The notes under the pieces: model-generated
Seen by the model: the letters and a program-made list of their open reading frames with translations, nothing else
Told to the model about the DNA's origin: nothing
Databases searched by the model: none
In this document: piece by piece, positions 1-64,000 of the stretch
Layout: each line of letters opens with the position of its first letter
Numbering within the stretch: the first letter of the stretch is position 1
Program-made: the position numbers and the translations under genes
DNA from: a virus
Length of the DNA stretch: 64,000 nucleotides
Direction: 5' to 3' (one strand)
Virus record (IMG/VR): IMGVR_UViG_3300032898_000001
Span: 31,532-95,531 of that record

Positions 1-317
1 TCGGCGCGGATGATGGCGTTGGCCTCGGCGTGCACGGCCGGGCAGCTGGAGTAGTCCGCAGATGAGGTCTCGGCCTGAGCCCGGGGGCACCAGTTCAGGC
101 ACGACCCCTCGACGCGCATGCCACTGGGCGGACCGTTGTAGCTGAAAGACGCGACCCGGTTGTCGTGGGTGACGATCACGGCTCCGACCTGGCGGCGGTC
201 GCAGAGGCTGCGAAACGCGATGGCGCTGGCGGCGGACAGCCAGGTCTGGTCCCAGGTAGGCCGGTCGTCGGCTACGTCGTCATCAGGGAGAGCTTGGTGA
301 CGCCCTGCAGGTTCCAC
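1..317 (-). CDS. dCMP deaminase (3' end outside window; start uncertain)
   Basis: Manual translation of minus strand: RPTWDQTWL..SLCDRRQVGAVIV..SYNGPPSG..CPAVHAEANAII (HAE zinc motif). Not in the ORF track because it runs off the window. Confidence 0.9.
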   Translation of the reverse strand, partial: MEPAGRHQALPDDDVADDRPTWDQTWLSAASAIAFRSLCDRRQVGAVIVTHDNRVASFSYNGPPSGMRVEGSCLNWCPRAQAETSSADYSSCPAVHAEANAIIRA

Positions 318-442
318 CGATGCCACTGGTCGTCGGTTCCCACCTGGCGAGCGCTGAGGGAGGCCAGGCAGGCCCGCTCGTGAACCCGGTTCCACACGTA
401 CGCGATCAGCAGGGCCCAGACGTAGCTCAGGAACTGTTCCAT
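272..442 (-). CDS. Small hypothetical protein (56 aa, hydrophobic N-terminus)
   Basis: ATG overlaps the stop of the upstream TS-like gene; MEQFLSYVWALLIAYVWN... Confidence 0.4.
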   Translation of the reverse strand: MEQFLSYVWALLIAYVWNRVHERACLASLSARQVGTDDQWHRWNLQGVTKLSLMTT

Positions 443-1374
443 CACTCATTCGCATCCTTACACTCGTTGCAGGGAAGAGGAACGACGTACCGGCACCTCA
501 GGCAGAGACCGTACCCCAAAGGGTGGGCCGGCAGCCGGTCGAGGACCCACTTCTGAGGCTCTTCAAAGATGGTGTCGAGATCCGCGGTCTGCCGGGTCAC
601 GACCGCCTCGGCCCACTTCTGCCGCGCGATCCACTGGTTCGGGTAGCCGTGGGTCGGCAACGGGGCCGGGATCCCGTTCGACACGAGCGGGCTGCCCCAC
701 CGCGTGGTCAGGCCCTCCTCCACGGTCCTCAGGGCGTCGGCGTACTGCGGCTCGTAGAGGTGCAGGGACCCGACGGTGTGGGTGTAGTGGCCCGGGAACA
801 CGCCGAGCGCCGCGGCCATGGTCCGGTGCAGCAACGAGAACTGCATGATGTCGATCGGGAACCCGAGCCAGGCGTCGTTGCTGCGCATCGTGACCCGGAG
901 GTGCAGGAACGAGTCCCGGAGAAAGAACTGGAACCCGGTGGTGCACGGGACGTCGTGGCTGGCCTCGTTGTGCTCACTACCGTCCCAGACGCTGACGTAG
1001 GCCTGGCGCGTGGCCGGGTCCTCCCGGAGCTTCTGGAACGCGGCGATGAACTGGCCGAAGACCCGCGGGCCGTACGCACCGCGAAGCCGGCCGCGGTCCG
1101 TGTACGGCATGAACCGGTTGCCGCTGACCTCGTTCAGCTGCCACACCGAGCTCACGCCGGCGAGCAGCTGGTACCCCTCCACGGTCGCGATCTTCAGGTT
1201 GGGATGCCGCAGCGTGTCCAGGACGTGAACGCGCTGCGGGTTCTCGATGCGGACCGTGACGTCCCGGAGCTCCCGGGTGGGCTTACCGCGAGGCGCTTCC
1301 TCGGGGGCCTGCAGGAGCTCGTCCAGCAGGTCCAGGTAGAGCTCCGAGCCGGTTTCCGCGCTCAAGTGAAGCAA
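442..1374 (-). CDS. Thymidylate synthase-family protein, probably a dCMP (hydroxy)methylase
   Basis: YGPR, TRQA, DVPCT (catalytic Cys), MRSNDAWLGFPIDI, SLHLYE; Asp at the position of ThyA Asn177. Confidence 0.9.
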   Translation of the reverse strand: MLHLSAETGSELYLDLLDELLQAPEEAPRGKPTRELRDVTVRIENPQRVHVLDTLRHPNLKIATVEGYQLLAGVSSVWQLNEVSGNRFMPYTDRGRLRGAYGPRVFGQFIAAFQKLREDPATRQAYVSVWDGSEHNEASHDVPCTTGFQFFLRDSFLHLRVTMRSNDAWLGFPIDIMQFSLLHRTMAAALGVFPGHYTHTVGSLHLYEPQYADALRTVEEGLTTRWGSPLVSNGIPAPLPTHGYPNQWIARQKWAEAVVTRQTADLDTIFEEPQKWVLDRLPAHPLGYGLCLRCRYVVPLPCNECKDANE

Positions 1375-2344
1375 GTGCTACCGCCTTCTTGATCTGGGTC
1401 ACGTACCCGTCGAAGTCGTGGTGCTTGAATCGCCTAGCGTATTGAGGATGTGAAATTTTTTCGTGAGGGATCTCGGCCGCGGTCAGGCGCCTGCTGGCCA
1501 GGTTGCCGAGAGCGATCACGGCGGGCTGGCCGAGGCCCTGGTAGAGGTGCGGCAGGTCCACGCCGGGCTCCAAGGAGTTGATGATCCCAACCTCGTTGTG
1601 CAGCCTGGCCGCGCGGATCGCTCGCAGCAGCCAGGTCGACGCGTCGTACGGGTAGACCGGGGTGAACGGCCGCCGCAGGTCGTCCCGGGGCTTCTTGCCG
1701 CCGGGGCCGCGTTCATCTCCCACGAGCAGGACGGTCGGGCTCGGTTCCCCGATGTAGGTCCGGGCCCCCGAGATCTGAAGGCGATTCGCGCGCAGGATGT
1801 CGTCGCTGCTCGAATTCATGATCCAGTCGGGGATCTCGTCGAGGACCTTCCGGCCGTCGTACACAATCAGGTCGTTGGCCTGGGCGTAGCCCGTGTACCA
1901 CGCGTGCAGGACGGGCAGGTAGTCGGCCTTGACCAGGTCGTCGCCGCGTTCCTCGTACCGTGCCTGAAGCACCTCGAGGGGCGGCAGGCAGACGACGTGG
2001 TAGGCGTTGAGCGCGGCCAGGGACAGCTCCACGTGCAGGAGGCCCTCGGTGGTGAGGCGAGAGTGGCCCCGGAGAAGGGGCCCGTAGGCCCCCTCTCCGG
2101 CGTGCCAGCGGTCCAGGATGACCAGGTTGATCGGGCTGAGGATGACGTCGAGCAGGTCGGGGTCGTCGAGCGCGGTCTCGTACTCCGTGAACGGGCACGT
2201 GTCCGGCTGCGGCGGTCCCTTGTGCAGTACCAGGACCTCGGGCTCAAAGCCGAGAGGCGCGTGGTACTCGATCCAGCGGTCACGCAGGGTCGCGGCCAGG
2301 GTCGACTTGCCGGCCAAGTCGGGGCCCTCGATGCAGAACAACAA
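1283..2344 (-). CDS. dNMP (thymidylate-like) kinase fused to a C-terminal UDG-superfamily-like domain
   Basis: N-term IEGPDLAGKST P-loop and ILDRW; C-term VLLVGDERG, VIALGNLA, SHPQY resemble UDG-fold motifs. Confidence 0.8.
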   Translation of the reverse strand: MLFCIEGPDLAGKSTLAATLRDRWIEYHAPLGFEPEVLVLHKGPPQPDTCPFTEYETALDDPDLLDVILSPINLVILDRWHAGEGAYGPLLRGHSRLTTEGLLHVELSLAALNAYHVVCLPPLEVLQARYEERGDDLVKADYLPVLHAWYTGYAQANDLIVYDGRKVLDEIPDWIMNSSSDDILRANRLQISGARTYIGEPSPTVLLVGDERGPGGKKPRDDLRRPFTPVYPYDASTWLLRAIRAARLHNEVGIINSLEPGVDLPHLYQGLGQPAVIALGNLASRRLTAAEIPHEKISHPQYARRFKHHDFDGYVTQIKKAVALASLERGNRLGALPGPAGRAPAGPRGSASR

Positions 2345-2378
2345 CTCGATTCTCCTCAGCTCTCGTTCCTTCTCGACC

Positions 2379-3125
2379 CTACAGCTGCACGAGGCGGTAA
2401 ACCACGTTCTCGTCGTTGCGAACGAGGATGTCCCCGTTCTGAGCGACGCCGATCTCCTCGTAGAGGTGAGAGCCCAGCTTGGTCGACTTCACGGCGACCT
2501 GGCCGGCCACGACGGTTGAGAGAGACGGGGCGGTGGTCACCACGGGACGCGGCGGGGCGGGCGGTGCCTGAACCGGGTGCCGCTCGTCCTCGACGTACGC
2601 GTTGACTTCCGCCTCCCGGGCCGCGATCTTGTCGGGATCGGCGAGAAGCGGTCGAAGTGAGGCCGGTACCTCCACGACGGGCGCGGCGACGCTCTCGACC
2701 TGCTCCGCGGTTGGGACGTAGATGTACACGCCCTGCAGCGGGGAGTTGATCGTGAAGCCCTTCTTCCGCATCTGGTAGACCACGGTCGAGATCTGCGGCT
2801 GGGTGAAGCCGAGCTTGCCGGTGATCTCGTCACTGGTCAGCTCCACGTACGGGTTGGAGCGGATGAAGTCCTCGAATCGCCGCTGCTGCGTGACCTGAGC
2901 GGTTCCCGCCGTGAGGGACACGCTCGGCCGGTAGACCGCGACGCCGTGGTGAGGCCGCGCGATGTCGTAACCGTTGGCCTTGAGGGTGCTGACCGACCCC
3001 GACACGGACTTGACGTCGACGTGCAGAGCGGCCGCGATGTCGTCGATGTCGACGTTCTGGTTTGGGTACTGCTTGAGGTACGCCAGGACCTGACGAGACA
3101 ACCCGCGGTTTGCTTGAGATGCCAT
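2379..3125 (-). CDS. DNA-binding protein with two tandem winged-HTH-like repeats
   Basis: Internal duplication (..YPNQNVDIDDIAAAL..LKANGYDI..GVAVYRP / ..NPYVELTSDEITGKL..MRKKGFTI..GVYIYVP). Confidence 0.6.
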   Translation of the reverse strand: MASQANRGLSRQVLAYLKQYPNQNVDIDDIAAALHVDVKSVSGSVSTLKANGYDIARPHHGVAVYRPSVSLTAGTAQVTQQRRFEDFIRSNPYVELTSDEITGKLGFTQPQISTVVYQMRKKGFTINSPLQGVYIYVPTAEQVESVAAPVVEVPASLRPLLADPDKIAAREAEVNAYVEDERHPVQAPPAPPRPVVTTAPSLSTVVAGQVAVKSTKLGSHLYEEIGVAQNGDILVRNDENVVYRLVQL

Positions 3126-3179
3126 GCGCTGATCTCTCTTTCCGTGAATTCCGAATTCCTGTTCCGGGGTGTTGCGGTC

Positions 3180-3210
3180 ACCGTATCAAATGGACGGTGA
3201 CTTGTAAACA
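3180..3210 (-). promoter_or_regulatory. Sigma70-type promoter, TGTTTACA family
   Basis: TGTTTACA-N17-TACGGT on minus strand. Confidence 0.65.
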
Positions 3211-3218
3211 ACGAGCTT

Positions 3219-3722
3219 TCAGAGCCGTTCCACGCCGCTCAGCAGGGCGTCGATGTCCCGGTCACACTGCCGAGCGGCCGCGAGCAGGCGCATCGCGGGG
3301 TTGCTGAACGGCCGGCTGGTCGCCCGGGACCCGGTCGACCGCAGCGCGACCAGGACGGCCGGGGCGTCGGCACAGACGTGGGCGCTGTGACGGTCGTCCT
3401 CGTAGTCGAAGGTCACGTCGTCGGGCAGGTCCCGACCGGGACGGCAGACCTGGCACGGCTCCGCGTCGTCGGGGATCTCCACGGCGGCGGTCGCGGTGCC
3501 CGAGTTGCACGGCCCGTCGTGCACGTGGTAGACCACGGAGCGGCCCACGACGTGAAGCACGTAGCGCCCGGTCCCGTCAGTCAGGTGGTAGAGCTCCATC
3601 TCGGTCCAGCGCGGTGAGTCCGGGACCTCGGTCGTGACGTCGGCCAGGAGCTCTCCCTCGAACTCGAGCACCTTGTCCACGTCCGGGACCCGCACCAGTC
3701 GCGCGATGTCTTGATCTTCCAT
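3219..3722 (-). CDS. Hypothetical protein
   Basis: ORF with purine-rich RBS before MEDQD; phage-like codon usage. Confidence 0.7.
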   Translation of the reverse strand: MEDQDIARLVRVPDVDKVLEFEGELLADVTTEVPDSPRWTEMELYHLTDGTGRYVLHVVGRSVVYHVHDGPCNSGTATAAVEIPDDAEPCQVCRPGRDLPDDVTFDYEDDRHSAHVCADAPAVLVALRSTGSRATSRPFSNPAMRLLAAARQCDRDIDALLSGVERL

Positions 3723-3792
3723 GTTTCCCTCTCCACTCGTTCCTGGCCGGTATCTTAACCGCCTCGTCCCACCGATTGACACAGCCGCCTCG

Positions 3793-3823
3793 TGTTTACA
3801 TCTTCACGGCGAGGTGGTAGGGT
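3793..3823 (+). promoter_or_regulatory. Sigma70-type promoter, TGTTTACA family
   Basis: TGTTTACA-N17-TAGGGT, extended -10 TG; heads the rightward operon. Confidence 0.7.
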
Positions 3824-3850
3824 CAGGTCACCGGAACGAGGGAGGAACGA

Positions 3851-4183
3851 GTGACCGAGACCCGGGTCGCCACGACGGCCGACCTGAAGACCATCTACCA
3901 CCACGAGGTGGAAAACCGCCTCAGTCGCCGGCTCAACACCTGGATGATCGAGCACCTCGATCCCGACGGCTCACACGTGCTCATCGCGCGAGAGCCGTAC
4001 GCCCGTCAGGCGGCCTTCTCGCTCGTGGAGCACTACCGGGCCGAGGTCCTGATGAAGTACGCGGGAGAGAGCGACCCGTTCATCGCCTTCATCGACGTCC
4101 CGGTCGTGGACTGGGAGGCGCTGCGGACCTTCACGGAGCTCCTGACCGTGAGGCGACGCAACGAGGACGGTGACACGGACTGA
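3851..4183 (+). CDS. Hypothetical protein
   Basis: GGAGG RBS, 110 aa ORF. Confidence 0.75.
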   Translation: MTETRVATTADLKTIYHHEVENRLSRRLNTWMIEHLDPDGSHVLIAREPYARQAAFSLVEHYRAEVLMKYAGESDPFIAFIDVPVVDWEALRTFTELLTVRRRNEDGDTD

Positions 4184-4221
4184 TCGGTTAGACCGAACCA
4201 GGAACAGGAAACGGAAGAGAC

Positions 4222-4503
4222 ATGTGGTTCACGATCAAGTTTGACATCGGCAAGAAGAGCGACATCCCCGTTGAGATCGAGGCCGACACCGAGGCCGAGG
4301 CCATCGCGGAATTCAAGGCGTTCTTGCTCAACCTCGACGAGAACGGGAACGAGCCCCGCGGCTGGGACGGCTGGATCGACGACTTCAAGATCTCGGTCGA
4401 CGGGGAGGATATGCACCCGATCGTGTTCCAGCCGAAGTGGGTCAGCAGCTTCGAGATCTTCGAGGGTCGCAGCCAGAACTACGGTTGGAAGTACGGAAGG
4501 TAG
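4222..4503 (+). CDS. Hypothetical acidic protein
   Basis: 93 aa ORF after a GGAA-repeat leader. Confidence 0.75.
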   Translation: MWFTIKFDIGKKSDIPVEIEADTEAEAIAEFKAFLLNLDENGNEPRGWDGWIDDFKISVDGEDMHPIVFQPKWVSSFEIFEGRSQNYGWKYGR

Positions 4504-4513
4504 GGACAGCGAC

Positions 4514-4696
4514 GTGGCGGACGACAAGTTTCGCGTCCGAAAGCAGGACAAGGCCGTGTTCAAGGCGGCCAAGAAGTGGGCCAAGCAGCAGCGCCGGGCC
4601 CAGAGCAAGGCGGCCGGGAAGGGCTGCGCCGTGGTCCTGATCGGGGCCGCGGGAGCCGTCGCGGCAGGGATCGCCGCGTGGAAGGGGATCGCGTAG
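4514..4696 (+). CDS. Basic micro-protein with GC motif and C-terminal TM helix, copy 1
   Basis: MADDKFRVRK...GKGCAVVLIGAAGAVAAGIAAWKGIA. Confidence 0.8.
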   Translation: MADDKFRVRKQDKAVFKAAKKWAKQQRRAQSKAAGKGCAVVLIGAAGAVAAGIAAWKGIA

Positions 4697-4932
4697 TGGC
4701 ACGAAAGGTCGGGGGACCGAACGACAAGGGCATGAAGAAGGTCATCAAGCGAGATCGCAAGCTCGCCGACGACCACTACCGGCGAGCGCGGTACAACCAC
4801 CAGAGCCCGCGCACGGGCAAGTACCGGCGAGAACCCAAGAAGCAGGGCTGCATCACCATGACCGCGTTGCTGGTTCTCGCCGCCGGTAGCGGGGTCACGG
4901 CAGTCATCTTGACAGTGAGAGGTATCGCGTGA
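4696..4932 (+). CDS. Basic micro-protein with GC motif and C-terminal TM helix, copy 2
   Basis: MARKVGG...NHQSPRTG..KKQGCITMTALLVLAAGSGVTAVILTVRGIA; start overlaps previous stop. Confidence 0.8.
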   Translation: MARKVGGPNDKGMKKVIKRDRKLADDHYRRARYNHQSPRTGKYRREPKKQGCITMTALLVLAAGSGVTAVILTVRGIA

Positions 4933-5153
4933 GCGATAAGGACCGCAAGAGCATCCGGCGCGGCACGGACAAGACGCAGAAGGCGCTGAAGGACCACTAC
5001 CGTCGCGCGAAGGTCAACCGGCAGAGCCCCCTGACCGGGCACCCGACTCGGCCGCCGAAGAAGCAGGGGTGCCTCACCATGACGGCCGTGCTGGCGATGA
5101 GTGTAGGCGGTGCCGTCACCGGGATCGTTCTCGCCGCGAAGGGACTGGCATGA
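4929..5153 (+). CDS. Basic micro-protein with GC motif and C-terminal TM helix, copy 3
   Basis: ..NRQSPLTG..KKQGCLTMTAVLAMSVGGAVTGIVLAAKGLA; GTGA overlap. Confidence 0.8.
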   Translation: MSDKDRKSIRRGTDKTQKALKDHYRRAKVNRQSPLTGHPTRPPKKQGCLTMTAVLAMSVGGAVTGIVLAAKGLA

Positions 5154-5380
5154 ACGCCAAGAAAAAGAAGCCATTCGACGTCAAGAAGGCGAACAAGGAC
5201 GCCGCGAAGGCGACCCGCCAGTTTCGACGTCGCGCCCGGCTGAACCACCAGAACCCGCTCAGCGGAAAGCCGACGCGCCCGGCCAAGAAGCAGGGCTGCC
5301 TGTCCATATCTGCGGTCCTCGTCCTGAGTGCCGGCGGGGCGGTGACCGGGATCGTCCTGGCAGCGAGGGGACTGGCGTGA
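5150..5380 (+). CDS. Basic micro-protein with GC motif and C-terminal TM helix, copy 4
   Basis: ..NHQNPLSG..KKQGCLSISAVLVLSAGGAVTGIVLAARGLA; ATGA overlap. Confidence 0.8.
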   Translation: MNAKKKKPFDVKKANKDAAKATRQFRRRARLNHQNPLSGKPTRPAKKQGCLSISAVLVLSAGGAVTGIVLAARGLA

Positions 5381-5541
5381 CCTTCGACACCGGCCCGAGG
5401 GCCGGGACCCGCATCCGCCAGCCGCGGAAGCGCAACGACAAGACCGGCAACATCCGACGGAAGGGCTGCGCGCTCACCGCTCTCGCCTTCGTGGCGGGAG
5501 CGGTGGGGGCCGCGGTCGCGATCAAGACGGGAGTGAGCTAG
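5377..5541 (+). CDS. Basic micro-protein with GC motif and C-terminal TM helix, copy 5
   Basis: ..RRKGCALTALAFVAGAVGAAVAIKTGVS; GTGA overlap. Confidence 0.8.
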   Translation: MTFDTGPRAGTRIRQPRKRNDKTGNIRRKGCALTALAFVAGAVGAAVAIKTGVS

Positions 5542-5545
5542 AGAC

Positions 5546-5776
5546 GTGGACAGCCCAGATGGTTTCCGCCGCAAGGACCCGAAGGGATACGCCCGCGGCA
5601 GGGAACTCAGTCGACAAATCAACCAGAAGCGCTCGAGTAGCTACCGGGTCACGAACATCAAGAAGGCCAAGGACAACCGCAGCGCGCCGGGCTGCGCCGT
5701 GATCGCTCTCTGCGTCGGCGTCGGCCTGCCGGGCGCGATCATCGGGACCGTGCTCGTGGCGAGGGGCCTAGCGTGA
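5546..5776 (+). CDS. Basic micro-protein with GC motif and C-terminal TM helix, copy 6
   Basis: ..APGCAVIALCVGVGLPGAIIGTVLVARGLA. Confidence 0.8.
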   Translation: MDSPDGFRRKDPKGYARGRELSRQINQKRSSSYRVTNIKKAKDNRSAPGCAVIALCVGVGLPGAIIGTVLVARGLA

Positions 5777-5997
5777 GCAACCGCTCACGGCGGCGCAAGA
5801 TCCGGAAGGCCCAGCGAGAGTTCCGGGAGACGGGCCGGCGCTACGGCGGGGAGACCGTCTATCCGGCGGGAGCCCGTGAGGCCAAGAACAGGAAGATCCA
5901 GGACGCGATGAGCGGCCGGCGAAAGGGCTGCGTCGTCTCGGCCATCTGGCTGAGCGCCGCGGTGATCGGCGCGATCGCGACCGTGAAGGGAAGCTGA
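5773..5997 (+). CDS. Basic micro-protein with GC motif and C-terminal TM helix, copy 7
   Basis: ..RRKGCVVSAIWLSAAVIGAIATVKGS; GTGA overlap. Confidence 0.8.
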   Translation: MSNRSRRRKIRKAQREFRETGRRYGGETVYPAGAREAKNRKIQDAMSGRRKGCVVSAIWLSAAVIGAIATVKGS

Positions 5998-5998
5998 C

Positions 5999-7450
5999 GT
6001 GGAGCTGAGCGCGGACCAGGACGCGGCACTGACGGCGATCCTGAACTGGTTCATCGAGGCCCCGAGCCCCGAGTTCTGCACCAAGAAGGAGTGCTGCCCG
6101 CGGGACCACTCCCACAACCTGACCTGCGCTCAGCCTCACACCCACGGCCGGGCCCGGGACTTTGAGCCGTTCGCGCTCGGGGGCCTGGCCGGCTCGGGCA
6201 AGACCACGATGGTGAGGCAGGTGGAGTGGGCCCTGGACGTGAAGGCCGCGTTTGGGACCCCCACCAACAAGGCCGCGGCCGTGCTCCGCGGGAAGCTCCA
6301 TGACGACCAGAAGGAACGCGTCCGCACCTACCACTCCCTGCTGTACAAGCCGTTCTCGCGGTTCTGGTGCGGCCAGACGGGGCGAGACGTAGTGCCCGTC
6401 GAGAACGAGGACGCGAGCGAGGACGACCTGCACGAGTTCGTGCCGTGCTGGCAGGGCACGCACCTGCCGCGCCACGACTGCTCCATCCAGGAGGAGCTCA
6501 AGTTCACGCGCCGGGAGCACCTCGAGGGCCACCGGCACCTGCTCGTGCTCGACGAGGCGTCCATGGTCGGCCAGGAGCGCGTGGAGGAGATCCGCCAGTT
6601 CGGGATCCCGCTACTCCTGGTCGGGGACCACGGCCAGCTCCCGCCCGTCAAGGCCGTCGGGGGCGCGAACCGCTGGATGCGGAAGCCGGACGTGGTCCTC
6701 ACGCAGAACCACCGCCAGGGCGAGGCCAGCGGGATCGTCACGGCCGCGCTCTCGGTCCGGGAGCGCGGGGTCCTGGACCACGGGCGGTACGGCGACGGCT
6801 CCACGGTCTGCGCGTCGGCCAGGCGGCACCCCGAGATCCTGGCCGTCATGGACCCGGAGCGGTTCGCGCCCGGTCCCGAACGCGTGATCATCTGTCACAC
6901 GAACGCGGTCCGCGCCCAGGTCAACAAGCAGTTTCACGCGTTCCTGACCGACCAGCCCGGCCCCGTAGCCGGGGACCGGGTGGTGAGCCTGGCCAACGTG
7001 GAGGGCGTGGTCGTGGACCGGGTCAACGAGAAGTGGGTGCCGCGCCGCGGCGCCCCGAAGGAGGGAGACGCCGCGCCGTTGATCGCGATCGAGAACGTGT
7101 ACAACGGCTGCACGGGCACGGTCCGAGAGGTCCTGGGCTCGTCGCGGCACACGGTGCGGCTCGTGGTGGAGCTGGACGCGGACAGCCAGGGACGGCCCGG
7201 CACTCACGTCAGCGTCGCGGCCCTGAGCGCGCAGTTCGGGCGAGAGACCCAGGTCCCGTACAACGAGCGGCCGCACGGCGCGCACCAGCTCTGGGACTTC
7301 GCCTACGCCCTGACCGCTCACAAGGCGCAGGGCAGCGAGTTCGACGACGTGATCGTGCTCGACACCCACCCGCCGGAGTACCGGGCCTGGCTGTACACGG
7401 CCATGACCCGGGCCAAGAAGCGCTTGCTCGTGATCGACTGGCGGTCGTGA
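5999..7450 (+). CDS. Dda/RecD-like SF1B DNA helicase
   Basis: GLAGSGKTT, TPTNKAA, LDEASMV, VGDHGQLPPV, AYALTAHKAQGSEF, LYTAMTRA. Confidence 0.93.
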   Translation: MELSADQDAALTAILNWFIEAPSPEFCTKKECCPRDHSHNLTCAQPHTHGRARDFEPFALGGLAGSGKTTMVRQVEWALDVKAAFGTPTNKAAAVLRGKLHDDQKERVRTYHSLLYKPFSRFWCGQTGRDVVPVENEDASEDDLHEFVPCWQGTHLPRHDCSIQEELKFTRREHLEGHRHLLVLDEASMVGQERVEEIRQFGIPLLLVGDHGQLPPVKAVGGANRWMRKPDVVLTQNHRQGEASGIVTAALSVRERGVLDHGRYGDGSTVCASARRHPEILAVMDPERFAPGPERVIICHTNAVRAQVNKQFHAFLTDQPGPVAGDRVVSLANVEGVVVDRVNEKWVPRRGAPKEGDAAPLIAIENVYNGCTGTVREVLGSSRHTVRLVVELDADSQGRPGTHVSVAALSAQFGRETQVPYNERPHGAHQLWDFAYALTAHKAQGSEFDDVIVLDTHPPEYRAWLYTAMTRAKKRLLVIDWRS

Positions 7451-7695
7451 TGGCCCCTCCTCTCGTGGTGAGGCGGTTCACGCCGGGCCGGTTCAGTGAC
7501 CCGGCTCACTTCGTGCTCGGTGACCCGCGAGAGCACGGCTGGCGCTGGGAGTGCCAGCTGTGTGGCACGACCGGTCAGTACCTCAACACGCGGTGGCGCC
7601 GGGACCCGACGCTGTGGGAGCGCTGCGTGGCCGGCGGGCTGAAACACCTGCGGAAGCACGTCCCGTTGGTGCTGTCCATTCACCTGTTTACATAG
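7450..7695 (+). CDS. Hypothetical Zn-finger-like protein
   Basis: CQLC...HLRKH; overlapping start. Confidence 0.55.
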   Translation: MAPPLVVRRFTPGRFSDPAHFVLGDPREHGWRWECQLCGTTGQYLNTRWRRDPTLWERCVAGGLKHLRKHVPLVLSIHLFT

Positions 7696-7737
7696 TATGG
7701 TCGTACCAGGAACCGAAGACGGAAGAGAGGAACGAGG

Positions 7738-8028
7738 ATGACGATCTTTCTCCTGCTGGTCGTCGCCCTGAGCTGCTGGCTCGTGGGCTATGGCATCGGC
7801 CGGCGCCGGGCGAGGAAGCAGCTCGCGGCGCGGGCGCTACAACGAGAGCCGCTGACCTGCGACTGCGGCCACCTGTACACGTCTCACAAGGTCACGAAGC
7901 CCTACCGGTGCACCGCGGCCTTAAAGACGGGAAGCTCCCTGCCCTGTGCCTGCCAGCGCTACGTGGGACCGGTCCCCGCGCCTACCCTGGCCGAGCTCAG
8001 GCCCGAGGCCCCGAAGGTCGGTGAGTGA
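7738..8028 (+). CDS. Membrane-anchored Cys/His-rich protein, paralog A
   Basis: N-term TM; CDCGH..H..C..CACQRYVGP. Confidence 0.75.
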   Translation: MTIFLLLVVALSCWLVGYGIGRRRARKQLAARALQREPLTCDCGHLYTSHKVTKPYRCTAALKTGSSLPCACQRYVGPVPAPTLAELRPEAPKVGE

Positions 8029-8347
8029 CGTGGACGTCCCTACCGTGTTCGAGACGATCAGTCTGCTGCTCGTGGGCTACGGCGTCGGGAACCTGAGCGG
8101 GCGCCGTCACCGGAAGACAGCGCGACCCGCGGGACCGAAGTACACCTGCGGTTGCACCCACGACCTCTCGGTCCACGACCCGAAGACCGGCCGGTGCCAC
8201 GCCGGGGTCAAGAGGCTCAAGTACGACTACGTCGGAGACGTGGTGGGCTACATCTATCCGCAGTGCCCCTGCAAGCAGTACGTGGGCCCGAAGCCGCCAC
8301 CCGACCTGAAGGACCTGTGGCCCGAGGCACCGGGAGTGGGAGACTGA
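8021..8347 (+). CDS. Membrane-anchored Cys/His-rich protein, paralog B
   Basis: N-term TM; CGCTH..H..C..CPCKQYVGP. Confidence 0.75.
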   Translation: MSDVDVPTVFETISLLLVGYGVGNLSGRRHRKTARPAGPKYTCGCTHDLSVHDPKTGRCHAGVKRLKYDYVGDVVGYIYPQCPCKQYVGPKPPPDLKDLWPEAPGVGD

Positions 8348-8382
8348 TCTGTTCTTATGAGAAAGCAAAAGGAGCTACAGAC

Positions 8383-8763
8383 ATGACCGACTTGAAGTTT
8401 GTGCCGTTCACCGAGGAGAACGACTGGGAGGGTGAGACCTGGCGGTTCTGGCTGCAGCTCACCGGCAACGAGGCCGAGATCGAGAAGCTCGGCAACCTGC
8501 TGATCAAGCAGGCGACCGGCGAGGACGGGGAGAAGCGCGAGATCCCGTACTCGATCGACCTCAGTGACGAGCTCACCGAGGCCGAGGTCGACCTGCTCGT
8601 GGACCACGCCCACGGCACCAGCTACATGAGCAGCGAGACCAAGGTCACGGGCACGTTCACGTGCCCCGAGGGCCCCGACGTGCACGCGGACCAGGACGAC
8701 GGGGACGACGACCCGTTCTACAAGGGCGGCATCACCGAGCTCTTCACGACGGGAGACCGATGA
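8383..8763 (+). CDS. Hypothetical acidic protein
   Basis: AGGAG RBS; MTDLKFVPFTEENDWEGETW. Confidence 0.75.
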   Translation: MTDLKFVPFTEENDWEGETWRFWLQLTGNEAEIEKLGNLLIKQATGEDGEKREIPYSIDLSDELTEAEVDLLVDHAHGTSYMSSETKVTGTFTCPEGPDVHADQDDGDDDPFYKGGITELFTTGDR

Positions 8764-9038
8764 GCCACGGCCAGCACGTCGGGATCCTCGTCGCCGCGGT
8801 GGAGCGGCGCCTGCAGGACTTCGGCGCCGCGTACGAGGGCGCGAAGCGGTGGTACGTCGACGAGAACGTCGTCGACTGCGATCTCGATCTCTTCCTGGAG
8901 GTCGTGACCGCCGCCCTGGAGGGAGCGGTCGCGGACCTGTCGAAGGTCGAGTGCCCCGCCGCGGGCTGCGCCTTCTCGTTCGTGGGACCGGCCGCGAACC
9001 GAGACGTGGTGACTCACTACCTCGAGAGCCACCCGTGA
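8760..9038 (+). CDS. Hypothetical protein
   Basis: ATGA-coupled ORF. Confidence 0.65.
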   Translation: MSHGQHVGILVAAVERRLQDFGAAYEGAKRWYVDENVVDCDLDLFLEVVTAALEGAVADLSKVECPAAGCAFSFVGPAANRDVVTHYLESHP

Positions 9039-9379
9039 AGGGCCTTCCCGCGACGTGCCGGAGCTGCGGCCAGGGTCCGCTCGTGGCGGACCGCCGGGCC
9101 GCGGCGCGGGAGGGCCTCCTGTGTCACCGCGGCCGCGGCCTGTGCCGGCCCTGCTACGACCACGAGTGCCGGTTCGGGGACGTGACCCGGTGGGGGCGCC
9201 TGAGCTTCACCCGGGAGGAGGTCCTGGCCGAGTACGCGGTCCTGAGACCGCTCGGCTTGACGCACCGCGAGATCGCGCGGCGCCTGGGCATGAGCCTCGA
9301 CGCCCTCGGGCAGGCCCTGACCCGGGCGCGGCGCGCCGAGAGACAACGAGAGCAACCGAAAGAGAGGGAGGCGGCCTGA
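9035..9379 (+). CDS. Zn-finger plus HTH DNA-binding protein
   Basis: CRSC..GRGLCRPCY; GLTHREIARRLGMSLDALGQAL. Confidence 0.75.
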   Translation: MKGLPATCRSCGQGPLVADRRAAAREGLLCHRGRGLCRPCYDHECRFGDVTRWGRLSFTREEVLAEYAVLRPLGLTHREIARRLGMSLDALGQALTRARRAERQREQPKEREAA

Positions 9380-9645
9380 TGCTGCTGTCGACCACGTACC
9401 AGATCCTCGAGAACCAGACCAAGTCGCTGAAGCGTGAGCTGAACGACCAGCTGGCCGCGGGGAGCCTGGAGGACGAGGACCGCGAGATGTTCGAGCGGGT
9501 CCTGAACGGCCTCACGGCCTTCACGCTCTGGACCGAGCGCCGAGCCCTCGAGGCCAACATCAAGGCCAGGGAGACCGCCCTGGCCGAGCTGAAGCTGCAG
9601 CTTCACGACCACCGAGAGCTCTTTGAAAGGAAGATGAACCCGTGA
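9379..9645 (+). CDS. Hypothetical coiled-coil protein
   Basis: GGAGG RBS, coupled ORF. Confidence 0.65.
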   Translation: MLLSTTYQILENQTKSLKRELNDQLAAGSLEDEDREMFERVLNGLTAFTLWTERRALEANIKARETALAELKLQLHDHRELFERKMNP

Positions 9646-10172
9646 CCGAGACGTTCAACGTCCAGCGCAGCGCCGAGGCCCGTGACCTGGTGGACGAGAT
9701 GCGCCGCCAGCTGGAACGCTGGGGGAAGCAGTCCTACCCGCCCGGCACCAGCGAGGTGTACCGGGAGGCCTGTGACCTGGCCCGCGCCGAGTGTGACCAG
9801 GCGGAACGAGACGGGCGACTGACCTGGTTCCACATCCTCAAAGAGGAGTTCTTCGAGGTCGCCAGTGAGGAGGACGACCGCCGGCTCGAGAAGGAGCTGA
9901 TCCAGGTCATGGCCGTGTGCGGGTCGTGGCTGCGGGACCTGCGCGAGAAGCGAGGCCACCGGGGTGCTCGGGTGGGAGTTCGGAGCGGGGACCGCGTGAC
10001 CGTGGACTCGGGCCTGAACCACGACGGTCCCGTGACGGGAACGGCCGAGTTCGTCGATGAGGTGACGCTGCACGTGCGGGACGAGGTGAAGAAGGGGCTG
10101 CTGCACGTCTACGCGTGGGAGGACGTGGCGAACCTGACCGTGACGCGAGGAAGGGAGCACCAGGATGAGTGA
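9642..10172 (+). CDS. MazG-like (all-alpha) nucleotide pyrophosphohydrolase
   Basis: TWFHILKEEFFEV...KELIQVMAV..W (EExxE...ELxQ pattern). Confidence 0.7.
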   Translation: MTETFNVQRSAEARDLVDEMRRQLERWGKQSYPPGTSEVYREACDLARAECDQAERDGRLTWFHILKEEFFEVASEEDDRRLEKELIQVMAVCGSWLRDLREKRGHRGARVGVRSGDRVTVDSGLNHDGPVTGTAEFVDEVTLHVRDEVKKGLLHVYAWEDVANLTVTRGREHQDE

Positions 10173-10515
10173 CGGGAAGCAGAAGCTCGTGTCGGTGTCG
10201 GTCCACGACTGCGAGCTGCAGGTGTTCCGGGCCGGCGGGAAGGGCGGCCAGCACCAGAACAAGACGAGCTCCGGCGTGCGCCTGATCCACCACCCGTCGG
10301 GGGCCCGCGGCGAGTCCCGCGAGGAACGGAGCCAGCTGCAGAACAAGAAGAACGCGTTCCTGCGGCTGATCGAGACGCCCGCGTTCCGGGTGTGGCTCGG
10401 GAAGATGCTGCTGCAGGGCCCGCCGGCCGAGGTGGTCGTGGCGGAGGAGATGCGAGAGGAGAACCTGGTCGTGGAGGGCAAGGAGAACGGGAAGTGGGTG
10501 AGGATCGATGAGTGA
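10165..10515 (+). CDS. Stand-alone peptide chain release factor (RF-1/GGQ) domain, peptidyl-tRNA hydrolase-like
   Basis: FRAGGKGGQHQNKTSSGVRLIHHPSG..SREERSQLQNK. Confidence 0.92.
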   Translation: MSDGKQKLVSVSVHDCELQVFRAGGKGGQHQNKTSSGVRLIHHPSGARGESREERSQLQNKKNAFLRLIETPAFRVWLGKMLLQGPPAEVVVAEEMREENLVVEGKENGKWVRIDE

Positions 10516-11014
10516 CGAGACACACCTCGACGCGGACGGCTGGTGCACGTGCGTCGGGCACCAGCGCCTGAAGCGAGAAGCGGCAGCGGCCGAGGACGAG
10601 CGAGAGCTCGTGGCCCGGGAGGCGCTGGGCCGCGCCCGGAGGCTGCTCGACGAGACCCGGGCGGCGCTCCGCGGTGACGTGGAGCGCCGGTTCGAGGCCC
10701 TGGCCCGAGAGATCCTGGGCGAGACGGCCGGTTCACCGGCCAGTGGGATCCGCAAGGTGCTGCTGTTCGCGCCGAGCTACTACACCGCGAGGGAGATGGC
10801 CCGGGAGGCGGGGCTGGGGCCGCACCAGGTGATGTACGTGCACACCCTCTCGCAGCTGTGGGGCCTGACCGGCCAGCGGTACCGCTACCTGGCCTGGGAG
10901 GACCGTTACCACATCCCGCCGGAGATGCTACTGCAGCTTCTGCACCACGAGATCAAGAGGGTGACGCCGGAGGAGCTGGCGGACCTCACCAACCGAAACG
11001 GAGAGACGACATGA
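10508..11014 (+). CDS. Hypothetical protein
   Basis: Coupled ORF in operon. Confidence 0.65.
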   Translation: MSDETHLDADGWCTCVGHQRLKREAAAAEDERELVAREALGRARRLLDETRAALRGDVERRFEALAREILGETAGSPASGIRKVLLFAPSYYTAREMAREAGLGPHQVMYVHTLSQLWGLTGQRYRYLAWEDRYHIPPEMLLQLLHHEIKRVTPEELADLTNRNGETT

Positions 11015-11316
11015 AGATCACGATCACGGTGGAGCGCCAGATGGGCGACCACCAGGCGGTGACGCAGGAGCTGGAGTGGGGCGACTCCAACTTCGAGTGG
11101 CACGAGATCACCACTCGCGGGGCCACGCTGCTGCACGCGGTCGCCTGCAAGTTCGGTGACGTGAACCGCCGGCCGAGCACCTGGCCCGGCGAGCGAGGGA
11201 TGGGAACCGGAGAGCGGGGCGTTCCCGTGGAGATCGGCGACGTGCAGGCGGAGCTCGAGCGGTTGCAGCGCCAGCAGCAACGGGGCGCGCGGCCGCAGGA
11301 CCGGCCGGGCCGATGA
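11011..11316 (+). CDS. Hypothetical protein
   Basis: GGAG RBS, ATGA overlap. Confidence 0.65.
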   Translation: MKITITVERQMGDHQAVTQELEWGDSNFEWHEITTRGATLLHAVACKFGDVNRRPSTWPGERGMGTGERGVPVEIGDVQAELERLQRQQQRGARPQDRPGR

Positions 11317-11561
11317 GCGGGCGGCTCCGGCCGGGGCGCGAGAAAAAGAGCTACCGCGACGTGATCGAGCTCGGGAGGCGGTACGGCTACGAGCTCGTGG
11401 GCTACACGGGCGCCGGGCACCTCCGGCTCGTGCACCCCGTGGCCGGGACGGTCTTCGCCCCGTCGACGCCGTCGGACCGCCGCGGGCTACGGAACGTGGC
11501 GCAGAAGCTGCGGCAGCGACTCCGCGAGAGCGGGGTCACGGAACCAGAAACGAGGAACTGA
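11313..11561 (+). CDS. HicA-like (dsRBD-fold) mRNA interferase homologue
   Basis: GYELVGYTGAGHLRLVHP..TVFAPSTPSDRRGLRN. Confidence 0.7.
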   Translation: MSGRLRPGREKKSYRDVIELGRRYGYELVGYTGAGHLRLVHPVAGTVFAPSTPSDRRGLRNVAQKLRQRLRESGVTEPETRN

Positions 11562-11884
11562 ACTTGGAGATCATTCACGTCGTCATCGGCGGAGCTCAGA
11601 CCCAGCTCGTGCTCCGAGAGGGCACCCAGCTGAGCGTCCTTCAGCTAGACCTCGCTGAGACGGAGGTACTGATGAACGTGCTGCGGCTGGCGCTGAACAA
11701 GATGACCAACAAGGAGTTCCCGATGCCCGCTGACCTCGACGTGCGCTGGCCGATGACGCTCGACGTGAGGTGATGGCCATTCGAAACGAGGGAGGTAGAG
11801 TATCGCTACCTGAGGTGAACCGGAACGAGGGGAAAAGATCATGAACGCTCGTTTTGGTTGCCTCGCAACAACTTCGTGATATAG

Positions 11885-11921
11885 AACGACCCGGAAGCGG
11901 GTAAGCTTCCGGGTCGTTTTT
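11885..11921 (+). terminator. Intrinsic terminator
   Basis: AACGACCCGGAAGC / GCTTCCGGGTCGTT perfect 14-bp stem followed by T run. Confidence 0.75.
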
Positions 11922-11985
11922 GTCTGTGATACCGGGTAGGAGCCGGTATGAGATCGTACTTCCATCGACGAGGTAGGACTATACC

Positions 11986-14556
11986 ATGACGGACGCCCAG
12001 ACGGACAGCTCGCCGTACCTGGAGGCCGAGACGGCCGTCGCGCACATCCCCGACGACTTCCAGTTCACGTTCGGGTGGTGGCACAACGCCGAGATCAGCC
12101 GCAAGCAGGTGATCGGCGGCCAGAAGATCGACAAGACCGCGTACCACAAGCACCTCTCTCACGGCGGGTCGTACGACCAGTTCCAGTACGGGACCGAGAA
12201 GCCGATGCCGCAGGGGTTTGGTGGGAAGTGCGCCCACGAGGGCCACGACGAGCACGGTCACCAGCGCGCCGTCATCTGCGCGCGGCAGACGCACCTGTTC
12301 GTGGTCGACGTCGACGACCCGATCAACTACGCCCTGACCCAGACCGCGGAGCTGCTCGGCAAGGACCAGGCGATGACGACCCGCGGGGTCGGGTTCCACG
12401 TCTACGTCTACGTGCCCCCCGAGCTCATGGGGCAGTGGCCGACGCAGGGCCCGATCGCGGGCGGTGACATCAAGGCGAACGGGTTCGTGCCCGCCCCGCT
12501 GACCGTGCACTACACCGGCCACAAGTACGAGCTGCGGCCCGGCGCCGCGGTCGTGGTCGCGACCTCGCAGCTCCTGGCCGCGGTGAACGCGGACCGCCAG
12601 GCCCGGCGGCTCGCGAACGGTCCCGGCGGGGAGCGCGGGGACGGCAACGACCCCGAGCTCTTCAGCTACTGCGGGGCCCTGTACGCCGCGAACCCGGCGG
12701 ACAAGGAGGGCGCCTGGGAGATGTGGCTGCGGAAGGCGATGAGCCTCCCGCTGTCGGACCCGACGTGGCCGTGGTCGGAGGCGGACCGGGACCGGTTCGA
12801 GCACCACTGGTCGTACTGCGAGCAGGCGCACGCCGTGAACCACCCGCCGGTGAGCTCGCCGTTTCTCCCGCCCGTCGTGACCGTGACGGCGCCCGTCCCG
12901 CACCTGCCGGTGCCGAGCGTCGCCGTGAAGCCGGGAGGGGGAGGGACGGCGGTGCCCGCCCCGCCGCAGCCCCCGGTGGTGAGCGCGGCGCCCGTGGCTC
13001 CCTCGCTCGCTCCCTCGCTGCCCGAGGTGGTGACGGTGGCCGACATCACGGAGGCGGCTCCCGTGACCGAGGGAGGGACTCAGGCCGCCAGGAAGGGCGA
13101 CGACGCGGCGTCGGTCGCGGAACCGGACTGGACGGCGCTGGACGCGGCCGGGACGCCGGAGGACCCGCTGACCGCGGTCCGGCGGTTTGAGCCGTGCTGG
13201 CGAGACGACGAGGAGAACTTGACGCTGCGGGCGTGGCGCGGGGCGTGGGTCGGGTGGACGGGCACGCACTGGGCGGAGGTGGAGGAGGCGGCGCTGCGGG
13301 CCTGGATCTACCCGCGAGTGGAGCACGCCCGGTGGTCGAAGAAGACCGCCAAGGGCGAGATCAAGATGCCGTGGGCGCCGACCCGGGCGAAGGTGACGAA
13401 CGTCCTGGACGCGATGGCCGCGACCTGGCACCTCGACTCGGCGGTGGAGCAGCCGGCGTGGCTGGACGGGCGGCAGGAGATGGAGCTGATCTCGCTGCGG
13501 AACGCGCTGGTGAACCCGGTCACGCGACAAGAGCACCCGCACACGGCCGCGTACTTCACGGGCTACTCGCTCCCGTTCGACCACGACCCGGGGGCGGGCT
13601 GCCCGCGGTGGGACGCGTTCCTGGCGTCGGTGTTCCCGGGGGACGCGGAGAGCGCGGCTCTTCTTCAGGAGTGGTTCGGGTACGTGATCTCGGGACGGAC
13701 GGACCTGCAGAAGATGCTCTTTCTCGTCGGCGCGAGCCGGTCGGGGAAGGGAACGGTCGCGCGGACCCTGACGTCGCTGATCGGGAAGGCGAACGTGGCG
13801 GCACCGACCATGCACAACCTGTCGACTAACTTCGGGCTGTCGTCGCTCATCGGAAAGTCACTCGCGGTAATTGGAGACGCGCGGACGTCGGCGAAGACCG
13901 ACACGCAGCTCATCATCGAGCGGCTGCTGATGATCACGGGTGAGGACAGCATCGACGTCGACCGGAAGAACCGGGCGATCTGGACGGGGAAGCTGCCGAC
14001 GCGGGTCACGATGCTCAGCAACGACCTGCCCTCGTTCCGGGACTCGAGCGGGGCGATCGTGAACCGCATGCTCGTGCTCAAGTTCACGCAGTCGTTCCTG
14101 GGCCGGGAGGATCTGGACCTGGAACCGGAGCTGCAGGGAGAGCTGTCGGGAATCTTCAACTGGGCGCTGGTGGGACTGGAACGGATCAACCGGGTACGGC
14201 GGTTCACGACGCCGGCCGCGAGCCAAGAGATCATCAAGGAGATGGAGGAGTACGCGAGCCCGATCTCGGTGTTCCTCGCGGAGAAGTGTGAGGTCGGAGA
14301 CGGGTACTGGGTGTCGCGGGATGACCTGTTCACGGCGTGGCTGCTGTGGAACGGGGACGCGGTGAAGGACGGGCAGGCGGCGAGGACGTGGTTCGGTCGC
14401 TCGTTGCACGCCGCGGTGCCCAGTCTCGGAGACACGACGGGGCGGACGAGAGGGTACAACGGGGTGCGGTTGAGGCCGGGAAACGCCACGTTCATCGCGG
14501 GGCTGAGAGGGACCGGAGAGGTCGTCAGGGAGCTGCCGAAACGAGAGGGAATCTAG
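11986..14556 (+). CDS. Bifunctional primase-polymerase / D5-like SF3 helicase
   Basis: N-term VVDVDD..GFHVY..DIKANGFV; Pro-rich linker; C-term CPRWDAFL, GASRSGKGT, SNDLP. Confidence 0.92.
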   Translation: MTDAQTDSSPYLEAETAVAHIPDDFQFTFGWWHNAEISRKQVIGGQKIDKTAYHKHLSHGGSYDQFQYGTEKPMPQGFGGKCAHEGHDEHGHQRAVICARQTHLFVVDVDDPINYALTQTAELLGKDQAMTTRGVGFHVYVYVPPELMGQWPTQGPIAGGDIKANGFVPAPLTVHYTGHKYELRPGAAVVVATSQLLAAVNADRQARRLANGPGGERGDGNDPELFSYCGALYAANPADKEGAWEMWLRKAMSLPLSDPTWPWSEADRDRFEHHWSYCEQAHAVNHPPVSSPFLPPVVTVTAPVPHLPVPSVAVKPGGGGTAVPAPPQPPVVSAAPVAPSLAPSLPEVVTVADITEAAPVTEGGTQAARKGDDAASVAEPDWTALDAAGTPEDPLTAVRRFEPCWRDDEENLTLRAWRGAWVGWTGTHWAEVEEAALRAWIYPRVEHARWSKKTAKGEIKMPWAPTRAKVTNVLDAMAATWHLDSAVEQPAWLDGRQEMELISLRNALVNPVTRQEHPHTAAYFTGYSLPFDHDPGAGCPRWDAFLASVFPGDAESAALLQEWFGYVISGRTDLQKMLFLVGASRSGKGTVARTLTSLIGKANVAAPTMHNLSTNFGLSSLIGKSLAVIGDARTSAKTDTQLIIERLLMITGEDSIDVDRKNRAIWTGKLPTRVTMLSNDLPSFRDSSGAIVNRMLVLKFTQSFLGREDLDLEPELQGELSGIFNWALVGLERINRVRRFTTPAASQEIIKEMEEYASPISVFLAEKCEVGDGYWVSRDDLFTAWLLWNGDAVKDGQAARTWFGRSLHAAVPSLGDTTGRTRGYNGVRLRPGNATFIAGLRGTGEVVRELPKREGI

Positions 14557-14873
14557 GTGCTACATCGGGGGAGTTTAGGTGTTACCTGTGGGTAGATCGA
14601 CATTGTTGAACGTTCAATCGGGTAACAGCTAAAATGTCCGATTGTAACAGCCTGTAGCAGCTAAGGTAGCAGCTAAAGTTTGATCAATACAGGCCCTGGG
14701 ACCAGGCAAAACAGACCGATGTAGCAGCTTGTAGCAGCTAAAAGTACCGTATTCGCTCTAGTTTCAAAAAAGTGGGCATGATGTCTACAGAGAGTTACGA
14801 ATAATTACAGAGAGTAGATAGAAAATCGAGAATGGCTCGTAATAGACTTTCAGGTGCTACAGGGTGCTACACC
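14554..14873. repeat. Putative replication origin with iterons (GTARCASC)
   Basis: AT-rich non-coding gap after primase-helicase; about 10 copies of GTAGCAGC/GTAACAGC and inverted GGTGCTAC/GGTGTTAC. Confidence 0.75.
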
Positions 14874-14923
14874 TGATCTTGGAGTGATCAATAAGTGACC
14901 CGAGAAAGTGGTATGATCGTCAC

Positions 14924-15229
14924 ATGAACTGGAACGAGCGATGCCGAGCCGCGGGGGTGTCGGAGGACAGCGGCCCGTACGGCGCTACCGCTCAACGAGG
15001 ACCCGGCGACGAGACATCGGCGCTGGAGCGCCTGGTCACGTGGGCCGAGAAAAACGACCTTCGCTGGGTTCCTCACGTCGGCGTGTGCCCGTGCTGGGTG
15101 CTCGGGAAGAACCCACACGCCGGCACGTGCAAGCGCCTGGGAGTCTCGGATGAGAAGGGAGCGTGGAAGGATCACGTCTCGACGTGGTGCTCACGTTCGC
15201 GAAAGGGACGCGGGGCTCGAGAGGTGTGA
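14924..15229 (+). CDS. Hypothetical protein
   Basis: ORF right after a TGGTATGAT -10 element (possibly leaderless). Confidence 0.5.
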   Translation: MNWNERCRAAGVSEDSGPYGATAQRGPGDETSALERLVTWAEKNDLRWVPHVGVCPCWVLGKNPHAGTCKRLGVSDEKGAWKDHVSTWCSRSRKGRGAREV

Positions 15230-15430
15230 ATCGCTCAGCCGTACGTCAACGAGGAGTGGGACCCGATGGCGGAGAAAGAGATCCAGCTCCTCATCGCTCG
15301 AGGGCTCAGGGTGACGGTGACGACAGGCTGGTACCTGCCGCCTCATACCCGATGCGTTGAGGTGAGGCGTGAGGCCTGATAGAGGGGTGTGTGCGTATAC
15401 GTACACGCGTGTCCATGAAATGAGGCAGAA

Positions 15431-15865
15431 GTGAGTGAGGCGCGAGACGTGCCCGGCGAGGTGACGCTGGAGGAGGTGGAGGCGAGCGTGTGGCGGCTGC
15501 TCGCGAGCGCGAGTGAGGGGCGAGATGGATCGGGCGTGAGCGCGCGATTGGACGCGGTGCTGGTGCTGGTGAGGCGGTACGGGGAGTGCGTGGCGAGGCA
15601 GCGAGAGGTCGAGATGAGGCGCCGAGAGAGCGCCGCGGGAAAGGAAAAGGAGGGCGTGAAGCGGTGCTCGACGTGCGGGCGCGAGCTGGCCATCGCGGAG
15701 TTTCACCGCAACACGAGCCGGCCCGACGGGCGCCAGAGCCGGTGCAAGGAGTGCGCGGGAGCGGCCCGGCGAGCGCGTACGCGGGTCGCGGCGAGGCAGC
15801 GAGAGGCGGTTTCGGTTACTCTCGGTGCTCGTTTTGAGGGCGCGGGGACGGCGAACGGGGCGTGA
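15431..15865 (+). CDS. Zn-finger protein (type often found N-terminal in phage HNH/EndoVII proteins)
   Basis: KRCSTCGRELAIAEFHRNTSRPDGRQSRCKEC. Confidence 0.65.
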   Translation: MSEARDVPGEVTLEEVEASVWRLLASASEGRDGSGVSARLDAVLVLVRRYGECVARQREVEMRRRESAAGKEKEGVKRCSTCGRELAIAEFHRNTSRPDGRQSRCKECAGAARRARTRVAARQREAVSVTLGARFEGAGTANGA

Positions 15866-16806
15866 GGCACCCCTGGCTGGCCGACGGGGCCTATATCACG
15901 GTCTGTCCCGTGTGCGGGCTGGCCTGCGAGGGGGCGAGCGAGGACGAGCGGGGTACCTTATATACGCACGCGCGGCGCGACTACCCGTGTCGCCTGGCCC
16001 ACCGCCTCAACGAGTCAGGCGTCGGGTTCGACCCGGAGCTCTTTCTCGAGGCGCTGCGGCTCATCGAGAAAGGACCGTACGAGTGGTGAGGTTGCCGGCC
16101 TGGCTGCGGCGCTGGCTGAGGGTCGAGTCGCCGAGCGAGGTCTTCGCTCCGCGTCGCGGCCAGCAGCGTCACCCGGCCTGCGTGGTCGCGCCGCCCTTGG
16201 CCACGACGTCGATGACGAGCGGGACGGTCGATGAGAGCGATCTCGATCTGGCCGTGGCGGTTCGCGATGAGCGCCGCTGAGGAAGTCGACCTGTGGTGCA
16301 CGACCCACGAGCGCTGGGCGATCGGCAGCGAGCGCCACGCGGCGGGTCCCGAGCACGTCTTGGAGTGGCGAGAGCGACCGCGTGAGGGCACCCAGCTGGC
16401 CTCGATTGGACAGGTCGGATAGGATCAGCGGAGAAACGAGTTCTCGTTTTCCGCTGAAATCTCGCGAAGATCAAAGAACCAGGCCATCAGCCTGGCTTTT
16501 TTGGCTCATCGGGTCCGTCGAGCCAGCTCGTCGAGGACCGCGTCCGCCGCGGCGGGGGACAGGATCGGCAGCTCCCGCTTCAGCAGGTCCTGCACCACGG
16601 TGATCACGAGCTGGGTACGGGTGCGGCGCGAGGTGAAGGCGCCCGCGTGGCGCTTGACGAGGCGCGCGGCGTCGTTGAAGAGAGCGTCGACGACCTGGCG
16701 GGCGGCCTGGTTGAGAGTCTGGTCCGACATCGGAAGCTCCTGTTCTGCGGTGGTAGGATCATTCTATGTCGTTTTTGCACAGAAGTACACAGCTCTAGCA
16801 CAGAAA

Positions 16807-16838
16807 AGAGGGCCCCTCGCTTTGCTGAGAGGCCCTCT
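16807..16838 (-). terminator. Intrinsic terminator
   Basis: AGAGGGCC..GGCCCTCT hairpin with T run on minus strand, downstream of 16871..17482. Confidence 0.6.
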
Positions 16839-19174
16839 CGTTCAGTTTGATCTTACGTGCACCTTCGCCGCTAGAGCTTCTTCGCCCAGCGCCAGACCTT
16901 CACCCACAGGCGAGTGAGAACCTCCTCGTTGAGGACCTCGTCGCTCTCGAGGAACGCGACGAGCTCCTGGCGGGTCGTGTCCTTCCCGATCACGAGCTTG
17001 GGCTTGTCCTGGCCGGCCAGGTGCCGGGCCTGGTCCTCGGTGAGCTTGACCGTGAGGGCCAGCCGACCGTCGAACGTGCGCCCCGCCTCGAGGTTGCCGG
17101 CGTTCACGTAGTGGTGGGGGAACGAGGCACTCGACACCGGGCCCTCCACGAGCACCTCCACGCTCTCGCGCGTGGGCTTGACGGGAGCCTGGCGAGGCAG
17201 CTTCTCCAGGTCGCGGTCCGCGAGCTCGACGTGCGCGTCCTCCGTAAGCGACGGGCCGCGGAACGTGCCCGTGAGGTGCGTCTCGACGACGGGATTGTGC
17301 CGGACGATGACGGGCAGGGCCTGGCCCTCCCGCAGGCACGTGATCGTCGCGTCGTCGAGCAGCTCCTCGACGAGGTGAGCGGCGTGGCTGGCGCGAGCCC
17401 GCGGGTCGTGGTGACTCGGCACGTACGCGTCGAACTCGTTGTGGAGGAGCAGCTCGAGGCGCTGTTTCAGCTGGTCGTCCATCAGGAGAAGTCCCCCGCC
17501 TCGGCCTCGTCGCCGTAGCTGGGGTTGTCGTCGATCGCGGCGTCCTGCCAGGCGGCCGGTGCGGCGCTGAGGTACGCGGGAACGGGCTCGTCGGCGTCAT
17601 GGTTCTTCTCGCGCCAGGTCTCCACGACCACGCTCACGACGTGGCGCGAGTTGAAGGCGCTGAAGTCGCCGTTCGGGAGCTCGAGGTTGATCCCCTGCAC
17701 GCCCTCGTTGAGGATCTCGGCCATCCGCTGGGCCGTCTCGGCGGTCACCCCGTCGACCTCCTTCCAGGCGCTCTTCACGGCGTGGCCGGTGACGAGGTGC
17801 ACGACGCTGCGCTGCTTGATCATCTGGTTCCTTCTTCCGGTTCGGTCTGTCTTCCTGGCCTGGCTGAGCCAGTCTATCACAGAACTGTGCAAATGTACAC
17901 AAAATCAGGCGGTGAAGTCGGCGCTCTCGTCCTCGAGGGTCGCGAGGATCTCCCAGCCCCGTGGCCAACACCGCCGGCACCGCTGAGCGCGCACGCGCCG
18001 CGTGTGGTCCGCCAGCAGGCGGCGAGCGAGCACCTGCGAGAAACCGCCGTAGGTGACGTAGTCGTTGCCGGCGCGCCGCTCCAGGCGAGAGGCGCGGCGG
18101 TCCAGGCGGATCAGCTTCTTCTCGTGGCCGCGGTTCTTGCGTCCCATGATCAATTTCCCGTCAGGGTCGAGAGCGAGGGCGTGGTCAAGACCAGGGACAG
18201 GATCACGATGGCCATGGCCACGCCGATGACGGCCAGGCGCGGGCCCGGCTTCTTCGGTGGGAGGGGCTCACGCTCAACGTGGAGCTCCTCCCACCAGTGC
18301 GGGTAGGCGTTGTGGCGGTTGCGTGGGAGCACCCGTTGATCATATCGGGTGTGACGAGTGACACGATGGCCGGCCATCAGTCGTCTCCCAACACCGTGAT
18401 CGAGATGGCCTCCTGCTCGAGCACCGTCGCGGTGCAGATCCGGTCCTGCGCCTCGGTCGACAGCTCACGCCACTCCTTCCGCGGGATGCCCGTGTCGAGC
18501 TCCACGCGGAACCGGACGGCGTGGAAGCTCGTCACGCGGAGCTTGATCGTCTCGTTCTCGTACGCCTCGTCCTGCTCGGCCTCCTCTTGCAGGGCGGCGT
18601 GCAGGGACGCGTTGAGCTCCGCGGCGGTGGGGCGGTTGACCTCGCGGATCGCCGCCCGCACCGCGGGGTCGCTGTACGTGTTCTCGTCGCTCATGCCGTC
18701 TCCACCACGTCGAGCTCGGTCACGGTCCCGCTCTCATCGACGCTCGCGGCACCCATCACGAAGGCGTAGAGCACCGTCCCCATCACGTTCTTGATGGTCA
18801 CCTGGCCTTCCCCGTACACCTCGACCACGAGGCCCACGTCGGCCAGGTGCACGTCCGTGCTCTCGTTCTCGCGGAGCTCGTTGCTGTAGCTCATGATCAG
18901 TCCTCGTCTCGGGTCGGCTCGGTCGTGTAGAACTCGTCGGTGAGGGAGTCGAAGGGCTCGCTCTCGGTCTCGTCCTGGCTGGCCCACAGGGCCCGGCGGT
19001 ACGCGGCGGCGCGGTCCACGGCTCAGCGCTCCTTCGCGTTGTGGATGAGGCCGATGACGATCAGAATCGCGATGAGGCTGGCGCCTACGATGAGCGCGAC
19101 CGGCGAGAAGTAGAGGGTCTCGAGCAAGTGGATCATCGTGGGCCTCTTCCTGGTTCCGTGTTCCTGATAGCTTA

Positions 19175-19205
19175 ATTCTATGCCGAGCGCGGCAAAATGT
19201 AAACA
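19175..19205 (-). promoter_or_regulatory. Sigma70-type promoter, TGTTTACA family
   Basis: TGTTTACA-N17-TAGAAT. Confidence 0.7.
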
Positions 19206-19578
19206 CCCACGGCCGACTTCTCCACCACCTCGCTCGCCGCGACGGGCGGGTTCCCCAGTTCGCACGGCCGCCCGCCCCGCGCGTGCCACACCAGGCGCGC
19301 GTCCCGGTACACCTCCAGGCGCACGGCCTCCTGGCCGCACGCCGCGCACGGGCCCGCGAGAGGGACGTGCCAGACCTTCTCACTCACGTCACGCCTCCTG
19401 CAGGCAAAAGAGCAGGTATCTCTCCGACTCGGTCAAGATCAGGATGTTGCGCTCGTAGAGACTGAGCACCCGCGAGGCGACGTCCTGCAGGTCCCCGAAC
19501 TCGTTCGGGCTGAAGGTCAGGGTCACGTCCTGGTTGATCTTCACGGTGCCTCCTGGCTGGTTTTGTGTTGATACCTCA

Positions 19579-19609
19579 ATTCTATGTCGAACTCTCTCGT
19601 TTGTAAACA
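19579..19609 (-). promoter_or_regulatory. Sigma70-type promoter, TGTTTACA family
   Basis: TGTTTACA-N17-TAGAAT. Confidence 0.7.
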
Positions 19610-22600
19610 CCTGGCGGGCACTCCCGGTGAAACCCCGCGCCCAGCACCGCCTGCACCACGTCCCCCAGCGCGTCGTCCACGACCCCGTTGTACGTCATCG
19701 GCGCCAGGGCCGCCACGAGCGCTGCCTCATCCCGTTCCCGGGGCGTCAGCTTCTGGGCCGCGAAGTATACCTCCAAGTCCGCCCGCAGCTCGTCCCATTT
19801 CCCGTCCACCATCAGCTGCAGCCGCGGCGGGCGCTCGTCGGCCGCGTACGGGAAGGAGTCCTGGCAGTCCGCGCACCAGTACTCCTGGCCGCCGCTCATC
19901 AGCTGATAGGTCGTGTTCTCGCCGCCGCAGCTCTCACACGTCACGTCGTCTCCTCGGGTTCGTACTTCGCCTTCAGCTCCGCGAGCTTCTCTCGCTCCCA
20001 TTTTTCGCGCCGCGGCCGCGACTCCTCTTCCCGGGCCGCCACCCACGCCTTGTGCTCGTCGATCTCCGCCTGGCTGGCCACCTCGTCCCAACGCAGCGTC
20101 GCGAAGTTCACCTCCACGTCGAGCGGGTCACCCGCCCGCGGGTGCTCCGTCTCGAGCCACGCGATCAGGTCCCGCAGCGGGATCGTCCCGTCCATCGACG
20201 CGTAGACGTGGAACCGCCACGGCTCGTCCACGGGGGTTCGTGTGAAGCTGGCGGTGCACTTTCTTGATCTTCCAGCCCGTCACTCGCTTTCGCCCTCCTT
20301 CTCCTTGTCCCAGCCCGCCGGCGCTCGCCAGTCACACGCTCGGGCCAGCGCCGCGTACTCCTTCGGCCACCACGTCCACACCCGGCTCTTCACGCCCGCC
20401 GCGGTCACGGTCTCATCCAGCAGTGCCCTGGCCGCGGCCACGAGTTCCTCGTACGGGGCGACCCGCGATCGGCCCAGACTCTTCCGCTCGGCGCGGCGCC
20501 GCGCCATCTCTTCCGGCGCCGCGTACGGGTCCTCCTCCACCTCAAAGTGCAGCGGGTGCTCGTGATCGAACGGCGGCAGGCACCGCGCGTGGTTGCGAAC
20601 GTCCTCCGGCGGGTCGCACTCGTAGAAGCCGACCATCCCCGCGCCCGGCGGGACGTAATGCGGTTCGGTGCGCTGGCACACCTGGCCGGCCTTGTTCTGG
20701 TGGCTCACTGGCCCTCTCCTTCTCTCCTGGCGCTCACGACGCAGTCGTCGCGAGATCACTGCGGTCCCCAGTACACCGTGTCGACCGCTCTCTCGCACCC
20801 CTGGCACCACAGCGCCGAGTGTGAACCGCAGTCCTCGCAGCCGACCTCGGTCTCCTCGCGCGTCGTGTTGAGGTACTCGCAGTACGGGCAGTCCCAGGGC
20901 GCCACGGGAGGGAACAGGTCCGGGTCCTCACTCACGTCGTTCCCTGGCCTTTCTTCTCCTCGTGCCACGCGAGCACCTTCTCCACGAGCCAGTCGTCGTC
21001 CCCGGCGCTCTGCTCGATCAGCCAGCGCAGCTCGTCCGCGGGGGTCTTCTCGCACCGGTGGTCCCGGGCGAGCGTCGTGATGTCGTCCAGCGTGGCCGCG
21101 GCGCTCAGGCGGCTCACCACGCAGTTCTCTCGGCCGGCGCGGACGTGCTCGAGGCGGTTCCCGTTCTCTCGGCGAGCGACCACGAACTGGCCCGCGTGCG
21201 CGGCGTGGATCCAGGTCACGTCGTCACCTCAATCTCGTCAGCCAGCTCGACGGGAAACAGGGGGTCGTCGGTCTTGATCAAAACACCGAGAAGGTGATGT
21301 CGTCGCACGAGTGCGTAACCCTCATCATCCAGCACGCGAAGTGCGGCGGCGAGACCGGCTGCCTGCGCGGGACGGTCGCTCTCTTCGAGGTCAACGCCCC
21401 AGTAACCGGCGACCCCGTCCACGCTCGCCGCGATCAGCTTCTCGGTCAGGTCACTCACGTCAGCCTCCCGAGCTCGGTCAGGACTCGCAGCACGTCGTCC
21501 ACGAGCGTGAACCCGATCTGGCCGGCCAGGTCGTCGCGGCGGTAGAACTTGCAGCTGGCCGGGTACGCGTCGCAGGCGCAGAGGTGCTGGTGCGTCTCGT
21601 CGGCGAGCTGGTACGCGATCCGCTCGCTCAGGTCCTCGCGGTCCAGGACGTCCTCGCTCGCCGGGCCCGGGAGGTCACTCCGGGTCAGGCGCAGCCGCGC
21701 GAACCCGTCCTCGTCGGTCAGCCACTGGCCGGCCGTCACGCTTCTCCCGTCGCGCTCCAGCTCCACGAACACGGCCTCGTTTCCGGGGCCGGGCGGCGCC
21801 GTGAACACGACGTCGAGGTGCTCGCTCACGTCTTCTCCTCTCGTTCCTTCTCCAACAGGTCACTCAGCTCGCAGAGCAGGCACGCCCGCAGCGCCGGGTT
21901 GTGCGGTCCCGGGTGCAGGTGCTGGGTGTGGCCGCAGTTCGGGCAGGCCACGTCGATCAGCTGGCCGGCGATGACTCTCATCCGGCAAGCCTTGACCCAG
22001 CTCACGTCTCCTCGTCTCGCACGAACAGCTGAGCCGGGTGCGGCACCGGGTAGTACGCGTCGTCCTCGCCCTCGTACTCGTCGAGCAACCACCAGGTCAC
22101 GCTCGACGCGTCCCCTGGCTGTCGGATGGTCAGGTCGTGCACCTCCACGACCCGGGGCAGCACCCCGTCGCGCCGCGACACGTACCGCTCCACGTCCCGG
22201 TCCTCGTACCGGAACGTCATCGGCACGAGCTCGACGACCTCTTCTTTCTTCGTCACTCGTCCGTCTCCCACTCCACGGTCACCTTCGGTCGCCTGACCTT
22301 CCCGTTCTCGTCCCAGACGAGCCACGACGGGAGCGTGAGCAGGAGGCAGCGGTCGTCCTCGAGCAGCGCCGCGGCGCGGTCGTACGCCTCCGCCTCTCGT
22401 TCGAGCTCCTCCCACCCGTTCGAGCCCTTTGTCCAGTTGTCGCGGTACGCCCGTCGTCCCGCCGCGGCCAGGCGCAGCCGGGCCACCGGGTCGGCGGGTA
22501 GCCTCGGCTCGCTCATCTCGTCCACCTTTCCACGGCCCACAGGCCCACGCCCGTCGCAGCCCCGCACAGCACCGCGACGTACCCGAGCGGCGCCAGCACG

Positions 22601-23096
22601 AGGACGTTCCCGAGGGACAGAGCCGTTCTCAGCGTCACGCTCATCTCGTTCCTTCTCTCTTCTCTCTTCTCTCTTCCGAGGTGAGGCCCGAGCTCCGGGG
22701 AAGGGGAGCTCGGGCCTCGGTCTCAGCGCGGGCCGACCGACGGGCTGGCCTGGCGCGTGGGGTTGCTCGTCGATGGGCGGTCCGTGACCCGGAAGTCCGC
22801 CATCTTCGCGAACCGCGCGTACGCGAAGGTGTCGTGCAGGTCGGCCGCGACGGTCTTCTCCAGGCCGAGGTAGTGCATGGCCAGGTACTCGACGAGCAGG
22901 TGGACGGGACCGCTCACGCGGTAGGTGGGCCAGCCGTTGGCCTCTCCCGTCTGCAGGACGAGGATGCCGTTGACGGCCGGGGGAAGGCCGTCCTTGTCGC
23001 TCGCCCAGTCGAGCTCGACGGTGATCACGGGAACGCTGGTGTCGTCTGCCATGAGGGCTCCTTCTGGTTGCTGGTCGGTTTTTCCGACCTGAGGCA

Positions 23097-23127
23097 ACCA
23101 TATCACCTGCCACGCCATTTGTAAACA
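23097..23127 (-). promoter_or_regulatory. Sigma70-type promoter, TGTTTACA family
   Basis: TGTTTACA-N17-TATGGT. Confidence 0.7.
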
Positions 23128-23136
23128 CCCTCACGT

Positions 23137-23176
23137 AAAAAGTGGGGCCGCCCTCCCCGAAGAAGAGCGGCCCCAC
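23137..23176 (-). terminator. Intrinsic terminator closing the tRNA/ncRNA operon
   Basis: GTGGGGCCGC..GCGGCCCCAC then TTTTT on minus strand. Confidence 0.8.
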
Positions 23177-23351
23177 GCCGGCGTGCCCTTTCTAGTCGCG
23201 GTGACACGCCGTTTATCCCGGCTAACCGCTAAGGACGGCGTCGCCATCGGGCTCACCCCGGCGATGGCCACCTCGCGTGACCGGGGGTCTTGCCTAAACG
23301 AGACGGGCGGGCTCAAACACCCGCGGCACCCCGTCGGGTCCGTCTCGTTTT

Positions 23352-23424
23352 GTGCGCTGGCCCGACTCGAACGGGCCGGCAACCTTCTCGGTCCGGTGCA
23401 CCGGCCGATCTCGCGCAGCGCTCC
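23352..23424 (-). ncRNA. tRNA-like element (acceptor-like stem and T arm, no canonical D or anticodon arm)
   Basis: GCGCTG..GCCCG-TTCGAGT-CGGGC-CAGCGC-A. Confidence 0.55.
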
Positions 23425-23494
23425 ATCTTTCTAGGACGGTGCTCGATTCAAGCCGTGCCCTGATTATCGACACGGCTAACCGAGTAGAGCGTCG

Positions 23495-23565
23495 CACCTG
23501 GTCGAGGGATCGAACCTCGTTCTGCGCTTTTGGAGAGCGCCGTGCTGCCACTGCACCAACCAGGC
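23495..23565 (-). tRNA. tRNA-Trp(CCA)
   Basis: Cloverleaf; GCGCT-CTCCAAA-AGCGC; TTCGATC T loop. Confidence 0.9.
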
Positions 23566-23684
23566 CCGACCGATCGCTCCCACGTAAACCGGGACGCCGT
23601 GTACCAGGGGCCAGGCCCCCGGCATCGCGCTCGCCTCCCGGACCATCTTCTCCATACCCCATCCCGGCGGTGGTCCGAGCGCGA

Positions 23685-23822
23685 TCAGTCGTCTGTCTCT
23701 CGAGGCTCATCGCAGTCGACGCAAGAGTCGAACCGCTCGCTGTCGATGTTGAACCGGTGCCCGTGCACCTCACACGCGGTCCACTCCGAGAAGTCGATCT
23801 CGTCTCGTTCCTGGGTCTCCAC
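23685..23822 (-). CDS. Small acidic Cys/His protein inside the tRNA cluster
   Basis: GGAGG RBS; METQERDEIDFSEWTACEVHGH..CVDC. Confidence 0.55.
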   Translation of the reverse strand: METQERDEIDFSEWTACEVHGHRFNIDSERFDSCVDCDEPRETDD

Positions 23823-23978
23823 GTTTTGCCTCCTCTCTACGAACCGCGACGAGCCCGAACCAAACCACGTCTCGTCTCGAGGCACCCTGCAACGAATGTC
23901 GCGTTGGGCCGTCCCACCAGGAGGCCGTTCCTCGTCCTCCACGGCATGAGACTGGTCTCGCCGTGCCTCTTCCCTACG

Positions 23979-24049
23979 AGCCGTACCGGGGAATCGAACC
24001 CCGTCCCGCTGGTTGGAAGCCAGATATGCAGCCACTACACCAGTACGGC
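23979..24049 (-). tRNA. tRNA-Gly(TCC)
   Basis: GCCGTAC/GTACGGC acceptor, CTGG-CTTCCAA-CCAG, U discriminator. Confidence 0.88.
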
Positions 24050-24154
24050 ACACGGGACGGTTTCTACCTCCGACGCCTCGGCGTGCATACCCCCATCGAG
24101 CTCGTTACCGATCCCGAACGGTCTAGCTCCGACGTACGTCCCTCGGACCTCACG

Positions 24155-24225
24155 TGCCCCACGCCGGGATCGAACCGGCGACCACTGGATGAAAGCCAGC
24201 GATGTTGCCACTACACCAGTGGGGC
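24155..24225 (-). tRNA. tRNA-Glu(TTC)
   Basis: GCCCCAC/GTGGGGC acceptor; GCTGG-CTTTCAT-CCAGT. Confidence 0.85.
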
Positions 24226-24227
24226 GA

Positions 24228-24338
24228 GAAGAGGGTGACGGGAGTCGAACCCGCCCAGCGGACCGTCGTCCTTTTGGCGTACGCCGTCAGCCCTGACGCT
24301 CCGGGAGTCGAACCCGGATACTGCCGGTTACCCTCTTC
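24228..24338 (-). ncRNA. Double-T-loop structured RNA
   Basis: Closing stem GAAGAGGGT/ACCCTCTTC enclosing two TTCGACT hairpins and three small hairpins. Confidence 0.6.
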
Positions 24339-24340
24339 AG

Positions 24341-24412
24341 CTGACCCGGGAGGACTCGAACCTCCAACCACCTGGTTAACAGCCAGGAGCTCTGCCGTTG
24401 AGCTACGGATCA
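24341..24412 (-). tRNA. tRNA-Asn(GTT)
   Basis: Canonical cloverleaf; CCTGG-CTGTTAA-CCAGG. Confidence 0.93.
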
Positions 24413-24416
24413 TTGC

Positions 24417-24548
24417 GTGGGCCTCTGCCGCTGAGGTACCGATCGTGATCGTTCTCACCGTACCCGGTCTTCCGCCACGCGGTCCTTCGGGTCGTGCTCG
24501 AGCGACCTGCCAAACGATCGAGAGGGACTCGAACCCTCGTCTTCCCAC
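24417..24548 (-). ncRNA. Circularly permuted tRNA-like RNA with a large insertion in the acceptor stem
   Basis: Order GTGGG, T arm (GAGGG-TTCGAGT-CCCTC), TCGATCGT..insert..ACGATCGG, TA, D arm (CCTC-AGCGGCA-GAGG), CCCAC. Confidence 0.6.
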
Positions 24549-24550
24549 CG

Positions 24551-24622
24551 CGCCATCGACGGGAGTCGAACCCGCTGCCACCTGGCTGACAACCAGGCAC
24601 TCTACCGTTGAGTTACGACGGC
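24551..24622 (-). tRNA. tRNA-Asp(GTC)
   Basis: Canonical cloverleaf; CCTGG-TTGTCAG-CCAGG; G discriminator. Confidence 0.92.
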
Positions 24623-24627
24623 CTAGC

Positions 24628-24695
24628 ACGGTAGGGCTGCAACCCGCTGGGGAATCGAACCCCACCCTACCGCTGACGACCGTGGCCACGGTCGT
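24628..24695 (-). ncRNA. Small T-loop-containing structured element
   Basis: GCGGTAGGG/CCCTACCGT stem enclosing TGGGG-TTCGATT-CCCCA; preceded by perfect hairpin CGACCGT/ACGGTCG. Confidence 0.5.
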
Positions 24696-24698
24696 TTG

Positions 24699-24770
24699 TA
24701 CCCCACGCGGGGATCGAACCCGCGTCTCCTGGCTGAGAACCAGGTGTGACTGCCACTGCACCAGTGGGGC
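24699..24770 (-). tRNA. tRNA-Glu(CTC)
   Basis: CCTGG-TTCTCAG-CCAGG; body paralogous to tRNA-Glu(TTC). Confidence 0.85.
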
Positions 24771-24774
24771 TTTC

Positions 24775-24865
24775 CCGAGGGCCTAGCACCTGCGAGGGCT
24801 CGAACCTCCCACCGGTTACCAGCCGGTCGCTCCTGCGCCGGGTGTCGAACCCGGTAGGTCCTCGG
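24775..24865 (-). ncRNA. Double-T-loop structured RNA with an anticodon-like arm
   Basis: Closing CCGAGG-A-CCTA/TAGG-CCTCGG; CCGGG-TTCGACA-CCCGG; ACCGG-CTGGTAA-CCGGT; GAGG-TTCGAGC-CCTC. Confidence 0.6.
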
Positions 24866-24908
24866 TTCGGCGGTAAGGTTTGGTTTTCCTGACCGCCTGG
24901 TAGTACCT

Positions 24909-24939
24909 ACTATACCAGCCGCGGGGCAGCTTGTAAACA
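24909..24939 (-). promoter_or_regulatory. Promoter of the tRNA/ncRNA operon, TGTTTACA family
   Basis: TGTTTACA-N17-TATAGT with extended -10 TG. Confidence 0.75.
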
Positions 24940-24956
24940 GCTTTTGCCCCTCGTTT

Positions 24957-25481
24957 TCATGATTCTTTGCACAGTTCCTCGAGCCGCTGGCGGGTCCCGG
25001 GGTCGATCTTGTCGCGGATCAGCAGGTACGCGCCCCACCCGTCCCCCGGCCGACGATCCCGTTCTCGCCGGCCCCGTTCGCCTCTCAGCTCGTGGTTCAC
25101 GTGCCGAACGTGCCAGTACCGGGCCAGCGTGAGCGGGTACCGGGGACACACCTGGCAGCGGTACGGCTCCAGGTCCCCGGCGCGGGTGTTCCGCTCCACC
25201 AGGCGAGCGAACGCCTCCGCGTCCCGGCGGTTGTACAGCCGCACCTTGACGCAGGGCTGGCCGGGAACCGTCGGTTCCAGGAGCCAGTCGACGGCGCTCA
25301 GCCGGTCCGCGGCCAGGGTCTCCGCGGCCTCGCGCTTCTCCCGGCAGTACGTCAGGTCCTCGTACGCGGCGGTGAGCTCGCGGTTGAGGTCGGCCACTCG
25401 AAGCTCCTTGACCTCGAGGGCCGACCTCAGCTCGCTCAGCTCCCGGCTCTCACCGAGCCGGTGCCGCAGCCACGCCAGCAT
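24957..25481 (-). CDS. Hypothetical protein (coiled coil plus YRCxxC..WH zinc-finger-like motif)
   Basis: ORF track; PYRCQVC..YWHV. Confidence 0.65.
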   Translation of the reverse strand: MLAWLRHRLGESRELSELRSALEVKELRVADLNRELTAAYEDLTYCREKREAAETLAADRLSAVDWLLEPTVPGQPCVKVRLYNRRDAEAFARLVERNTRAGDLEPYRCQVCPRYPLTLARYWHVRHVNHELRGERGRRERDRRPGDGWGAYLLIRDKIDPGTRQRLEELCKES

Positions 25482-25869
25482 CGCCGCGTCGCTCTCGGAT
25501 CAGGGTCACCCACGCCTCGGTCAAGGCCTCCCATCGCGCGGTCCCCAGCTCGAAGAAGTCGAGGCTGAAACCGTGGTTGATCTCGAACCGGCTGGCCAGG
25601 TAGCGTGAGACCTCGGACACGTCCAGGAGCCGTTTCACGAGCTCGTCGTACTGGTCGACGACGTAGAGCTTCTCGGAGTGGATCTCGGCCAGCTGGCCGA
25701 CCACGCACCGGTCGAACTCCCGGAGGTCCAGCCGCTCGAGGTCAACCTCGTTCACCCAGGACGGGCCGAAGTGTCGGTCCAGAGCGGCCGCGCCCCGGGC
25801 CACCCGACCGGGCAGCTTGACCAGGACCTCATCCACGGTCTCGGTCACGTCGAGGCTCTCTTCATACAT
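25450..25869 (-). CDS. Hypothetical protein, paralog of 28105..28416
   Basis: VARGAAALD..W...VDLERLDL....CVVGQL. Confidence 0.75.
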   Translation of the reverse strand: MYEESLDVTETVDEVLVKLPGRVARGAAALDRHFGPSWVNEVDLERLDLREFDRCVVGQLAEIHSEKLYVVDQYDELVKRLLDVSEVSRYLASRFEINHGFSLDFFELGTARWEALTEAWVTLIRERRGDAGVAAAPAR

Positions 25870-25881
25870 CGTGATCTCCTC

Positions 25882-26391
25882 TCAGTCACACTGCTTCGGG
25901 TCGAGCGTCGGTGGCAGGTCGGCGCCTCGCCAATCCTCGGTGAGGAACGACTGCGCTGCCGTGTCGTAGTCCTGGATGTGGTTCAGGCAGTCGCGCTGGT
26001 CGCCCTGCAGGGTCACCTGCAGGTTCCCGTACTGCTGTGCGTCCGGGTCGTACGGGGTGCCGTTCCCGGACCAGTCCGGGTGGGCCTGCTGGAACTGGGC
26101 CAGGTTCGCCTTGTCGGTCGCGATCTTCTGCACGTCAAGAGTGACCGCGTTCTGGTCGAGGTGGAACTCCTGCTGTGCGGCGAGGAAGTTCTGCGTCGAG
26201 TTCTTCTGCTGGACCGCGTTCCCCTGGCCCCACCAGTACGAGAACCCGGTGGTGATCCCGAACACGAGCGCGATAAGCACGAGAACGGTCAGGATCACGG
26301 CCACGACGGCCTTCGTCACCGTCCAGAACGGGCGGCGTTCCAGGTCCTTCTCCCAGCCCGCCGCGGACCGCCGCCACGGGTCCCGGGCCAT
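25882..26391 (-). CDS. Single-pass membrane protein
   Basis: TM AVVAVILTVLVLIALVFGI; coupled to the upstream lipoprotein gene. Confidence 0.75.
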   Translation of the reverse strand: MARDPWRRSAAGWEKDLERRPFWTVTKAVVAVILTVLVLIALVFGITTGFSYWWGQGNAVQQKNSTQNFLAAQQEFHLDQNAVTLDVQKIATDKANLAQFQQAHPDWSGNGTPYDPDAQQYGNLQVTLQGDQRDCLNHIQDYDTAAQSFLTEDWRGADLPPTLDPKQCD

Positions 26392-27005
26392 CACTTGCCG
26401 CCGACCTTGGCCAGCCCGCCGTAGTTGATCGCCGGGGCCTGGCCGACGTTGTAGGTGACGATCGGCTGCTGGGTGATGTTCTGCGGCACGTCCGACTCGG
26501 AGATGATCACGCCGGCGAAGATGTGCTCCGCGCCCGACGTGTCGAAGAAGTCGGCGGTGCCGAACTCGGGGCCGTAGGTGCCGTTGTCGGTCGGGGAGTT
26601 GACCGTGCCGCAGGCGTAGCCGCCGTTCCCGCCGTCGTTGCAGACCACGTCCGTGGTCTCGGTCATCGACGAGTTCGGGTCGAACACGAGCCCCTTGATC
26701 GACCCGTTCCACAGCACCTGGCCGTACGGGGTCATGACCGTGACGTAGCGGGTCTCGTTCGGGTCGTTCTCGCGGAGCTGGTGCTCCTTGATCTCCTGCT
26801 CCTCGGTGAAGCCGCCGTTGAGCACCTGGCTCTTCGGGAACGGCACCTTGGCGTTCGCGGCGGCCTCGATCTGGCCGGTCAAGTTCTCGTTGTTGGTCTC
26901 GGCGGTCGACGCCGAGGTGTTGCCGTCGTTGCAGCCCACCAGGATCAACCCGACGCCCGCCAGGCCGGCCACGGCCAGGGCGACGCGCTTGGTCTTCGCT
27001 CTCAT
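26391..27005 (-). CDS. Lipoprotein
   Basis: Basic N-term, hydrophobic core, lipobox LVGC. Confidence 0.8.
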   Translation of the reverse strand: MRAKTKRVALAVAGLAGVGLILVGCNDGNTSASTAETNNENLTGQIEAAANAKVPFPKSQVLNGGFTEEQEIKEHQLRENDPNETRYVTVMTPYGQVLWNGSIKGLVFDPNSSMTETTDVVCNDGGNGGYACGTVNSPTDNGTYGPEFGTADFFDTSGAEHIFAGVIISESDVPQNITQQPIVTYNVGQAPAINYGGLAKVGGK

Positions 27006-27040
27006 TCGCTTCCTCGTTCTCTTCTCGTTGGTTGGGTTGG

Positions 27041-27487
27041 CTACAGGCTGGGGTCGGCGGCGATGACGTCACCGATCTGCGGGAGGGTCCGGTGCAGCTC
27101 GTCGTTCAGAAAAGACAAGCTCCTCACGGCGTTCGGGACATCCACGTTCGAGACATCCACGTGTGTGAGGCGCACGTCGGGGTTCGCCATCCTGAGTCCC
27201 GCCCACTCCTGGACGTCCCGTGGCAGGAACGACCCGTATATGGGGACCGCCGTGACGCCCGGTCCGACCCGGTAACGCTCGTTGTCGCTGCCGTACCACG
27301 CCCGGTTTTCCGGGTCCTCGCGGACCCACAGGTCCGTCAGCACGCCGAGGCAGCAGAAGGTCCCGCGAGGCACGCCCGGCGCCGGGTCCTTCACGAGCGT
27401 GCCGCAGAGCTGCCCGCGGGCCTGCTGGTACTCGGGGGAGCGGCAGGCGTCGGCCCAGCGCTGCTTGATCTCGGGGTTCATGCTCAC
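27041..27487 (-). CDS. Hypothetical phage protein (W..S..YQQ..CCLGV..LND type), paralog A
   Basis: Aligns by eye with the adjacent gene. Confidence 0.75.
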   Translation of the reverse strand: MSMNPEIKQRWADACRSPEYQQARGQLCGTLVKDPAPGVPRGTFCCLGVLTDLWVREDPENRAWYGSDNERYRVGPGVTAVPIYGSFLPRDVQEWAGLRMANPDVRLTHVDVSNVDVPNAVRSLSFLNDELHRTLPQIGDVIAADPSL

Positions 27488-27906
27488 AGGGACTCCCGGA
27501 CGCACGCCGCGATCTGAGGGAAGGGGAACTTGAGGTCGTCGTTCAGACGAGTGAGCGGCGCCTCGCAGGGGTAGCCGTTGCTCTCGTACAGCACGTACGG
27601 GTCGGTGACGACCTGGGTCACGGCGCTCTCGTCGATCACGACCAGGCCCGCCCAGCGGGCGACTTCCACGGGAAGGATCGAGCGCTCGTGCTTGGTCGCG
27701 TCCTGCCAGGTCGTGCCCGTGGCGCGGCAGTACAGCTCGGTGAGCACGCCGAGGCAGCAGTGCAACACGCGAGGCATCTCGAGCTGCCTGTCGTAGGTCA
27801 CGCGCAGCGCGCCGGTGCCCTGCTGGAACTCGTCGCTCTCGAGGGCCGAGGCCCAGAGTTCCTTGATCTCGGGGTCCATCGTGACCGGGGGAAATGGGTT
27901 GGTCAC
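27484..27906 (-). CDS. Hypothetical phage protein (CCLGV type), paralog B
   Basis: MDPEIKELWASALES..FQQG..HCCLGVLTEL..LNDD. Confidence 0.75.
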   Translation of the reverse strand: MTNPFPPVTMDPEIKELWASALESDEFQQGTGALRVTYDRQLEMPRVLHCCLGVLTELYCRATGTTWQDATKHERSILPVEVARWAGLVVIDESAVTQVVTDPYVLYESNGYPCEAPLTRLNDDLKFPFPQIAACVRESL

Positions 27907-28104
27907 GTCACAGCTCCAGTCCCGTGTCGATGCCGCCGATGACCAGGTCACCGTCGGTCACGTCGATCGCGAGGCCGTTGCCGAGGCCGACGTCGAGGTG
28001 TCCCGACATGTCGATCCCGACCTGGCCGACGTCGTCGATCGGGTCGCACGAATAGCAACTGAGGCCGTAGTAGTTGTGCCGGTGAGTGGCGCACCAGGGC
28101 ATGG

Positions 28105-28416
28105 TCAGTCCTTCCGGGTGGTAGGGGTGACGCGTTTCTCGATCTCGGCGACCCAGGCCGCTTTCAGGGCGGCCCAGTTCTCGTTGTTGGCGCCGTCCCT
28201 CAGGGCGAGACCGTGCGCGACCTCGTTATAGGAGTCACTGTTGAACAGCTTCGTGAACAGGCCGTGGTAGTGAGTGCCCTCGGCCTGAGCGACCTGGCCG
28301 AGCACGCACCGGCTGGCCGACGCCATGTTGAGCTGGGCCACGTCGACCTTCTCGGCCCACCCCGGCCGCTTCTCGTCGAGCAGCCGGGCACCTCGTCGGA
28401 CGTCGGTCTCAAGCAC
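28105..28416 (-). CDS. Hypothetical protein, paralog of 25450..25869
   Basis: VRRGARLLD..W...VDVAQLNM....CVLGQV. Confidence 0.75.
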   Translation of the reverse strand: MLETDVRRGARLLDEKRPGWAEKVDVAQLNMASASRCVLGQVAQAEGTHYHGLFTKLFNSDSYNEVAHGLALRDGANNENWAALKAAWVAEIEKRVTPTTRKD

Positions 28417-28616
28417 GCTGCTTCCTCTCGTAGTCGACCTCGGCGAGCAGCCCTACCGCGATCGCGGTCGCGAGCACGGCGACGAGGAACCCCGCCTCGG
28501 TAGCGGCGGTCAGCGCCAGGGCAGCGAGGCCCAGGCACGCGAACGCCCCGGCCCGCGTGATCTTGGTGAAGACGCTCATCTCGGTTCCTTCCTGTTCCTG
28601 CTTCCGTGATGGTGCA

Positions 28617-28647
28617 ACCATATCATGACCACGGGATTTTGTAAACA
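28617..28647 (-). promoter_or_regulatory. Sigma70-type promoter, TGTTTACA family
   Basis: TGTTTACA-N17-TATGGT. Confidence 0.7.
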
Positions 28648-28648
28648 G

Positions 28649-29146
28649 CTACGGCAGCTCTTTCAGCTCGTTCTTCACGTCCCGCTCCAGGCGCCGCAGG
28701 GTCGCCTCTCGATCCACGGGCCGCCGCGCCAGGCGGTGCACCGGTTGGAAGACCGTCACCGCTCCCAGGACGAGCAGGGCCGCGAGTCCCACCGGCGTCA
28801 GCAGAGGCCAGACCAGGCACAGCAGCGCCGAGTACCAGGTCGCCTTGAGCGTGGCCGAGTGATCGCGCTCCTTCTCCTGGTAGGCCGACCAGTCGGGGTG
28901 GTCCTCGACGCGGCCGTAGTCGTACTTGCCCCGGAAGCCAGGCCGCGTCGTGTCGGGCTCGAAGTGGCGCCCGTAGACGCAGTCGCAGTTCGGGGCCACG
29001 TCTCCGCGACAGTCCCGTCGCAGGTGACGGCGGTACTGGTACCGGTACACCCGCGACCAGAGGAGCAGGTACGCCCCGCTGGCCGCGGTCAGGTAGGCGC
29101 TCGGTACCACGAGCGCGAGCACCAGGGTAGGGATCACGGCCGCCAC
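28649..29146 (-). CDS. Membrane protein, paralog of 29435..29980
   Basis: TM-Cys/His loop-TM (WP..T) ..PVHRLA. Confidence 0.7.
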   Translation of the reverse strand: MAAVIPTLVLALVVPSAYLTAASGAYLLLWSRVYRYQYRRHLRRDCRGDVAPNCDCVYGRHFEPDTTRPGFRGKYDYGRVEDHPDWSAYQEKERDHSATLKATWYSALLCLVWPLLTPVGLAALLVLGAVTVFQPVHRLARRPVDREATLRRLERDVKNELKELP

Positions 29147-29457
29147 TCCGTCCGGTAGCCCGGGTGGTCCTCGTACTCACTGGCCAGCTGTCGCAAGGTC
29201 TGCTGGGCCAGGAAGTACGGGTTGAAGTCGTCCCCGGTGTAGCCGTCCAGCCAGGAGGACCACGCCTCCACTATGCGACGGCGACCGAGCAGGGAACGGA
29301 TCTTGCGCCGGGTCGTCGCCTTCCCGTTCCGGCGTGACGCCTGAGTGAGCTGTCGACGAAGCTCGATCAGCTCCTCGTCGTACCGGTTGAGCAGGAACGC
29401 GGCCAGGGCCGGGTACGGGTCGACCGCGACGTTCTCAGTCATCGAGATCAGCTGCAT
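29134..29457 (-). CDS. Hypothetical protein ending LRQLASEYEDHPGYRTEWRP (common actinophage type)
   Basis: C-terminal LA..Y.DHPGY..EW.P motif. Confidence 0.7.
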   Translation of the reverse strand: MQLISMTENVAVDPYPALAAFLLNRYDEELIELRRQLTQASRRNGKATTRRKIRSLLGRRRIVEAWSSWLDGYTGDDFNPYFLAQQTLRQLASEYEDHPGYRTEWRP

Positions 29458-29980
29458 CGACCACGCCTCCCGCCTTCAGCGCGGGAAGCCGCGGCACCAC
29501 GGTCACGACCTTCTCCTGGGAGCGGCTCCGCTCCTCCGCGGCGATCTCCTGGGCGCGGTCCACCCGGACGGTAGCCAGGCGGTGCACCGGGCGCAGCAGG
29601 CCGAGCCAGGTCAGCTTGCCGAGAGCCGTGGCCAGCCAGGCGATCCCGACCGCGGTCAGCGTGACCAGCAGCAGCGTCACGGTCACGGGCCAGATCCCGG
29701 CCAGCCACAGCGAGGACTCGATCGCCTCGTGACGGGCCAGGCCGGGGCGCAGCTCGGGCTTCTCGTTGCCCTTCTTGTGTCGCCACACCCTCGTTTGGCC
29801 GTAGCCGATGTCGACCCAGTCGTTGCACTTGCAGTACCTCGTGCAGCGCATCTCCTCGTGCTTCTTCAGCCGCACCCGGTAGCGGTGCGGCACGAGCAGG
29901 ACGTACGCCGTGGCCCCGGTCAGCACGTACCCGGTGCTCAGGAACGCCCACTCCAGCCCGTCCATCACGTCTCCTTTCAA
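29435..29980 (-). CDS. Membrane protein, paralog of 28649..29146
   Basis: TM-Cys loop-TM (WPVT) ..PVHRLA. Confidence 0.7.
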   Translation of the reverse strand: MKGDVMDGLEWAFLSTGYVLTGATAYVLLVPHRYRVRLKKHEEMRCTRYCKCNDWVDIGYGQTRVWRHKKGNEKPELRPGLARHEAIESSLWLAGIWPVTVTLLLVTLTAVGIAWLATALGKLTWLGLLRPVHRLATVRVDRAQEIAAEERSRSQEKVVTVVPRLPALKAGGVVDAADLDD

Positions 29981-30318
29981 TTGTTACGGTCATACCACGC
30001 GAGGTAGGTCTCGTACAGCCACTCTCTCAGTACGGTGACCAGGAAGATACCGATCATCACGGCGGCCTCCTCATCCCAGAGGTGCTCCGCGACGATCGCG
30101 AGATAGACGCTTCCCGCGATCGCCACGGTGTCGATCATCAGCTCGGTCTCGGCGTCCACGTCAGTCTCCCAGCGAGTAGATGAGAGCGGCCAGGACCAGC
30201 CCGACGATGCCGCCGATGACCTGGCCGATGAGGATGCCCCACTCTCCGAGAAGCAGGGCCCCTCCCACCAGGCCGGCCTCCATGAAGACGATCACGATGA
30301 GCCACGCGGCAACGGCCC

Positions 30319-31242
30319 TCACGACCGCTCCCGCAGCTCGGTCAAGGTGCGGGCCAGGTTCGCGATCTCGACCTGGGTCTCGAGCTTCCCGACCCAGCGC
30401 CACGGCCAGGCGCTGGCGCCCCAGCGGACCCCGAGCAGGCCGCCCGCGATCGCGCCGGTGGTGTCGGCGTCGTGGCCGCGGTTGACGAGCTGGACGAGGG
30501 TGTCCTCGGCGGGCTGGTCCTGCTGCAGGGCCCAGATCGCGCACTTCAGGGAGTCGATCACGTAGCCGTGGGTGTTGAGCTTCGTGATCTTCAGGTCGGG
30601 AGAGACCTGCAGGGCCTCCCGCACCTCGGGGTGCAGGTTCAGCGGGTCGTGCAGGACCCGGTTCAGTGCCGCCTTCACGGTCAGGCCCTCGATCAGCCAG
30701 GCCGCGACCTCGTTGTAGGCGAGGCAGGCGGTGGTGCAGCGCGAGTCGTAGTGGGTGACCGCGCTGATGTCGAGGGACTGGGCCTCCCGGTTCCAGCGGT
30801 CTCGCACCGCCAGGGCGGTGGGCAGGCAGCGCATCAGGGAGCCGTTGCCCGCGGAGCCCGGATCCTTCAGACTGGCGTTGCGGCCGCTCGTGACCGGGTC
30901 CCCGGTCCGCGCGAGCTCGGTCAGGGCCCGCTTCGTGAGGCCGCCCACGTCGTGCGGGTTGCCGGCGGCCCAGCGCAGGAAGTTGTTGGCTACCCGGTCG
31001 AGGGAGTATCCCGCGGCGTAGGCCCGGGCGACGGCCAGGGTCAGGTCGGTGTCGTCGGTCGGCTCCCCGCGCCGCCACTTCAGGATGCCGCCGCCGACGA
31101 TCTCGCGGTGCACGCCGTACCGGGCCTGGATGGAGATGGGATTCAGGAACTCGGTGGTGGCTCCCAGGGCGTCGCCGACGGCGACCCCCAGGAGCCCGCC
31201 GAGAACGCGGTCGTGGGTGGTGAGAGTGGTGATGGTGCGCAC
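30319..31242 (-). CDS. ADP-ribosylglycohydrolase (DraG/ARH family)
   Basis: [41 protein letters not shown]. Confidence 0.95.
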
Positions 31243-31704
31243 GGTGCTTCCTTCCTGTTCCGGGTCAGATCGTCTCAACGCCCGTGATGATCACGGAGCT
31301 GTGAGTGAACGTGGGCTGGGCGGGAGCCGGGTTCGCGGCACCGGAGATCAAGGCCAGGGCGAGTCCCGCCGCGACGAGGCCGAGGGCGCTCACGCCGAGG
31401 CCCCACCTCGCGTCGCCGCGGTAGTAGGTGACGGGGCCCGCGACCATCGCGATCGCGCCCACGATCAGGTCGAACCAGAGGGCCTGGCTCATCGGGTCGC
31501 CTCCGCCCACGCGACGTCGAAGGCGTGGTTGGCCAGGCTCTCGGCCTCGGTCTCGCTCCGGCGAGTGACGGCGACGGTGACCTCGATGCCGCTGGGCGTG
31601 GTGGCGGAGACCGTGACCCGGTAGTGGCGGTTGATGATGCCGATCGGCTGGGTCTCGATGCGAGCCTGCATGGTAACTCCCTGGTCCGTTTTGCTGTTAG
31701 GACA

Positions 31705-31735
31705 ATCATAACACAAAAACAGCAACATGTAAACA
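31705..31735 (-). promoter_or_regulatory. Sigma70-type promoter heading the ARH operon, TGTTTACA family
   Basis: TGTTTACA-N17-TATGAT. Confidence 0.7.
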
Positions 31736-31765
31736 GCCAGCGGGACCTCGAGGTAGGATCCTCTC

Positions 31766-32707
31766 ATGGGATTCCTGCTCGACGCCTCCCACTACCAGGG
31801 GACCATCAACTGGCCCCGGGTGAGGGCGGACAACTGCCTCGGAGCCTATATCAAGGTCTCCGACGGTAGCACGGGCGTGGACCCCACCTGGCAGACCAAC
31901 CACGCCGGGGCGCGAGGCGTCGGCCTGCCGGTCGGCCCCTACCACTTCGCCGAGGGCGGCAACTCCGGCACCGAGGCGGCTCACTTCAGCGGCGCCTGGC
32001 CGGCCGGCTGGGACCTCGACCCCGTTCTCGACTACGAGATCGCCGGGGCCAACGCCGGCTGGCTGAGCTCGTTTCGCCTCAACTTCCGCACGATCACGGG
32101 CTTCCAGCCCTTCCGGGTCTACAGCGGCCTGTCCCTGCTCGAGGGGGCCCTCAACCCGGCCAACTGGATCGACGCCGAGACCACGATCTGGGCGGCGCGG
32201 TACGCCGCCTCGCTCGGGTGGAACCACCCGGCGCTCGTGCTCTGGCAGAACACCAGCACCGCCACGCTCCCGGGAGTCCTCGGGGACGTCGACGAGGACC
32301 AGTTCATGAACGGCTGGACCCCAGCCACCGACCAGGGAGGCTCCGTGGCCCTCACTCAGACCGACGCTCAGCTTGTCGTCGACACCTTGCTGAACACGCT
32401 CCTGGACCAGTGGTTCACTCCCGCCCCGACCCCATCGGTTCACGTCGCCGACGCCCTCGCGGCGCAGTACGCGGCCCTGAACATCTCCACCAACGACCCG
32501 ACCCTGTTCGACCGGTTCACCTCGGTCGACTCGCAGCTCGCGGCCGTCAACGGCGCGATCACCGCCGAACAGGGAGCGGTCCTGGCCGCCGTCGCTGGGA
32601 TCCAGGCCGGGGCCGCGCCGACCGACGCGCAGATGGCGACCCTGACCGCGGCTCTCGAGGCGGCGCTGCCGTCGTACACGGTCAGCATCGCCCCGAAGAC
32701 CTCTTGA
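31766..32707 (+). CDS. Endolysin, GH25 muramidase
   Basis: LDASHYQG.INW, AYIKVSDG, GPYHF, PVLDYE, WAARY, LWQ, GDVD. Confidence 0.9.
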   Translation: MGFLLDASHYQGTINWPRVRADNCLGAYIKVSDGSTGVDPTWQTNHAGARGVGLPVGPYHFAEGGNSGTEAAHFSGAWPAGWDLDPVLDYEIAGANAGWLSSFRLNFRTITGFQPFRVYSGLSLLEGALNPANWIDAETTIWAARYAASLGWNHPALVLWQNTSTATLPGVLGDVDEDQFMNGWTPATDQGGSVALTQTDAQLVVDTLLNTLLDQWFTPAPTPSVHVADALAAQYAALNISTNDPTLFDRFTSVDSQLAAVNGAITAEQGAVLAAVAGIQAGAAPTDAQMATLTAALEAALPSYTVSIAPKTS

Positions 32708-33195
32708 TCACTCGTCACCAGGTCTCGACGACGAGCTGGCCGTCCTCGTAGACCCGGCACGGCCACGGGTAGAGCCGCGAGTCGTGGGCGCCGAAGATCG
32801 CCTCAACCGGGTCGTCCGTTTCGAGGACGTCGTCCCACTCCTCCGTTTCCAGGTTCGCCATCTCAACGACGTATCTCATCAGCTCTCCCACTCGACGTCG
32901 TGGCTGTCGACGCTCTCCTTGGCCGCGATCAGGCGGGCCTCATCGACGTCCTGAAGGACGGGATCGGTGAAGGCCCCGTGCTCCCTCAGGAGGTCCACGA
33001 GCTGCCGCGCGGCGGCCGCGGTCAGGTCGTCGGTGACGAAGTGCTTGGCCGGGTTGTCCCGCTCAAAGATCTTCCAGGTTCCCATGTCGATCCCTCCTTT
33101 CTCTTGATATTATCATACCAGTTTACATAGATCTTTGACAGCGAATGACTCAAGATTTTTAGTCAAAACCCCCGATCAGGTGGTATGATCTCACC

Positions 33196-33855
33196 ATGAC
33201 TGCTGACGATGAGACCCCGGTGCCGGGGGTCAAGGTGGCCGTGTACCCCCGGGACCTCGCCCAGGTCCGCTGGTGCGTGGTCGACTACGAGCCTCACCTG
33301 GTCGCGGTCGACGTGGCCGCGGCTCTCGGCCTCAGCGGGGCGTGGACGACCCACGCCGAGAACCTGGTCAACGTCCACCTCGGCAACCAGACGGTGTCGA
33401 CCCTGAACCTGACGGGCCTGCGAGGTTTCGTGACCCAGCTGGCCCCGAGCCCCGACCGGGACCGCTTCCTGGCCTGGGCCGAGACCACGTTCGGGCCCAA
33501 GAAGAGGCGCGAGCCCAAGGGACCCGACGCCAGTCGCTGGGGCTGGCAACCGCTGCGGACCTGGGTCAAGAAGGCCAACCTGTCCGGCCGGGAGTTCGTG
33601 GAGAAGGCCAACGCCCTCGACCTGCCCGGCGTCGACACGTTCACGGCCGGGAACTACGCCGCCTGGTCCTACGGGGGCTGCCTGCCTCAGGAGTCCCTGG
33701 TCAAGCGGGCCGAGATGCTGCTGTCCATGGACCGCAAGGACCTCTTCACCGCCGAGGTCCTCGAGAACATGCCACACCGCGGTCGTGGCAGGCGGCACCC
33801 GAAGCGGGAGGTGACCGGTGGTGAGGACGTACCTGCAGAGCCTCAGGGAGACTGA
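33196..33855 (+). CDS. BRO-N-like / HTH-like DNA-binding protein
   Basis: VVDYEPHLVAVDVAAALGL..DRFLAW; C-term Xre-like segment. Confidence 0.55.
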   Translation: MTADDETPVPGVKVAVYPRDLAQVRWCVVDYEPHLVAVDVAAALGLSGAWTTHAENLVNVHLGNQTVSTLNLTGLRGFVTQLAPSPDRDRFLAWAETTFGPKKRREPKGPDASRWGWQPLRTWVKKANLSGREFVEKANALDLPGVDTFTAGNYAAWSYGGCLPQESLVKRAEMLLSMDRKDLFTAEVLENMPHRGRGRRHPKREVTGGEDVPAEPQGD

Positions 33856-36157
33856 GCAGCAGTACCTGGCGGCCCTGGCCAGCCCGCACCTGAACCCTCA
33901 CGCGCGAGCCGAGATCGAGACCGGTCTCACGGCTCTTCGAGACACGATCGAGCGAGAGACGCACGCCCTGAAGGTCGCGGCCAAGGCGGCCGCGGACGAC
34001 GTGATCGCCGCCGGTGAGCGCGCCGAGATTTTCGTTGAGGAACACGAACCGAAAGAGGAACCGAGTGAGTGAGCTGGAGCTTCCCGGGATCGCGACCGAG
34101 GACGTCGAGGACCTCACGGTCCCCGAGAACGGGGCGGTGGTCCTGATCGCCTCGCACCTGAACGGCGAGCACATCGAGTTTCATCGGTCCTTCCCGACCC
34201 TGACCGAAGCCTCGGCGGGACTGTTGGAGATGGCGGCAGCCCTGGGTACTCTGGCCAAGGCCGACGAGATCGAGGATGACGACCGCGAGGACGAGGGCTT
34301 CTTCGACGTGGGAGACGGGGACGCGTGACCGAGAACGTGGACTGGATCAGCAACACGCCGCACAACAAGCTCATCGCGGCCGCGGTCGCCATGCACGAGA
34401 TGTTCTCGAGCCTGACCGCGGCCGGCTTCACCGAGCAGCAGGCCCTGTACCTCACCGCGCAGATGGTGACCCACCGGCCCAAGGGAGGGGAGACGTGACC
34501 GACATCCTCGACCAAATCGACGCCGCGATCGGGTGCCAGCAGTGCGGTCGTTCCCTGGCCGCGTCCGTGTCCGACGACTTCTGCTCCGAGGACTGCCAGT
34601 ACGCCTGGTACCAGAGCCGGGTGGCGGTCTCTCAGGAGTTCAGCCCGATCGAGTACCGTGATCCCGACCTAGAACGAGCGCGCGCCGCGAACCGGCGACA
34701 CCTGAGTGACCGCGCTGACTCACTCCTGTACGCCTGGGGCGGCATAAACGAGCTGCGTCAGCGGATGGGACTGTCTCCCCTGTATGAGAACCAGTTGCTC
34801 GAATCGAGATACCACACCGAGGTACCGGAGGTGACGCAGCTTGATGGCTACCGGATGGCACGGTGCACTCGATGCGGTCAACGTCAGTACCGGGTCGACG
34901 TCGATTCCGACCCGGTGTCGTCGATGCACCACTGCATCGATGAAAACTGGCGACCGCGAACGATCGTGTGGTTGGGATGGTGACCGTCTGTCGGGTCAAG
35001 GCCCCGTCCAAGTCCCTGCTGATCGGGGACTGCGAGGAGTGCGGTCACCCCTTGGCCTTGCACTCCTTCCCCGGGGAGAAGCGCATGAGAGGGTGCCTGA
35101 GCTGTCGGATCGAGGCCGCGATCGAGGCACACCGCCGGGTCCTGATCGCGGACTGGCGGTGCCGCTGTGGTAGGAAGGTGCTCGAGGACGGAGAGGGCTG
35201 CCTGTGGCACGCCTCGGTCCGCGAGAAGTGCCTGGACGGGACGATCACGAGAGAAGAGGACGCCCGGTGAGCGACGTGTACGTCTACCTGGCCGAGGGGC
35301 TGAACCTGACAGCGAGTCAGACTCAGAAGGAGGTCGCCAACGGTGTCATCCTGGACTACGACGCGGCCGGTCGCCTTCTTGGCGTGGAGGTCATCGGCGC
35401 CGCGCGGGTCACGATCGACGGGAAGTTCACCGATGAGTGACGTTAGTGCCGTCGACGACGCGACCAAGCTGCGCCAGGTCGCGCAGCTGCTCGACGCCCT
35501 GGACGCGCGCCGCGGCGGGGACCAGTCCGACGAGATGCAGGTGGACCTGCGCCGCATCGCCCTGAACATCGAGTTAGGAAGGTACCCCACCACGTGAAGA
35601 CCGGCGAGTTCTACGAGGAAGACGAGCCCATCGAGGACCTGATGAGGGCCTTCGAGGAGGGGATCCCGGCCCTGTCCGGCCAGGTCCAGCTCGTCCTGGA
35701 GGGGATCGCGTACCACCACGACGGTGACTACGCTATGATCGGGGCCACGACCTGGGAGATCCCGGAGCGGGTCTACGTCTCGGGGGACCGCTTCCGCAAC
35801 GGGACACCGCTCGGGATCGCGACCGTGAAGCGCCTCAACAACGGGAACCTACACACCCGGGTGGAGGTCGTGGACCCGCGGCAGCTCGTTGGTCGGCCAT
35901 TCCTGGCCGTCTCGGTACGGCTCCCTCACCTGACCGCGGACAAACCGGAGGACCCGATGAGCGACGGGGTCCTCGAGGAGATCATCGCGTTTGACACCGA
36001 GACCACGGGCTACGTGACCCGGTATCGCATCCTGGACCCCACCGTGATCGTGGACTGCCCCGACCTGTTCCGGGACTACAATCGGGTGTGGAACCGGGAG
36101 CTCGGTCGTCACGAGTGGCGCCACAACCAGGAGACGGTCGTCGCCGGTTGCGTGTGA
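33818..36157 (+). other. Operon of small hypothetical genes (33818-34072, 34065-34328, 34325-34498, 34495-34983, 34977-35270, 35433-35597, 35594-36157)
   Basis: Coupled ORFs with RBS; no family recognised. Confidence 0.6.
35267..35440 (+). CDS. DUF2283-like small protein
   Basis: DVYVYL..VANGVILDYDAAGRLLGVEVIGA. Confidence 0.7.
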   Translation: MSDVYVYLAEGLNLTASQTQKEVANGVILDYDAAGRLLGVEVIGAARVTIDGKFTDE

Positions 36158-36204
36158 TAGGCTGGTCGCCGAGTGTAGATCACACCTCGACCGAGAGGGC
36201 CGCG

Positions 36205-36525
36205 ATGGAAGAGCTCGGCATCGAGCGGCGGCTCGAGATGCTCGAAAACCTCATCAACCTCCGCTTCTACCAGTTGAAGGAGATCGCCGTGGCGACTCAG
36301 GGCGACATCGACGCCATCACCCAGGCCCTCACCGACCTGCAGGCCGAGCTGGCCAACGACGTCACCAACATCCAGAACGAGATCAACACCCTGGAGAGCG
36401 ACGGCGTCAACGTCACCGCGCTGCAGGCCGCGGTCTCGAACCTCACCAACACGGTCAACACCGTGAACACGATCGCCCCGGCTCCCGGAGGCGGCTCGTC
36501 CTCCAGCTCGTCCGCTTCCGTCTGA
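36205..36525 (+). CDS. Coiled-coil protein
   Basis: Heptad-like DIDAITQALTDLQAELANDVTNIQNEINTL. Confidence 0.6.
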   Translation: MEELGIERRLEMLENLINLRFYQLKEIAVATQGDIDAITQALTDLQAELANDVTNIQNEINTLESDGVNVTALQAAVSNLTNTVNTVNTIAPAPGGGSSSSSSASV

Positions 36526-37206
36526 GACGGGACCACCGCGGGCCCCGGTCTCCTCAGAACCGGGGCTCGTGACGTGCCTGCCACTCGGCGTGCGCGGTCC
36601 GGACCAGGGGCGGCAGGTCAACGACGGCCCAGCGGCAGAGCCGACCGAACCCGATGAGAGCCCAGGCCAGCGCCCAGAGCTCGAGGATGGCCAGGCCCAC
36701 ACTGGCCTTCAGGACCCAGAAGAACAGGCCGAAGATCCCGGTGATCAGGCCGCCGCGGTGACGGACCGGGTGAAACCAGTAGCCGATCCGTAGCGGGCCG
36801 AACCCCGTGCCGATCCCGATGCTGAGTCCCATGTCAGTCGTCCAGCTGGCGGTCGAGAGCGGTGAGGTACGCCTTCGAGACGGTGACGACGTCCCAGCGG
36901 ACGCTGTTCCCGTCGACGCAGCAGTGGCTCGCCGGGCTGAAGTCCGGGTCACCGCCCGGACGAACGTAGCTTGCCTGAGTGAAGTCGCAGCCTCGGGTCG
37001 GGCAAGAGCGGACGTGAAGGTCCTGGCTGCCACCGAGGTAGCGGGCCTTGACGAACGAGATCGGGTCGGCGTAGGTGATCATCTCTGGCTCCTGTTCCGG
37101 TTCCGTGCTGTTATGTCTATTCTACATAATTCTCTGACGAGATGCCATAGCCGACCGGTCATTTTACGTGATACGATGATCTCAGCTTCGGCGCTCGAGG
37201 AGGCGT

Positions 37207-39795
37207 GTGGCCCTTCCCTCACTCACCCTGACCGGGACCATCACGGACGCCAGCGGCACGCCGCTGCGCGGCACCCTGACCTTTCAGCCGAACGCTCAGC
37301 TCTCGTACACGGGCAGCCCCGAGACCGACGTCCCGCAGGAACCCGTTCCCGTCACCCTCAGCAACACCGGCACGTTCACCGTCGCCCTGCTACCGTGTGA
37401 CGCCGCCAACGTCTCGCCGGCCGGTTGGTCCTACGTCGTCAACCAGACCACGGGCTACCCCAACGGCAGCCGCGTCTCGGTCCCGGCCTACCAGGTCCAG
37501 CCCACCGGCACCGGCACGATCCAGTTCTCGAGCCTGACCAAGAACCCGCTTCCGGTCCCGTCCAGCCAGACGTACGTGCCGCTCAACGGCGGCACGATGA
37601 CCGGCCCCCTGGTTCTCAGCGGCGACCCGACGACCGCGCTGGGCGCCGTTACCAAGGAATATGTGGACGACCACGTCCCGACCGGGATCGTCACTTCCGT
37701 CAACGAGATCACCCCGGTCCTCGGTAACGTCACGCTCACCGCGTCGACCGTCGGGGCTCTCAGTATAACCGGCAACCAGGATCTCATAGGTCAATACCTC
37801 GTCGTTGGTCCTACCAGCACGACGTTTACGCCTCACGACTCTCACTCCGCTTACTACGTCCTCAACAAGAACAACACGTCCAGTGACGCCAGCTGGATCG
37901 CGCAGGACCAGGGAGCCGTTCGTCTCGAGCACGGTCTCGTTGGTGACAACAACTATCACGTCAAGCTCGTCACCGGCACGGCCGGCAACGAGCAGTATCA
38001 CGACGCGTTCGTTGTCTTCACGTCCAGCCTCAGCGCCAAGTTCTTCGGTTCCGTCGGCGTTGGTACCGTTCCCGTAGCGCCCCTGCACGTCGCTGGCTCG
38101 AGTACCACGGCTCGAGTCACCGCGAAGCTCGAGAACACCAACCTCGCGGGAGGCGGCACCGCCGTCGGCGTTCAGTTCAACCTGGTCGGCAACAGCGTCA
38201 ACTTCGCGTTTGGCACGGACGTCGGTCTCAACGGCGGCAACAACCTCTTCTTCGTCAACGCCAACGCCGCGTACATGACCGGTTTTCTGGTCAACGCGGC
38301 CGGTCAGCTGGGAATCCTTACCGACTCCCCGCAAAGCGCGCTCGACGTCAACGGCGCGGCCACGGTTCGCGGGGACAACGGCCTGACCGCGTCTCGGTTT
38401 CGTGGCCGTGAGACGGTTTCGGGGCCCCCAACCAGCGGCACCTGGGTCACCAACGACCTCGTGCTCGACAGCCAACAAAGTCTCTGGCTGTGCACCAACG
38501 GCGGCACCCCGGGAACCTGGGTCTCGGGAGCGTCTCAGCGTCGCATCCAGGCCCCGACCCCGGTGCTCAACCGCGGCCGCGCCACGGTCATCACCACCTA
38601 CGCGGCCGGCCACGGCTGGACCGCCAACGGGTTCGCCAGCAGCAACGTCAACGACACTTCCGGCGGTCGCCTGTCCGGCCAGATGCTCACCGGCACCACC
38701 ACCGGCAACATCGGCGCGTTCCCTACCTTCACCAAGACCGGCGCCTCGGCCGTCAACCTCACCGGCAACTGCCTTCGCGTCTGGATCATGGTCGACGTCC
38801 CGACCAATGTGGACGCGATCACGTTGCGCGTGGCCGGCACCGGTGGCATCGCGGGCAATAACTACCTGTCCTGGACCGCCCTGGCCGCCTCCGGGGGCAC
38901 GTACCGCACTAACGGTGTGATGATCCCGCCCAACACGTGGACCGAGCTCTCGTTCTCGCTCGGCAGCGCGTTCACGGTCGGCAGCCCGGCCACCACGGCG
39001 ATCACCGAGTACCGGTGGATCTGCCAGGACCTCGGCACGGCGTTCACCGCTCACTTCGGTGGCATCGAGATGTTCCCGGCCACGACCAGCCGGTTCCCCA
39101 ACGGCGTCGTGTGCATCGGCTTCGACGACTGCTACGCCGGCCAGTACAACCTGGCCATGAACCTCATGTCGAGCTTCGGCTACCCGGCCACGATCTTCCC
39201 GATCATCGACCAGATCGGCGCCGGCGGCAGCTTTACCCTGACCCAGCTCCAGCAGATGGTCAATATCGGGTGGGAGGTCGCGCCTCACGCGTCCACCCTG
39301 GCCAACCACACGAGCTGGAACACCCTCACCCAGGCTCAGATCGCGGCCGACGTCAACGCCTCCCAGCAATGGATCGCTAGCCAAGGGTTCGGTCTCAGCG
39401 GGGCGTTCGCCTACCCGCTCGGCGGGTTCAACGGCGGCATCTCGGCCACGGTCGCACCCCTGTGCTCGATCGCGCGCACCATCGACTCCACCATGTACAC
39501 CGAATCCTCCCCGGTGGGCAACGTCCTGCAGGTGAGGTCGGCCGCTGGCGTGGGAGGTACCGGTGGCATCGGCATCTCGACATACACGACCGCCGGCACC
39601 GGCGTGTTCGCCCTGGCCAAGGCCGCCGGCGCGCTCGTGTTCATCACGATCCACGACGTCTCGTCAGGAACGTCCGGGAACATCAACCAGATCAGCATCG
39701 CGGACCTGACGACCCTCGTCACGGCGATCAACACCCAGGGCCTGGCCTGTACCACGTTCGGTGAGGTGCTCAAGTACGCCGCGCTCGGGACGTGA
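37207..39795 (+). CDS. Fibre-like virion protein with a C-terminal polysaccharide deacetylase (NodB/CE4) domain
   Basis: Thr/Gly-rich; YVPLNGGTMTGPL..AVTKEYVD and VGVGT..P.APLHV fibre motifs; C-term IGFDD, GWEVAPH..H, FAYPLG, IH. Confidence 0.8.
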   Translation: MALPSLTLTGTITDASGTPLRGTLTFQPNAQLSYTGSPETDVPQEPVPVTLSNTGTFTVALLPCDAANVSPAGWSYVVNQTTGYPNGSRVSVPAYQVQPTGTGTIQFSSLTKNPLPVPSSQTYVPLNGGTMTGPLVLSGDPTTALGAVTKEYVDDHVPTGIVTSVNEITPVLGNVTLTASTVGALSITGNQDLIGQYLVVGPTSTTFTPHDSHSAYYVLNKNNTSSDASWIAQDQGAVRLEHGLVGDNNYHVKLVTGTAGNEQYHDAFVVFTSSLSAKFFGSVGVGTVPVAPLHVAGSSTTARVTAKLENTNLAGGGTAVGVQFNLVGNSVNFAFGTDVGLNGGNNLFFVNANAAYMTGFLVNAAGQLGILTDSPQSALDVNGAATVRGDNGLTASRFRGRETVSGPPTSGTWVTNDLVLDSQQSLWLCTNGGTPGTWVSGASQRRIQAPTPVLNRGRATVITTYAAGHGWTANGFASSNVNDTSGGRLSGQMLTGTTTGNIGAFPTFTKTGASAVNLTGNCLRVWIMVDVPTNVDAITLRVAGTGGIAGNNYLSWTALAASGGTYRTNGVMIPPNTWTELSFSLGSAFTVGSPATTAITEYRWICQDLGTAFTAHFGGIEMFPATTSRFPNGVVCIGFDDCYAGQYNLAMNLMSSFGYPATIFPIIDQIGAGGSFTLTQLQQMVNIGWEVAPHASTLANHTSWNTLTQAQIAADVNASQQWIASQGFGLSGAFAYPLGGFNGGISATVAPLCSIARTIDSTMYTESSPVGNVLQVRSAAGVGGTGGIGISTYTTAGTGVFALAKAAGALVFITIHDVSSGTSGNINQISIADLTTLVTAINTQGLACTTFGEVLKYAALGT

Positions 39796-39797
39796 GC

Positions 39798-39828
39798 TGT
39801 TTACATCTATGTCGTGATGTGATATGGT
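39798..39828 (+). promoter_or_regulatory. Sigma70-type promoter, TGTTTACA family
   Basis: TGTTTACA-N17-TATGGT. Confidence 0.7.
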
Positions 39829-39864
39829 TGCCTCTCCTGGAAGACGGAACCGGAAGAGAGTGAC

Positions 39865-40949
39865 ATGACCGACAACGCTCACGACCTCAACGTCACGCTG
39901 AACCTCGACAACGAGGAGATCGCGCAGCTCATCTGCGACAACGTCCACGACCAAAACGACCTCATCGCGATCATCATGAGGATCGACCAGCTCGTGGAGG
40001 ACTGGGACTTCACCCTGACCCTGGCCGCCAACTTCGAGAAGCTGCGACTCGAGTTCCTCGAGGAGTTCCCGGAGAGCGACGAGGACGAGGCTACGGTACG
40101 GGGCCTGGTGGATGAGGCCGTGAGTGATGCGTGACGCGCTACCGTTCCTCGCCGTCATCGGCTCGTTTCTCGTCGTCGGCGCGCTCGTGATCGTCCTGGT
40201 CGCACACCCGGGATCCCTGGGACCCGTTGGCCCCCACGGTGGGATCGGTCCCGAAGTCGTCGTCACCTCTCCCTGATCGAAAGGCAGTAGTGGGCAAGCA
40301 CTTCTGGAACAGTCGTGAGTCGGACGCGAACAAGAAGCGCGCCGAGCAGCTCAAGAAGAACAAGGAGGCCAACGGGAAAAGCGTCCCGGAGCATCCCCGG
40401 AAAAAGTTCCACTGGTTCAAGAAATCTCATTGATCAACTGTGGTATGATCCATACGTGAACCCGAACCAGGAACCGGAAGAAGAGACCGTGAACCACAAC
40501 TACGACGAGGATCCCTGGTACAACGGCGACCTGCTCGAGGAACCGCTCGCCACACCGTCTCGTTTCGATAACGAGCCCCTCTACAAGACGTTGACGGGCT
40601 GGTTCGTCGCGATCGGTACCGGGATCCTCGTGGTCGTCGTCCTGCTGATGGCGATCGCGGTAGGAAGGGACCTGCTGTGATCGCGCTTACGAAAGTCGAG
40701 AACCGCTTGAGTTCTCTCGTGTCCTGGTGGTTCCTGAAGGCCTACCTGAGAGTGATCAGCGGCAAGACGCGCGGCTGGGACCGCCTGATCTACCGGCTCG
40801 ACCGCGACGAGAAGAGGCAGTATCGGGTCTGGCTGCAAGTGATCCGCGGGCAGTCAATGGTGAAGCACCTGGCCGCGACGAGCCGGTCTCCTGGCCAGCT
40901 GCTCACCGTCATCAACGCCGTGCTCACGACACACCTGCCGTCCAGCTGA
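39865..40949 (+). other. Small hypothetical genes (39865-40134 very acidic; 40290-40433 basic; 40489-40680 membrane; 40677-40949)
   Basis: Short ORFs with RBS or GGAA leaders. Confidence 0.6.
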
Positions 40950-40961
40950 GCCACGAACGAC

Positions 40962-40990
40962 AGAGCCCCGACCTCACGGTCGGGGCTCTT
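40962..40990. terminator. Terminator-like hairpin between convergent units
   Basis: AGAGCCCCGACC-TCAC-GGTCGGGGCTCT. Confidence 0.65.
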
Positions 40991-41526
40991 CGTGCACCCG
41001 GTATTAAGTTGATGACTTTCGGACGGTCATACCATACCGACCGCGGTACCGGCTCGTCCTCAGGTTTTCAGCAGCCTCTTCATCCGTCGGGTCGCGTCCC
41101 AGCGAGTCAGGTGGTAGCTCAGCGGTCGCCACGGGAGGTACCCGGCGTTGTCGGTCTTGGCCAGCTCCCAGCGGAACAGCCGACCCCGGACCCGGAAGAC
41201 GCCGTACGTCGGTTGCGGTTCCATCACTCAACGACCGGAACGGCGATGTAGCTGACGTACGTCCCGTCGTCGGTCCGGACCGTGGCGTGACGGGTCCCGT
41301 GGCTCGACCACGCTAGCTTCTCCGCCTCCGGTCGCAGCTTGAAGTGGTCTTGGATGGCCTGCTTCTCGGCCTCCCAGCGAAACGCGGTCGCTTGACCGAT
41401 GACGGTCAGGTCGGACGGGAGATCGTCTCCCACGGTGGTCACCCTCAGGGTCACCCACGCCTTGGCTCCCTTACCGATGGGCACGGTTGGCTCCTTTCCT
41501 ACGCGCGAGCGCACGCAATGAGATGA

Positions 41527-41588
41527 CCATACCAGTTCAACCGGGTGACGTAAACGACTGTACACGGCGTCTCCCGGCGTGGTATTGT
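41527..41588. promoter_or_regulatory. Divergent promoters; the rightward one drives the Y-RNA/Ro operon
   Basis: +: TGTACA-N18-TATTGT; -: TTTACG-N17-TATGGT. Confidence 0.55.
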
Positions 41589-41655
41589 TCATACCATCAG
41601 GTCGCACGGAGACAGTTCCTCCGGGGGATCCTGGGATCGGGAACCAAGAGCGGTC

Positions 41656-41733
41656 CCCGTCCGGTGCGAGGCACCGCCGCTACTTCTTCACAAAAAGTCT
41701 ACGCGGCTACCGCCACCTTTGACCTCGGACGGG
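41656..41733 (+). ncRNA. Y-RNA-like 1 (short, no tRNA-like domain)
   Basis: CCCGTCCG-GTGCG ... GACCT-CGGACGGG closing stem; TACTTC loop. Confidence 0.7.
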
Positions 41734-41761
41734 TTCGCTGGTACCTTGATAACTACAGACT

Positions 41762-41864
41762 TCTCTCCGGTGCGACGTCGGTCGTTCCTTCTCTTGCCAG
41801 CGGGGTCACTCCCGCAACGGGGACCTAAGAGACCCCACCGACCGGCAGCGAGACCTCGGAGAGA
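41762..41864 (+). ncRNA. Y-RNA-like 2
   Basis: TCTCTCCG-GTGCG ... GACCT-CGGAGAGA; two internal hairpins. Confidence 0.7.
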
Positions 41865-41872
41865 GCACTACT

Positions 41873-42003
41873 TCTCTCTGGTGCGCTGCTCGGCCGTTAC
41901 TTCTGCAAAGAAATCTGAGTTCGAATCTCAGTGACCGGCTAGCCCCGGTCATTAGCCCAAACTGGTATGGGCATCTCGGCTGACAACCCTGATCTCAGAG
42001 AGA
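41873..42003 (+). ncRNA. Y-RNA-like 3 (YrlA type, permuted tRNA domain)
   Basis: TCTCTCTG-GTGCG..GATCT-CAGAGAGA; T arm CTGAG-TTCGAAT-CTCAG, closed acceptor TGACCGG/CCGGTCA, D arm GCCC..GGGC. Confidence 0.85.
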
Positions 42004-42010
42004 CAGATCT

Positions 42011-42137
42011 TCTCTTCGGTGCGACGTGATCACATACTTCGCTGACCAAAAGATCTACCCCAGCGGGAGAGGTTCGACTCCTCTTCAGATCCACAGGCGG
42101 ACGGCCGCCGCGTGATTGCAGCGAGACCTCGAAGAGA
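42011..42137 (+). ncRNA. Y-RNA-like 4 (T arm only)
   Basis: TCTCTTCG-GTGCG..GACCT-CGAAGAGA; AGAGG-TTCGACT-CCTCT. Confidence 0.75.
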
Positions 42138-42144
42138 TCTAAGC

Positions 42145-42292
42145 GTTCTTCTCGGTGCGTAGCTACGAGATACTTCATGAGGAACTGAGGGTTACGGGTT
42201 CGAGTCCCGGACTCCCGATCTAACGGGAGGTAGCTCAATTGGTAGAGCATCAGTATAGCAAGCCTCGTTGCGACCCTGATCTCGAGAAGAAC
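42145..42292 (+). ncRNA. Y-RNA-like 5 (YrlA type)
   Basis: GTTCTTCTCG-GTGCG..GATCT-CGAGAAGAAC; T arm, CTCCCG/CGGGAG, TAGCTCAATTGGTAGAGC D arm. Confidence 0.88.
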
Positions 42293-42296
42293 ACCC

Positions 42297-42368
42297 GCCC
42301 CTGTAGCTCAGCGGGAGAGCGGCTGTCTTACAAGCAGCTGGTCGGTGGTTCGAATCCATCTGGGGGCA
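42297..42368 (+). tRNA. tRNA-Val(TAC)
   Basis: Cloverleaf; GCTGT-CTTACAA-GCAGC; A discriminator. Confidence 0.9.
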
Positions 42369-42369
42369 C

Positions 42370-42515
42370 GGATGCCTCGGTGCGCAGTTGAGACGTTCTT
42401 CGTCTGATAAACGAGTGGTCGTGGGTTCGAATCCCATCGTGGTCCGGGTACCGGATCGCGTAGCTCAACGGTAGAGCACTATGTCCGTCTTGACGACCTC
42501 GATCTCGAGGCATCC
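42370..42515 (+). ncRNA. Y-RNA-like 6 (YrlA type, retains an Ile(GAT)-like anticodon arm)
   Basis: GGATGCCTCG-GTGCG..GATCT-CGAGGCATCC; TCGT-CTGATAA-ACGA, T arm, closed acceptor, D arm. Confidence 0.88.
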
Positions 42516-42529
42516 TCGGTAAGAGCGCC

Positions 42530-42605
42530 AACCCGGTGCGACGACCACGGCCGTTACTTCCTTGTGGTGGATTCCAACACGGTCAGGTCACTTAGATCTC
42601 GGGTT
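42530..42605 (+). ncRNA. Y-RNA-like 7 (short)
   Basis: AACCCG-GTGCG..GATCT-CGGGTT; TACTTC loop. Confidence 0.7.
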
Positions 42606-42621
42606 CTGCGCTCTTACGTGA

Positions 42622-42694
42622 CGCGGGGTGTTGTAATCGGTAACCTGCCGGCCTCATAAGCCGGGCGTTCCGGGTTCGAATCCCGGCCCCGCTA
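42622..42694 (+). tRNA. tRNA-Met(CAT), initiator-like
   Basis: CGCGGGG/CCCCGCT with unpaired C1; CCGGC-CTCATAA-GCCGG. Confidence 0.88.
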
Positions 42695-42738
42695 CCGCGT
42701 AAGAGCACGGAACTCGGAAGACGGAAGAGAGGAACGAG

Positions 42739-44409
42739 ATGGCGGGATTCAACCGCGGCACGGTCAAGGCGACGGGGCGCGGGCCCCTCGCGACCGCGCC
42801 GACCCCGACGGGAACCACCCACGAGGGCGGCCCGGGCTACCAGCGCGACGCGAAGAGCGAGCTCTTTCTGCGTGCGACCACAATGTTCGTGGGCGAGAAG
42901 GCCTTCTACGAGTCCGCGAACGAGGGGGCGAACCGGCTGCGGGTCCTCGTGGCCGAGATCGTGAAGACCGACGAGGGCTGGGAGTGGCTGAAGGGCTTCC
43001 TGCCCTGGCTGCGGTCCGAGGCCAACATCCGCACCGCGGGCATCCTGCTCTCGGTGGAGGCGGTGCACGCCCGGCTGGCCTACGGCCTGCACGGGAACGG
43101 TAACCGGGAGCTCATCTCGCGGGTCCTGCAGCGCGCCGATGAGCCGGGTGAGGTCCTGGCTTACTGGACGTCCCGGTACGGCAAGGCGATCCCGAAGCCG
43201 ATCAAGCGAGGCGTCGCCGACGCAGCCACGCGGCTCTACTCGGAGCGCGGTTTCCTGCGATACGACAGCGACGCCAAGTCCTTCCGGTTCGGGGACGTTC
43301 TGGAACTGACCCACCCGGAGACCGACAAGGTGTGGCAGAAGGACCTGTTCAGCTGGGCGATCACGTCCCGGCAGGAGCGAGAGGGTGCCGAGCCGGCCGA
43401 GACGCTCGAGGCCGTTCGCCTGCGACGTGAACTGTCCCGACTTCCCGCCGAGCGCCGGCACGAGATCGCTCGCGGGGCCCTGGCTGGGGAAGGAACCGCT
43501 CGGAACGACATCGAGCGCGCCGCGGCCGGCCAGTGGGAGTGGGTCATCAGCTGGCTGGGGGACAAGCCCACTAGCGGCAAGGGCCTCACCAAGGCCGAGC
43601 AGTGGCAGCTCATCCTGCCGTCCCTCGGCTACATGGCCCTGATCCGCAACCTGCGGAACCTGGACCAGGCCGAGCTGGACGACGTGACCGCGGGCGGCCT
43701 CGCGACCCGGATCGCGAACCCGGAGCACGTCGCCACGTCGCGGCAGCTTCCGTTCCGGTTCTACTCGGCGTACAAGGAAGCCCCGTCCCTGCGGTGGAGC
43801 CACGCCCTGGACCGGGCCATGAGCCTGTCCCTGCAGAACGTGCCCGAGCTCACGGGCCGGTCCCTGATCCTCATCGACACCTCGGGATCCATGGAGATAC
43901 CGATGTCGAACCGGAGCGACCGGACCCGGGTGGAGGCCGCGGCGATCTTCGGCCTGGCATTGGCCCTGAAGAACCCGGAGAGCGTGGACGTATACGGCTT
44001 CGCGTCCGGAGAGTTCAAGGTCACCGGCGTGGACCGCGGCCTGAGCCTGCTCAAGGCCGTGGAGGCGTTCATCAGCCAGGTGGGCCGAGTCGGTCACGGC
44101 ACGGACATCCACGGGGCGGTGCAGCGTCAGTTCGTGGCAGGTCGCCACGACCGCGTGTTCATCTTCACGGACATGCAGACCGTGGGGACTTCGGGGTACG
44201 GTTACCGGAACAACACCATCGCCGAGCTCGTCCCGGCGAGCGTCCCGGTGTACGGTTTCAATCTGGCCGGCTACCAGCACTCGGCGATGCCGGTCGGGGA
44301 GGGCAACCGCCACGAGCTCGGTGGTCTCGGTGACGGCACGTTCTCGTTGATCCCGCAGCTCGAGGCCGGGACCACCGCGCGGTGGCCGTGGGAGACCACC
44401 GACGAGTGA
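42739..44409 (+). CDS. Ro60-like TROVE + vWA RNA-binding protein (Rsr homologue)
   Basis: THEGGPGY..KSELF, LQRADEPGE, KPIKRGVADA, DVLELTHP, MALIRNLRNL, SRQLPFRF, vWA MIDAS IDTSGSM, FTDMQ. Confidence 0.95.
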   Translation: MAGFNRGTVKATGRGPLATAPTPTGTTHEGGPGYQRDAKSELFLRATTMFVGEKAFYESANEGANRLRVLVAEIVKTDEGWEWLKGFLPWLRSEANIRTAGILLSVEAVHARLAYGLHGNGNRELISRVLQRADEPGEVLAYWTSRYGKAIPKPIKRGVADAATRLYSERGFLRYDSDAKSFRFGDVLELTHPETDKVWQKDLFSWAITSRQEREGAEPAETLEAVRLRRELSRLPAERRHEIARGALAGEGTARNDIERAAAGQWEWVISWLGDKPTSGKGLTKAEQWQLILPSLGYMALIRNLRNLDQAELDDVTAGGLATRIANPEHVATSRQLPFRFYSAYKEAPSLRWSHALDRAMSLSLQNVPELTGRSLILIDTSGSMEIPMSNRSDRTRVEAAAIFGLALALKNPESVDVYGFASGEFKVTGVDRGLSLLKAVEAFISQVGRVGHGTDIHGAVQRQFVAGRHDRVFIFTDMQTVGTSGYGYRNNTIAELVPASVPVYGFNLAGYQHSAMPVGEGNRHELGGLGDGTFSLIPQLEAGTTARWPWETTDE

Positions 44410-44446
44410 TAGTGCCACTCGATGATCTGGCTGTTATAATCTCACC

Positions 44447-45100
44447 ATGATGCCTGGTCAGCGGGTTCTTCGTGATCGCCTCAAGGTCGCCATCGACACC
44501 ACGATGGTGATCTACGGGCGCCTCAACACGATCAAGGCGGAGAAGAGCACCGTCATCGGAGACGGGGCCAGCCACGGCAAGATCGATCACTCACAGCCGC
44601 CGTGGAACGCCCCCGTCGTCAACCTGATGTTCGACCTGCACGCGTGGTCTCGGGACACCGAGGCCACGCTGCGGCGTGTCCTGAACCTGTCCGACCTGCA
44701 CCGGGGCGGCAGCGACGAGAACACGACCTGGGCGGTCAAGAGCCTCAGCAACCTGGCCGAGAGCGTGGAGGACCCGCGGGTCGCGGAGCTCGTGTCCTGG
44801 CTGGAGGGCTGGTCGAACCGGGCTCAGATCATTCTCGGAGAACGAGACAGCCCGCGGCGCCTGCCGCGCCAGCCCGCCGAGCCCGAGCCGTTCTGCCCCT
44901 ACTGCACGTGTCACACGCTCCGGTTCTGGGCGAGCCGGGGCGTGGTGCGCTGCGTCAACCCGACGTGTCGAGACGGGGAGGGACTCCGGCCGGCCGCGAT
45001 CATGGAGTACTCGGTGGTGGCCCTGGACTGGGTCCTCGCCTGGAAAGACGGCACGGTGGGACTTCCGACCGCGTCGGTGCTGAAACGAGAGGTTGCCTGA
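44447..45100 (+). CDS. Hypothetical protein with C-terminal zinc ribbon (possible late regulator)
   Basis: CPYC..L...VRCVNPTC. Confidence 0.65.
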   Translation: MMPGQRVLRDRLKVAIDTTMVIYGRLNTIKAEKSTVIGDGASHGKIDHSQPPWNAPVVNLMFDLHAWSRDTEATLRRVLNLSDLHRGGSDENTTWAVKSLSNLAESVEDPRVAELVSWLEGWSNRAQIILGERDSPRRLPRQPAEPEPFCPYCTCHTLRFWASRGVVRCVNPTCRDGEGLRPAAIMEYSVVALDWVLAWKDGTVGLPTASVLKREVA

Positions 45101-45101
45101 G

Positions 45102-45410
45102 ATGAGCGATGCCCCCGTCGGCTCCGAGTCACCCGCACGCGGCGTCACCGCCCCTCGCCGTGGCTGGTCATCCGGGAACCTTCCCGTCATCTCTACGGAC
45201 GACCCCAACTACTGGTCGGTCGCGGACGCCAGCAGCCTGCTCGGGCCTCCCGACCTGAACGAGAACCAGGTTCGCCAGCTCGTGCGCCTGGCCGGTCTCG
45301 AGCCGGTGGGGAAGCGGTACGCCGGTAGCCGGCGTCGTCACGTGCGCGTGTACCCCGCGACGGCGTTCATCCAGGCGTTCGAGAAGATCGCGACGATCAT
45401 CGCGACCTGA
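45102..45410 (+). CDS. HTH DNA-binding protein (MerR/Xis-like)
   Basis: WSVADASSLL..NQVRQLVRLAGLEPVG..RVY. Confidence 0.6.
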   Translation: MSDAPVGSESPARGVTAPRRGWSSGNLPVISTDDPNYWSVADASSLLGPPDLNENQVRQLVRLAGLEPVGKRYAGSRRRHVRVYPATAFIQAFEKIATIIAT

Positions 45411-45730
45411 CCGTGATATGAACCTGTTACTTTTTTCGCTCTAGGGGTTTACAAGTGCCGGGCGCCTGGTTAGGTTCAGAGCATGCGCTCAACCGGGTGT
45501 TGGCAGACCTCATTGGGACGAGATATACTATGTCCTAGGGAGCTCGTGTCTTCAGACCCTGGTTGGGCGCCATCAGCGCCCGTGCCGGTACGCTCCTTTA
45601 CCCCGATCAACGGCCCCTTCCTGGCCCACGCGACCGGCACCGTCACCTCGATCCTCGCGCCAACCGGCGCGGTCGGTGACACGGCGGACCTAGCCCATCA
45701 CCGGGCGCGAAACCAGGAGCGTGTGAGACC

Positions 45731-46456
45731 ATGCGATCTTCCCTTGGGAAGACCCTCGTCGGAACCGCGGTTGCAGTTACCCTCTCGATCGGCGTCGTCT
45801 CGGCTGGCAGCCTGACGACCGCTCTCGCCTCACCCAGCAGCACCCCCACCCCGATCACCGTCGCCGACGTCGCGACCGTTTACCCCGGCAGCGGGGAGAC
45901 CATCAGCCAGGACATCGGCTGGCACCCCGAGATCCGCGTCAAGCCCACCGTTGTCACCGTCACCGGCGGAGACACGCTGACGAGGCTCGCCGTGACCTGG
46001 TGTGGGACCCCGAGCGACTGGCCGGGCCTGTTTGTCAAGAACCAGGGCACCATCGGAAGTGACCCGGACTCCCTGAAGATCGGGCAGAGCCTGACGATCA
46101 GCTGCGATCCCTCGATCGCGCCGCCGGCTCCAGCTCCCAAGCCGCGGCCGAAGCCGCAGGTCACTACCGTGGCGGCCGTCAAGCCGACTCACCACAGCGC
46201 GGGAACGACCCACGTCTCCACCGGGGGCAGCGGTTTCGAGGCGTGCGTCATCCGACGCGAATCCGGGGGCAACCCGCGAGCGGTCAACCCGTCCTCGGGA
46301 GCGGGAGGCCTCTACCAGTTCCTGCCGTCGACCTGGCACAGTCTCGGCTACTCGGGACTGCCGGAAGACGCCCCGGTCAGTGAGCAGCAGGCCGCCTTCG
46401 CCAAGGAGTACGCCAAGTCCGGAAGCTCGGCCTGGGGTCCCTACGACGGTTGCTGA
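45731..46456 (+). CDS. Secreted LysM + Rpf-like lytic transglycosylase
   Basis: Signal peptide; VTVTGGDTLTRLA..NQ..I..PDSLKIGQSL (LysM); CVIRRESGGN..GLYQF..STW..A...EQ..G..AW..C. Confidence 0.88.
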   Translation: MRSSLGKTLVGTAVAVTLSIGVVSAGSLTTALASPSSTPTPITVADVATVYPGSGETISQDIGWHPEIRVKPTVVTVTGGDTLTRLAVTWCGTPSDWPGLFVKNQGTIGSDPDSLKIGQSLTISCDPSIAPPAPAPKPRPKPQVTTVAAVKPTHHSAGTTHVSTGGSGFEACVIRRESGGNPRAVNPSSGAGGLYQFLPSTWHSLGYSGLPEDAPVSEQQAAFAKEYAKSGSSAWGPYDGC

Positions 46457-46582
46457 AGTACTCGGAACGGAACCCGGTTGCCAGCCCACACGCCGGGTTC
46501 CGTCCCGTCCACCGAACCTGGACCCACCGTATGATAGAGGGGTACCGCACCGCTCTGACCGCTAAACCTCGTGGAGGTCACC

Positions 46583-47116
46583 GTGCCCGCGTATGACGAC
46601 GACGCCACGTTCCTGATCCCCCTGCCCAACTCGCGGTCCGTCACGCGGAAGGGCCGGAGCCGGGACGCCGAGGCCGCTCGCCTCAAGGCCCTGGGCTGGA
46701 CCCTCGACGAGATCTGCGATCACCTGGAGCTCGGTCCGGACACGACCCGCGCCGCGGCCGCCATCAAGCGCGGCCTGGCCTCCATCGTGCGGTTCGCGAC
46801 CGACGAGCACCGGGAGATGGAGCTTCAGTCCTACGACGAGCTCGAGGCCGAGTGCTGGCGGTTGCTCCGGGTCAACCACGTCCTGGTCGATCGCGGCCAG
46901 GTCGTGCGGTCGGACACCGGGGAGCCCATCACCGATGACCGGTTCGTGCTCGAGACCGTCGACCGCATCCTGAAGATCAAGGAACGGCGGGCGCGGCTCC
47001 TCGGGATCGACGCCCCGTCCCGGTCCGAGGTCCTCAACATCGACTCGATCGACGCCGAGATCGCGAAGCTCGAGGCCGAGATCGAGAGCACTCGCGTCCC
47101 GCTGGCGGAGCAGTGA
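46583..47116 (+). CDS. Putative terminase small subunit
   Basis: AARLKALGWTLDEIC (HTH), DRILKIKERRARLLGIDAP; upstream of TerL. Confidence 0.75.
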   Translation: MPAYDDDATFLIPLPNSRSVTRKGRSRDAEAARLKALGWTLDEICDHLELGPDTTRAAAAIKRGLASIVRFATDEHREMELQSYDELEAECWRLLRVNHVLVDRGQVVRSDTGEPITDDRFVLETVDRILKIKERRARLLGIDAPSRSEVLNIDSIDAEIAKLEAEIESTRVPLAEQ

Positions 47117-47793
47117 CGACCGTCGAGAAGGCGATCCCGGCCGGGTTCCAGTACCGGCCCATCGACAAGTTCGTGGTCGAGGAGGTCTTCGTCGGCCGCG
47201 TCTACAAGCGGCTCACGCCCCGTGAGACCGACACGGTCCTTGACCTCGGCGCGCACGTCGGGGCCTTCACGACCTGGATCGCGCCGTACGTGGAGCGCGT
47301 CGTGGCCGTGGAGATGATCCCGGAGACCGCGCGGTACCTGCACCTCAACGTCGACGGGATCGCTCACGTCGAGGTTCTCGAGGGAGCGGTCACCGGAGAG
47401 CTGGGAACGGCCGTCACGGCGTACACCCGAGGCCACGGCAACCCGATGAGCGCGTTCTCGGGCCTGTCGGAGCGTCAGCCCCGCGCGGGAGACCACGCCT
47501 TCACGGTCCAGGCCCGGCCGCTGCCCTGGCTGCTGAACCAGTACAAGCCAGACATCATCAAGTTCGACATCGAGACCGCCGAGTACTCGGTGATCACCCC
47601 GAACGCGTTTCAGCTCGCGAACTGGGAGGTCCGGGAGCTCATCGGGGAGCTGCACGCCAGCACCGACCACACCGTCCGCCTGGCCCAGGAGCTGCACCAC
47701 TCCCTCCAGGCCGTCGGCTACCGGCCGTCCGGCCCCGCCCCGCAGAAGCCCTCCGGGTGGGGCAAGGTCGTTCACTACCACCTGGACCTGTAG
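47113..47793 (+). CDS. FkbM-family SAM-dependent methyltransferase
   Basis: VLDLGAHVGAF, VVAVE, DIIKFDIETAE. Confidence 0.85.
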   Translation: MTTVEKAIPAGFQYRPIDKFVVEEVFVGRVYKRLTPRETDTVLDLGAHVGAFTTWIAPYVERVVAVEMIPETARYLHLNVDGIAHVEVLEGAVTGELGTAVTAYTRGHGNPMSAFSGLSERQPRAGDHAFTVQARPLPWLLNQYKPDIIKFDIETAEYSVITPNAFQLANWEVRELIGELHASTDHTVRLAQELHHSLQAVGYRPSGPAPQKPSGWGKVVHYHLDL

Positions 47794-47802
47794 CCAGGGG
47801 CG

Positions 47803-49296
47803 ATGGCCGAGTCGCTCTCGGAGATCAAGCTCGAGCGGCTCAAGCACCTCAGGGACCTGCGTGCCGAGCGTCACCGGATCGAGTCCGGTGACGCTCTCAA
47901 GCGTGACTGGCGCGACATCGCTCGGCCCGACCAGCTCCCGCCCGACGGAAACTGGTTCGTCTGGTTGATCCTGGCCGGCCGAGGCTGGGGCAAGTCCCGG
48001 ACCGCGGCCGAGTTCGTCGCCGCCCGCGCCCGGAAATACCCCGGCTCCCGTCAGGCCCTCATCGGCAAGACCATCGGTGACACTCGTGACGTCATGGTCG
48101 AGGGCGAGTCCGGTCTGCTCAGCTGCATCAAGGCCAGTGAGCTCCGCGGCGGTAGCGTCGACTCGGGCTGGAACCGGTCACTGGGGGAGCTGTACCTGGC
48201 CAACGGCAGCCGGTTCGACACCTACGCCAGTGAGAAGCCCTGGCGGCTTCGTGGCCCCCAGTTCCACGGGGCCTGGGCGGACGAGTCCTGCTTCTGGGTG
48301 GACGCCCACAAGGGGACCATGGCGGACACGACCTGGTCCAACCTCACCATCGCCTGCCGCCTCCCGCGGCGCCCGAACTGGCCGGACGACTTCAAGGTCC
48401 AGGTGGTCGTCGCCACCACCCCGCGCCCGGTCGCGCTCCTGCGCGTCAGTGACCCGAACATGATGGCCCCCGGCCTGATGCAGCGTGAGAGCACCATCAT
48501 CACCCGGGGTCGCACGGTCGACAACCTCGCGAACCTCAGCGAGTCTTACAAGGCCAACGTCGTCGCCCCGCTTCTCGGCACCCAGCTCGGTCGACAAGAG
48601 CTTGACGCCGAGATCCTCGAGAACCGGGAAGGCGCGCTGTGGAAGCGCGACTGGATCGACGAGACCCGGCAGGAACCCGTGCCCGCCCCCGACTTCGTTC
48701 GCGTCGTCGTTGGCGTCGATCCGGCCGTCACGTCCGGGGAGGCCAGTGACCTCACCGGCATCGTCGTCGCCGGTGCCGACCGCAACGGCCAGGGCTACAT
48801 CCTCGCCGACTACACCATGCGCGGCACCCCGATGGAGTGCATGAACAAGGTCGTCTGGGCGTTCAACGAGCACAAGGCCGACCGTGTCGTCGCCGAGGTC
48901 AACAACGGCGGTGACTACATCGGCACCCTGCTCCACACCGTCGACCCCGACATCCCGTACCGGCCGGTCCACGCCAGCCGCGGCAAGGCCATCCGCGCCG
49001 AGCCGATCTCGTCCATGTATGAGCAGAAGCGGTTCCACCACCTCGGGTTCTTCCCACAGCTCGAGGACGAGCTCGTGACCTGGGCCCCGATCGACCCGGA
49101 GTCACCGAACCGTCTCGACGCCCTGGTCTGGGCGTGCACCGACCTCAAGGACCTCATCTCGGGCTCCTGGCTGGACGCCTACGGCATCATCAAGTGCGGC
49201 CACTGCCACAAGCCGTTCATGAACAAGAACAACGGGGTCCTCCGGGACCGCTGCCCGCACTGCAGCCACCCCATCCCCCAGCAGGAGGTCGCGTGA
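47803..49296 (+). CDS. Terminase large subunit
   Basis: AGRGWGKSR, LRGPQF..AWADE, VATTP, GRQEL, VGVDPA, AEVNNGG, SPNRLDA. Confidence 0.95.
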   Translation: MAESLSEIKLERLKHLRDLRAERHRIESGDALKRDWRDIARPDQLPPDGNWFVWLILAGRGWGKSRTAAEFVAARARKYPGSRQALIGKTIGDTRDVMVEGESGLLSCIKASELRGGSVDSGWNRSLGELYLANGSRFDTYASEKPWRLRGPQFHGAWADESCFWVDAHKGTMADTTWSNLTIACRLPRRPNWPDDFKVQVVVATTPRPVALLRVSDPNMMAPGLMQRESTIITRGRTVDNLANLSESYKANVVAPLLGTQLGRQELDAEILENREGALWKRDWIDETRQEPVPAPDFVRVVVGVDPAVTSGEASDLTGIVVAGADRNGQGYILADYTMRGTPMECMNKVVWAFNEHKADRVVAEVNNGGDYIGTLLHTVDPDIPYRPVHASRGKAIRAEPISSMYEQKRFHHLGFFPQLEDELVTWAPIDPESPNRLDALVWACTDLKDLISGSWLDAYGIIKCGHCHKPFMNKNNGVLRDRCPHCSHPIPQQEVA

Positions 49297-49676
49297 CCGG
49301 ACCGAGCTTCCACGCCGGTGGGCCGGTCAACCCGCTCGACTCCGTGGCCCGCAACGTCGCTCACGGCGCGCAGCACCTCATCCAAGGGCTGCAGCCCAAG
49401 CCCCCGGTCCCGGCTCTTCCCCTGACCGCGGAGGAGAAGAAAGAGGCTGAGGACGCGATCCGGGCCGGCGCGGTCTGCCTGTTCTGCGCCAGCATCCACC
49501 CGGGGGCCAGCAGCCCGGCCTGCCCTCGCCTGGCCTCCGGCAAGCTCAACGGGGACGGCACGGTCGTCGAGTTCACGTTCTGGAAGGACGGGGAGTGGGA
49601 CACCAGTCGCCTCGTCCCGATTGAGGACCTCGACGAGACCGCGGCCGACGAGCTCGACCCGAGAGAGAACCCGTGA
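49293..49676 (+). CDS. Hypothetical protein
   Basis: CLFC..H....CPR; GTGA overlap. Confidence 0.65.
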   Translation: MTGPSFHAGGPVNPLDSVARNVAHGAQHLIQGLQPKPPVPALPLTAEEKKEAEDAIRAGAVCLFCASIHPGASSPACPRLASGKLNGDGTVVEFTFWKDGEWDTSRLVPIEDLDETAADELDPRENP

Positions 49677-49867
49677 CCGAACGCGAGCAGGACCTCATTC
49701 GCCTGCGCCTCATCGACTCGGCCCTGCAACGCGGGATCACCTGGCACGAGATCGCCAAGAGCACCGGCTACCCCGACGGTAAGACCGCCAAGAACGCGAC
49801 CAAGAAGCTCGCCCGGAAGTACGAGAGAATCCTGCGCCGCGAGGCCGAGACCGTAGAGGGGACGTGA
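49673..49867 (+). CDS. Small HTH-like protein
   Basis: GITWHEIAKSTGY. Confidence 0.55.
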   Translation: MTEREQDLIRLRLIDSALQRGITWHEIAKSTGYPDGKTAKNATKKLARKYERILRREAETVEGT

Positions 49868-49870
49868 GGC

Positions 49871-52800
49871 GTGGCCAGTCGCAGGGCAATCATCCGGGCC
49901 GCCAAGGCCTCGGCCCCGTCCGGGCGTCCCACCCTGGGACCGCAGGGAGCGCAGCCGTACTTCGGTGCGGTTTCCCCGGTCGCCATGCAGAACCAGGTCG
50001 ACAACGGCTACGCCTACACGTACGGCAGCTTTCTTCCCCGGCCTCCCGAGACCTTCACTCAGGGCGCGTTCGGCCCGTTCAGCCCGATCCTGCCGGTCCC
50101 GGTCGACACCCCGACCGAGTCCGGTCGCGCCGAGCCGCGTCGCGAGCAGTACGAGGTCGGCTGGGACCTTCCGGTCGGGGAGCCCGGCACCGAGGGCATC
50201 AAGCTGGCCACGTTCCCGACCTTGCGGACCCTGGCCGACCTGTACTCGGTCGCTCGGGCCTGCATTCAGACCCGTAAATCGGAGGTCCGCGGCCTCGAGT
50301 GGGACATCATGCCCACCGCCGACGCCGCGAAGGCCAACAAGGGCAACGAGAAGTGGTTCCGGGACTTCGGCCAGCGCCGCGCCCAGGCCATGAAGTTCTT
50401 CCGCCGCCCCGACCCCGACTACTTCTCGTGGAACACGTTCATCGACGCGTTCCTCGAGGAGATCTTCGTCTTCGACGCGCTCTCTCTGTACCTACGCCCC
50501 AAGCGCGGCAAGGGGATGCGGAAGGGTCTCCTGGGCAGTGACCTGGACTCCCTGGAGCTGCTCAGTGGCCCGACCATCCGACCGCTGTACGGCATTCACG
50601 GTGAGTTCCCGCGGCCCCCGGCTCCGGCCTACCAGCAGTACCTGTACGGTGTGCCCCGGTCCGACTTCATGCGCATGGTCACCCAGGCCGACATCGAGGA
50701 CGCCGGCCTGGCCGGCAGTGCCTGGGGCCAGTTCCGCGGGGACCAGCTCCTGTACCTGCCGATGAACCCGCGCCGGTGGACCCCGTACGGTTTCCCGCCC
50801 ATCGAGCGCGCCCTGATCCCGGTCATGTCCGGCCTGCAGAAGCAGGGATACGCCCTGGACTTCTTCCGGGAGGGCACGGTCCCGGCCGTGTATGTCTCGC
50901 CCGGGGACCAGTCCATGACCCCGAACCAGATCCGGGAGCTCCAGGACGCCCTGAACGCGTTCGCCGGGGACCCGGCGTTCCACCACAAGATCATCGTGTT
51001 GCCCGCCGGCTCCAAGACCATGCCGCAGCGCGACGCGCAGCTCGCCGACCAGTTCGACGAGGTCGTCATGAACCAGGTGTGCATGGCGTTCGACGTCATG
51101 CCCATGGAGCTCGGCATCTCGCCCAAGGTCAGCACCACGATGTCCCCGGGCGCGTCGAACCAGATGGCCAAGATGACCGCGAGCACCGCGGAACGGAAGA
51201 GCACCAAGCCTCTCCTGGCCTACATCTGCGACATCATGAACCAGATCCTGCAGAACGTGGCCGGTCAGGACGACATGGAGTTCGTCTTCGAGGGCCTCGA
51301 GGAGGAAGAGGACCAGGAGCAGCTCACCCAACTTCTCACCCAGCAGATCACCAACGGCATCCGCAGCATCGACGAGGCCCGGGACGAGCTCAACCTGCAG
51401 CCCTGGGGCCTGCCCGAGACCAGCGGCCCCGTCTACCTCAGCCCGACCGGCCCGATCCCGTTCGGGTCCGTTCCGCTCACGCAGGCCCCGGCTCCCGGCG
51501 AGCCGGGGTCACCCGGCAACCCGGCACCCGCCGCCCCGAAGCCCGGAGAGGCCCCGGTCGCCGGCGGTTCCGGAGAGGACGGGGAGGGACCGGCCGCGCC
51601 TCCCGGCAAGCCGAAGCCTCAGCCCACCCCGAGCGGCGGGGACGGCAAGAACTCGCCCGGTCACGCCGCGGCCGAGGCCGCCGACAGCCAGGAGGGTCGT
51701 CAGGCCAGCCGGGCGGGCATGGCCAGCGGCGTCAAACGAGGTGAGGCCTCCGAGAAACCGAGCGAGAAGCCCGCCAACGCCCCCGACAAGAAGTCCACCA
51801 CCTCGTCGACCAAGTTCGTCGTCCCGGCCGGGCTCGAGAAGGCCGTCGACAATGAGCTCGAGGCGCTCAGCCGGCACCTGCGCAAGGGCCGTCAAATCAG
51901 CACGTGGGCCCCAAAGAACGTGCCTCAGGTGACCCTGGCCTGCATCAGTCAGCACCTGGCCAAGGGCCTTGGGGTTGACGCGGCCGTCGCGATCGCCAAG
52001 ACCACGACCCTGGCGCCGCCGGCCGCTCCCCCGCAGCCGGCTCAGGCCCAGACCGTGCCGCCTCCCCCGCCGACCACCGGCGCGAACTGGGCGGGCTGGG
52101 TCAAGGACGCCGCCCTGGCCGACCTCTACGCGCACCTCATCACCGGCGCGTTCCACAAGAGCTTCCACGACGTGGCCGCCCTCGGGGCCGGGGTCCTGAA
52201 CGGCAGCGTGGCGGTCACTCACCAGGTCCTCAAGGGCCTCCTTCACTCCTCGATCGGCAAGCACGTCGGGCCGGTCCTGCAGGACCTGTGGCACGAGGCG
52301 TGGTACCTCGGTGACCGTGCCGGCCAGGCCGCGGTCACCAAGTCCCCGGTCGACTGGGGCCACTGGCAGCTCGGCAAGCCCGGCACGGCCCCGCTCGGGG
52401 AGACCGCTCACGTCTTCGAGAAGACCGTGCTCGGTCCGGGCCTCGAGGTCGCCAACGGGATCGCCGACACGCGACTCGAGCAGGTCGCGCAGGCCATGCG
52501 AGACAGCGACACGCCCGAGGCCCTCAGCCAGAAGCTCAGTGACCTGCTCGACGTTACCAACCGCGCCCTGATGATCGCGCAGACCGAGACCACGCGCCTC
52601 TCCTCGTTCGCGGCCATGAACCGGTACGGCATCGCCGGGGTCATGAAGATCGAGTGGAACGTGGAGCCCGGTGCCTGCGCGGTCTGCCGTGGCAACGCTG
52701 CCCAGGACCCGATCCCGGTCGGGGACGTGTTCAAGTCCGGGGCCGCGGCTCCCCCTCAGCATCCTCGTTGTAGATGTTCCATAGAACCCATGGCCTTCGC

Positions 52801-55090
52801 CGGCGACCTCACCAAGAGCACCGCCCTGGCCGAGCGCCGCGTCGCGATCAACGGCCAGGAGGGCTGGTACGACCCGTACAACGCGGCCGGCGGCGGTGGG
52901 CAGTCCCCGGTTCGGCACTGGGGTGACGGCACCCAGGCCCCCGACGGGGTCCCGGTCACCGGCGGCGTCCCGGGCAACAGCGCCGGCGGGGACTACCCGC
53001 GCTGGGACACCCCGGTCGCGAACGGCTACCAGGGCGGGCTCAACGACCTCAGCGACCCGCGAAACCCGGCCCAGGGGCACGTCAGCGGCAACGACGCCAG
53101 CCAGCCCTACGGGGTCTCTCACCAGACCGACGTGAACGCCCGATCCGCCGTCGGGGTCAACGCCCCGGCCGCGGACCGCTGGCCGTCCGGCCAAACCCAG
53201 ACCGACCAGCCGCCCGGGGTCGTCAACGCACGCCCCGGAGAGGACCCGATCCGCGGGTCGTGGGGCACCACGCAGAAGGCCACCGGGATCGTCGCCGCCG
53301 GGATCGCGGTCCTCGCCGAGAACACCGGCCGGGTCCTCATGCTGCAGCGAGCGATGGGAGACGACGACCCGGCAGCTGGTTACTGGGAGTTCCCGGGAGG
53401 CTGCCTCGAGCCCGGTGAGAACGCGCTGCAGGCGGCCAAGCGCGAGTGGCAGGAGGAAGTCGGGGTCCACCTCCCGGCCGGTACCGTCACCAACCGCTGG
53501 GACGCGTCCAACGGCAAGTACGTGGGATTCGTCTACACGGTCCCGGACGAGAACGGGATCCCGCTGTTCGAGGGCCGGCGGGACGTGCCGAACCCGGACG
53601 ACCCGGACCGGGACGCCGTGGAGGCCGTTGCCTGGTGGGACCCGAGCCACCTGGCCGGGAACCCGGCCATCCGGCCCGAGCTGAAGAGCGACCTCGACGA
53701 CGTGCTCGACGCGCTCGGTCAGGTCACGAAGGCCGCCACAGGCTACCTCGACGGCCCGACCGCGACCCCGGCCGAGGTCCGGGAGGTCATGGCCAAGAAC
53801 TTCCCGCCGGAGGCCCTCACCTGGCTGGCCGACGCGACGTGGCACGGCCCGATGCCGGTCCCCCTGGCCGACATCGACTTCAGCAACGAGAAGACCTGGG
53901 CGGCCCACCACCAGGTCGCGCACGACGATGAGTTCGTGCAGCGGCTCCGGGATGGGGAGAAGCTCAACCCGATCATCCTCATCGACACGCCCAAGCAGCA
54001 CGACTTCATGATCGTGGACGGCCACCACCGGGCCCTGGCCTACCGCAAGCTCGGTGAGAGCCCGATCGCGTACGTCGGCACGACCACCTCCCCGACCGGG
54101 CCGTGGGACGAGACCCACTCGTACCAGCTCAGCCAGGGAGCCAAGGAAGCCAACAAGGCCGCGACCGCCGACACGGTGAAGATCGGTCCCGAGGGCTACG
54201 TCCACGGGTGGATCAAGGTGGGAGTGGGAGTCGACTCAACTCACCTCTCCGTGAAGAAGAATGGCGACGTCGTTCACAAGCCCACCGGCGAGGTCTTGGG
54301 TCACGTCGAGAGGCACGAAGACAGCCCTCGCAAGGGAACCACCACCTTCATCACGCACCACGCCGACGGGACCAAGACGTACGACGGGATCTATAAGCGA
54401 GAGGCCCTGGCCTCGGTCGCGCAGCACCACAACCAGACGGTCCACGCCACGGCCTTGCCGAAGACCGAGGTGGAGCCGCACCCGGCCGTAGACCTGACGC
54501 CTCAGCCCCTGAGTGAGGTCACGTCATCGTCCCCGGTGGGAAGCGCTCAGTGGCGAGCTGACCAGTTGATGACTCAGATCATCAAGGAGGGACCAGCTCA
54601 CCCTCAGACACCACTCAAGGCCATCACGGCCATGCCGCAGGTGGGCAACGACGACAAGGTCCGCGCTGGCTACAAGCTCGCTGAGCACACGATCAAGGTC
54701 CGTAACGACGTCATCCACGGCAAGAACAAGCGCACCAACCTGCCCGGGTGGAACACGCCGACGGGAACCGCGTCCTCGGAGCACGCGACCCTGACCCACG
54801 AGTACGGTCACCACCTGATGTACGCGATGAGCGAGGACCAGTACCAGGACATGCTGAAAGACCTGAACCAGACGATGGGAACGCACCTCAGCGGTACCCG
54901 GTTCGGGTCGGTGCCGATCTCACCTCAGGACAAGGCCCGGATCGTGAACCGCGTTGGCACGTACGCGTCCGCCAACAACAAGGAGCTTATCGCCGAGCTC
55001 TACGCGGAACACCAGCTCTCCCCGAACCCGCGTCCCGCGGCGCAGGTCGTCGGCAAGCACCTCTTCGCGGCTCACGGAGGCGCTCAGTGA
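49871..55090 (+). CDS. Portal protein fused to MuF, Nudix, ParB-like and zincin metallopeptidase domains
   Basis: Portal (YGFPPIE, FFREGTVP, AFDVMPMELG, IDEARDELNLQP); MuF (IAQTETTR..CAVC..PPQHPRCRC); Nudix (WEFPGG..EPGE..AAKREWQEEVG); ParB (IVDGHHRALA); THEYGH..YA...KELIAE. Confidence 0.9.
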   Translation: MASRRAIIRAAKASAPSGRPTLGPQGAQPYFGAVSPVAMQNQVDNGYAYTYGSFLPRPPETFTQGAFGPFSPILPVPVDTPTESGRAEPRREQYEVGWDLPVGEPGTEGIKLATFPTLRTLADLYSVARACIQTRKSEVRGLEWDIMPTADAAKANKGNEKWFRDFGQRRAQAMKFFRRPDPDYFSWNTFIDAFLEEIFVFDALSLYLRPKRGKGMRKGLLGSDLDSLELLSGPTIRPLYGIHGEFPRPPAPAYQQYLYGVPRSDFMRMVTQADIEDAGLAGSAWGQFRGDQLLYLPMNPRRWTPYGFPPIERALIPVMSGLQKQGYALDFFREGTVPAVYVSPGDQSMTPNQIRELQDALNAFAGDPAFHHKIIVLPAGSKTMPQRDAQLADQFDEVVMNQVCMAFDVMPMELGISPKVSTTMSPGASNQMAKMTASTAERKSTKPLLAYICDIMNQILQNVAGQDDMEFVFEGLEEEEDQEQLTQLLTQQITNGIRSIDEARDELNLQPWGLPETSGPVYLSPTGPIPFGSVPLTQAPAPGEPGSPGNPAPAAPKPGEAPVAGGSGEDGEGPAAPPGKPKPQPTPSGGDGKNSPGHAAAEAADSQEGRQASRAGMASGVKRGEASEKPSEKPANAPDKKSTTSSTKFVVPAGLEKAVDNELEALSRHLRKGRQISTWAPKNVPQVTLACISQHLAKGLGVDAAVAIAKTTTLAPPAAPPQPAQAQTVPPPPPTTGANWAGWVKDAALADLYAHLITGAFHKSFHDVAALGAGVLNGSVAVTHQVLKGLLHSSIGKHVGPVLQDLWHEAWYLGDRAGQAAVTKSPVDWGHWQLGKPGTAPLGETAHVFEKTVLGPGLEVANGIADTRLEQVAQAMRDSDTPEALSQKLSDLLDVTNRALMIAQTETTRLSSFAAMNRYGIAGVMKIEWNVEPGACAVCRGNAAQDPIPVGDVFKSGAAAPPQHPRCRCSIEPMAFAGDLTKSTALAERRVAINGQEGWYDPYNAAGGGGQSPVRHWGDGTQAPDGVPVTGGVPGNSAGGDYPRWDTPVANGYQGGLNDLSDPRNPAQGHVSGNDASQPYGVSHQTDVNARSAVGVNAPAADRWPSGQTQTDQPPGVVNARPGEDPIRGSWGTTQKATGIVAAGIAVLAENTGRVLMLQRAMGDDDPAAGYWEFPGGCLEPGENALQAAKREWQEEVGVHLPAGTVTNRWDASNGKYVGFVYTVPDENGIPLFEGRRDVPNPDDPDRDAVEAVAWWDPSHLAGNPAIRPELKSDLDDVLDALGQVTKAATGYLDGPTATPAEVREVMAKNFPPEALTWLADATWHGPMPVPLADIDFSNEKTWAAHHQVAHDDEFVQRLRDGEKLNPIILIDTPKQHDFMIVDGHHRALAYRKLGESPIAYVGTTTSPTGPWDETHSYQLSQGAKEANKAATADTVKIGPEGYVHGWIKVGVGVDSTHLSVKKNGDVVHKPTGEVLGHVERHEDSPRKGTTTFITHHADGTKTYDGIYKREALASVAQHHNQTVHATALPKTEVEPHPAVDLTPQPLSEVTSSSPVGSAQWRADQLMTQIIKEGPAHPQTPLKAITAMPQVGNDDKVRAGYKLAEHTIKVRNDVIHGKNKRTNLPGWNTPTGTASSEHATLTHEYGHHLMYAMSEDQYQDMLKDLNQTMGTHLSGTRFGSVPISPQDKARIVNRVGTYASANNKELIAELYAEHQLSPNPRPAAQVVGKHLFAAHGGAQ

Positions 55091-56178
55091 CGACGAAGCA
55101 GGCCACGGCGAACCACCTCTCCAAGCTGATCGTTGAGCTGCGAGGTGAACCTCAGACGAACGAGGTCCGCTCAGCTCTCGACAAGCTGAAGAGCCAGTTC
55201 TCCCAGCTGAAGAACCTGCCGGTGACCAAGTCCGCCGAGACCCCTGAGCTCGCTAGCACCCACCGCCCGCTCGGCACCCACGGTCTCTGGGGCGACCGGG
55301 ACGCGCAGCTCCCGGCCTACATCCAGAACATCGCCCACGCGATGATCAAGGACGGGCACGACGAGTCGTCCGCGATCGCCCTGGCGATCGGGGCCGTGAA
55401 GCGCTGGGCCGCCGGTGAGGGCAAGGTCACTCCCGAGGTGCAGGCCGCGGCGACCGCCGCCCTGGCCGAGTGGGAGAAGCTCAAGGCAGAGCACAACAAG
55501 ACGAAGGCCGTCGACACGGACTTCATCAAAGTAGGACCTCACGGTTACGTTCACGGCTGGGTCAAGGTCGGTACCACGGAGCCAACCATCCCGCACGATA
55601 CGGCGGTTGAGGTATCACGTGCTCTCAACGGCCAGGGATCCATGCCTCGCAGCAAGATGGCTACGAGTGTCAAGCTAGGCGTGAAGGAATGGACTCGAGG
55701 AGGCACATCACAGAAGTCTCTATTTCCACAAGATCTCGCTAACTTTCACGCAGTTGTCAGTCACGCTTCCGCTAATGCACCAAAACTGTATCGTGGTGTT
55801 CACGCGTTTGAAGGAAATAAGAACTGGCCAGCGAGTGATCCAGCGAAGCTTGAGAAGGTGAGGCATCTCGCAGCCTCTAAACCTGGTGACATTATTACAA
55901 ACAACAGGCCTTCTTCTTGGTCTGAAGATGAGAAGGTAGCGCACGATTTCTCGGCTGTTGATCGTCAAATCAGCAGCGTTTCTCCAAACAATGTCGCAGT
56001 TCAGCTAGAACTCGATTCTGGTGCACGAGCGGTGAATATCCAAAAGCATGCACGCTCTGACATGAAATACCAAAAGGAATGGGTCTCGCCACCTTCAAGT
56101 TACCAGGTCACCGCTGTAGAGCCTCATCCCACCATAACCGGTCTTACCGTACTTCACGTTAGGGAGGTGAATGAGTGA
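55087..56178 (+). CDS. Head-module protein with a C-terminal R-S-E ADP-ribosyltransferase-like domain
   Basis: GTGA-coupled start; LPAYIQNIAHAM..KRWAAG module; KVGPHGYVHGWVKVG; LYRG..SSWS..QKEW. Confidence 0.75.
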   Translation: MTTKQATANHLSKLIVELRGEPQTNEVRSALDKLKSQFSQLKNLPVTKSAETPELASTHRPLGTHGLWGDRDAQLPAYIQNIAHAMIKDGHDESSAIALAIGAVKRWAAGEGKVTPEVQAAATAALAEWEKLKAEHNKTKAVDTDFIKVGPHGYVHGWVKVGTTEPTIPHDTAVEVSRALNGQGSMPRSKMATSVKLGVKEWTRGGTSQKSLFPQDLANFHAVVSHASANAPKLYRGVHAFEGNKNWPASDPAKLEKVRHLAASKPGDIITNNRPSSWSEDEKVAHDFSAVDRQISSVSPNNVAVQLELDSGARAVNIQKHARSDMKYQKEWVSPPSSYQVTAVEPHPTITGLTVLHVREVNE

Positions 56179-59100
56179 TCGCGGTAATTGATCTTAGTGA
56201 TCTGCTAGGAAACTGGAATGAGCATCTCGATGAGCCTGGCTTCGACGTCGGTTCGCTAGGTGAGTTGACGATCAAATTCGAGGTACCTGACGTCGTCAAG
56301 GACTCTTTCGAGGGTCACCACATCGCCGGCACCCCGGACACGTACAAGCACGGCTGGATCAAGATCGGCGTCGGCGTCGACTCCTCGCACCTGAGCCTCA
56401 AGAAGAACGGCGACGTGGTTCATAAGCCGACCGGGACCGTGATCGGGCACGTCGACAAGAAGACCGACTTCCCGACCAAGGGCACGAGCACCTTCGTCAC
56501 GTCCCACGCCAACGGCAAGCAGGTCTACAACGGCGTCTACAAGAAGGACGCCATGGCGGCCGTGGCCCGGTACCACAACCACGCCGCGTCGACCGACGCT
56601 CACGCTGCCGAGATCGCACCGACGACTACCGGTCACACGACCCCCGAAGCCGGTATGAACGGGTCGTACTTGCACACAACGAGTGCAGCTAATGCCACGA
56701 AAATCCAGTCCGAGGGATTCAGTCACGGCGAGGGCTACGGGGGTAGCATCGCACACGGCACATACCTATCTGTTGATAAGCCAACCGCGGAGTACTACCA
56801 CGCGCAGATGGGTCCCAACGCGCAGACGCTTTCGGTGACGGTCTCCGGCCTGAAGAACACCGCACATGTATCGTTCGACACGGACAAGTTCCAGATCCCG
56901 ACGGTGTCGGCCGTCGCCCACCAACTCAACCTGCACGACTCATTTGAGAAGAACAAACTTACTTTGAAAGGAACGGTACCGAATACGTCTCTAAACGCTC
57001 ATGCGTTGACTAAGACGTTGCAGGATGCCGGATACGACAGCCTACATATTCATAACCACAACGCTTCCGGAAAGGTGACAAGCGTTGGTGGTAATGAGTT
57101 GGTGGTTTTTGACCCACATCATCTTTCTGTGTCTAAGGCTCCCGGTCACAAGCCCACGCTGAATGATCTTCCCGAGGGGAGTGTCCCGATCATGTCCGGG
57201 ACCCACGTGACCGGCTACAAGGACCCGGCCGGGAACTGGTACGACGACAAGGGCAACCTCACGGTTACGGCACCGAAGAAGCCCGGGGCCCCGAACACGA
57301 CCACACCGAGCTCCAACCCCATCTCGGGAACCACCGTCCCGAAGGCTCTCGCCGGGGAAGACGCGTACCAGCACGCCAAGGCGAGTCAGGGCTACCTGAA
57401 CCCGACGCAGATGAATGCCCTGGCCAAATACGGCCAGCCCGAGGGCTACAAGACCGTGAACCCGTTCCTGAACAAGGACGGCATGGTCTACAACTCCAAC
57501 ATTCAGAAGTATCTGCCGGCGACCGAGGCTCAGACCAAGAGCGCCCAGACGATGATCAAGCATCTCGACGCGGCGTTCGCGACCAGCAAACCCACCACGC
57601 AAGACATGATCGTGCATCGTCGGATCGGGGACGGCGATCTTCTTCTCGGTCCTCCCGGTTCCCACGTGGGCAAGGTCTTCCACAACAAGGCCTACGTCTC
57701 CACGACGACCGCGACCGGCGGGATCCCTGGCAACGGCTACGGGTATGAGAACAAGAAGACCCTGCTGGACATTCAGGTCCCGACGGGAAGCAAGGTTCTC
57801 ATGGGCCAGGCAGCCGAGAAAGAGGTCATCCTCCCCCGGGGCGCCAAGTTCACGGTCGTGCACGACGAGGTGGAGCCCGACGGGACCCGCCACGTCAAGC
57901 TGCTCTACCATCCGGAAGACACCCCGTCGGCCGCGGTCCCGAAGACCAAGCCGGTCGCGAAGCCCGAGGTGACCCCGGCTCACGTTCCCGCGGCCGTGGC
58001 CCCGGTTCCCGGAGGCGGTGGCAAACCCGAGGGCACCATGAGCCTCAAGAAGAACGGGGAGCTCAAGGGGTACTACCACCTCGAGAACCACACGGTCTAC
58101 GACGTCAACGGCAACCCCATCGGCACGAGCCTCAGCAAGATCGGGGCCTTGCACCTCGCGAGCGGAAAGCACGAGACGGCCGCGGAGCTCGGTGCTCACG
58201 CCACCGTCACCGCCCCGGACGTCCCGGTACCGGCCGCATCCAGCGAGGACAACGAGGCCCTGGCCAAGCAGCTCAGTGACCACGCCATCGCCATGGAAGA
58301 CACCATGGAGGAGTCACCGGATCTCAACAGCGCGGTGCATCACATGGTTCAGGCCGCGGGATCGATCAGCAGCGGGAAGAAGAACCAGGCTCTCTCCTAC
58401 CTGTCGGCGGCCAAGAAAGATCTTTACTACCACGGCCAGGCGGAACCGGGTGACGCCGACTCGGTCAGCAGCTACCAGCATCACATCAGTCAGATCGAGA
58501 ACAAGCTTAACAACACTGAAGTCCCGTCACCGGCCGTACCTGACGTGGACCACGAACTAGTCAAGAAGATCGAAGACCATGCTGAGGCCATGGACGGCAA
58601 CCTGCATGACTCTACGTACCTTCCCCTGGCCGTCTTGAACACCAAGAAGGCCGCGGATCATTTGAAGAAGGGTAACAAGAAGGGCGCCGTCAATCATCTC
58701 GACCTAGCGTCCGTTCAGCTCAGCTCTCACGCGAAGGTTGAGCCAGACGACGCCGAGGGAGTAGCTCAGTTCCAGCAGCACTTTGAGCAGTTCAAAAACA
58801 AGATCAACGGTGATAGCTCCCCGTTGATTCCCGCTTCGGTGCACATCCCGGCCGGATCGATGATCGACTCCACCGACCTGTCGATGAAGACCAACGGCTA
58901 CATCGTTCACAAGCAGTCCAAGAAGGTCATCGGGCACGTCGAGAAGCAGAAAGACTTCCCCTCCAAGGGAACGACCACGTTCACGGTCACCCACAACGAC
59001 GGCACCAAGGTCTACACCGGCCCGTACAAGGGGAAGTCCCTGGCCGCTCTGGCTCAGCACCACAACACGCAGGGCAGCACGGCCTTCGACCCGTCCAACA

Positions 59101-60053
59101 TGATCACGTACCACGACGTCGACACGAAGAAGCCAATCGGTCACTGGGACAACGCGACCAACGACGTCTACGACACGTCAGGCAACAAGATCGGGAACAC
59201 CTCAATTCCTAAGAAGGCCAAGGAGTTGATGGAGGCGAGCGTCAACAAGCCGGCCGGTCCACCGGCCGGGGCTGAGCCCGTCCTGGACAAGTACGGGACG
59301 GGTGACGTCATCGGGTACCACCACCCCCAGACGGGTCAGGTCACGAACCCGCAGGGCTACGTCGTGGGGTACGCGGGTGACAAGAAGACCGCGGCTAAGC
59401 AGCTTCTCAACGCTCAAGCCAAGGCCAAGGCTCCCAGCGTCAAGCCCGCCTCTAGTTCCGATACCGGGTACCACGGCAACATCAAGCTGCAGCCCGAGGA
59501 AGCCGCGGGAGTCAAGGGAGTCCGAGCCTCAATCGCTCACCCGGTCATCAGCTCGGCGGAAAAGAACGCGGCTCTCCTGTACAGCGGCTCCGACTACAAG
59601 GCGATGAACTGGTACGTCTCCAACGGGTACCAGTTCGGCAGCAAGTTCGACTACCACACGCAGCGTGAGAAAGACCTGATCAAGGATGCGGTTGACGACC
59701 TCGTACCGGCCATCAACCGGTCCGTCGTCAAGAAACCGTTCGCGGTCAACCGTCGCATTCCCGCTCACGCCGCGGTGGAGACGTTTGGCCAGGTCGGTTC
59801 TCGTGTTGGCAAGAGCTACAAGGAAAACCGGTTCGTGTCGACGACCGTTTCCGCACATGGTATCGGCTCATTCGGTGAGGCCGAGATCCACTACCACATG
59901 AAACCCGGTGCCAAGGCACTGGACCTGAACAACTACGACGCGAGCAAGCACCCCAACGAAAAAGAGATCTTGCTCGGTCCCGGACAGTCATTCAAGGTCA
60001 TCAGCGACAAGATGCTCGGTAAAACTCGCGTCATCGAAGTGGAGTCTCAATGA
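56175..60053 (+). CDS. Polyvalent protein with three ADP-ribosyltransferase domains (one H-Y-E type, two VIP2-like)
   Basis: YLHTT..GTYLS..AEYY..GYDSL..NELVVFDP; Y..YK.VN..VHRR..YVSTT..AEKEVILPRG; YSGSDYKAMN..VNRR..FVSTT..NEKEILL. Confidence 0.85.
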   Translation: MIAVIDLSDLLGNWNEHLDEPGFDVGSLGELTIKFEVPDVVKDSFEGHHIAGTPDTYKHGWIKIGVGVDSSHLSLKKNGDVVHKPTGTVIGHVDKKTDFPTKGTSTFVTSHANGKQVYNGVYKKDAMAAVARYHNHAASTDAHAAEIAPTTTGHTTPEAGMNGSYLHTTSAANATKIQSEGFSHGEGYGGSIAHGTYLSVDKPTAEYYHAQMGPNAQTLSVTVSGLKNTAHVSFDTDKFQIPTVSAVAHQLNLHDSFEKNKLTLKGTVPNTSLNAHALTKTLQDAGYDSLHIHNHNASGKVTSVGGNELVVFDPHHLSVSKAPGHKPTLNDLPEGSVPIMSGTHVTGYKDPAGNWYDDKGNLTVTAPKKPGAPNTTTPSSNPISGTTVPKALAGEDAYQHAKASQGYLNPTQMNALAKYGQPEGYKTVNPFLNKDGMVYNSNIQKYLPATEAQTKSAQTMIKHLDAAFATSKPTTQDMIVHRRIGDGDLLLGPPGSHVGKVFHNKAYVSTTTATGGIPGNGYGYENKKTLLDIQVPTGSKVLMGQAAEKEVILPRGAKFTVVHDEVEPDGTRHVKLLYHPEDTPSAAVPKTKPVAKPEVTPAHVPAAVAPVPGGGGKPEGTMSLKKNGELKGYYHLENHTVYDVNGNPIGTSLSKIGALHLASGKHETAAELGAHATVTAPDVPVPAASSEDNEALAKQLSDHAIAMEDTMEESPDLNSAVHHMVQAAGSISSGKKNQALSYLSAAKKDLYYHGQAEPGDADSVSSYQHHISQIENKLNNTEVPSPAVPDVDHELVKKIEDHAEAMDGNLHDSTYLPLAVLNTKKAADHLKKGNKKGAVNHLDLASVQLSSHAKVEPDDAEGVAQFQQHFEQFKNKINGDSSPLIPASVHIPAGSMIDSTDLSMKTNGYIVHKQSKKVIGHVEKQKDFPSKGTTTFTVTHNDGTKVYTGPYKGKSLAALAQHHNTQGSTAFDPSNMITYHDVDTKKPIGHWDNATNDVYDTSGNKIGNTSIPKKAKELMEASVNKPAGPPAGAEPVLDKYGTGDVIGYHHPQTGQVTNPQGYVVGYAGDKKTAAKQLLNAQAKAKAPSVKPASSSDTGYHGNIKLQPEEAAGVKGVRASIAHPVISSAEKNAALLYSGSDYKAMNWYVSNGYQFGSKFDYHTQREKDLIKDAVDDLVPAINRSVVKKPFAVNRRIPAHAAVETFGQVGSRVGKSYKENRFVSTTVSAHGIGSFGEAEIHYHMKPGAKALDLNNYDASKHPNEKEILLGPGQSFKVISDKMLGKTRVIEVESQ

Positions 60054-60169
60054 GTCAACCAACTTCAGCCGCCGATCAGTCTCAGCGCGGTGAGAGCACT
60101 CTCGAGGACCGCATGGACCTCGATCCGGACGCCATCGAGTGGCTCGACGACGACGACGACGACGAGTGA
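60050..60169 (+). CDS. 39-aa acidic peptide
   Basis: ATGA overlap with the ART gene stop; MSQPTSAADQSQRGESTLEDRMDLDPDAIEWLDDDDDDE. Confidence 0.6.
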   Translation: MSQPTSAADQSQRGESTLEDRMDLDPDAIEWLDDDDDDE

Positions 60170-60366
60170 GTCCCGAAGAAATTCAGGGAGCGGCCGTCTA
60201 CCTGCTCGACCAGCTCGCCACGACCCTGACCGTGCTCGAGAGCTATGGGGTGCATCCCCGGCTCAAGCACAACACCGTATATACCGACGTGGGCTACGTC
60301 CTCCCAGCGGGAAACGAGGGGTACGTCGTCCGGAGCTTGACCTATCTTCCGTTCGACCAGGACTGA
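60166..60366 (+). CDS. Hypothetical protein
   Basis: GTGA overlap; MSPEEIQGAAVYLLDQL. Confidence 0.6.
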   Translation: MSPEEIQGAAVYLLDQLATTLTVLESYGVHPRLKHNTVYTDVGYVLPAGNEGYVVRSLTYLPFDQD

Positions 60367-60381
60367 CCGAAAGGACACCGT

Positions 60382-63195
60382 GTGGCTGCGACCCTCACCG
60401 CCGACGGCGAGCTGACGTTCTTCTCGTTTCCCATCGAGAAGAGCGAGGAAACGGCCGACGGCGACGTCATCGTCTACGGGAAGGCGACGGACGGTTCCGT
60501 CGACTCCGACCTGCAGATCGTCGACCCGGACTGGTCGGCCAAGGCCATCGAGGACTGGCTGGACACCGGCGGCAACCTGCGGGTTCAGCACCAGGCTCGC
60601 CGGGACCCGGCCGGGAAGGGCCTCTCCCTCGAGCACGACCCGTCCGGTGGCACCTGGGTCAAGGCCCTGGTCGTGGAGCCGGTGGCCAAGGAGCTCGTCA
60701 AGAAGGGCGTCCTCACCTGCTACTCGGTGGGGATCAGCCACCCGGACATCGTCCCGGACCCGACCGGTAAGGCCATGAACGGCATCATCCGCGGTCGCCG
60801 TGACGGGCTCACCAAGATCTCGGAGCTCTCCCTGGTCGACCGCGGCTCCAACTTCAACAGCAAGTTCCAGCTGGTGAAGGCCGCGGCCGACGACGGTCAC
60901 GCCGAGTTCGTCGGCAAGATGATGGGCGAGACCGACCTCGACGCGTACGCCATGGTCAACTCGCCGAAGGAAACCAAGATCAAGACCACGATCTCGATCA
61001 AGCCCAGTGACCTGGCCAAGCTGCTCGACCAGAAGCACGGCGTCGAGAAGCGGAATTTCGACGCCGGCGTGGGTGGCGGCGTGGACCGCGACAAGCTCCC
61101 GGCGGAGGACTTCGCTGGCCCCAACCGGACCTACCCGATCGTCACCCCCAAGGACGTGCACGACGCCGGCACGCTTATCGGCCACGCCGCCGACCAGGAC
61201 GCCGTCAAGAACAAGATCAAGGCGATCGCTCGGCGGAAAGGTCCCGAGTTCGAGGCCCGGATCCCGGCCTCGTGGAAGACCGAAGACGAGCCCGCGGTCG
61301 TGAAGATCGAGGAGAAGCCGGCCGACAACGCGAAGCCCCTCGAGAAGAAGGCCAAGGTCATCTGCCAGGGCTGCGGCGCCAACCACGACAAGAAGCACTC
61401 CTTCTGCCCGGAGTGCGGCAAGAAGGTCGCGGGTGGCGACCCCGAGGTGAAGAAAAACCACAAGTTCACCTGCCTGGGCTGCAACAGCGACCTCGACAAG
61501 GGCGAGAAGTTCTGCCCGGGATGTGGCAAGAAGAACCCCGGCTTCAACGAGCTCAAGAAGGCCGTACGCGCGGCGCTCAAGGGAGATGACATGGACGACG
61601 AGAAGGACGACGACACCAAGCCGGACAGCGCCGCGGGCGACGACGGCAACGAGGGCGCCTCGGCCACGGACCCGGACGACGAGAGCTCGGACGACGACAA
61701 CGACGCCGACTCCGGTAAGCCGAACCCGGCGGACAAAGTCGTCGACAAGCCCGTCGTGAAGAAGAGCAAGAAGGCGAAGAAGGTCACCAAGGCGACCAAC
61801 GGGGACACGGTCACCGAGGCCGCTCACGCCGAGCACGTCCCGCCGGCCGACGACCTGCCGCCTCACCGCGAGCCCGACGGGACCGTCGTCGCCATCTTCG
61901 AGCGCGACGCCGACATGCCCAGTGACACCACCGGTGACAAGGCCGCCGGCCTGCCGCCGGAGATGGCCGTGCTCAACCGGTTCAAGTCCGTGGGAGTCTC
62001 GACCGACCTCGGTGCGATCCACGACCTCACCTGCCCGGCCTACCACCCGGCCGAAACGAACAAGTGCTTTCCGTACTTCGACCTCACTCAGCTCGACGAC
62101 TCCGCCTGGCAGCAGAAGGCCTTCGACCTGGCCGCATCCGCTCCCCTGGCGCAGGCTCAGCAGGCCACTCGCCTCTGGCAGCACGCCGTCACTCTCAAGA
62201 ACGCGTCCCCCGAGGACGTGCTCGAGATCCGGAACGACCTGCACAAGGCGTTCGCGGACGCCAACCCGGGACCAGGCATGGCCCCGAGTCCCACCCAGCT
62301 GAACCCGAAGAAGTTCAACCGGCCGTACCTCAGCGCCGGGCACGCCGCGGCCTCGCCGGGTCAGGGAGCCCCGAACAAGGCCCCGATGATCGGCTCGGAC
62401 ATCTCGGCCGAGGACTACACGCGGCAGTTCCTGTCGGCCGGTCACGCCGCCGACTCGCCGGCCAACAAGGGCACGGGCGTCCCGACCAACGTCAGCTACG
62501 GCAACCTCAACCGAGAGAACGCGCGGCAGGCCCTGGTCGCCATGCACGACCACATCTCTCAGTCCTTCCCGGCCCTGTGCCCGATGAGTGACGCGGCCTC
62601 CCCGGCCCCGAAGTCGGTGCCGCCAACCGTCGCGGTCAAGGAGGAAGCCGAGCCCGAGGCGAAGAAGGCCCGGCGGAAGAAGCTCGAGAAGGCCGTGCTC
62701 AAGGGGTTCCTCAGCCTCGACGACGCCAAGACGCTCATGGGCTTCGACATCGCGCCCATCCCCGGAGTGCCGCTCGCGGCTGATAGGCCCGCCGAGGTCG
62801 GCAAGGCGGAGGAGCCGGAGGTCACCAAGGCCGCCGTGCTCGACGCCGCGGCCGTGCAGGACATCGTGACCAAGGCCGTGGCCGCCGCCGTCGCGGAACG
62901 CGACGAGGCTCACCTGGCCGCCGTCACGGAGCTGCAGAAGACGCTCAAGAAGCAGGGCAAGATGCTCGACTCGATCGCGGCACAGCCCGACCCGGTCGCC
63001 CCGTACCGCGGGGTGGCCCTCATGAACTCCCCTCAGCCGGGTGCTGAGGTGGTGAAGAGCAGCGCGGAGCGCTCTCGAGAGAACCTGGCAGCCCTGCTCT
63101 ACGAGCAGGCTCGCAAGGACCCGAACCCAGCGCAGCGGGAAGTTGCGTGGGCGGAACTGAACAAGATGGCCTTCGAAAACACCACGTACAAGTAG
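60382..63195 (+). CDS. Prohead (capsid maturation) protease fused to accessory, zinc-ribbon and scaffold regions
   Basis: VYGKATDGSVDSDLQIVD, LRVQH, YSVG, ISELSLVDR (HK97-type protease); RDKLPAEDFAGP..YPI module; four CxxC pairs; coiled-coil C-terminus. Confidence 0.88.
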   Translation: MAATLTADGELTFFSFPIEKSEETADGDVIVYGKATDGSVDSDLQIVDPDWSAKAIEDWLDTGGNLRVQHQARRDPAGKGLSLEHDPSGGTWVKALVVEPVAKELVKKGVLTCYSVGISHPDIVPDPTGKAMNGIIRGRRDGLTKISELSLVDRGSNFNSKFQLVKAAADDGHAEFVGKMMGETDLDAYAMVNSPKETKIKTTISIKPSDLAKLLDQKHGVEKRNFDAGVGGGVDRDKLPAEDFAGPNRTYPIVTPKDVHDAGTLIGHAADQDAVKNKIKAIARRKGPEFEARIPASWKTEDEPAVVKIEEKPADNAKPLEKKAKVICQGCGANHDKKHSFCPECGKKVAGGDPEVKKNHKFTCLGCNSDLDKGEKFCPGCGKKNPGFNELKKAVRAALKGDDMDDEKDDDTKPDSAAGDDGNEGASATDPDDESSDDDNDADSGKPNPADKVVDKPVVKKSKKAKKVTKATNGDTVTEAAHAEHVPPADDLPPHREPDGTVVAIFERDADMPSDTTGDKAAGLPPEMAVLNRFKSVGVSTDLGAIHDLTCPAYHPAETNKCFPYFDLTQLDDSAWQQKAFDLAASAPLAQAQQATRLWQHAVTLKNASPEDVLEIRNDLHKAFADANPGPGMAPSPTQLNPKKFNRPYLSAGHAAASPGQGAPNKAPMIGSDISAEDYTRQFLSAGHAADSPANKGTGVPTNVSYGNLNRENARQALVAMHDHISQSFPALCPMSDAASPAPKSVPPTVAVKEEAEPEAKKARRKKLEKAVLKGFLSLDDAKTLMGFDIAPIPGVPLAADRPAEVGKAEEPEVTKAAVLDAAAVQDIVTKAVAAAVAERDEAHLAAVTELQKTLKKQGKMLDSIAAQPDPVAPYRGVALMNSPQPGAEVVKSSAERSRENLAALLYEQARKDPNPAQREVAWAELNKMAFENTTYK

Positions 63196-63237
63196 CACCT
63201 TCCGTTCACGTTAGCCACGAAAGAAAGGACAAGGATC

Positions 63238-63721
63238 GTGGCCGCACTTCTCGAGGCGATGGAGCAGGCCGCTCCCGCCGCCAACCCGGACGCGGCTCAG
63301 GCCGACCTGGTCGGCGTGGCCCAGCGCTACTCCACCACCGGTGACGCCATCAAGGCGTCCATGGCGACCCTGGTCAAGGGCGCCGGCATGGCCAAGATCG
63401 GCGGCAACACGCCGCTGAGCAACGAGCGCGACATCACCGTTCGCGCCCACCAGGCCACGCTCGACCTCCGTACCTCCACCTACCAGGGCATCAACGACCG
63501 CCAGTCGGTCGTCAAGTCCATGAACTCCGGCTTCCTGAACCAGTTCGGGAACCTCAAGACCGCCCTCACCACCCCGTCCCTGGGAGAGCAGCTCTCCCAG
63601 CTCGTCGGGATGCTTCCCGGTGGTACCGAGGCCCTGAAGTCGTTCACCGCCGGCAACCTGGGAATTGGCTCGGTCTACGGCCTGGTGCCGTTCGACCTGC
63701 TCGCACCTTCTCGTCTGATCT
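63238..63721 (+). CDS. Major capsid protein, exon 1
   Basis: Follows protease/scaffold with AAGGA RBS; GLVPFDLLAPSRLI, then the frame is broken exactly where intron motifs start. Confidence 0.8.
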
Positions 63722-64000
63722 GAATTTGGGGACGGATCCTCGTTCGGTAACGAACGTGTAAAACTCCGAGAATTGCTGGAACGTCCTGCTAGACCTCAGC
63801 ACCACAACGTGGGGTGAAAACCCGAGCGTGATGGTTTGAAAAGATTGAGGGTAGGGAAAATCAGCAGCCGAGCCCGCCTGATTCGTTCGACGGGAAGGTT
63901 CAGAGACTATGTACGGAGCTCCTCAAATGAGGATGAAGATATAGTCCGATCTGCATGGAAATATGCAGAACTGAGCAGAAATGTCTCAGTCCATCGTATT
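63722..64000 (+). mobile_element. Group I intron (3' end outside window)
   Basis: P AATTGCTGGAA, Q AATCAGCAG, R GTTCAGAGACTA, S AAGATATAGTCC; P1 GATCT/GGATC with U.G; P3 CTCCG/CGGAG; P7 GACTA/TAGTC; P8 and P9 hairpins. Confidence 0.95.

What the first reader, a model, noticed from the sequence alone, without database searches (positions are those of the whole stretch)
23137..24939. tRNA-punctuated operon of novel T-loop RNAs
Seen: one promoter-to-terminator unit in which six canonical tRNAs alternate with spacers that each fold into a closed multibranch structure. At least seven extra GTTCGA T-loop hairpins lie outside the tRNAs (about 23365, 24245, 24310, 24530, 24655, 24800, 24848). The closing stems are well paired, which argues against simple tRNA decay. 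Inference: RNase P/3' processing of the flanking tRNAs releases a set of tRNA-elbow mimics, acting as decoys for anticodon nucleases, T-box/RNase P ligands or Ro60 partners. I cannot assign them to a known family.
Basis: partly seen in the sequence, partly recalled or inferred. Interest (0 to 1): 0.85.

Follow-up and report, generated by a model that had tools for sequence, protein, structure and literature searches.

The report
Anticodon-less tRNA look-alikes between phage tRNAs
A 95-kb uncultured phage transcribes six ordinary tRNAs in one unit, and the gaps between them hold tRNA-shaped RNAs with no anticodon, one of them a complete tRNA body in rotated order; they are probably tRNA mimics related to the heads of known Y RNAs, but neither expression nor conservation could be tested.

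Summary
One promoter-to-terminator unit on the minus strand (24937 to 23142) carries six tRNAs and seven extra T-arms. Genome-wide, perfect T-arms number 17 against about 1.1 expected, and all lie in the two tRNA clusters.

The spacers are not one family:
- S3 (24550-24413) is a complete, circularly permuted tRNA body with a 68-nt rod capping its acceptor stem. Its open anticodon stem ends 2 and 4 nt from the flanking tRNAs. No shuffle of 20,000 reproduced it.
- S4 and S1 each carry two T-arms inside a closing helix.
- S2 is a minimal T-arm junction.
- S7 holds a tRNA-sized RNA with a good acceptor/T minihelix but no anticodon.
- S5 and S6 are unremarkable.

The phage also encodes Ro60/Rsr with a Y-RNA array 18 kb away, but cluster 1 lacks that array's handle motifs. 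Best reading (about 0.5): tRNA processing releases stable tRNA-body mimics, a handle-less variant of the YrlA kind. They cannot be anticodon-loop decoys.

No homologues, covariation or expression data were reachable. Earlier notes of this scan report similar RNAs on other phage DNA.

The parts
24909..24937 (-). Promoter of the unit: -35 TTTACA, 17-nt spacer, extended -10 TG-n-TATAGT. Inferred transcription start near 24902.
   Evidence: 2 promoter-like sites found against 0.2 expected in shuffles.
24771..24905 (-). S1, a leader RNA with two T-arms. Hairpin 24897-24869. Closing helix 24865-24855 with 24785-24775 (6 + 4 bp around one A.C mismatch). T-arm A 24854-24838. D-arm-like hairpin with CUGGUAA loop 24827-24811. 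T-arm B 24809-24793 (4 bp).
   Evidence: T-arm B is not in the minimum-energy fold: the fold with both T-arms is -57.4 against -61.0 kcal/mol.
24698..24770 (-). tRNA-Glu (CUC)
24623..24697 (-). S2. An 8-bp hairpin 24695-24676, then a minimal junction: 7-bp closing helix 24671-24665 with 24636-24630, T-arm 24664-24648 directly after its 5' strand, and an 11-nt linker.
   Evidence: Core z -3.1. The fold with the T-arm is 2.5 kcal/mol above the minimum-energy fold.
24550..24622 (-). tRNA-Asp (GUC)
24413..24550 (-). S3, a circularly permuted, anticodon-less tRNA body. 3' half 24548-24514: anticodon-stem strand, 5-nt variable loop, T-arm, 7-nt acceptor strand, U73. A 68-nt rod, 24513-24446, caps the acceptor stem. 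5' half 24445-24417: acceptor strand, UA, D-arm CCUC/GAGG with loop AGCGGCA, anticodon-stem strand.
   Evidence: With any 7-nt loop put in and the order restored, ARAGORN calls a perfect cloverleaf at its default threshold. The minimum-energy and centroid folds are both this fold. 0 of 20,000 flank shuffles reproduce it. Weak Rfam YrlA match, 17.9 bits.
24340..24412 (-). tRNA-Asn (GUU)
24226..24339 (-). S4, a closed RNA with two T-arms. 9-bp terminal helix 24338-24330 with 24236-24228. Inner stem 24327-24323 with 24259-24255. T-arm A 24317-24301. 5-bp hairpin with GGGC loop 24298-24285. A possible UA + D-arm (loop AAAAGGAC) 24281-24264. T-arm B 24254-24238, one nt from the 3' strand of the terminal helix.
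   Evidence: The minimum-energy and centroid folds show this architecture, z -2.7. A terminal helix this long appears in 37 of 5000 shuffles.
24154..24225 (-). tRNA-Glu (UUC)
24050..24153 (-). S5, a spacer with no canonical T-arm and no significant structure.
   Evidence: z -0.5.
23978..24049 (-). tRNA-Gly (UCC)
23685..23822 (-). A 45-codon ORF inside spacer S6 with a GAGGAGG ribosome-binding site 7 nt upstream. Its product has a C..H / C..C pattern.
   Evidence: No Pfam family.
23494..23565 (-). tRNA-Trp (CCA)
23351..23423 (-). tRNA-like element in S7, 73 nt, in normal tRNA order. Acceptor stem of 7 pairs with one A.A mismatch, perfect T-arm 23376-23360, but an 8-bp rod with a UGCA loop (23408-23388) in place of the D and anticodon arms.
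   Evidence: ARAGORN calls it only at 80% threshold, with a 6-nt 'anticodon loop'. Fold z -1.7.
23142..23176 (-). Intrinsic terminator: 16-bp stem followed by UUUUU.
41656..44409 (+). Context, not part of the finding: an array of Y-RNA-like RNAs with shared handle motifs, tRNA-Val, tRNA-Met and the Ro60/Rsr gene (42739-44409).
   Evidence: Rfam YrlA 35.1 and 30.8 bits, below the gathering score of 69. TROVE and vWA domains. Seven (C)GGTGCG motifs.

Best explanation
The unit is a tRNA operon in which at least five spacers encode anticodon-less tRNA look-alikes. Shown from sequence: one promoter and one terminator; six tRNAs without encoded CCA; and structured domains in S1-S4 that reach to within 1-7 nt of the adjacent tRNA (S7's tRNA-like element, 23423-23351, lies inside its spacer, about 70 nt from tRNA-Trp). 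Inferred: host RNase P and RNase Z, while cutting out the tRNAs, automatically release each spacer as a discrete RNA with a 5' phosphate and 3' hydroxyl. Because the ends are buried in helices, these RNAs should resist 3' exonucleases and accumulate. Each displays one or two canonical T-loops. S3 is a whole tRNA body in rotated order, the same design as the head of a YrlA Y RNA, but the Ro60-binding handle is replaced by the processing sites of tRNA-Asp and tRNA-Asn. Its 7-bp acceptor stem could be opened by a second RNase P / RNase Z cut followed by CCA addition, as reported for Mycobacterium smegmatis YrlA. Most likely function (inferred, untested): they occupy or recruit proteins that recognise the tRNA body (acceptor/T minihelix and elbow) rather than the anticodon. 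That is the role usually proposed for the tRNA-like module of YrlA, here without a tether to Ro60.
For: T-arms are about 15-fold over expectation and occur only in the tRNA clusters, on the tRNA strand. S3: all 21 pairs of the four stems are intact, with U8 and a GG D-loop; ARAGORN calls a cloverleaf once the order is restored; the minimum-energy and centroid folds match it; 0 of 20,000 shuffles reproduce it. S4: the 9-bp terminal helix spans the whole spacer (37 of 5000 shuffles), z -2.7. Similarity between the orphan elements and any tRNA of this genome stops at the 15-18-nt T-arm, so they are not recent copies of neighbouring tRNAs. The same genome holds Ro60/Rsr and YrlA-like heads, so the design is in use in this phage. 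M. smegmatis YrlA is cut by RNase P and receives CCA in vivo (PMC4201824). T4 makes two stable RNAs of unknown role from its tRNA region (PMC3014915). At class level, at least 119 IMG/VR contigs have two T-arms closer together than one tRNA length. In 59 of 122 matches neither T-arm lies in a called tRNA. Closed two-T-arm folds like S4 occur in L024, L036, L069 and L087, and in the L049/L121/L128/L132 family, whose inner hairpin shows compensating changes. L071 has a permuted head that ends 4 nt before a tRNA-Gly.
Against: This is a single genome, with no homologue of any spacer and therefore no covariation. There are no expression or end-mapping data. Thermodynamic support is moderate (S3 z -0.8; S1 core and the S7 element about -1.7). 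For S1 and S2 the folds that keep the T-arms are 2.5-3.6 kcal/mol above the minimum-energy fold. The D-arm proposed in S4 competes with a more stable hairpin. The elements differ from one another, which also fits debris from rearranged tRNA genes. No binding partner is identified.
Confidence: 0.5

Rival explanations
1. Evolutionary debris. The spacers are rearranged or truncated leftovers of tRNA and Y-RNA genes in a recombination-prone array. They are transcribed only because they sit between live tRNAs and are degraded after processing. S3 would be the facing halves of two tandem copies of one tRNA.
For: The elements are heterogeneous and share no common architecture. Two spacers (S5, S6) have no special structure. 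Fold z-scores are weak for S3, S1 and the S7 element. The closest terminase relatives carry no tRNAs at all, so the cluster is evolutionarily labile. The permuted order is also the natural order across any tRNA-tRNA junction, and my own detector picked up adjacent tRNAs as false positives.
Against: Neutral decay should not leave seven of seven T-loops with G53, U54, U55, C56, purine 57, A58 and C61 intact while D and anticodon arms vanish. S3 keeps 21 of 21 stem pairs, and both truncations would have to fall exactly at the anticodon-stem ends. S4's 9-bp helix joins the two ends of the spacer. There is no extended similarity to any parental tRNA.
Confidence: 0.25
2. Elements that act in cis. 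The extra acceptor/T minihelices and closed folds keep neighbouring tRNAs from misfolding in the polycistronic precursor, and give RNase P, RNase Z or the CCA-adding enzyme extra docking sites. They would aid tRNA maturation and have no role once released.
For: The structured domains of S1-S4 reach to within 1-7 nt of the flanking tRNA ends. RNase P measures from the T-loop/elbow along the acceptor/T stack (PMC4919913). The spacers with T-arms all lie in the tightly packed 5' part of the operon.
Against: Ordinary bacterial and phage tRNA operons are processed without such spacers. S5, and S6 on both sides of the ORF, manage without T-arms in the same transcript. A complete permuted tRNA body with a D-arm (S3) is far more than an insulator needs.
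Confidence: 0.12
3. A second set of ligands for the phage Ro60/Rsr, that is, Y RNAs encoded away from the rsr gene.
For: The phage encodes a TROVE + vWA protein. S3 has the YrlA head topology, and Rfam YrlA gives weak matches in cluster 1 (17.9 and 16.3 bits). M. smegmatis YrlB is a Ro60-bound RNA reported to have a possible T-arm (PMC4201824).
Against: None of the motifs shared by the seven cluster-2 RNAs occurs on the transcribed strand of cluster 1: (C)GGTGCG ... [A/U]CUUC on the 5' side and ACCYUGAUCUC / GACCUCGRAGAG on the 3' side. The published GNCGAAN0-1G motif is also absent. The S3 stem stops after 5 bp at the tRNA processing sites. The locus lies 18 kb from rsr on the other strand. 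The Rfam scores are far below the gathering score of 69.
Confidence: 0.1
4. Binders of the tRNA elbow rather than mimics. In S1 and S4 the two T-loops interlock into an interdigitated T-loop platform like those of RNase P, T-box Stem I and the ribosomal L1 stalk, and dock onto the elbows of tRNAs.
For: S1 and S4 each hold two T-loops in one closed RNA. The interdigitated T-loop motif recognises the tRNA elbow in three unrelated RNAs, and its authors proposed searching viral transcriptomes for it (PMC4919913).
Against: Known interdigitated motifs use pentanucleotide T-loops set in bulges and loops of one compact domain, not two full 7-nt T-arm hairpins 46-63 nt apart. Nothing in the sequence tests whether the loops interlock. 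S1 T-arm B is not in the minimum-energy fold.
Confidence: 0.06

Closest known systems
YrlA (Y RNA-like A, Rfam RF02553), the tRNA-mimicking Y RNA of bacterial and phage Ro60/Rsr (Chen et al. 2014, PMC4201824)
   Same: S3 has the same rotated order: T-arm, capped acceptor stem, D-arm, closed by an anticodon-like stem. The phage has Ro60/Rsr and YrlA-like RNAs elsewhere. A 7-bp acceptor stem is the feature that lets M. smegmatis YrlA be cut by RNase P and receive CCA.
   Different: There is no Ro60-binding handle or GNCGAA motif. Rfam scores are 17.9 bits or less against a gathering score of 69. A 68-nt rod replaces the short loop on the acceptor stem. The locus is 18 kb from rsr, and the ends are defined by flanking tRNAs. 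S1, S2, S4 and the S7 element do not have the YrlA topology at all.
Phage T4 RNAC and RNAD (species 1 and 2 RNAs) from the T4 tRNA region (PMC3014915)
   Same: Small stable non-tRNA RNAs made from a phage tRNA transcription unit, with unknown role.
   Different: No sequence or structure comparison was made here. T4 has two such RNAs, this operon at least five, and the T-arm content of the T4 RNAs was not checked.
tRNA-like RNAs released by RNase P and RNase Z, such as mascRNA (Rfam RF01684)
   Same: An acceptor/T-arm minihelix without a decoding anticodon, excised by the tRNA-processing enzymes. This is closest to the S7 element and to the outer frame of S4.
   Different: mascRNA is eukaryotic and sits at the 3' end of a long noncoding RNA. 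Rfam matches here fall only on the real tRNAs. This resemblance rests on my own knowledge of mascRNA processing.
Interdigitated T-loop motif of RNase P, T-box Stem I and the L1 stalk (PMC4919913)
   Same: Two T-loops in one RNA (S1, S4).
   Different: The known motif uses pentanucleotide T-loops in one compact domain and binds tRNA rather than mimicking it. Interlocking is untested here.
tRNA gene fragments and pseudogenes
   Same: T-arm-containing pieces that tRNA finders do not call.
   Different: No extended similarity to a parent tRNA. The stems of S3 and S4 are intact and complementary across the spacer. All seven T-loops keep the invariant bases.

Membership tests
YrlA (RF02553) | tRNA-like module in rotated order: T-arm, loop-capped acceptor stem, D-arm | tested here: met
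   Met for S3 only: (7/7 acceptor, 4/4 D-stem with a GG loop, 5/5 closing stem, 5/5 T-stem). S4's inner domain fits loosely (5-bp capped hairpin; the D-arm is uncertain).
YrlA (RF02553) | Long 5'/3' stem with the Ro60-binding site (GNCGAAN0-1G motif) | tested here: not met
   no GNCGAAN0-1G motif and none of the cluster-2 handle motifs on the transcribed strand of 23100-24960. The S3 stem is 5 bp and ends at the tRNA processing sites.
YrlA (RF02553) | Score at or above the Rfam gathering threshold | tested here: not met
   17.9 and 16.3 bits against 69; no hit at the gathering threshold.
YrlA (RF02553) | Encoded next to rsr (within about 2 kb in the described cases) | tested here: not met
   rsr lies at 42739-44409 on the plus strand, about 18 kb away on the other strand.
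YrlA (RF02553) | Bound by Ro60/Rsr | not testable with these tools
   Needs a pull-down or gel shift.
Canonical tRNA (RF00005) | Anticodon arm with a 7-nt loop in a cloverleaf of normal order | tested here: not met
   ARAGORN at default and Rfam call only the six tRNAs. Lower-threshold calls are poor or overlap real tRNAs or the promoter.
tmRNA (one-piece or two-piece) | tRNA-like domain with a G3.U70 pair plus a tag reading frame | tested here: not met
   ARAGORN with the tmRNA search on the whole genome finds none. Rfam tmRNA matches cover only the T-arms, about 13 bits. No G3.U70 in the S4 or S7 acceptor stems, read directly from the sequence.
tRNA pseudogene or fragment | Extended sequence similarity to a parent tRNA, with decay spread over all arms | tested here: not met
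   similarity to any tRNA of this genome is limited to 15-18 nt of T-arm. All seven T-loops keep the invariant bases.
Interdigitated T-loop module | Two T-loops that interlock head to tail | not testable with these tools
   Two T-loops are present in S1 and S4. Interlocking needs probing or a solved structure.
Stable RNAs of phage tRNA operons (T4 RNAC/RNAD type) | Co-transcribed with tRNAs and accumulating as discrete RNAs | tested here: inconclusive
   Co-transcription is inferred from one promoter and one terminator.

The most novel reading that the evidence does not exclude
The operon is a dedicated factory for tRNA-body RNAs that act without Ro60. tRNA genes serve as the punctuation that cuts out a set of different anticodon-less mimics: a handle-less permuted body and RNAs with two T-loops. 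These either soak up host defence nucleases or other factors that recognise tRNA shape, or (for the two-T-loop RNAs) clamp onto tRNA elbows as RNase P and T-boxes do. Either would be an undescribed class of phage small RNA and a new use for tRNA processing.
Probability: 0.2. Interest if true: 0.85.

Novelty: new variant of a known kind. Interest (0 to 1): 0.6.

Why it matters
Why phages carry tRNA genes is still debated, and the spacers of their tRNA operons are normally ignored. Here most of the spacers look like purpose-built tRNA look-alikes. One is the head of a Y RNA without the part that binds Ro60, which suggests that the tRNA-like module has a job of its own; that job is an open question for bacterial Y RNAs. 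The locus gives short, defined RNAs (about 75, 114, 138 and 73 nt) with predicted ends, so the idea can be tested directly by RNA sequencing, RNase P cleavage and pull-downs. Similar closely spaced orphan T-arms occur in at least 119 IMG/VR contigs, so such RNAs may be common and unannotated.

Tried and rejected
Homologue hunt, all negative:
- The flanking proteins P0002 (24957-25481) and the 109-aa ORF (22723-23052) have no relatives in viral contigs, metagenome contigs, genome contigs or cultured phages.
- P0002 has three relatives in the large protein collection: P0004 and P0005 at 76% and 74% identity, and P0006 in P0004's 90% cluster.
- The closest terminase relatives (L004-L006, 61-68% identity) carry no tRNAs.
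- The only Rsr relative found is 44% identical and sits at a contig end.
- blastn of the whole region against 50,697 phages matches only about 100 nt around tRNA-Asn.
- blastn of the spacers against 1 Mb of fetched phage tRNA regions matches only T-arm-sized stretches of 24-27 nt.

Readings rejected:
- Intron-containing or long-arm tRNAs. ARAGORN calls at lowered thresholds overlap real tRNAs or the promoter.
- tmRNA.
- A true permuted tRNA gene matured by ligation. Joining the S3 ends would give a 6-nt loop without U33, and the phage has no RtcB or RNA ligase family hit.
- Protein-coding on either strand. The long ORFs across the cluster have no Pfam family.

Method that failed: a brute-force 'restore the order and run ARAGORN' scan was too permissive to be informative. 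A stricter detector also picked up junctions between adjacent tRNAs. I therefore rely only on S3, where no room exists for the missing halves.
Full report
**What is there.** The window is bases 31532-95531 of a 95,531-bp IMG/VR virus record with direct terminal repeats. GC content is about 67%. The best DNA matches of its tRNA-Asn are in Mycobacterium and Gordonia phages, so the host is probably an actinobacterium. ARAGORN and Rfam agree on six tRNAs on the minus strand between 23494 and 24770: Trp, Gly, Glu-UUC, Asn, Asp and Glu-CUC. A consensus scan finds one promoter (TTTACA, 17 nt, TG-n-TATAGT, 24937-24909) and one strong terminator (16-bp stem plus U-run, 23176-23142). A second promoter of the same type follows at 23125-23097 for the next gene. 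None of the six tRNAs encodes CCA, but each is followed by a C.

**The extra T-arms are real and not chance.** A search for a 5-bp stem closing a UUCRANN loop finds 17 sites in the whole genome, against 1.1 +/- 1.1 in 40 Markov-1 simulated genomes. All 17 lie in the two tRNA clusters, on the tRNA strand. Eight belong to tRNAs. Six are orphans in this unit (G53 at 23372, 24250, 24313, 24534, 24660, 24850), and a seventh at about 24805 has a 4-bp stem. Three more orphans lie in the second cluster, at 41.9-42.4 kb. All seven orphans here keep G53, U54, U55, C56, G57, A58 and C61. Beyond the 15-18-nt T-arm they show no similarity to each other or to any tRNA of this genome. Nothing but tRNA reaches an Rfam gathering score in this unit.

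**Anatomy, spacer by spacer (minus strand).**
- **S3 (24550-24413)** is the clearest. In order it reads: GUGGG, a 5-nt variable loop, the T-arm, a 7-nt acceptor strand, U; then a 68-nt insert; then the complementary acceptor strand, UA, a D-arm (CCUC/GAGG, loop AGCGGCA) and CCCAC.
  - Putting the two halves in normal order with any 7-nt loop makes ARAGORN call a perfect cloverleaf at its default threshold.
  - The unconstrained minimum-energy and centroid folds of the native sequence are exactly this four-way junction, with the insert as a rod on the acceptor stem.
  - None of 20,000 shuffles of the flanks reproduces 7/7, 4/4 (with GG) and 5/5 pairs.
  - The open anticodon-like stem starts 2 nt after tRNA-Asp and ends 4 nt before tRNA-Asn. 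There is therefore no room for the 'missing' halves of two ordinary tRNAs.
  - An earlier first-reader note in this scan (e1-5988542) proposed this topology; I tested it here.
- **S4 (24339-24226)** has a 9-bp helix joining its two ends (37 of 5000 shuffles do as well). T-arm B lies one nt from the 3' strand of that helix, as in a tRNA. An inner domain closed by CCGGC/GCUGG holds T-arm A, a 5-bp hairpin capped by GGGC, and small hairpins. A UA + D-arm-like reading (loop AAAAGGAC) is possible but costs 3-5 kcal/mol. The minimum-energy and centroid folds show this architecture, z -2.7.
- **S1 (24905-24771)** has a leader hairpin and then a 6 + 4 bp closing helix. The helix encloses T-arm A, a hairpin with a D-loop-like CUGGUAA loop, and T-arm B. 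The fold that keeps both T-arms is 3.6 kcal/mol above the minimum-energy fold.
- **S2 (24697-24623)** is an 8-bp hairpin followed by a 7-bp helix that encloses only a T-arm and an 11-nt linker.
- **S7** contains a 73-nt element (23423-23351) in normal tRNA order, with a good acceptor stem and T-arm. An 8-bp rod with a UGCA loop sits where the D and anticodon arms should be.
- **S5 and S6** have no T-arm and no unusual stability. S6 carries a 45-codon ORF with a strong ribosome-binding site.

**Relation to the phage's Ro60 system.** The same genome encodes a TROVE + vWA protein (Ro60/Rsr) at 42739-44409. Upstream of it lie tRNA-Val, tRNA-Met and an array of RNAs whose tRNA-like heads give sub-threshold Rfam YrlA matches of 35.1 and 30.8 bits. 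Those RNAs share 5' (C)GGTGCG ... [A/U]CUUC and 3' ACCYUGAUCUC / GACCUCGRAGAG motifs. None of these motifs, and no GNCGAAN0-1G, occurs on the transcribed strand of cluster 1. Cluster 1 therefore holds the head design without the handle. An earlier follow-up in this scan (e1-5988555) had already described the Ro60 locus as a known kind; my checks agree.

**Comparative evidence.**
- No homologue of any spacer could be reached; the details are under Tried and rejected.
- In 59 of 122 matches neither T-arm lies in a called tRNA. In 57 the first does and the second is an orphan.
- Several matches fold like S4: L024, L036, L069, L087 and the L049/L121/L128/L132 family. That family shows compensating changes in its inner hairpin.
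- L071 has a permuted head ending 4 nt before a tRNA-Gly, the same punctuation design as S3.
- These are analogies, not homologues. Other notes of this scan (for example e1-5361100 and e1-5643330) report handle-less heads and 'double-elbow' RNAs in other phages. I used them as leads only.

**How it most likely works.** Shown: the unit, the tRNAs, the T-arms, the S3 cloverleaf and the S4 closure. Inferred: RNase P and RNase Z free the spacers when they free the tRNAs, the buried ends make the spacers stable, and they act as tRNA-body mimics. M. smegmatis YrlA, which also has a 7-bp acceptor stem, is cut by RNase P and gains CCA in vivo (PMC4201824). This predicts a nicked, CCA-tailed S3. T4's RNAC and RNAD show that phage tRNA regions can yield stable non-tRNA RNAs (PMC3014915). 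I put this reading at about 0.5. The rivals are:
- debris of rearranged tRNA genes, about 0.25;
- purely cis-acting processing aids, about 0.12;
- Ro60 ligands without a recognisable handle, about 0.1;
- interdigitated-T-loop elbow binders, about 0.06 (PMC4919913).
A role as decoys for anticodon-loop nucleases is excluded by the anatomy.

**Novelty and limits.** The parts are known: the T-arm, the YrlA head and the idea of tRNA processing as punctuation. The combination is not in Rfam, and none of the papers my searches returned describes it. That combination is a handle-less permuted body flush with tRNAs, closed RNAs with two T-arms, and at least five such RNAs in one operon of a phage that also has a Ro60 system. 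It is a new variant of a known kind. The weak points are the single sequence, the moderate fold statistics and the absence of any expression data.

Noticed in passing
window 23685-23822 (-): A 45-codon ORF with a GAGGAGG ribosome-binding site sits inside the tRNA operon between tRNA-Gly and tRNA-Trp. Its product has a C..H / C..C pattern and matches no Pfam family.
   Followed up: partly
window 23495-24770 (-): All six tRNAs lack an encoded CCA, yet each is followed directly by a C after the discriminator base (trailers start CA, CG, CU, CG, CG, CG).
   Followed up: no
window 23097-23125 (-) and 24909-24937 (-): Two promoters of the same form (TTTACA, 17 nt, TG-n-TAT(A/G)GT). One drives the tRNA unit, the other the next gene downstream of the terminator.
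   Followed up: no
window 23296-23350 (-): A 55-nt hairpin with a perfect 11-bp outer stem starts directly after the S7 tRNA-like element. It has no clear U-run, so it is not an obvious terminator.
   Followed up: no
window 41656-42700 (+): The Y-RNA-like array upstream of rsr has seven (C)GGTGCG motifs. tRNA-Val (42297-42369) sits where other units have a short hairpin between the 3' and 5' handle motifs, as if a tRNA had replaced that hairpin.
   Followed up: partly
window 24957-25481 (-), proteins P0002, P0004, P0005, P0006: A 174-aa protein of unknown family ends 20 nt upstream of the operon promoter. It has only three relatives among 5.8 billion clusters (two aligned, at 74-76% identity; P0006 sits in P0004's 90% cluster), with invariant RC..CPRYPLTLARYWHVRH.
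   Followed up: partly
L049, L121, L128, L132 (IMG/VR contigs): A family of roughly 100-nt closed RNAs with two T-arms, in which an inner hairpin changes by compensating substitutions (GCUCC/GGAGC to ACCUC/GAGGU).
   Followed up: partly
L071 (IMGVR_UViG_3300044470_000166), minus strand about 1138-1207: A permuted tRNA-like head with a 7-bp acceptor stem capped by a short loop ends 4 nt before a tRNA-Gly. This is the same 'tRNA as punctuation' design as S3.
   Followed up: partly
window 63707-63968 (+): A group I intron reaches the Rfam gathering score (69.2 bits).
   Followed up: no

Follow-up and report, generated by a model that had tools for sequence, protein, structure and literature searches.

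Annotations of phage tRNA arrays usually list tRNAs and spacers. In the tRNA cluster of phage T4, the stable RNAs C and D (species 1 and 2) are small, stable non-tRNA RNAs, co-transcribed with the phage tRNAs and released by tRNA-processing enzymes. Interdigitated double T-loop platforms are known as readers of the tRNA elbow. For YrlA RNAs, tRNA mimicry is documented, as are modification and cleavage by tRNA enzymes, and the YrlB RNA of M. smegmatis also carries a T-arm (PMC4201824). Here we describe two RNAs, elements A and B, each with two T-arms, which are encoded within a tRNA operon of a phage and which we compare with these systems.

The source is a soil or wetland phage with a 95.5 kb genome (IMGVR_UViG_3300032898_000001). 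The stretch analysed, referred to as the window, is 64,000 nt long and corresponds to record positions 31,532-95,531; all coordinates are positions in the window. The operon lies on the minus strand and contains six tRNAs and elements A and B, all in the same orientation. Its parts, in the direction of transcription, are:

24909-24937, minus strand: sigma70-like promoter-like site, TTTACA-17-TATAGT and an extended -10 TG, some 37 nt ahead of B
24865 to 24775, minus strand: element B, 91-nt two-T-arm RNA, the first RNA of the operon
24698-24770, minus strand: tRNA-Glu-CUC (ARAGORN; Rfam tRNA)
24629-24672, minus strand (operon): T-arm minihelix (fold)
24550-24622, minus strand: tRNA-Asp (ARAGORN; Rfam tRNA)
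24413-24549, minus strand (operon): circularly permuted tRNA-like module (fold)
24340-24412, minus strand: tRNA-Asn (ARAGORN; Rfam tRNA)
24338 to 24228, minus strand: element A, 111-nt two-T-arm RNA between tRNA-Asn and tRNA-Glu(UUC)
24154-24225, minus strand: tRNA-Glu-UUC (ARAGORN; Rfam tRNA)
23978-24049, minus strand: tRNA-Gly (ARAGORN; Rfam tRNA)
23494-23565, minus strand: tRNA-Trp (ARAGORN; Rfam tRNA)
23142-23176, minus strand: intrinsic terminator-like hairpin and T run at the operon end

The six canonical tRNAs (span 23494-24770) score 52-68 bits with the Rfam tRNA model and their cloverleaf folds are recovered by folding. About half of the units in the operon are tRNA-sized yet are not tRNAs, and at least five are non-tRNA RNAs with T-arms, A and B among them; the permuted module at 24413-24549 matches the YrlA order of T-arm, acceptor-like hairpin and D-arm within a closing stem. 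A and B fill exactly two gaps of the operon and are separated by 1-4 nt from the neighbouring tRNAs. The promoter-like site has 10/12 matches (0.1 expected by chance). Since plus-strand folds score as well as minus-strand folds, folding energy cannot assign the strand of A and B, which is set instead by the orientation of the T-loops, the flanking tRNAs and the promoter. Pfam and PHROG searches with the neighbouring ORFs gave no match, and RtcB and a CCA-adding enzyme are absent from the phage genome, which was searched for both.

The original prediction described two RNAs, each with one closing stem around two T-arm hairpins and with small hairpins between; both were confirmed on the minus strand at 24228-24338 (A) and 24775-24865 (B). 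In element A, RNA position p equals 24339 minus the window position, and the parts are:

p1-9 (24330-24338) with p103-111 (24228-24236), minus strand: closing stem, 9 perfect pairs
p12-16 (24323-24327) with p80-84 (24255-24259), minus strand: inner stem enclosing T-arm 1
p22-38 (24301-24317), minus strand: T-arm 1, CCGGG-UUCGACU-CCCGG, pair probability about 1.0
24260-24298, minus strand: three small hairpins, CGUCA-GGGC-UGACG, GGC-GUAC-GCC and GGAC-GACG-GUCC (fold)
p85-101 (24238-24254), minus strand: T-arm 2, GCGGG-UUCGACU-CCCGU, 1 nt before the 3' closing strand

The closing stem has pair probabilities of 0.91-1.0 and nearly all helices of A reach 0.7-1.0. T-arm 2 and the 3' closing strand together have the layout of an acceptor/T-arm minihelix, while the inner module consists of a 5-nt linker, T-arm 1 and then the hairpins, without a GG-loop D-arm of the tRNA type. 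There is no candidate anticodon loop in A. The two T-arms have 14 nt in common, and over 18 nt (the arm and the base after it) T-arm 2 equals the T-arm of tRNA-Asp (24558-24575). The two RNAs had been called independent, which is too strong a word for elements whose T-arms are tRNA-derived.

In element B, p equals 24866 minus the window position:

p1-11 (24855-24865) with p81-91 (24775-24785), minus strand: closing stem, 10/11 pairs with an A7xC85 mismatch
p12-28 (24838-24854), minus strand: T-arm 1, CCGGG-UUCGACA-CCCGG, abutting the 5' closing strand
24828-24837, minus strand: small hairpin CGC-AGGA-GCG, recovered by the two-sequence alifold
p39-55 (24811-24827), minus strand: variable arm ACCGG-CUGGUAA-CCGGU, which holds all changes seen in a related phage
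p57-73 (24793-24809), minus strand: T-arm 2, GGAGG-UUCGAGC-CCUCG, 4 pairs and a GxG mismatch

T-arm 2 resembles the T-arm of tRNA-Asn and is followed by a 7-nt linker, CAGGUGC. The GG-bearing loop of the small hairpin looks like a miniature D-loop and may act as one. Pair probabilities are 0.69-1.0 for the closing stem and 0.86-0.89 for T-arm 1, and do not exceed 0.02 for the variable arm and T-arm 2. When the predicted folds were checked, that of A proved to be the minimum-free-energy (MFE) fold (-52.5 kcal/mol, z = -2.7), whereas that of B lies 7 kcal/mol above its MFE (-38.0 vs -45.2 kcal/mol). Because the six real tRNAs do fold as cloverleaves, the non-MFE fold of B is a genuine caveat.

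The repeated architecture, from which a selected fold had been suggested, is not a product of chance. The 95.5 kb genome contains 21 copies of the T-arm motif GGTTCGANNCC and the reversed control none; 12 of the 21 are in the cluster formed by this operon (cluster 1) and 5 in a second RNA cluster. A and B contain four T-arms with a 5-bp stem and a UUCRANN loop (T-arm 2 of B with one mismatch). Among random genomic segments of equal length, 0.19% have a terminal helix as good as that of A and 0.40% one as good as that of B.

Models of known RNA families leave both elements unassigned. The Rfam tRNA model (RF00005) did not match A or B even at E<=10, and ARAGORN found no tRNA on either in its standard, intron and mitochondrial modes; with -ps80 it returned implausible overlapping calls only. 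No tmRNA was called by ARAGORN -m, and the Rfam tmRNA matches cover 15-17 nt of T-loop only, at about 13 bits. The best overlap with the YrlA model (RF02553) scored 16.3 bits (E=5; gathering score 69) and spans the 3' half of A and the next tRNA. Neither element reaches any Rfam family, and by these models tRNA, tmRNA and YrlA are excluded for both.

The comparative basis is one relative, a single 5.5 kb soil-metagenome contig. It lacks tRNA-Asn and the neighbouring permuted module, a clean 210-nt block lost at unit borders, and two other spacers are replaced exactly at unit borders; both A and B are kept. The claim of a real two-T-arm architecture is supported; the two elements lie within a tRNA transcription unit and are both retained in a related phage. 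In the promoter-like site both hexamers are unchanged and the changes (24921, 24924) fall in the spacer. The 174-aa gene upstream has two homologues at 74-76% identity. Element A differs by 9 substitutions and no gaps. Five of the nine were read: p41 changes from C to U with a wobble pair kept, changes at p46, p58 and p60 are in loops, and G37 to C in the 3' strand of T-arm 1 breaks a pair unless its partner compensates. Element B differs by 5 substitutions and 1 insertion, all within the 17-nt variable arm; for 5/5 substitutions to lie within 17 of the 91 nt, P is about 2e-4. Two of them, at 24827 and 24811 (A39-U55), are compensatory and turn A-U into G-C, and that at 24826 (C40-G54) turns C-G into U.G with the arm stem maintained, while changes at 24816 and 24822 and the 1-nt insertion alter the loop. 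The other 74 nt of B, including the closing stem and T-arm 2, are unchanged, against a divergence of ~10% in the neighbouring spacer and ~22% in the adjacent gene. The proposed fold of B has -38.0 kcal/mol in both phages and its MFE rival is 7 kcal/mol weaker in the relative; T-arm 2 has a low thermodynamic probability. In a two-sequence alifold the closing stem, T-arm 1, the small hairpin and the variable arm all reappear.

These data bear on a possible origin of A and B as non-functional debris from duplication and recombination of tRNA genes in a fast-turning array, with T-arms that are recent copies and closing stems left over from acceptor stems. Such an origin would account for the 18-nt identity of T-arm 2 of A with the tRNA-Asp T-arm, the 14 nt shared by the two T-arms of A and the likeness of T-arm 2 of B to that of tRNA-Asn, and units are indeed gained and lost between the relatives. 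The overall divergence of A and B (6.6-8.2%) is also close to that of the leader (~8%) and of the spacer at 24050-24153 (~10.6%), so that as wholes they are not better conserved. Debris would not be expected, however, to frame the gaps between tRNAs exactly with perfect 9-bp and 10/11-bp terminal helices, to show 0 changes in 74 nt of B where ~7 are expected at a spacer-like rate, or to undergo a compensatory A-U to G-C change; nor would A be free of indels, or both elements be kept in a relative whose neighbouring units are lost or replaced. We consider this origin unlikely.

The variable arm of B had been likened to a Thr(GGU) anticodon arm, and a functional tRNA-Thr(GGU) of unusual form, with a T-arm-like hairpin in place of the D-arm, could in principle be aminoacylated and used in translation. 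The arm does have a perfect 5-bp stem and a 7-nt loop with U33 and A37 rightly placed, and the phage has no other tRNA-Thr. The likeness is weakened by the relative, in which the loop has 8 nt (UUUGGUAG) with only UGGUA retained and is therefore not a legal anticodon loop. UGGUA is also the G18-G19-U20-A21 core of tRNA D-loops. A Thr tRNA-like identity for B fares no better, since no tool scores A or B as a tRNA, be it ARAGORN in its normal, intron or mitochondrial modes or the Rfam tRNA model. With its 11-bp closing stem and 7 nt of linker behind T-arm 2, B does not have the 7+5 acceptor/T geometry. ThrRS identity needs G1-C72, and the first pair of B is C1-G91. A decoding role of B is thus extremely improbable.

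The phage encodes its own Ro60, and A and B might instead be further Y RNAs, or Y-RNA effector modules that have become detached, acting together with this protein. The loci concerned are:

42739-44409, plus strand: Ro60 (TROVE) gene, phage-encoded
41664-42560, plus strand: cluster 2, with 5/5 matches to the signature GUGCG-N(4-30)-UACUUC

The Ro60 gene adjoins about five Y-RNA-like units, some with YrlA-type tRNA modules, and Y RNAs, too, have a long stem closed by their 5' and 3' ends. In the cultured Gordonia phage Rabbitrun, a Ro-adjacent YrlA-like RNA carries a second T-arm in a 68-nt insert, and a T-arm is present in M. smegmatis YrlB (PMC4201824). The signature of cluster 2 is common to all Ro-adjacent units of our phage, and Rabbitrun has its counterpart, GAUGCG...UACUUC, with 4 matches upstream of its Ro gene, but it is absent from cluster 1 and so from A and B. 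The two elements are, moreover, about 18 kb from the Ro60 gene on the opposite (minus) strand, and with 16 bits or less they fall far below the 69-bit threshold of the YrlA model. That A and B are Y RNAs or Y-RNA modules working with Ro60 is quite unlikely.

We propose that A and B are tRNA-derived, non-decoding mimics that are co-transcribed with the six tRNAs from one strong promoter and released by tRNA processing, and give this reading a probability of roughly 0.55. It starts from their observed anatomy, their position in the operon, their non-chance status and their conservation with one compensatory pair. The permuted module and the T-arm minihelix of the same operon, the YrlA-like mimics beside Ro60 and the two-T-arm RNA of Rabbitrun also favour it. 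Against it count the basis of a single relative, the spacer-like overall divergence of A and B, the G37 to C change in A, the non-MFE fold and GxG mismatch of B, the lack of homologues in the databases searched and the absence of RtcB and of a CCA-adding enzyme. A search for RNA runs containing the stretch found none. The host tRNA-processing machinery would free A and B from the transcript: the RNase P cut at the 5' end of the next tRNA would set their 3' ends, and the closing stem with its adjacent T-arm, a lookalike of an acceptor/T-arm minihelix, could direct cleavage at their 5' ends. The small GG-bearing loops that flank both T-arm hairpins could cover the T-loops in the way that the D-loop caps them in tRNA, in which case each RNA would display two tRNA "elbows" without usable anticodon or acceptor geometry. 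A and B may then bind, titrate or recruit proteins that recognise the T-arm or elbow of tRNA; candidate partners are tRNA-targeting host nucleases, T-loop modification enzymes and the partner of the Y-RNA tRNA-like domain.

The T-loops of A and B might instead dock on each other, as in T-box Stem I, RNase P and the L1 stalk, and so form a platform for the elbow of genuine tRNAs, which would make each RNA a tRNA binder rather than a mimic. Each RNA has two canonical T-loop sequences under one closing stem, and platforms of this kind are known elbow readers. None of the known interdigitated T-loops consists of two full T-arm hairpins, though, and GG-bearing loops suited as D-loop-like caps adjoin each T-arm of A and B; we hold docking to be very unlikely.

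A and B may also belong to a wider group. More than 120 IMG/VR contigs have two T-arms <=75 nt apart and several of these share the closing-stem layout. One may tentatively imagine a widespread, unrecognised class of phage "multi-elbow" RNAs, which would act either as decoys or sponges of host factors recognising the tRNA T-arm or elbow, or as double-T-loop platforms holding tRNAs, although we would not call this probable. In such a class the closing stem and T-arm would serve as a tRNA-processing handle that carries extra T-arm/GG-loop modules, the factors decoyed could include tRNA-targeting defence nucleases, and the fast-evolving arm of B would be a specificity element. Sequence homologues of A or B themselves were not found in IMG/VR, JGI metagenomes, GTDB genomes or INPHARED: when 50,697 phage records were searched with megablast and blastn, there was either no match or one to tRNA-Asn only, and exact-core scans had no match in IMG/VR, JGI metagenomes or GTDB genomes. 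Searches anchored on the upstream 174-aa gene found no loci in IMG/VR or metagenomes, and a Ro60-anchored search found one distant contig, without any T-arms. The double-T-arm element L120 has no match in cultured phages, and in a full-text literature search no account of phage RNAs with two T-arms came up.

If A and B are functional mimics, phages would deploy several kinds of tRNA look-alikes. This phage also has Ro60 and an array of Y-like tRNA mimics. Such a role would point towards why phages carry tRNA clusters and what the Y-RNA tRNA-like domain binds. It can be tested at the bench, since relatives sharing this biology are in culture, among them Rabbitrun and Trax, both Gordonia phages, and Streptomyces phages with Ro-like proteins.

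Among known systems, T4 RNAs C and D are comparable to A and B in kind but belong to a different phage group, and a two-T-arm layout is not known for them. Interdigitated double T-loops (distal end of T-box Stem I, RNase P, 23S L1 stalk) also place two T-loop motifs in one compact domain. Theirs are formed from bulges and apical loops and docked to read the tRNA elbow, whereas A and B have complete T-arm hairpins of the tRNA type, the docking of which is hypothetical. With canonical tRNAs A and B share UUCGANN T-loops on 5-bp stems and, in A, a T-arm 2 that abuts the 3' closing strand. Their closing stems, however, are longer (9 and 11 bp against 7) and they have no D-arm; A has no anticodon arm, and B has a mirror topology, with the T-arm next to the closing stem on the 5' side. 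From YrlA (RF02553; Ro60-encoding bacteria and actinophages) they are set apart by the lack of a tRNA-type D-arm and of the Ro-binding signature GUGCG...UACUUC, by scores of 16 bits or less vs 69, and by a location in a tRNA operon 18 kb from Ro60. Like YrlA, they are non-decoding RNAs built of tRNA parts (T-arm, small stem-loops) within a long 5'/3' closing stem, and are encoded by a phage that has Ro60.

The source record (95.5 kb, G+C about 66%) has direct terminal repeats, and its bases 31532-95531 make up the window. Two inter-tRNA gaps of a minus-strand tRNA operon are exactly occupied by two RNAs, A (24338->24228, 111 nt) and B (24865->24775, 91 nt). B is the first RNA downstream of the promoter match, with tRNA-Glu(CUC) 4 nt past its end; A starts 2 nt past the tRNA-Asn discriminator and ends 2 nt short of tRNA-Glu(UUC).

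Features of the operon, of A and B, and of the second RNA cluster (window coordinates)
24937-24909, minus: sigma70-type promoter match TTTACA-17-TATAGT, extended -10 TG (10/12 matches, 0.1 expected)
23494-24770, minus: six tRNAs (Trp, Gly, Glu-UUC, Asn, Asp, Glu-CUC), from ARAGORN and Rfam
24629-24672, minus: T-arm minihelix, 44 nt, preceded by hairpin 24675-24694
24413-24549, minus: circularly permuted tRNA-like module, a non-tRNA T-arm RNA of the operon
23360-23376, minus: orphan T-arm GCCCG-UUCGAGU-CGGGC, within the 3' region
23176-23142, minus: strong terminator-like hairpin
24338->24228, minus (A): perfect 9-bp closing stem; 5-bp inner stem; T-arm 1 CCGGG-UUCGACU-CCCGG; three small hairpins between T-arm 1 and T-arm 2; T-arm 2 GCGGG-UUCGACU-CCCGU, 1 nt from the 3' closing strand
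24865->24775, minus (B): closing stem, 10/11 pairs; T-arm 1 immediately 3' of the 5' closing strand; small hairpin CGC-AGGA-GCG; arm ACCGG-CUGGUAA-CCGGU; T-arm 2 of 4 pairs plus a GxG mismatch, then a 7-nt linker and the 3' closing strand
41664-42621, plus: second RNA cluster, 18 kb away, tRNA-Val and tRNA-Met interleaved with Y-like units
42739-44409, plus: TROVE+VWA Ro60-like gene, directly downstream of the second cluster

The operon also holds a 45-codon ORF between tRNA-Gly and tRNA-Trp (23685-23822, minus; GAGGAGG ribosome-binding site, CxxH...CxxC spacing) and ends in about 310 nt of non-coding sequence partly conserved in related contigs (23180-23493, minus). An intact ADP-ribosylglycohydrolase gene (30319-31278, minus; Pfam PF03747, E = 1e-62) lies in its leftward gene block, and at the right window end Rfam gives a group I intron match of full length (63707-63968, plus; 69 bits, E = 2e-15).

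The original prediction, a closing stem around two T-arms in each RNA, is borne out for A, where it equals the minimum free energy (MFE) fold (-52.5 kcal/mol, equalled by 2/200 shuffles) with high pair probabilities. In B the MFE structure instead pairs the arm with T-arm 2 and is 7 kcal/mol more stable than this architecture; since all six tRNAs of the operon are predicted as cloverleaves, this is a genuine caveat. Minus- and plus-strand folds are equal in score, so energy did not decide the strand; T-loop orientation, the tRNAs and the promoter did. A terminal helix as good was found in 0.19% (A) and 0.40% (B) of same-length random segments. The motif GGTTCGANNCC has 21 copies in the genome and none in the reversed control, with 12 copies in the A/B operon cluster (6 in tRNAs and 6 in non-tRNA elements) and 5 in the second RNA cluster. 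ARAGORN in standard, intron, mitochondrial and tmRNA modes gave no match to A or B, nor did Rfam at E<=10 apart from T-loop matches of 15-17 nt, and no homologue of either was found in INPHARED, IMG/VR, JGI metagenomes or GTDB genomes.

For the gene immediately upstream (174 aa), two homologues at 74-76% identity were found, one of them on a 5518-nt soil metagenome contig, with part of the operon in the same run. This relative aligns over tRNA-Gly and its spacer, A, tRNA-Asp, and tRNA-Glu(CUC) with B, the leader and the gene. Missing from it is a clean 210-nt block, 24340-24549, which is exactly tRNA-Asn plus the permuted module, while 24628-24697 and 24179-24229 are swapped for other sequence (151 nt in place of the minihelix spacer); exchange has thus respected the unit borders, with A and B kept. 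A (24230-24339 in the alignment) carries 9 substitutions and no gap. Its changes are readable only more than 30 nt from the piece ends, which gives five of the nine in RNA positions (p): p41, wobble-compatible in a stem; p46, p58 and p60, in loops; and G37 -> C in T-arm 1, the partner of G37 and the other four changes falling inside the end zone.

In B, 5/5 substitutions and the sole insertion lie inside the 17-nt arm, the other 74 nt being identical; for comparison, the spacer 24050-24153 diverges by about 10.6% and the adjacent gene by about 22%. Within the arm stem A39-U55 becomes G-C (24827 and 24811) and C40-G54 becomes U.G (24826), and the loop changes from CUGGUAA to the 8-nt UUUGGUAG. 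A 128-nt contig from a second run has exactly the same B changes over 24698-24821; given this agreement and a change table covering places up to 24945, we read the list for B as complete. The predicted fold of B scores -38.0 kcal/mol in both phages, compared with an MFE structure of -45.2 here and -38.1 in the relative, and alifold on the two sequences recovers the closing stem, T-arm 1, the small hairpin and the arm, so that the modelled energies agree with the predicted fold. The suggestion of a selected fold stands on the arm-restricted, structure-preserving changes and not on whole-element divergence (A 8.2%, B 6.6%), which is no lower than that of the leader; the argument concerns where changes fall, in one relative only. 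We consider it likely that both are structured RNAs under selection and expressed.

The arm of B had been compared to a Thr(GGU) anticodon arm. In this phage its loop indeed has exactly the form of that anticodon loop, but the 8-nt loop of the relative is not legal as one, and a closing stem of 11 bp, a first pair of C1-G91 and a linker following T-arm 2 further disfavour a working tRNA-Thr; that B is an odd decoding tRNA-Thr is therefore extremely improbable. The UGGUA core, conserved in the relative, corresponds just as well to the D-loop core G18-G19-U20-A21, and the YrlA-like units encoded by this phage have D-arms with cores of this type. Because length varies among D-loops but is fixed in anticodon loops, the arm is better read as a putative fast-evolving specificity loop or D-loop-like partner of a T-loop than as evidence of a decoding tRNA.

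An 18-nt stretch of A, T-arm 2 and one further base, matches the tRNA-Asp T-arm of the operon exactly, and in the relative this tRNA directly precedes A; 14 nt are common to the two T-arms of A, and T-arm 2 of B resembles the tRNA-Asn T-arm. Judged by these matches, A and B are built from duplicated tRNA parts. That they are tRNA debris, for which such an origin might speak, is unlikely in our view, A and B being retained where neighbouring units were lost or replaced.

Other tRNA-like RNAs are encoded nearby. The module at 24413-24549 runs in the order GUGGG/CCCAC stem, 5-nt linker, T-arm, long acceptor-like arm with an insert, D-arm CCUC-AGCGGCA-GAGG and stem, and lacks the Ro-type signature. 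The minihelix has a closing stem of 8-9 bp, its T-arm immediately 3' of the 5' strand, and shares this mirror topology with T-arm 1 of B. All 5 matches to GUGCG-N(4-30)-UACUUC (0.5 expected) fall in the second cluster, where at least five Y-RNA-like units carry this signature; three units fold as YrlA-type permuted tRNA mimics, two of which reach 31-35 bits with Rfam YrlA, under the 69-bit threshold. Among cultured phages, the nearest with a Ro60-like protein (37-41% identity) have Gordonia and Streptomyces as hosts. Gordonia phage Rabbitrun (L249, NC_060133) has, at 5300-5840 upstream of the Ro-like gp95, four GAUGCG...UACUUC units and four orphan T-arms, overlapping gp93 and gp94, under which part of them is annotated as small 'hypothetical proteins'; these elements are probably unannotated Y-like RNAs. 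In one YrlA-like RNA of Rabbitrun, an insert of 68 nt contains a second T-arm. Genes for RNA ligase and nucleotidyl transferase also lie near 5300-5840. A and B might be extra Y RNAs for the phage Ro60, sharing a genome with such units, but both the signature and the Ro-adjacent position of the Y-like RNAs of the two phages are missing in A and B, which makes this distinctly unlikely.

Two T-arm motifs at most 75 nt apart occur in more than 120 IMG/VR contigs among the matches listed; in many of these pairs the first T-arm belongs to a normal tRNA, and in about 59 of the loci listed neither does. Several of these 59, among them L047, L090, L039, L015, L007, L029 and L122, have the layout of A, with a closing stem, an internal T-arm and a second T-arm abutting the 3' strand; their base compositions are unrelated, and they indicate recurrence of the layout only. 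Separately, a very large phage family whose tRNA-like RNAs measure 90-118 nt (IMG/VR loci L125-L200 and others; more than 120 contigs among the matches listed, four copies at L129) has a fixed acceptor stem UAGUCARG / CYUGACUA, a tRNA-Leu-type D-arm, a T-arm and a hypervariable 45-70 nt middle, and tRNA calls cover only some of its members; the design resembles a conserved tRNA handle with variable cargo.

A and B would be co-transcribed with the tRNAs from the operon promoter and freed by RNase P and 3' trimming. Each T-loop may be capped by a GG-bearing loop (AGGA, GGGC, CUGGUAA or the linker CAGGUGC), giving two elbows per RNA, and the RNAs could then act as mimic, decoy or recruiter of proteins that read T-arms or elbows; that the paired T-loops form a tRNA-binding platform is very unlikely. 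The processing and the mimic reading are drawn by analogy with YrlA RNAs, which are modified by tRNA enzymes and, in M. smegmatis, undergo RNase P cleavage and CCA addition (PMC4201824). We put the reading as a whole, that A and B are tRNA-derived, non-decoding mimics freed by tRNA processing with a T-arm/elbow role, at slightly better than even (roughly 0.55). Non-coding tRNA-like RNAs of phages are already known from the YrlA-like RNAs, and the stable RNAs C and D of T4 are of this kind as well. Neither an Rfam family nor a full-text literature search yielded the layout of two T-arms and no D-arm inside a tRNA operon.

What the first reader, a model, noticed from the sequence alone, without database searches (positions are those of the whole stretch)
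41656..44409. Ro60 locus with an expanded array of seven diversified Y-RNA-like genes
Seen: seven units share one frame, a unit-specific closing stem then GGTGCG ... GA(C/T)CT and a pyrimidine loop (TACTTC-like). The stems differ in sequence yet all pair, so there is covariation within the genome. The cargo differs: none (1, 7), two hairpins (2), T arm only (4), full permuted tRNA domain (3, 5, 6). tRNA-Val and tRNA-Met are interleaved and the Ro60/TROVE gene follows directly. Known: bacterial Ro60 (Rsr) binds Y RNAs encoded beside it, YrlA mimics tRNA, and some actinophages carry this system. Inference: one Ro ring with seven exchangeable RNA adaptors, a modular RNP toolkit for RNA decay, repair or decoying. 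The number and diversity of units is the unusual part.
Basis: partly seen in the sequence, partly recalled or inferred. Interest (0 to 1): 0.88.

Follow-up and report, generated by a model that had tools for sequence, protein, structure and literature searches.

The report
Phage Ro60 gene with seven Y RNAs
A 95-kb wetland phage of actinobacteria carries a Ro60 RNA-binding ring protein gene preceded by seven different Y-RNA-like genes and two tRNAs; the system is a known kind, and the copy number is high but not unique.

Summary
Seven co-oriented units (41656-42617) share one handle: a unit-specific closing helix, GGTGCG, then a TACTTC-like hexamer 17-20 nt on, and GAYCT before the 3' strand. 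The handle pattern occurs 8 times in the window against 0.59 expected. Two covariance models built only from other genomes recover all seven and nothing else comparable. U3, U5 and U6 are tRNA-like (YrlA type). U4 has a T arm only. U1, U7 and U2 fit a model of simple hairpins. tRNA-Val, tRNA-Met and an intact TROVE/vWA Ro60 gene follow.

The handle is the standard one of actinomycete and actinophage Ro60 loci. I found 464 distinct closed units in about 166 loci, and the helices covary strongly.

The claim of an unusual number holds only partly. Two to four units are typical, also in bacterial chromosomes. Five to eight recur in other ~100-kb phages, and one has eight. I found no paper describing such arrays. 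Published work reports two Y RNAs for M. smegmatis, S. Typhimurium and phage phiLo, and at least two for D. radiodurans. Earlier notes of this scan report similar arrays on other DNA.

Binding to Ro60, processing into discrete RNAs and the adaptor function are all inferred. This is a new member of a known kind, of moderate interest.

The parts
41459..41655 (+). Intergenic leader between a divergent minus-strand ORF (41228-41458) and unit 1. This is the presumed promoter region of the array/Ro60 transcription unit.
   Evidence: ORF list and sequence. The sigma-70 consensus scan found no promoter here, so the promoter is inferred only.
41656..41733 (+). Unit 1: simple Y-RNA-like hairpin (YrlB type), 78 nt. 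It has an 8-bp closing helix, GGTGCG, TACTTC and a 3' GACCT.
   Evidence: Independent model R2: 47.5 bits, E 7.9e-8 over the whole window.
41761..41865 (+). Unit 2: handle plus a cargo of about 47 nt, predicted to form one or two small hairpins. The loop hexamer is TCCTTC.
   Evidence: R2: 28.5 bits, E 6.4e-4, with the cargo skipped as a local insert.
41873..42003 (+). Unit 3: handle plus a permuted tRNA-like domain (T arm, 7-bp acceptor-like hairpin, D-like arm).
   Evidence: R1: 47.3 bits, E 1.4e-9, full length. R2: 25.9 bits. No Rfam YrlA hit at E<=10.
42011..42137 (+). Unit 4: handle plus a T arm and a further GC-rich hairpin, with no D arm or acceptor-like stem.
   Evidence: R1: 22.7 bits, E 0.0015. 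Handle and T arm align; the acceptor and D positions are skipped. Fold.
42145..42292 (+). Unit 5: handle plus a full tRNA-like domain (YrlA type).
   Evidence: R1: 87.2 bits, E 2.4e-19. Rfam YrlA: 30.8 bits, below the gathering score of 69.
42297..42369 (+). tRNA-Val (TAC). It lies 4 nt after unit 5 and abuts unit 6.
   Evidence: ARAGORN. Rfam tRNA: 65.1 bits.
42370..42515 (+). Unit 6: handle plus a tRNA-like domain that also has an anticodon-arm-like hairpin (7-nt loop with GAT). The loop hexamer is TTCTTC.
   Evidence: R1: 80.9 bits, E 8.5e-18. Rfam YrlA: 35.1 bits. Rfam tRNA: 21 bits over 42382-42437. The arm is 76% identical to the same part of the neighbouring tRNA-Val.
42518..42617 (+). 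Unit 7: simple Y-RNA-like hairpin (core 42530-42605, 6-bp closing helix), extended by an outer 10-bp stem.
   Evidence: R2: 35.8 bits, E 2.1e-5.
42622..42696 (+). tRNA-Met (CAT) with a 1-72 mismatch, 42 nt upstream of the Ro60 start.
   Evidence: ARAGORN. Rfam tRNA: 49.9 bits, first acceptor pair flagged as non-standard.
42739..44409 (+). Ro60/Rsr orthologue (556 aa): TROVE domain plus a C-terminal vWA domain with a DxSxS MIDAS motif.
   Evidence: Pfam TROVE: 42.6 bits against a cut-off of 23. VWA_2 is weak at 20.7 bits. PHROG 850 RNA-binding protein: E 8e-43. Thermus phage phiLo Ro60 (9KOP): E 1e-22. D380, S382, S384, T455 and D478 are invariant among 7 phage Ro60s.

Best explanation
The segment is a phage Ro60 ribonucleoprotein operon. 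Seven paralogous Y RNA genes and two tRNA genes are probably transcribed as one precursor together with, or just ahead of, the Ro60 mRNA. No terminator separates them. Spacers are 0-7 nt, apart from 27 nt between U1 and U2. Cutting at the tRNAs by RNase P and the tRNA 3'-end enzymes, and trimming back to each closing helix, would release the units. Each RNA offers the same handle to the phage Ro60 ring. The handle consists of a closing helix, GGUGCG opposite GAYCU, an inner helix of 5-9 bp, and then UACUUC at a fixed distance. The interior differs between units: a plain pyrimidine-rich loop (U1, U7), small hairpins (U2), a T arm (U4), or a whole permuted tRNA-like domain (U3, U5, U6). By analogy with characterised Ro60-Y RNA particles, the handle would gate the ring. 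The variable part would tether the ring to different partners, such as host PNPase or tRNA-binding enzymes, re-directing host RNA decay or surveillance during infection. What is shown: the anatomy, the family membership, the covariation and the linkage to Ro60. What is inferred: co-transcription, processing, Ro60 binding and partner recruitment.
For: The handle occurs 7 times in 1 kb against 0.59 expected in the whole window. All seven units are found by models built only from other genomes, and nothing comparable is found elsewhere in the window or the 95.5-kb phage. The Ro60 gene is intact. R1 finds 160 matches in 84 sources, all on the Ro60 strand, nearly all just upstream of the gene and a few (phage Atuin, GiJojo) downstream. 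In the alignment of the best 150 matches (147 distinct sequences) 95.9% of cells pair, against 63% in shuffles and at most 48% when partners are slid. There are 977 double-change cells. Among 464 distinct closed units, the spacing from GGTGCG to TACTTC is 17-18 nt in 73%. This argues that both motifs belong to one recognition surface. In published work, Y RNAs are encoded beside rsr. M. smegmatis YrlA and YrlB come from one precursor, and YrlB has only a T arm. One RNA per species is a hairpin with a pyrimidine-rich loop. The 5' motif resembles GGUCCGA, which Xenopus Ro60 contacts (PMC4201824). Phage phiLo Ro60 binds two upstream Y-like RNAs and host PNPase (PMC12135203).
Against: There is no expression or binding data, and no RNA run holds this phage. 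No consensus promoter was found upstream. The Rfam YrlA model does not reach its threshold. The exact published motif GNCGAA is absent; the units have GCGA, GCGC or GCGU. Inner-helix specificity within the window was not demonstrated. The phage lacks RtcB and a CCA-adding enzyme, so there is no RNA-repair context as in Salmonella. Nothing identifies the partners of the cargo modules.
Confidence: 0.8

Rival explanations
1. tRNA-mimic decoy or counter-defence set. The tRNA-like and anticodon-arm-like cargos would act mainly as baits for host tRNA-targeting nucleases or tRNA-modifying enzymes. Ro60 would serve chiefly to stabilise them or to deliver the bound enzyme to decay.
For: Three units mimic tRNA, and U6 has an anticodon-like loop. 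In other loci the hairpin after TACTTC often has a 7-nt loop of anticodon-loop form with different triplets. tRNA finders and annotators mistake some units for tRNAs. The arrays sit inside phage tRNA clusters.
Against: Four of the seven units have no full tRNA mimic. The same handle and tRNA-like units are present in bacterial chromosomes, where an anti-defence role makes no sense. There is no defence or anti-defence gene context. The idea is purely inferential.
Confidence: 0.1
2. Polyvalent or cis-acting RNA. The array would not be cut into seven RNAs. It would act as a long structured leader that binds several Ro60 rings, either as a beads-on-a-string scaffold or as an autoregulatory 5' UTR controlling Ro60 translation.
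For: Spacers are only 0-7 nt after U2. There is no terminator between the array and Ro60. A strand at 42607-42617 can pair either upstream or downstream around tRNA-Met. phiLo Ro60 forms higher-order RNPs.
Against: In Quantum, BRock and VanLee, a hairpin followed by a T run that looks like a terminator separates the array from Ro60, by my reading of the sequence. This would uncouple array and mRNA there. In Atuin, units lie on both sides of Ro60 and are interleaved with tRNAs. M. smegmatis YrlA and YrlB are processed to discrete RNAs.
Confidence: 0.07
3. Decayed tRNA genes, or repeats without function, in a tRNA cluster.
For: T and D arms resemble neighbouring tRNAs. U2-U5 look like a duplicated two-unit block.
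Against: The permuted arm order, the invariant handle at fixed spacing, the compensatory changes in the helices, and the conservation beside Ro60 across at least 160 loci are incompatible with neutral decay.
Confidence: 0.03

Closest known systems
Mycobacterium smegmatis Rsr with YrlA and YrlB (Chen et al. 2014, PMC4201824)
   Same: Actinobacterial lineage. The RNAs lie upstream of rsr on the same strand and are processed from one precursor. One RNA has a permuted tRNA-like domain with a 7-bp acceptor-like stem, and one has a T arm only. An ACUUC-containing stretch follows the Ro motif in the published probe sequences.
   Different: Two RNAs there, seven here, with four cargo classes and two true tRNAs interleaved. 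This locus is phage-borne. There is no experimental evidence here.
Thermus phage phiLo Ro60 with Yrl1 and Yrl2 (PMC12135203; PDB 9KOP, 9L5Y)
   Same: A phage-encoded Ro60 with Y-like RNAs directly upstream. The protein is detectably homologous (E 1e-22). That system binds host PNPase.
   Different: Two RNAs there, with a CGAA motif in a bulge. The host phylum differs. The window's RNAs carry the GGUGCG/UACUUC handle and tRNA-like cargo.
Salmonella YrlA/YrlB and Deinococcus Yrn1/Yrn2 with Rsr and PNPase (RYPER); Rfam RF02553
   Same: Modular RNA: a Ro-binding stem plus a tRNA-like effector module, encoded within 4 kb of rsr.
   Different: The Rfam model scores only 31-35 bits here against a threshold of 69. 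The phage units have 18-25 nt, including UACUUC and a small hairpin, where canonical YrlA has about 4 nt before the T arm. There is no rtcBA repair operon.
Vertebrate Y RNAs (hY1, hY3, hY4, hY5)
   Same: Several paralogues share one Ro60-binding stem and differ in the loop. The 5' motif GGUGCGA differs by one base from GGUCCGA, and the 3' UUGACC/UGAUCU resembles UUGACU.
   Different: Vertebrate Y RNAs are Pol III genes with no tRNA-like domain and are not arrayed beside the Ro60 gene.

Membership tests
Ro60/Rsr protein (TROVE + vWA ring) | TROVE domain above the Pfam gathering score | tested here: met
   PF05731 scores 42.6 bits against a cut-off of 23. The same domain is found in the whole phage record.
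Ro60/Rsr protein (TROVE + vWA ring) | C-terminal vWA domain with MIDAS residues (DxSxS, T, D) | tested here: met
   DTSGS is present in the sequence. D380, S382, S384, T455 and D478 are invariant in 7 phage Ro60s. Pfam VWA_2 scores only 20.7 bits, below its cut-off of 27.
Ro60/Rsr protein (TROVE + vWA ring) | Ring fold and Y RNA binding | not testable with these tools
   Only sequence homology to the solved phiLo Ro60 was obtained (E 1e-22). No structure was predicted.
Bacterial/phage Y RNA (general) | Encoded within about 4 kb of, and on the same strand as, the Ro60 gene | tested here: met
   All seven units lie 120-1080 nt upstream on the + strand.
Bacterial/phage Y RNA (general) | 5' and 3' ends pair into a stem that carries the Ro-binding motif (GNCGAAN0-1G, resembling GGUCCGA) | tested here: inconclusive
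   The closing helix is present in 7 of 7 units. The motif is GGUGCG(A/C/U), one substitution from GGUCCGA. The exact GNCGAA is absent. Binding was not tested.
YrlA (tRNA-like Y RNA) | Permuted tRNA-like domain: T arm, acceptor-like hairpin, D arm | tested here: met
   Met for U3, U5 and U6 (R1: 47.3, 87.2 and 80.9 bits). Not met for U1, U2, U4 and U7.
YrlA (tRNA-like Y RNA) | Rfam RF02553 gathering score (69 bits) | tested here: not met
   U5 scores 30.8 bits and U6 35.1 bits. U3 has no hit at E<=10. Related GenBank phages also stay below threshold, with a best score of 47 bits.
YrlB/Yrn2-type Y RNA (long hairpin, small pyrimidine-rich loop) | Simple hairpin with the handle and a pyrimidine-rich loop | tested here: met
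   U1 and U7 match model R2, built from 51 such units of other loci (47.5 and 35.8 bits).
Any Y RNA | Stable discrete RNA that co-purifies with Ro60 and depends on it | not testable with these tools
   Only one DNA run holds the sequence, and no RNA holder is listed.
tRNA genes (rival for the units) | Canonical cloverleaf called by tRNA finders | tested here: not met
   ARAGORN and Rfam call only tRNA-Val and tRNA-Met in the segment. U6 gives a partial tRNA match of 21 bits, below 29.

The most novel reading that the evidence does not exclude
The handle-tagged cargos would form a programmable set of tRNA and RNA-fragment mimics. Large actinophages would use them to point one Ro60 ring, and through it host exoribonucleases, at several different tRNA-interacting enzymes or tRNA-targeting defence nucleases. 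Array size (2 to 8) would then track the breadth of host systems being countered. On this reading UACUUC, at a fixed 17-18 nt from GGUGCG, is a second, undescribed half of the Ro60 recognition site.
Probability: 0.12. Interest if true: 0.8.

Novelty: new member of a known kind. Interest (0 to 1): 0.45.

Why it matters
Ro60-Y RNA particles are conserved from bacteria to humans, yet what the variable Y RNA modules recruit is largely unknown. This phage offers seven natural variants on one invariant handle, next to the protein that should bind them. That makes it a compact system for separating handle function from cargo function. The survey also shows that the handle (GGUGCG, 17-18 nt, UACUUC, GAUCU) finds the non-tRNA-like Y RNAs that Chen et al. 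2014 say eluded bioinformatic discovery. It further shows that arrays of 3-8 are common in actinomycetes and their large phages, and I found no paper saying so. Several GenBank phage annotations, both small ORFs and some tRNA calls, overlap such units and are probably wrong.

Tried and rejected
- Rfam at gathering threshold found no Y RNA. In E-value mode it gave only sub-threshold YrlA hits.
- Megablast of the locus against GenBank phages found no match.
- A single-protein pattern scan of IMG/VR gave only one locus. The alignment-based scan was needed.
- The MAFFT alignment A1 of mixed simple units mis-registered the TACTTC motif and was not used for a model.
- The sigma-70 scan found no promoter upstream of unit 1. 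The terminator-like hits inside the array are just unit hairpins.
- Sequencing runs: no RNA holder is listed, only one DNA run that may be the source sample.
- RtcB and the CCA-adding enzyme family are absent from the phage. There is no RNA-repair operon context.
- The cross-unit control for the inner helix was not discriminating: cognate mean 6.9 bp against non-cognate 5.3 bp, with a non-cognate maximum of 9. I therefore claim within-window covariation only for the closing helix.
- The PHROG label 'RNase E' for the ORF at 46571-47116 has no Pfam support, and I dropped it as context.
- Two reviews (PMC10870794, PMC6047535) are not held. The published maximum number of bacterial Y RNAs per locus therefore rests on PMC4201824 and PMC12135203 only.
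- Counts by regex plus 8/8 closure are approximate. They miss U7 and give about 0.2 false hits per locus on the opposite strand.
Full report
CONTEXT. The window is part of a 95.5-kb IMG/VR virus record with direct terminal repeats. A wetland metagenome run holds the sequence. The nearest Ro60 proteins are in uncultured ~110-kb phages (55-57% identity). The next nearest are in Streptosporangiales and other actinomycetes (about 50%) and in Gordonia, Streptomyces and Arthrobacter phages (about 40%). The host is therefore very probably an actinomycete.

THE OBSERVATION. GGTGCG occurs seven times between 41663 and 42535 on the + strand. In each case the preceding bases, together with the first G of the motif, pair with bases directly after a GACCT or GATCT further on, forming a 6-10-bp helix. 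A TACTTC-like hexamer lies 17-20 nt after the start of GGTGCG. A second helix of 5-9 bp can be drawn between these elements. The composite 5' pattern is found 8 times in the 64-kb window on both strands, against 0.59 expected from shuffles. Seven of the eight are the array. Spacers are 27 nt between U1 and U2 and 0-7 nt otherwise. tRNA-Val abuts unit 6, and tRNA-Met lies 4 nt after unit 7. The ORF at 42739-44409 has a TROVE domain (Pfam 42.6 bits), a weak vWA match and intact MIDAS residues. It matches PHROG 850 and the solved Thermus phage phiLo Ro60. The description is accurate.

INDEPENDENT TESTS. The Rfam YrlA model gives only sub-threshold matches: U5 at 30.8 bits and U6 at 35.1 bits, against a gathering score of 69. 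I therefore built two covariance models that contain no window sequence. R1 comes from ten tRNA-like units of five GenBank actinophages. In the window it matches U5 (87.2 bits), U6 (80.9) and U3 (47.3) from the first to the last model position. It matches U4 (22.7 bits, E 0.0015) through the handle and T arm only. In the whole phage genome there are no further matches. R2 comes from 51 simple units of other viral and bacterial loci. It matches U1 (47.5 bits), U7 (35.8), U2 (28.5) and U3 (25.9). So all seven units are recovered by outside models at E below 0.01, with boundaries equal to those I derived from the helices.

FAMILY-LEVEL SUPPORT. R1 finds 160 matches in 84 sources. All are on the Ro60 strand. 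Nearly all lie in the kilobase upstream of Ro60, and a few (phage Atuin, GiJojo) lie downstream. The alignment of the best 150 matches holds 147 distinct sequences. In it, 95.9% of cells pair, against 63% after shuffling and at most 48% when partners are slid. Of 24 pairs, 23 show double changes. The alignment is fitted to the model, which inflates these figures somewhat. An unfitted RNAalifold run on 13 sequences already gave compensatory changes in 20 of 23 pairs. A script found 464 distinct closed units in the loci. Of these, 298 have GGTGCG, 348 have TACTTC, GATCT is the commonest 3' motif, and 73% have a spacing of 17-18 nt. The window therefore uses the consensus actinobacterial handle. 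Within the window, the closing helices of U2-U5 are near-identical CU-rich paralogues that differ by compensated substitutions. U1, U6 and U7 are unrelated in sequence. U2/U4 and U3/U5 share 3' ends, which suggests duplication of a two-unit block. A crude control did not show specificity for the inner helix.

HOW UNUSUAL IS SEVEN? GenBank relatives have several units. Quantum has 3. BRock, VanLee and Rabbitrun have 4 each. GiJojo has 5. Atuin has 6, lying on both sides of Ro60 and interleaved with tRNAs. A strict count (pattern plus an 8/8 closing helix) scores the window at 6. By this count, 88 viral and phage loci range from 0 to 7 with a mode of 2. Eighty bacterial loci range from 0 to 6 with a mode of 2-3. 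Contig IMGVR_UViG_3300036794_000053 (L039) has eight contiguous units at 1967-2955, directly before Ro60. The nearest relative, L009, has five units, four tRNAs and the same order of simple unit, tRNA-Met, Ro60. Seven is thus near the top of a continuous distribution and is not a singular expansion. The larger arrays sit mostly in ~100-135-kb phage contigs.

WHAT IS KNOWN. Chen et al. 2014 (PMC4201824) reported YrlA-like RNAs beside rsr in 254 bacteria and 22 phages, and at least two Y RNAs in each characterised species. One is tRNA-like and one is a hairpin with a pyrimidine-rich loop. M. smegmatis YrlB has a T arm only. YrlA and YrlB come from a single precursor. YrlA with a 7-bp acceptor stem is cleaved by RNase P. 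The 5' motif resembles the GGUCCGA contacted by Xenopus Ro60. The authors state that the non-tRNA-like RNAs eluded bioinformatic discovery, and they suggest that extra Y RNAs widen the range of Ro60 complexes. Phage phiLo Ro60 binds two upstream Y-like RNAs and host PNPase (PMC12135203). My three searches found no paper describing arrays of more than four, or the fixed GGUGCG-UACUUC spacing. Two reviews could not be read. Earlier notes of this scan describe comparable RNA arrays beside Ro60-like genes in many other phages. These are unchecked AI notes, but they mean the scan has met this theme before.

MECHANISM. The most likely reading (0.8) is that the seven units are genuine Y RNA paralogues that bind the phage Ro60 through the shared handle. 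The fixed spacing suggests that UACUUC is part of that recognition surface or sits at the mouth of the ring. The variable interiors would recruit different partners. Co-transcription with Ro60 is suggested because no terminator lies between the array and the gene. In Quantum, BRock and VanLee, by contrast, a hairpin followed by a T run separates the two, by my reading of the sequence. Processing is suggested by the abutting tRNAs and by the M. smegmatis precedent. All functional steps are inferred. The phage has no RtcB or CCA-adding enzyme, so the Salmonella-type repair-operon context does not apply. The rivals are a tRNA-mimic decoy set (0.10), an unprocessed polyvalent or autoregulatory leader (0.07), and decayed tRNA genes (0.03).

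VERDICT. The locus is a canonical actinobacterial-type Ro60-Y RNA system carried by a phage, with an above-average but not unique number of diversified Y RNAs. It is a new member of a known kind, of moderate interest.

Noticed in passing
window 42518-42528, 42607-42617, 42697-42708: The strand at 42607-42617 can pair with the upstream copy of GTAAGAGC, closing unit 7 with a 10-bp outer stem. It can also pair with a downstream copy just after tRNA-Met, giving a stem of about 10-11 bp that encloses the tRNA. The MFE fold of 42516-42712 prefers the downstream pairing. This could be a processing stem, a switch, or a scar of insertion.
   Followed up: partly
window 42622-42696: tRNA-Met(CAT) has a C1xU72 mismatch at the top of the acceptor stem and a GC-rich anticodon stem, which are initiator-like features. 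Its D stem also has non-standard pairs. A tRNA-Met occupies the same position before Ro60 in the nearest relative (L009 2778-2852).
   Followed up: no
L008 2105-2176 (VanLee tRNA-Arg tct); L005 2173-2247 (GiJojo tRNA-Arg cct); L003 1807-2164 (Rabbitrun gp93, gp94); L018 835-906; L085 2567-2634; L024 2239-2316: Annotated or ARAGORN-called tRNAs, including a 'tRNA-SeC', and small hypothetical ORFs coincide with strong Y-unit matches (R1 up to 109 bits). They are probably mis-annotations of the 5' halves of Y RNAs.
   Followed up: partly
L019 648-1411 (IMGVR_UViG_2563367078_000003): Three of five units in one phage use GGTCCGAAG, matching the GGUCCGA core that Xenopus Ro60 contacts in vertebrate Y RNAs. 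The other two use GGTGCGAAG, so two handle variants coexist beside one Ro60 gene.
   Followed up: no
window 41761-42292: Units 2-5 show an A-B-A-B pattern. U2 and U4 share GGTGCGACGT and a 20-nt 3' end that is 95% identical. U3 and U5 share an ACCCTGATCTC 3' end. This suggests duplication of a two-unit block followed by cargo divergence.
   Followed up: partly
window 42402-42434 and 42460-42477 versus tRNA-Val 42325-42357 and 42303-42320: The anticodon-arm-to-T-arm stretch of unit 6 is 76% identical to the matching part of the adjacent tRNA-Val, and its D arm is 89% identical. The cargo may derive from a neighbouring tRNA.
   Followed up: no
window 63707-63968: A group I intron match lies near the end of the window (Rfam RF00028, 69.2 bits, above threshold).
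   Followed up: no
window 23494-24770 (minus strand): A second cluster of six tRNA genes (Trp, Gly, Glu x2, Asn, Asp) lies 17 kb from the array. No Y-like units score there above E 0.2.
   Followed up: partly
window 44412-44440 and 45500-45529: Two strong sigma-70-like promoters (10 of 12 matches, one with an extended -10) lie just after Ro60 and before the Rpf-like gene. They contrast with the lack of any such match in front of the array.
   Followed up: no
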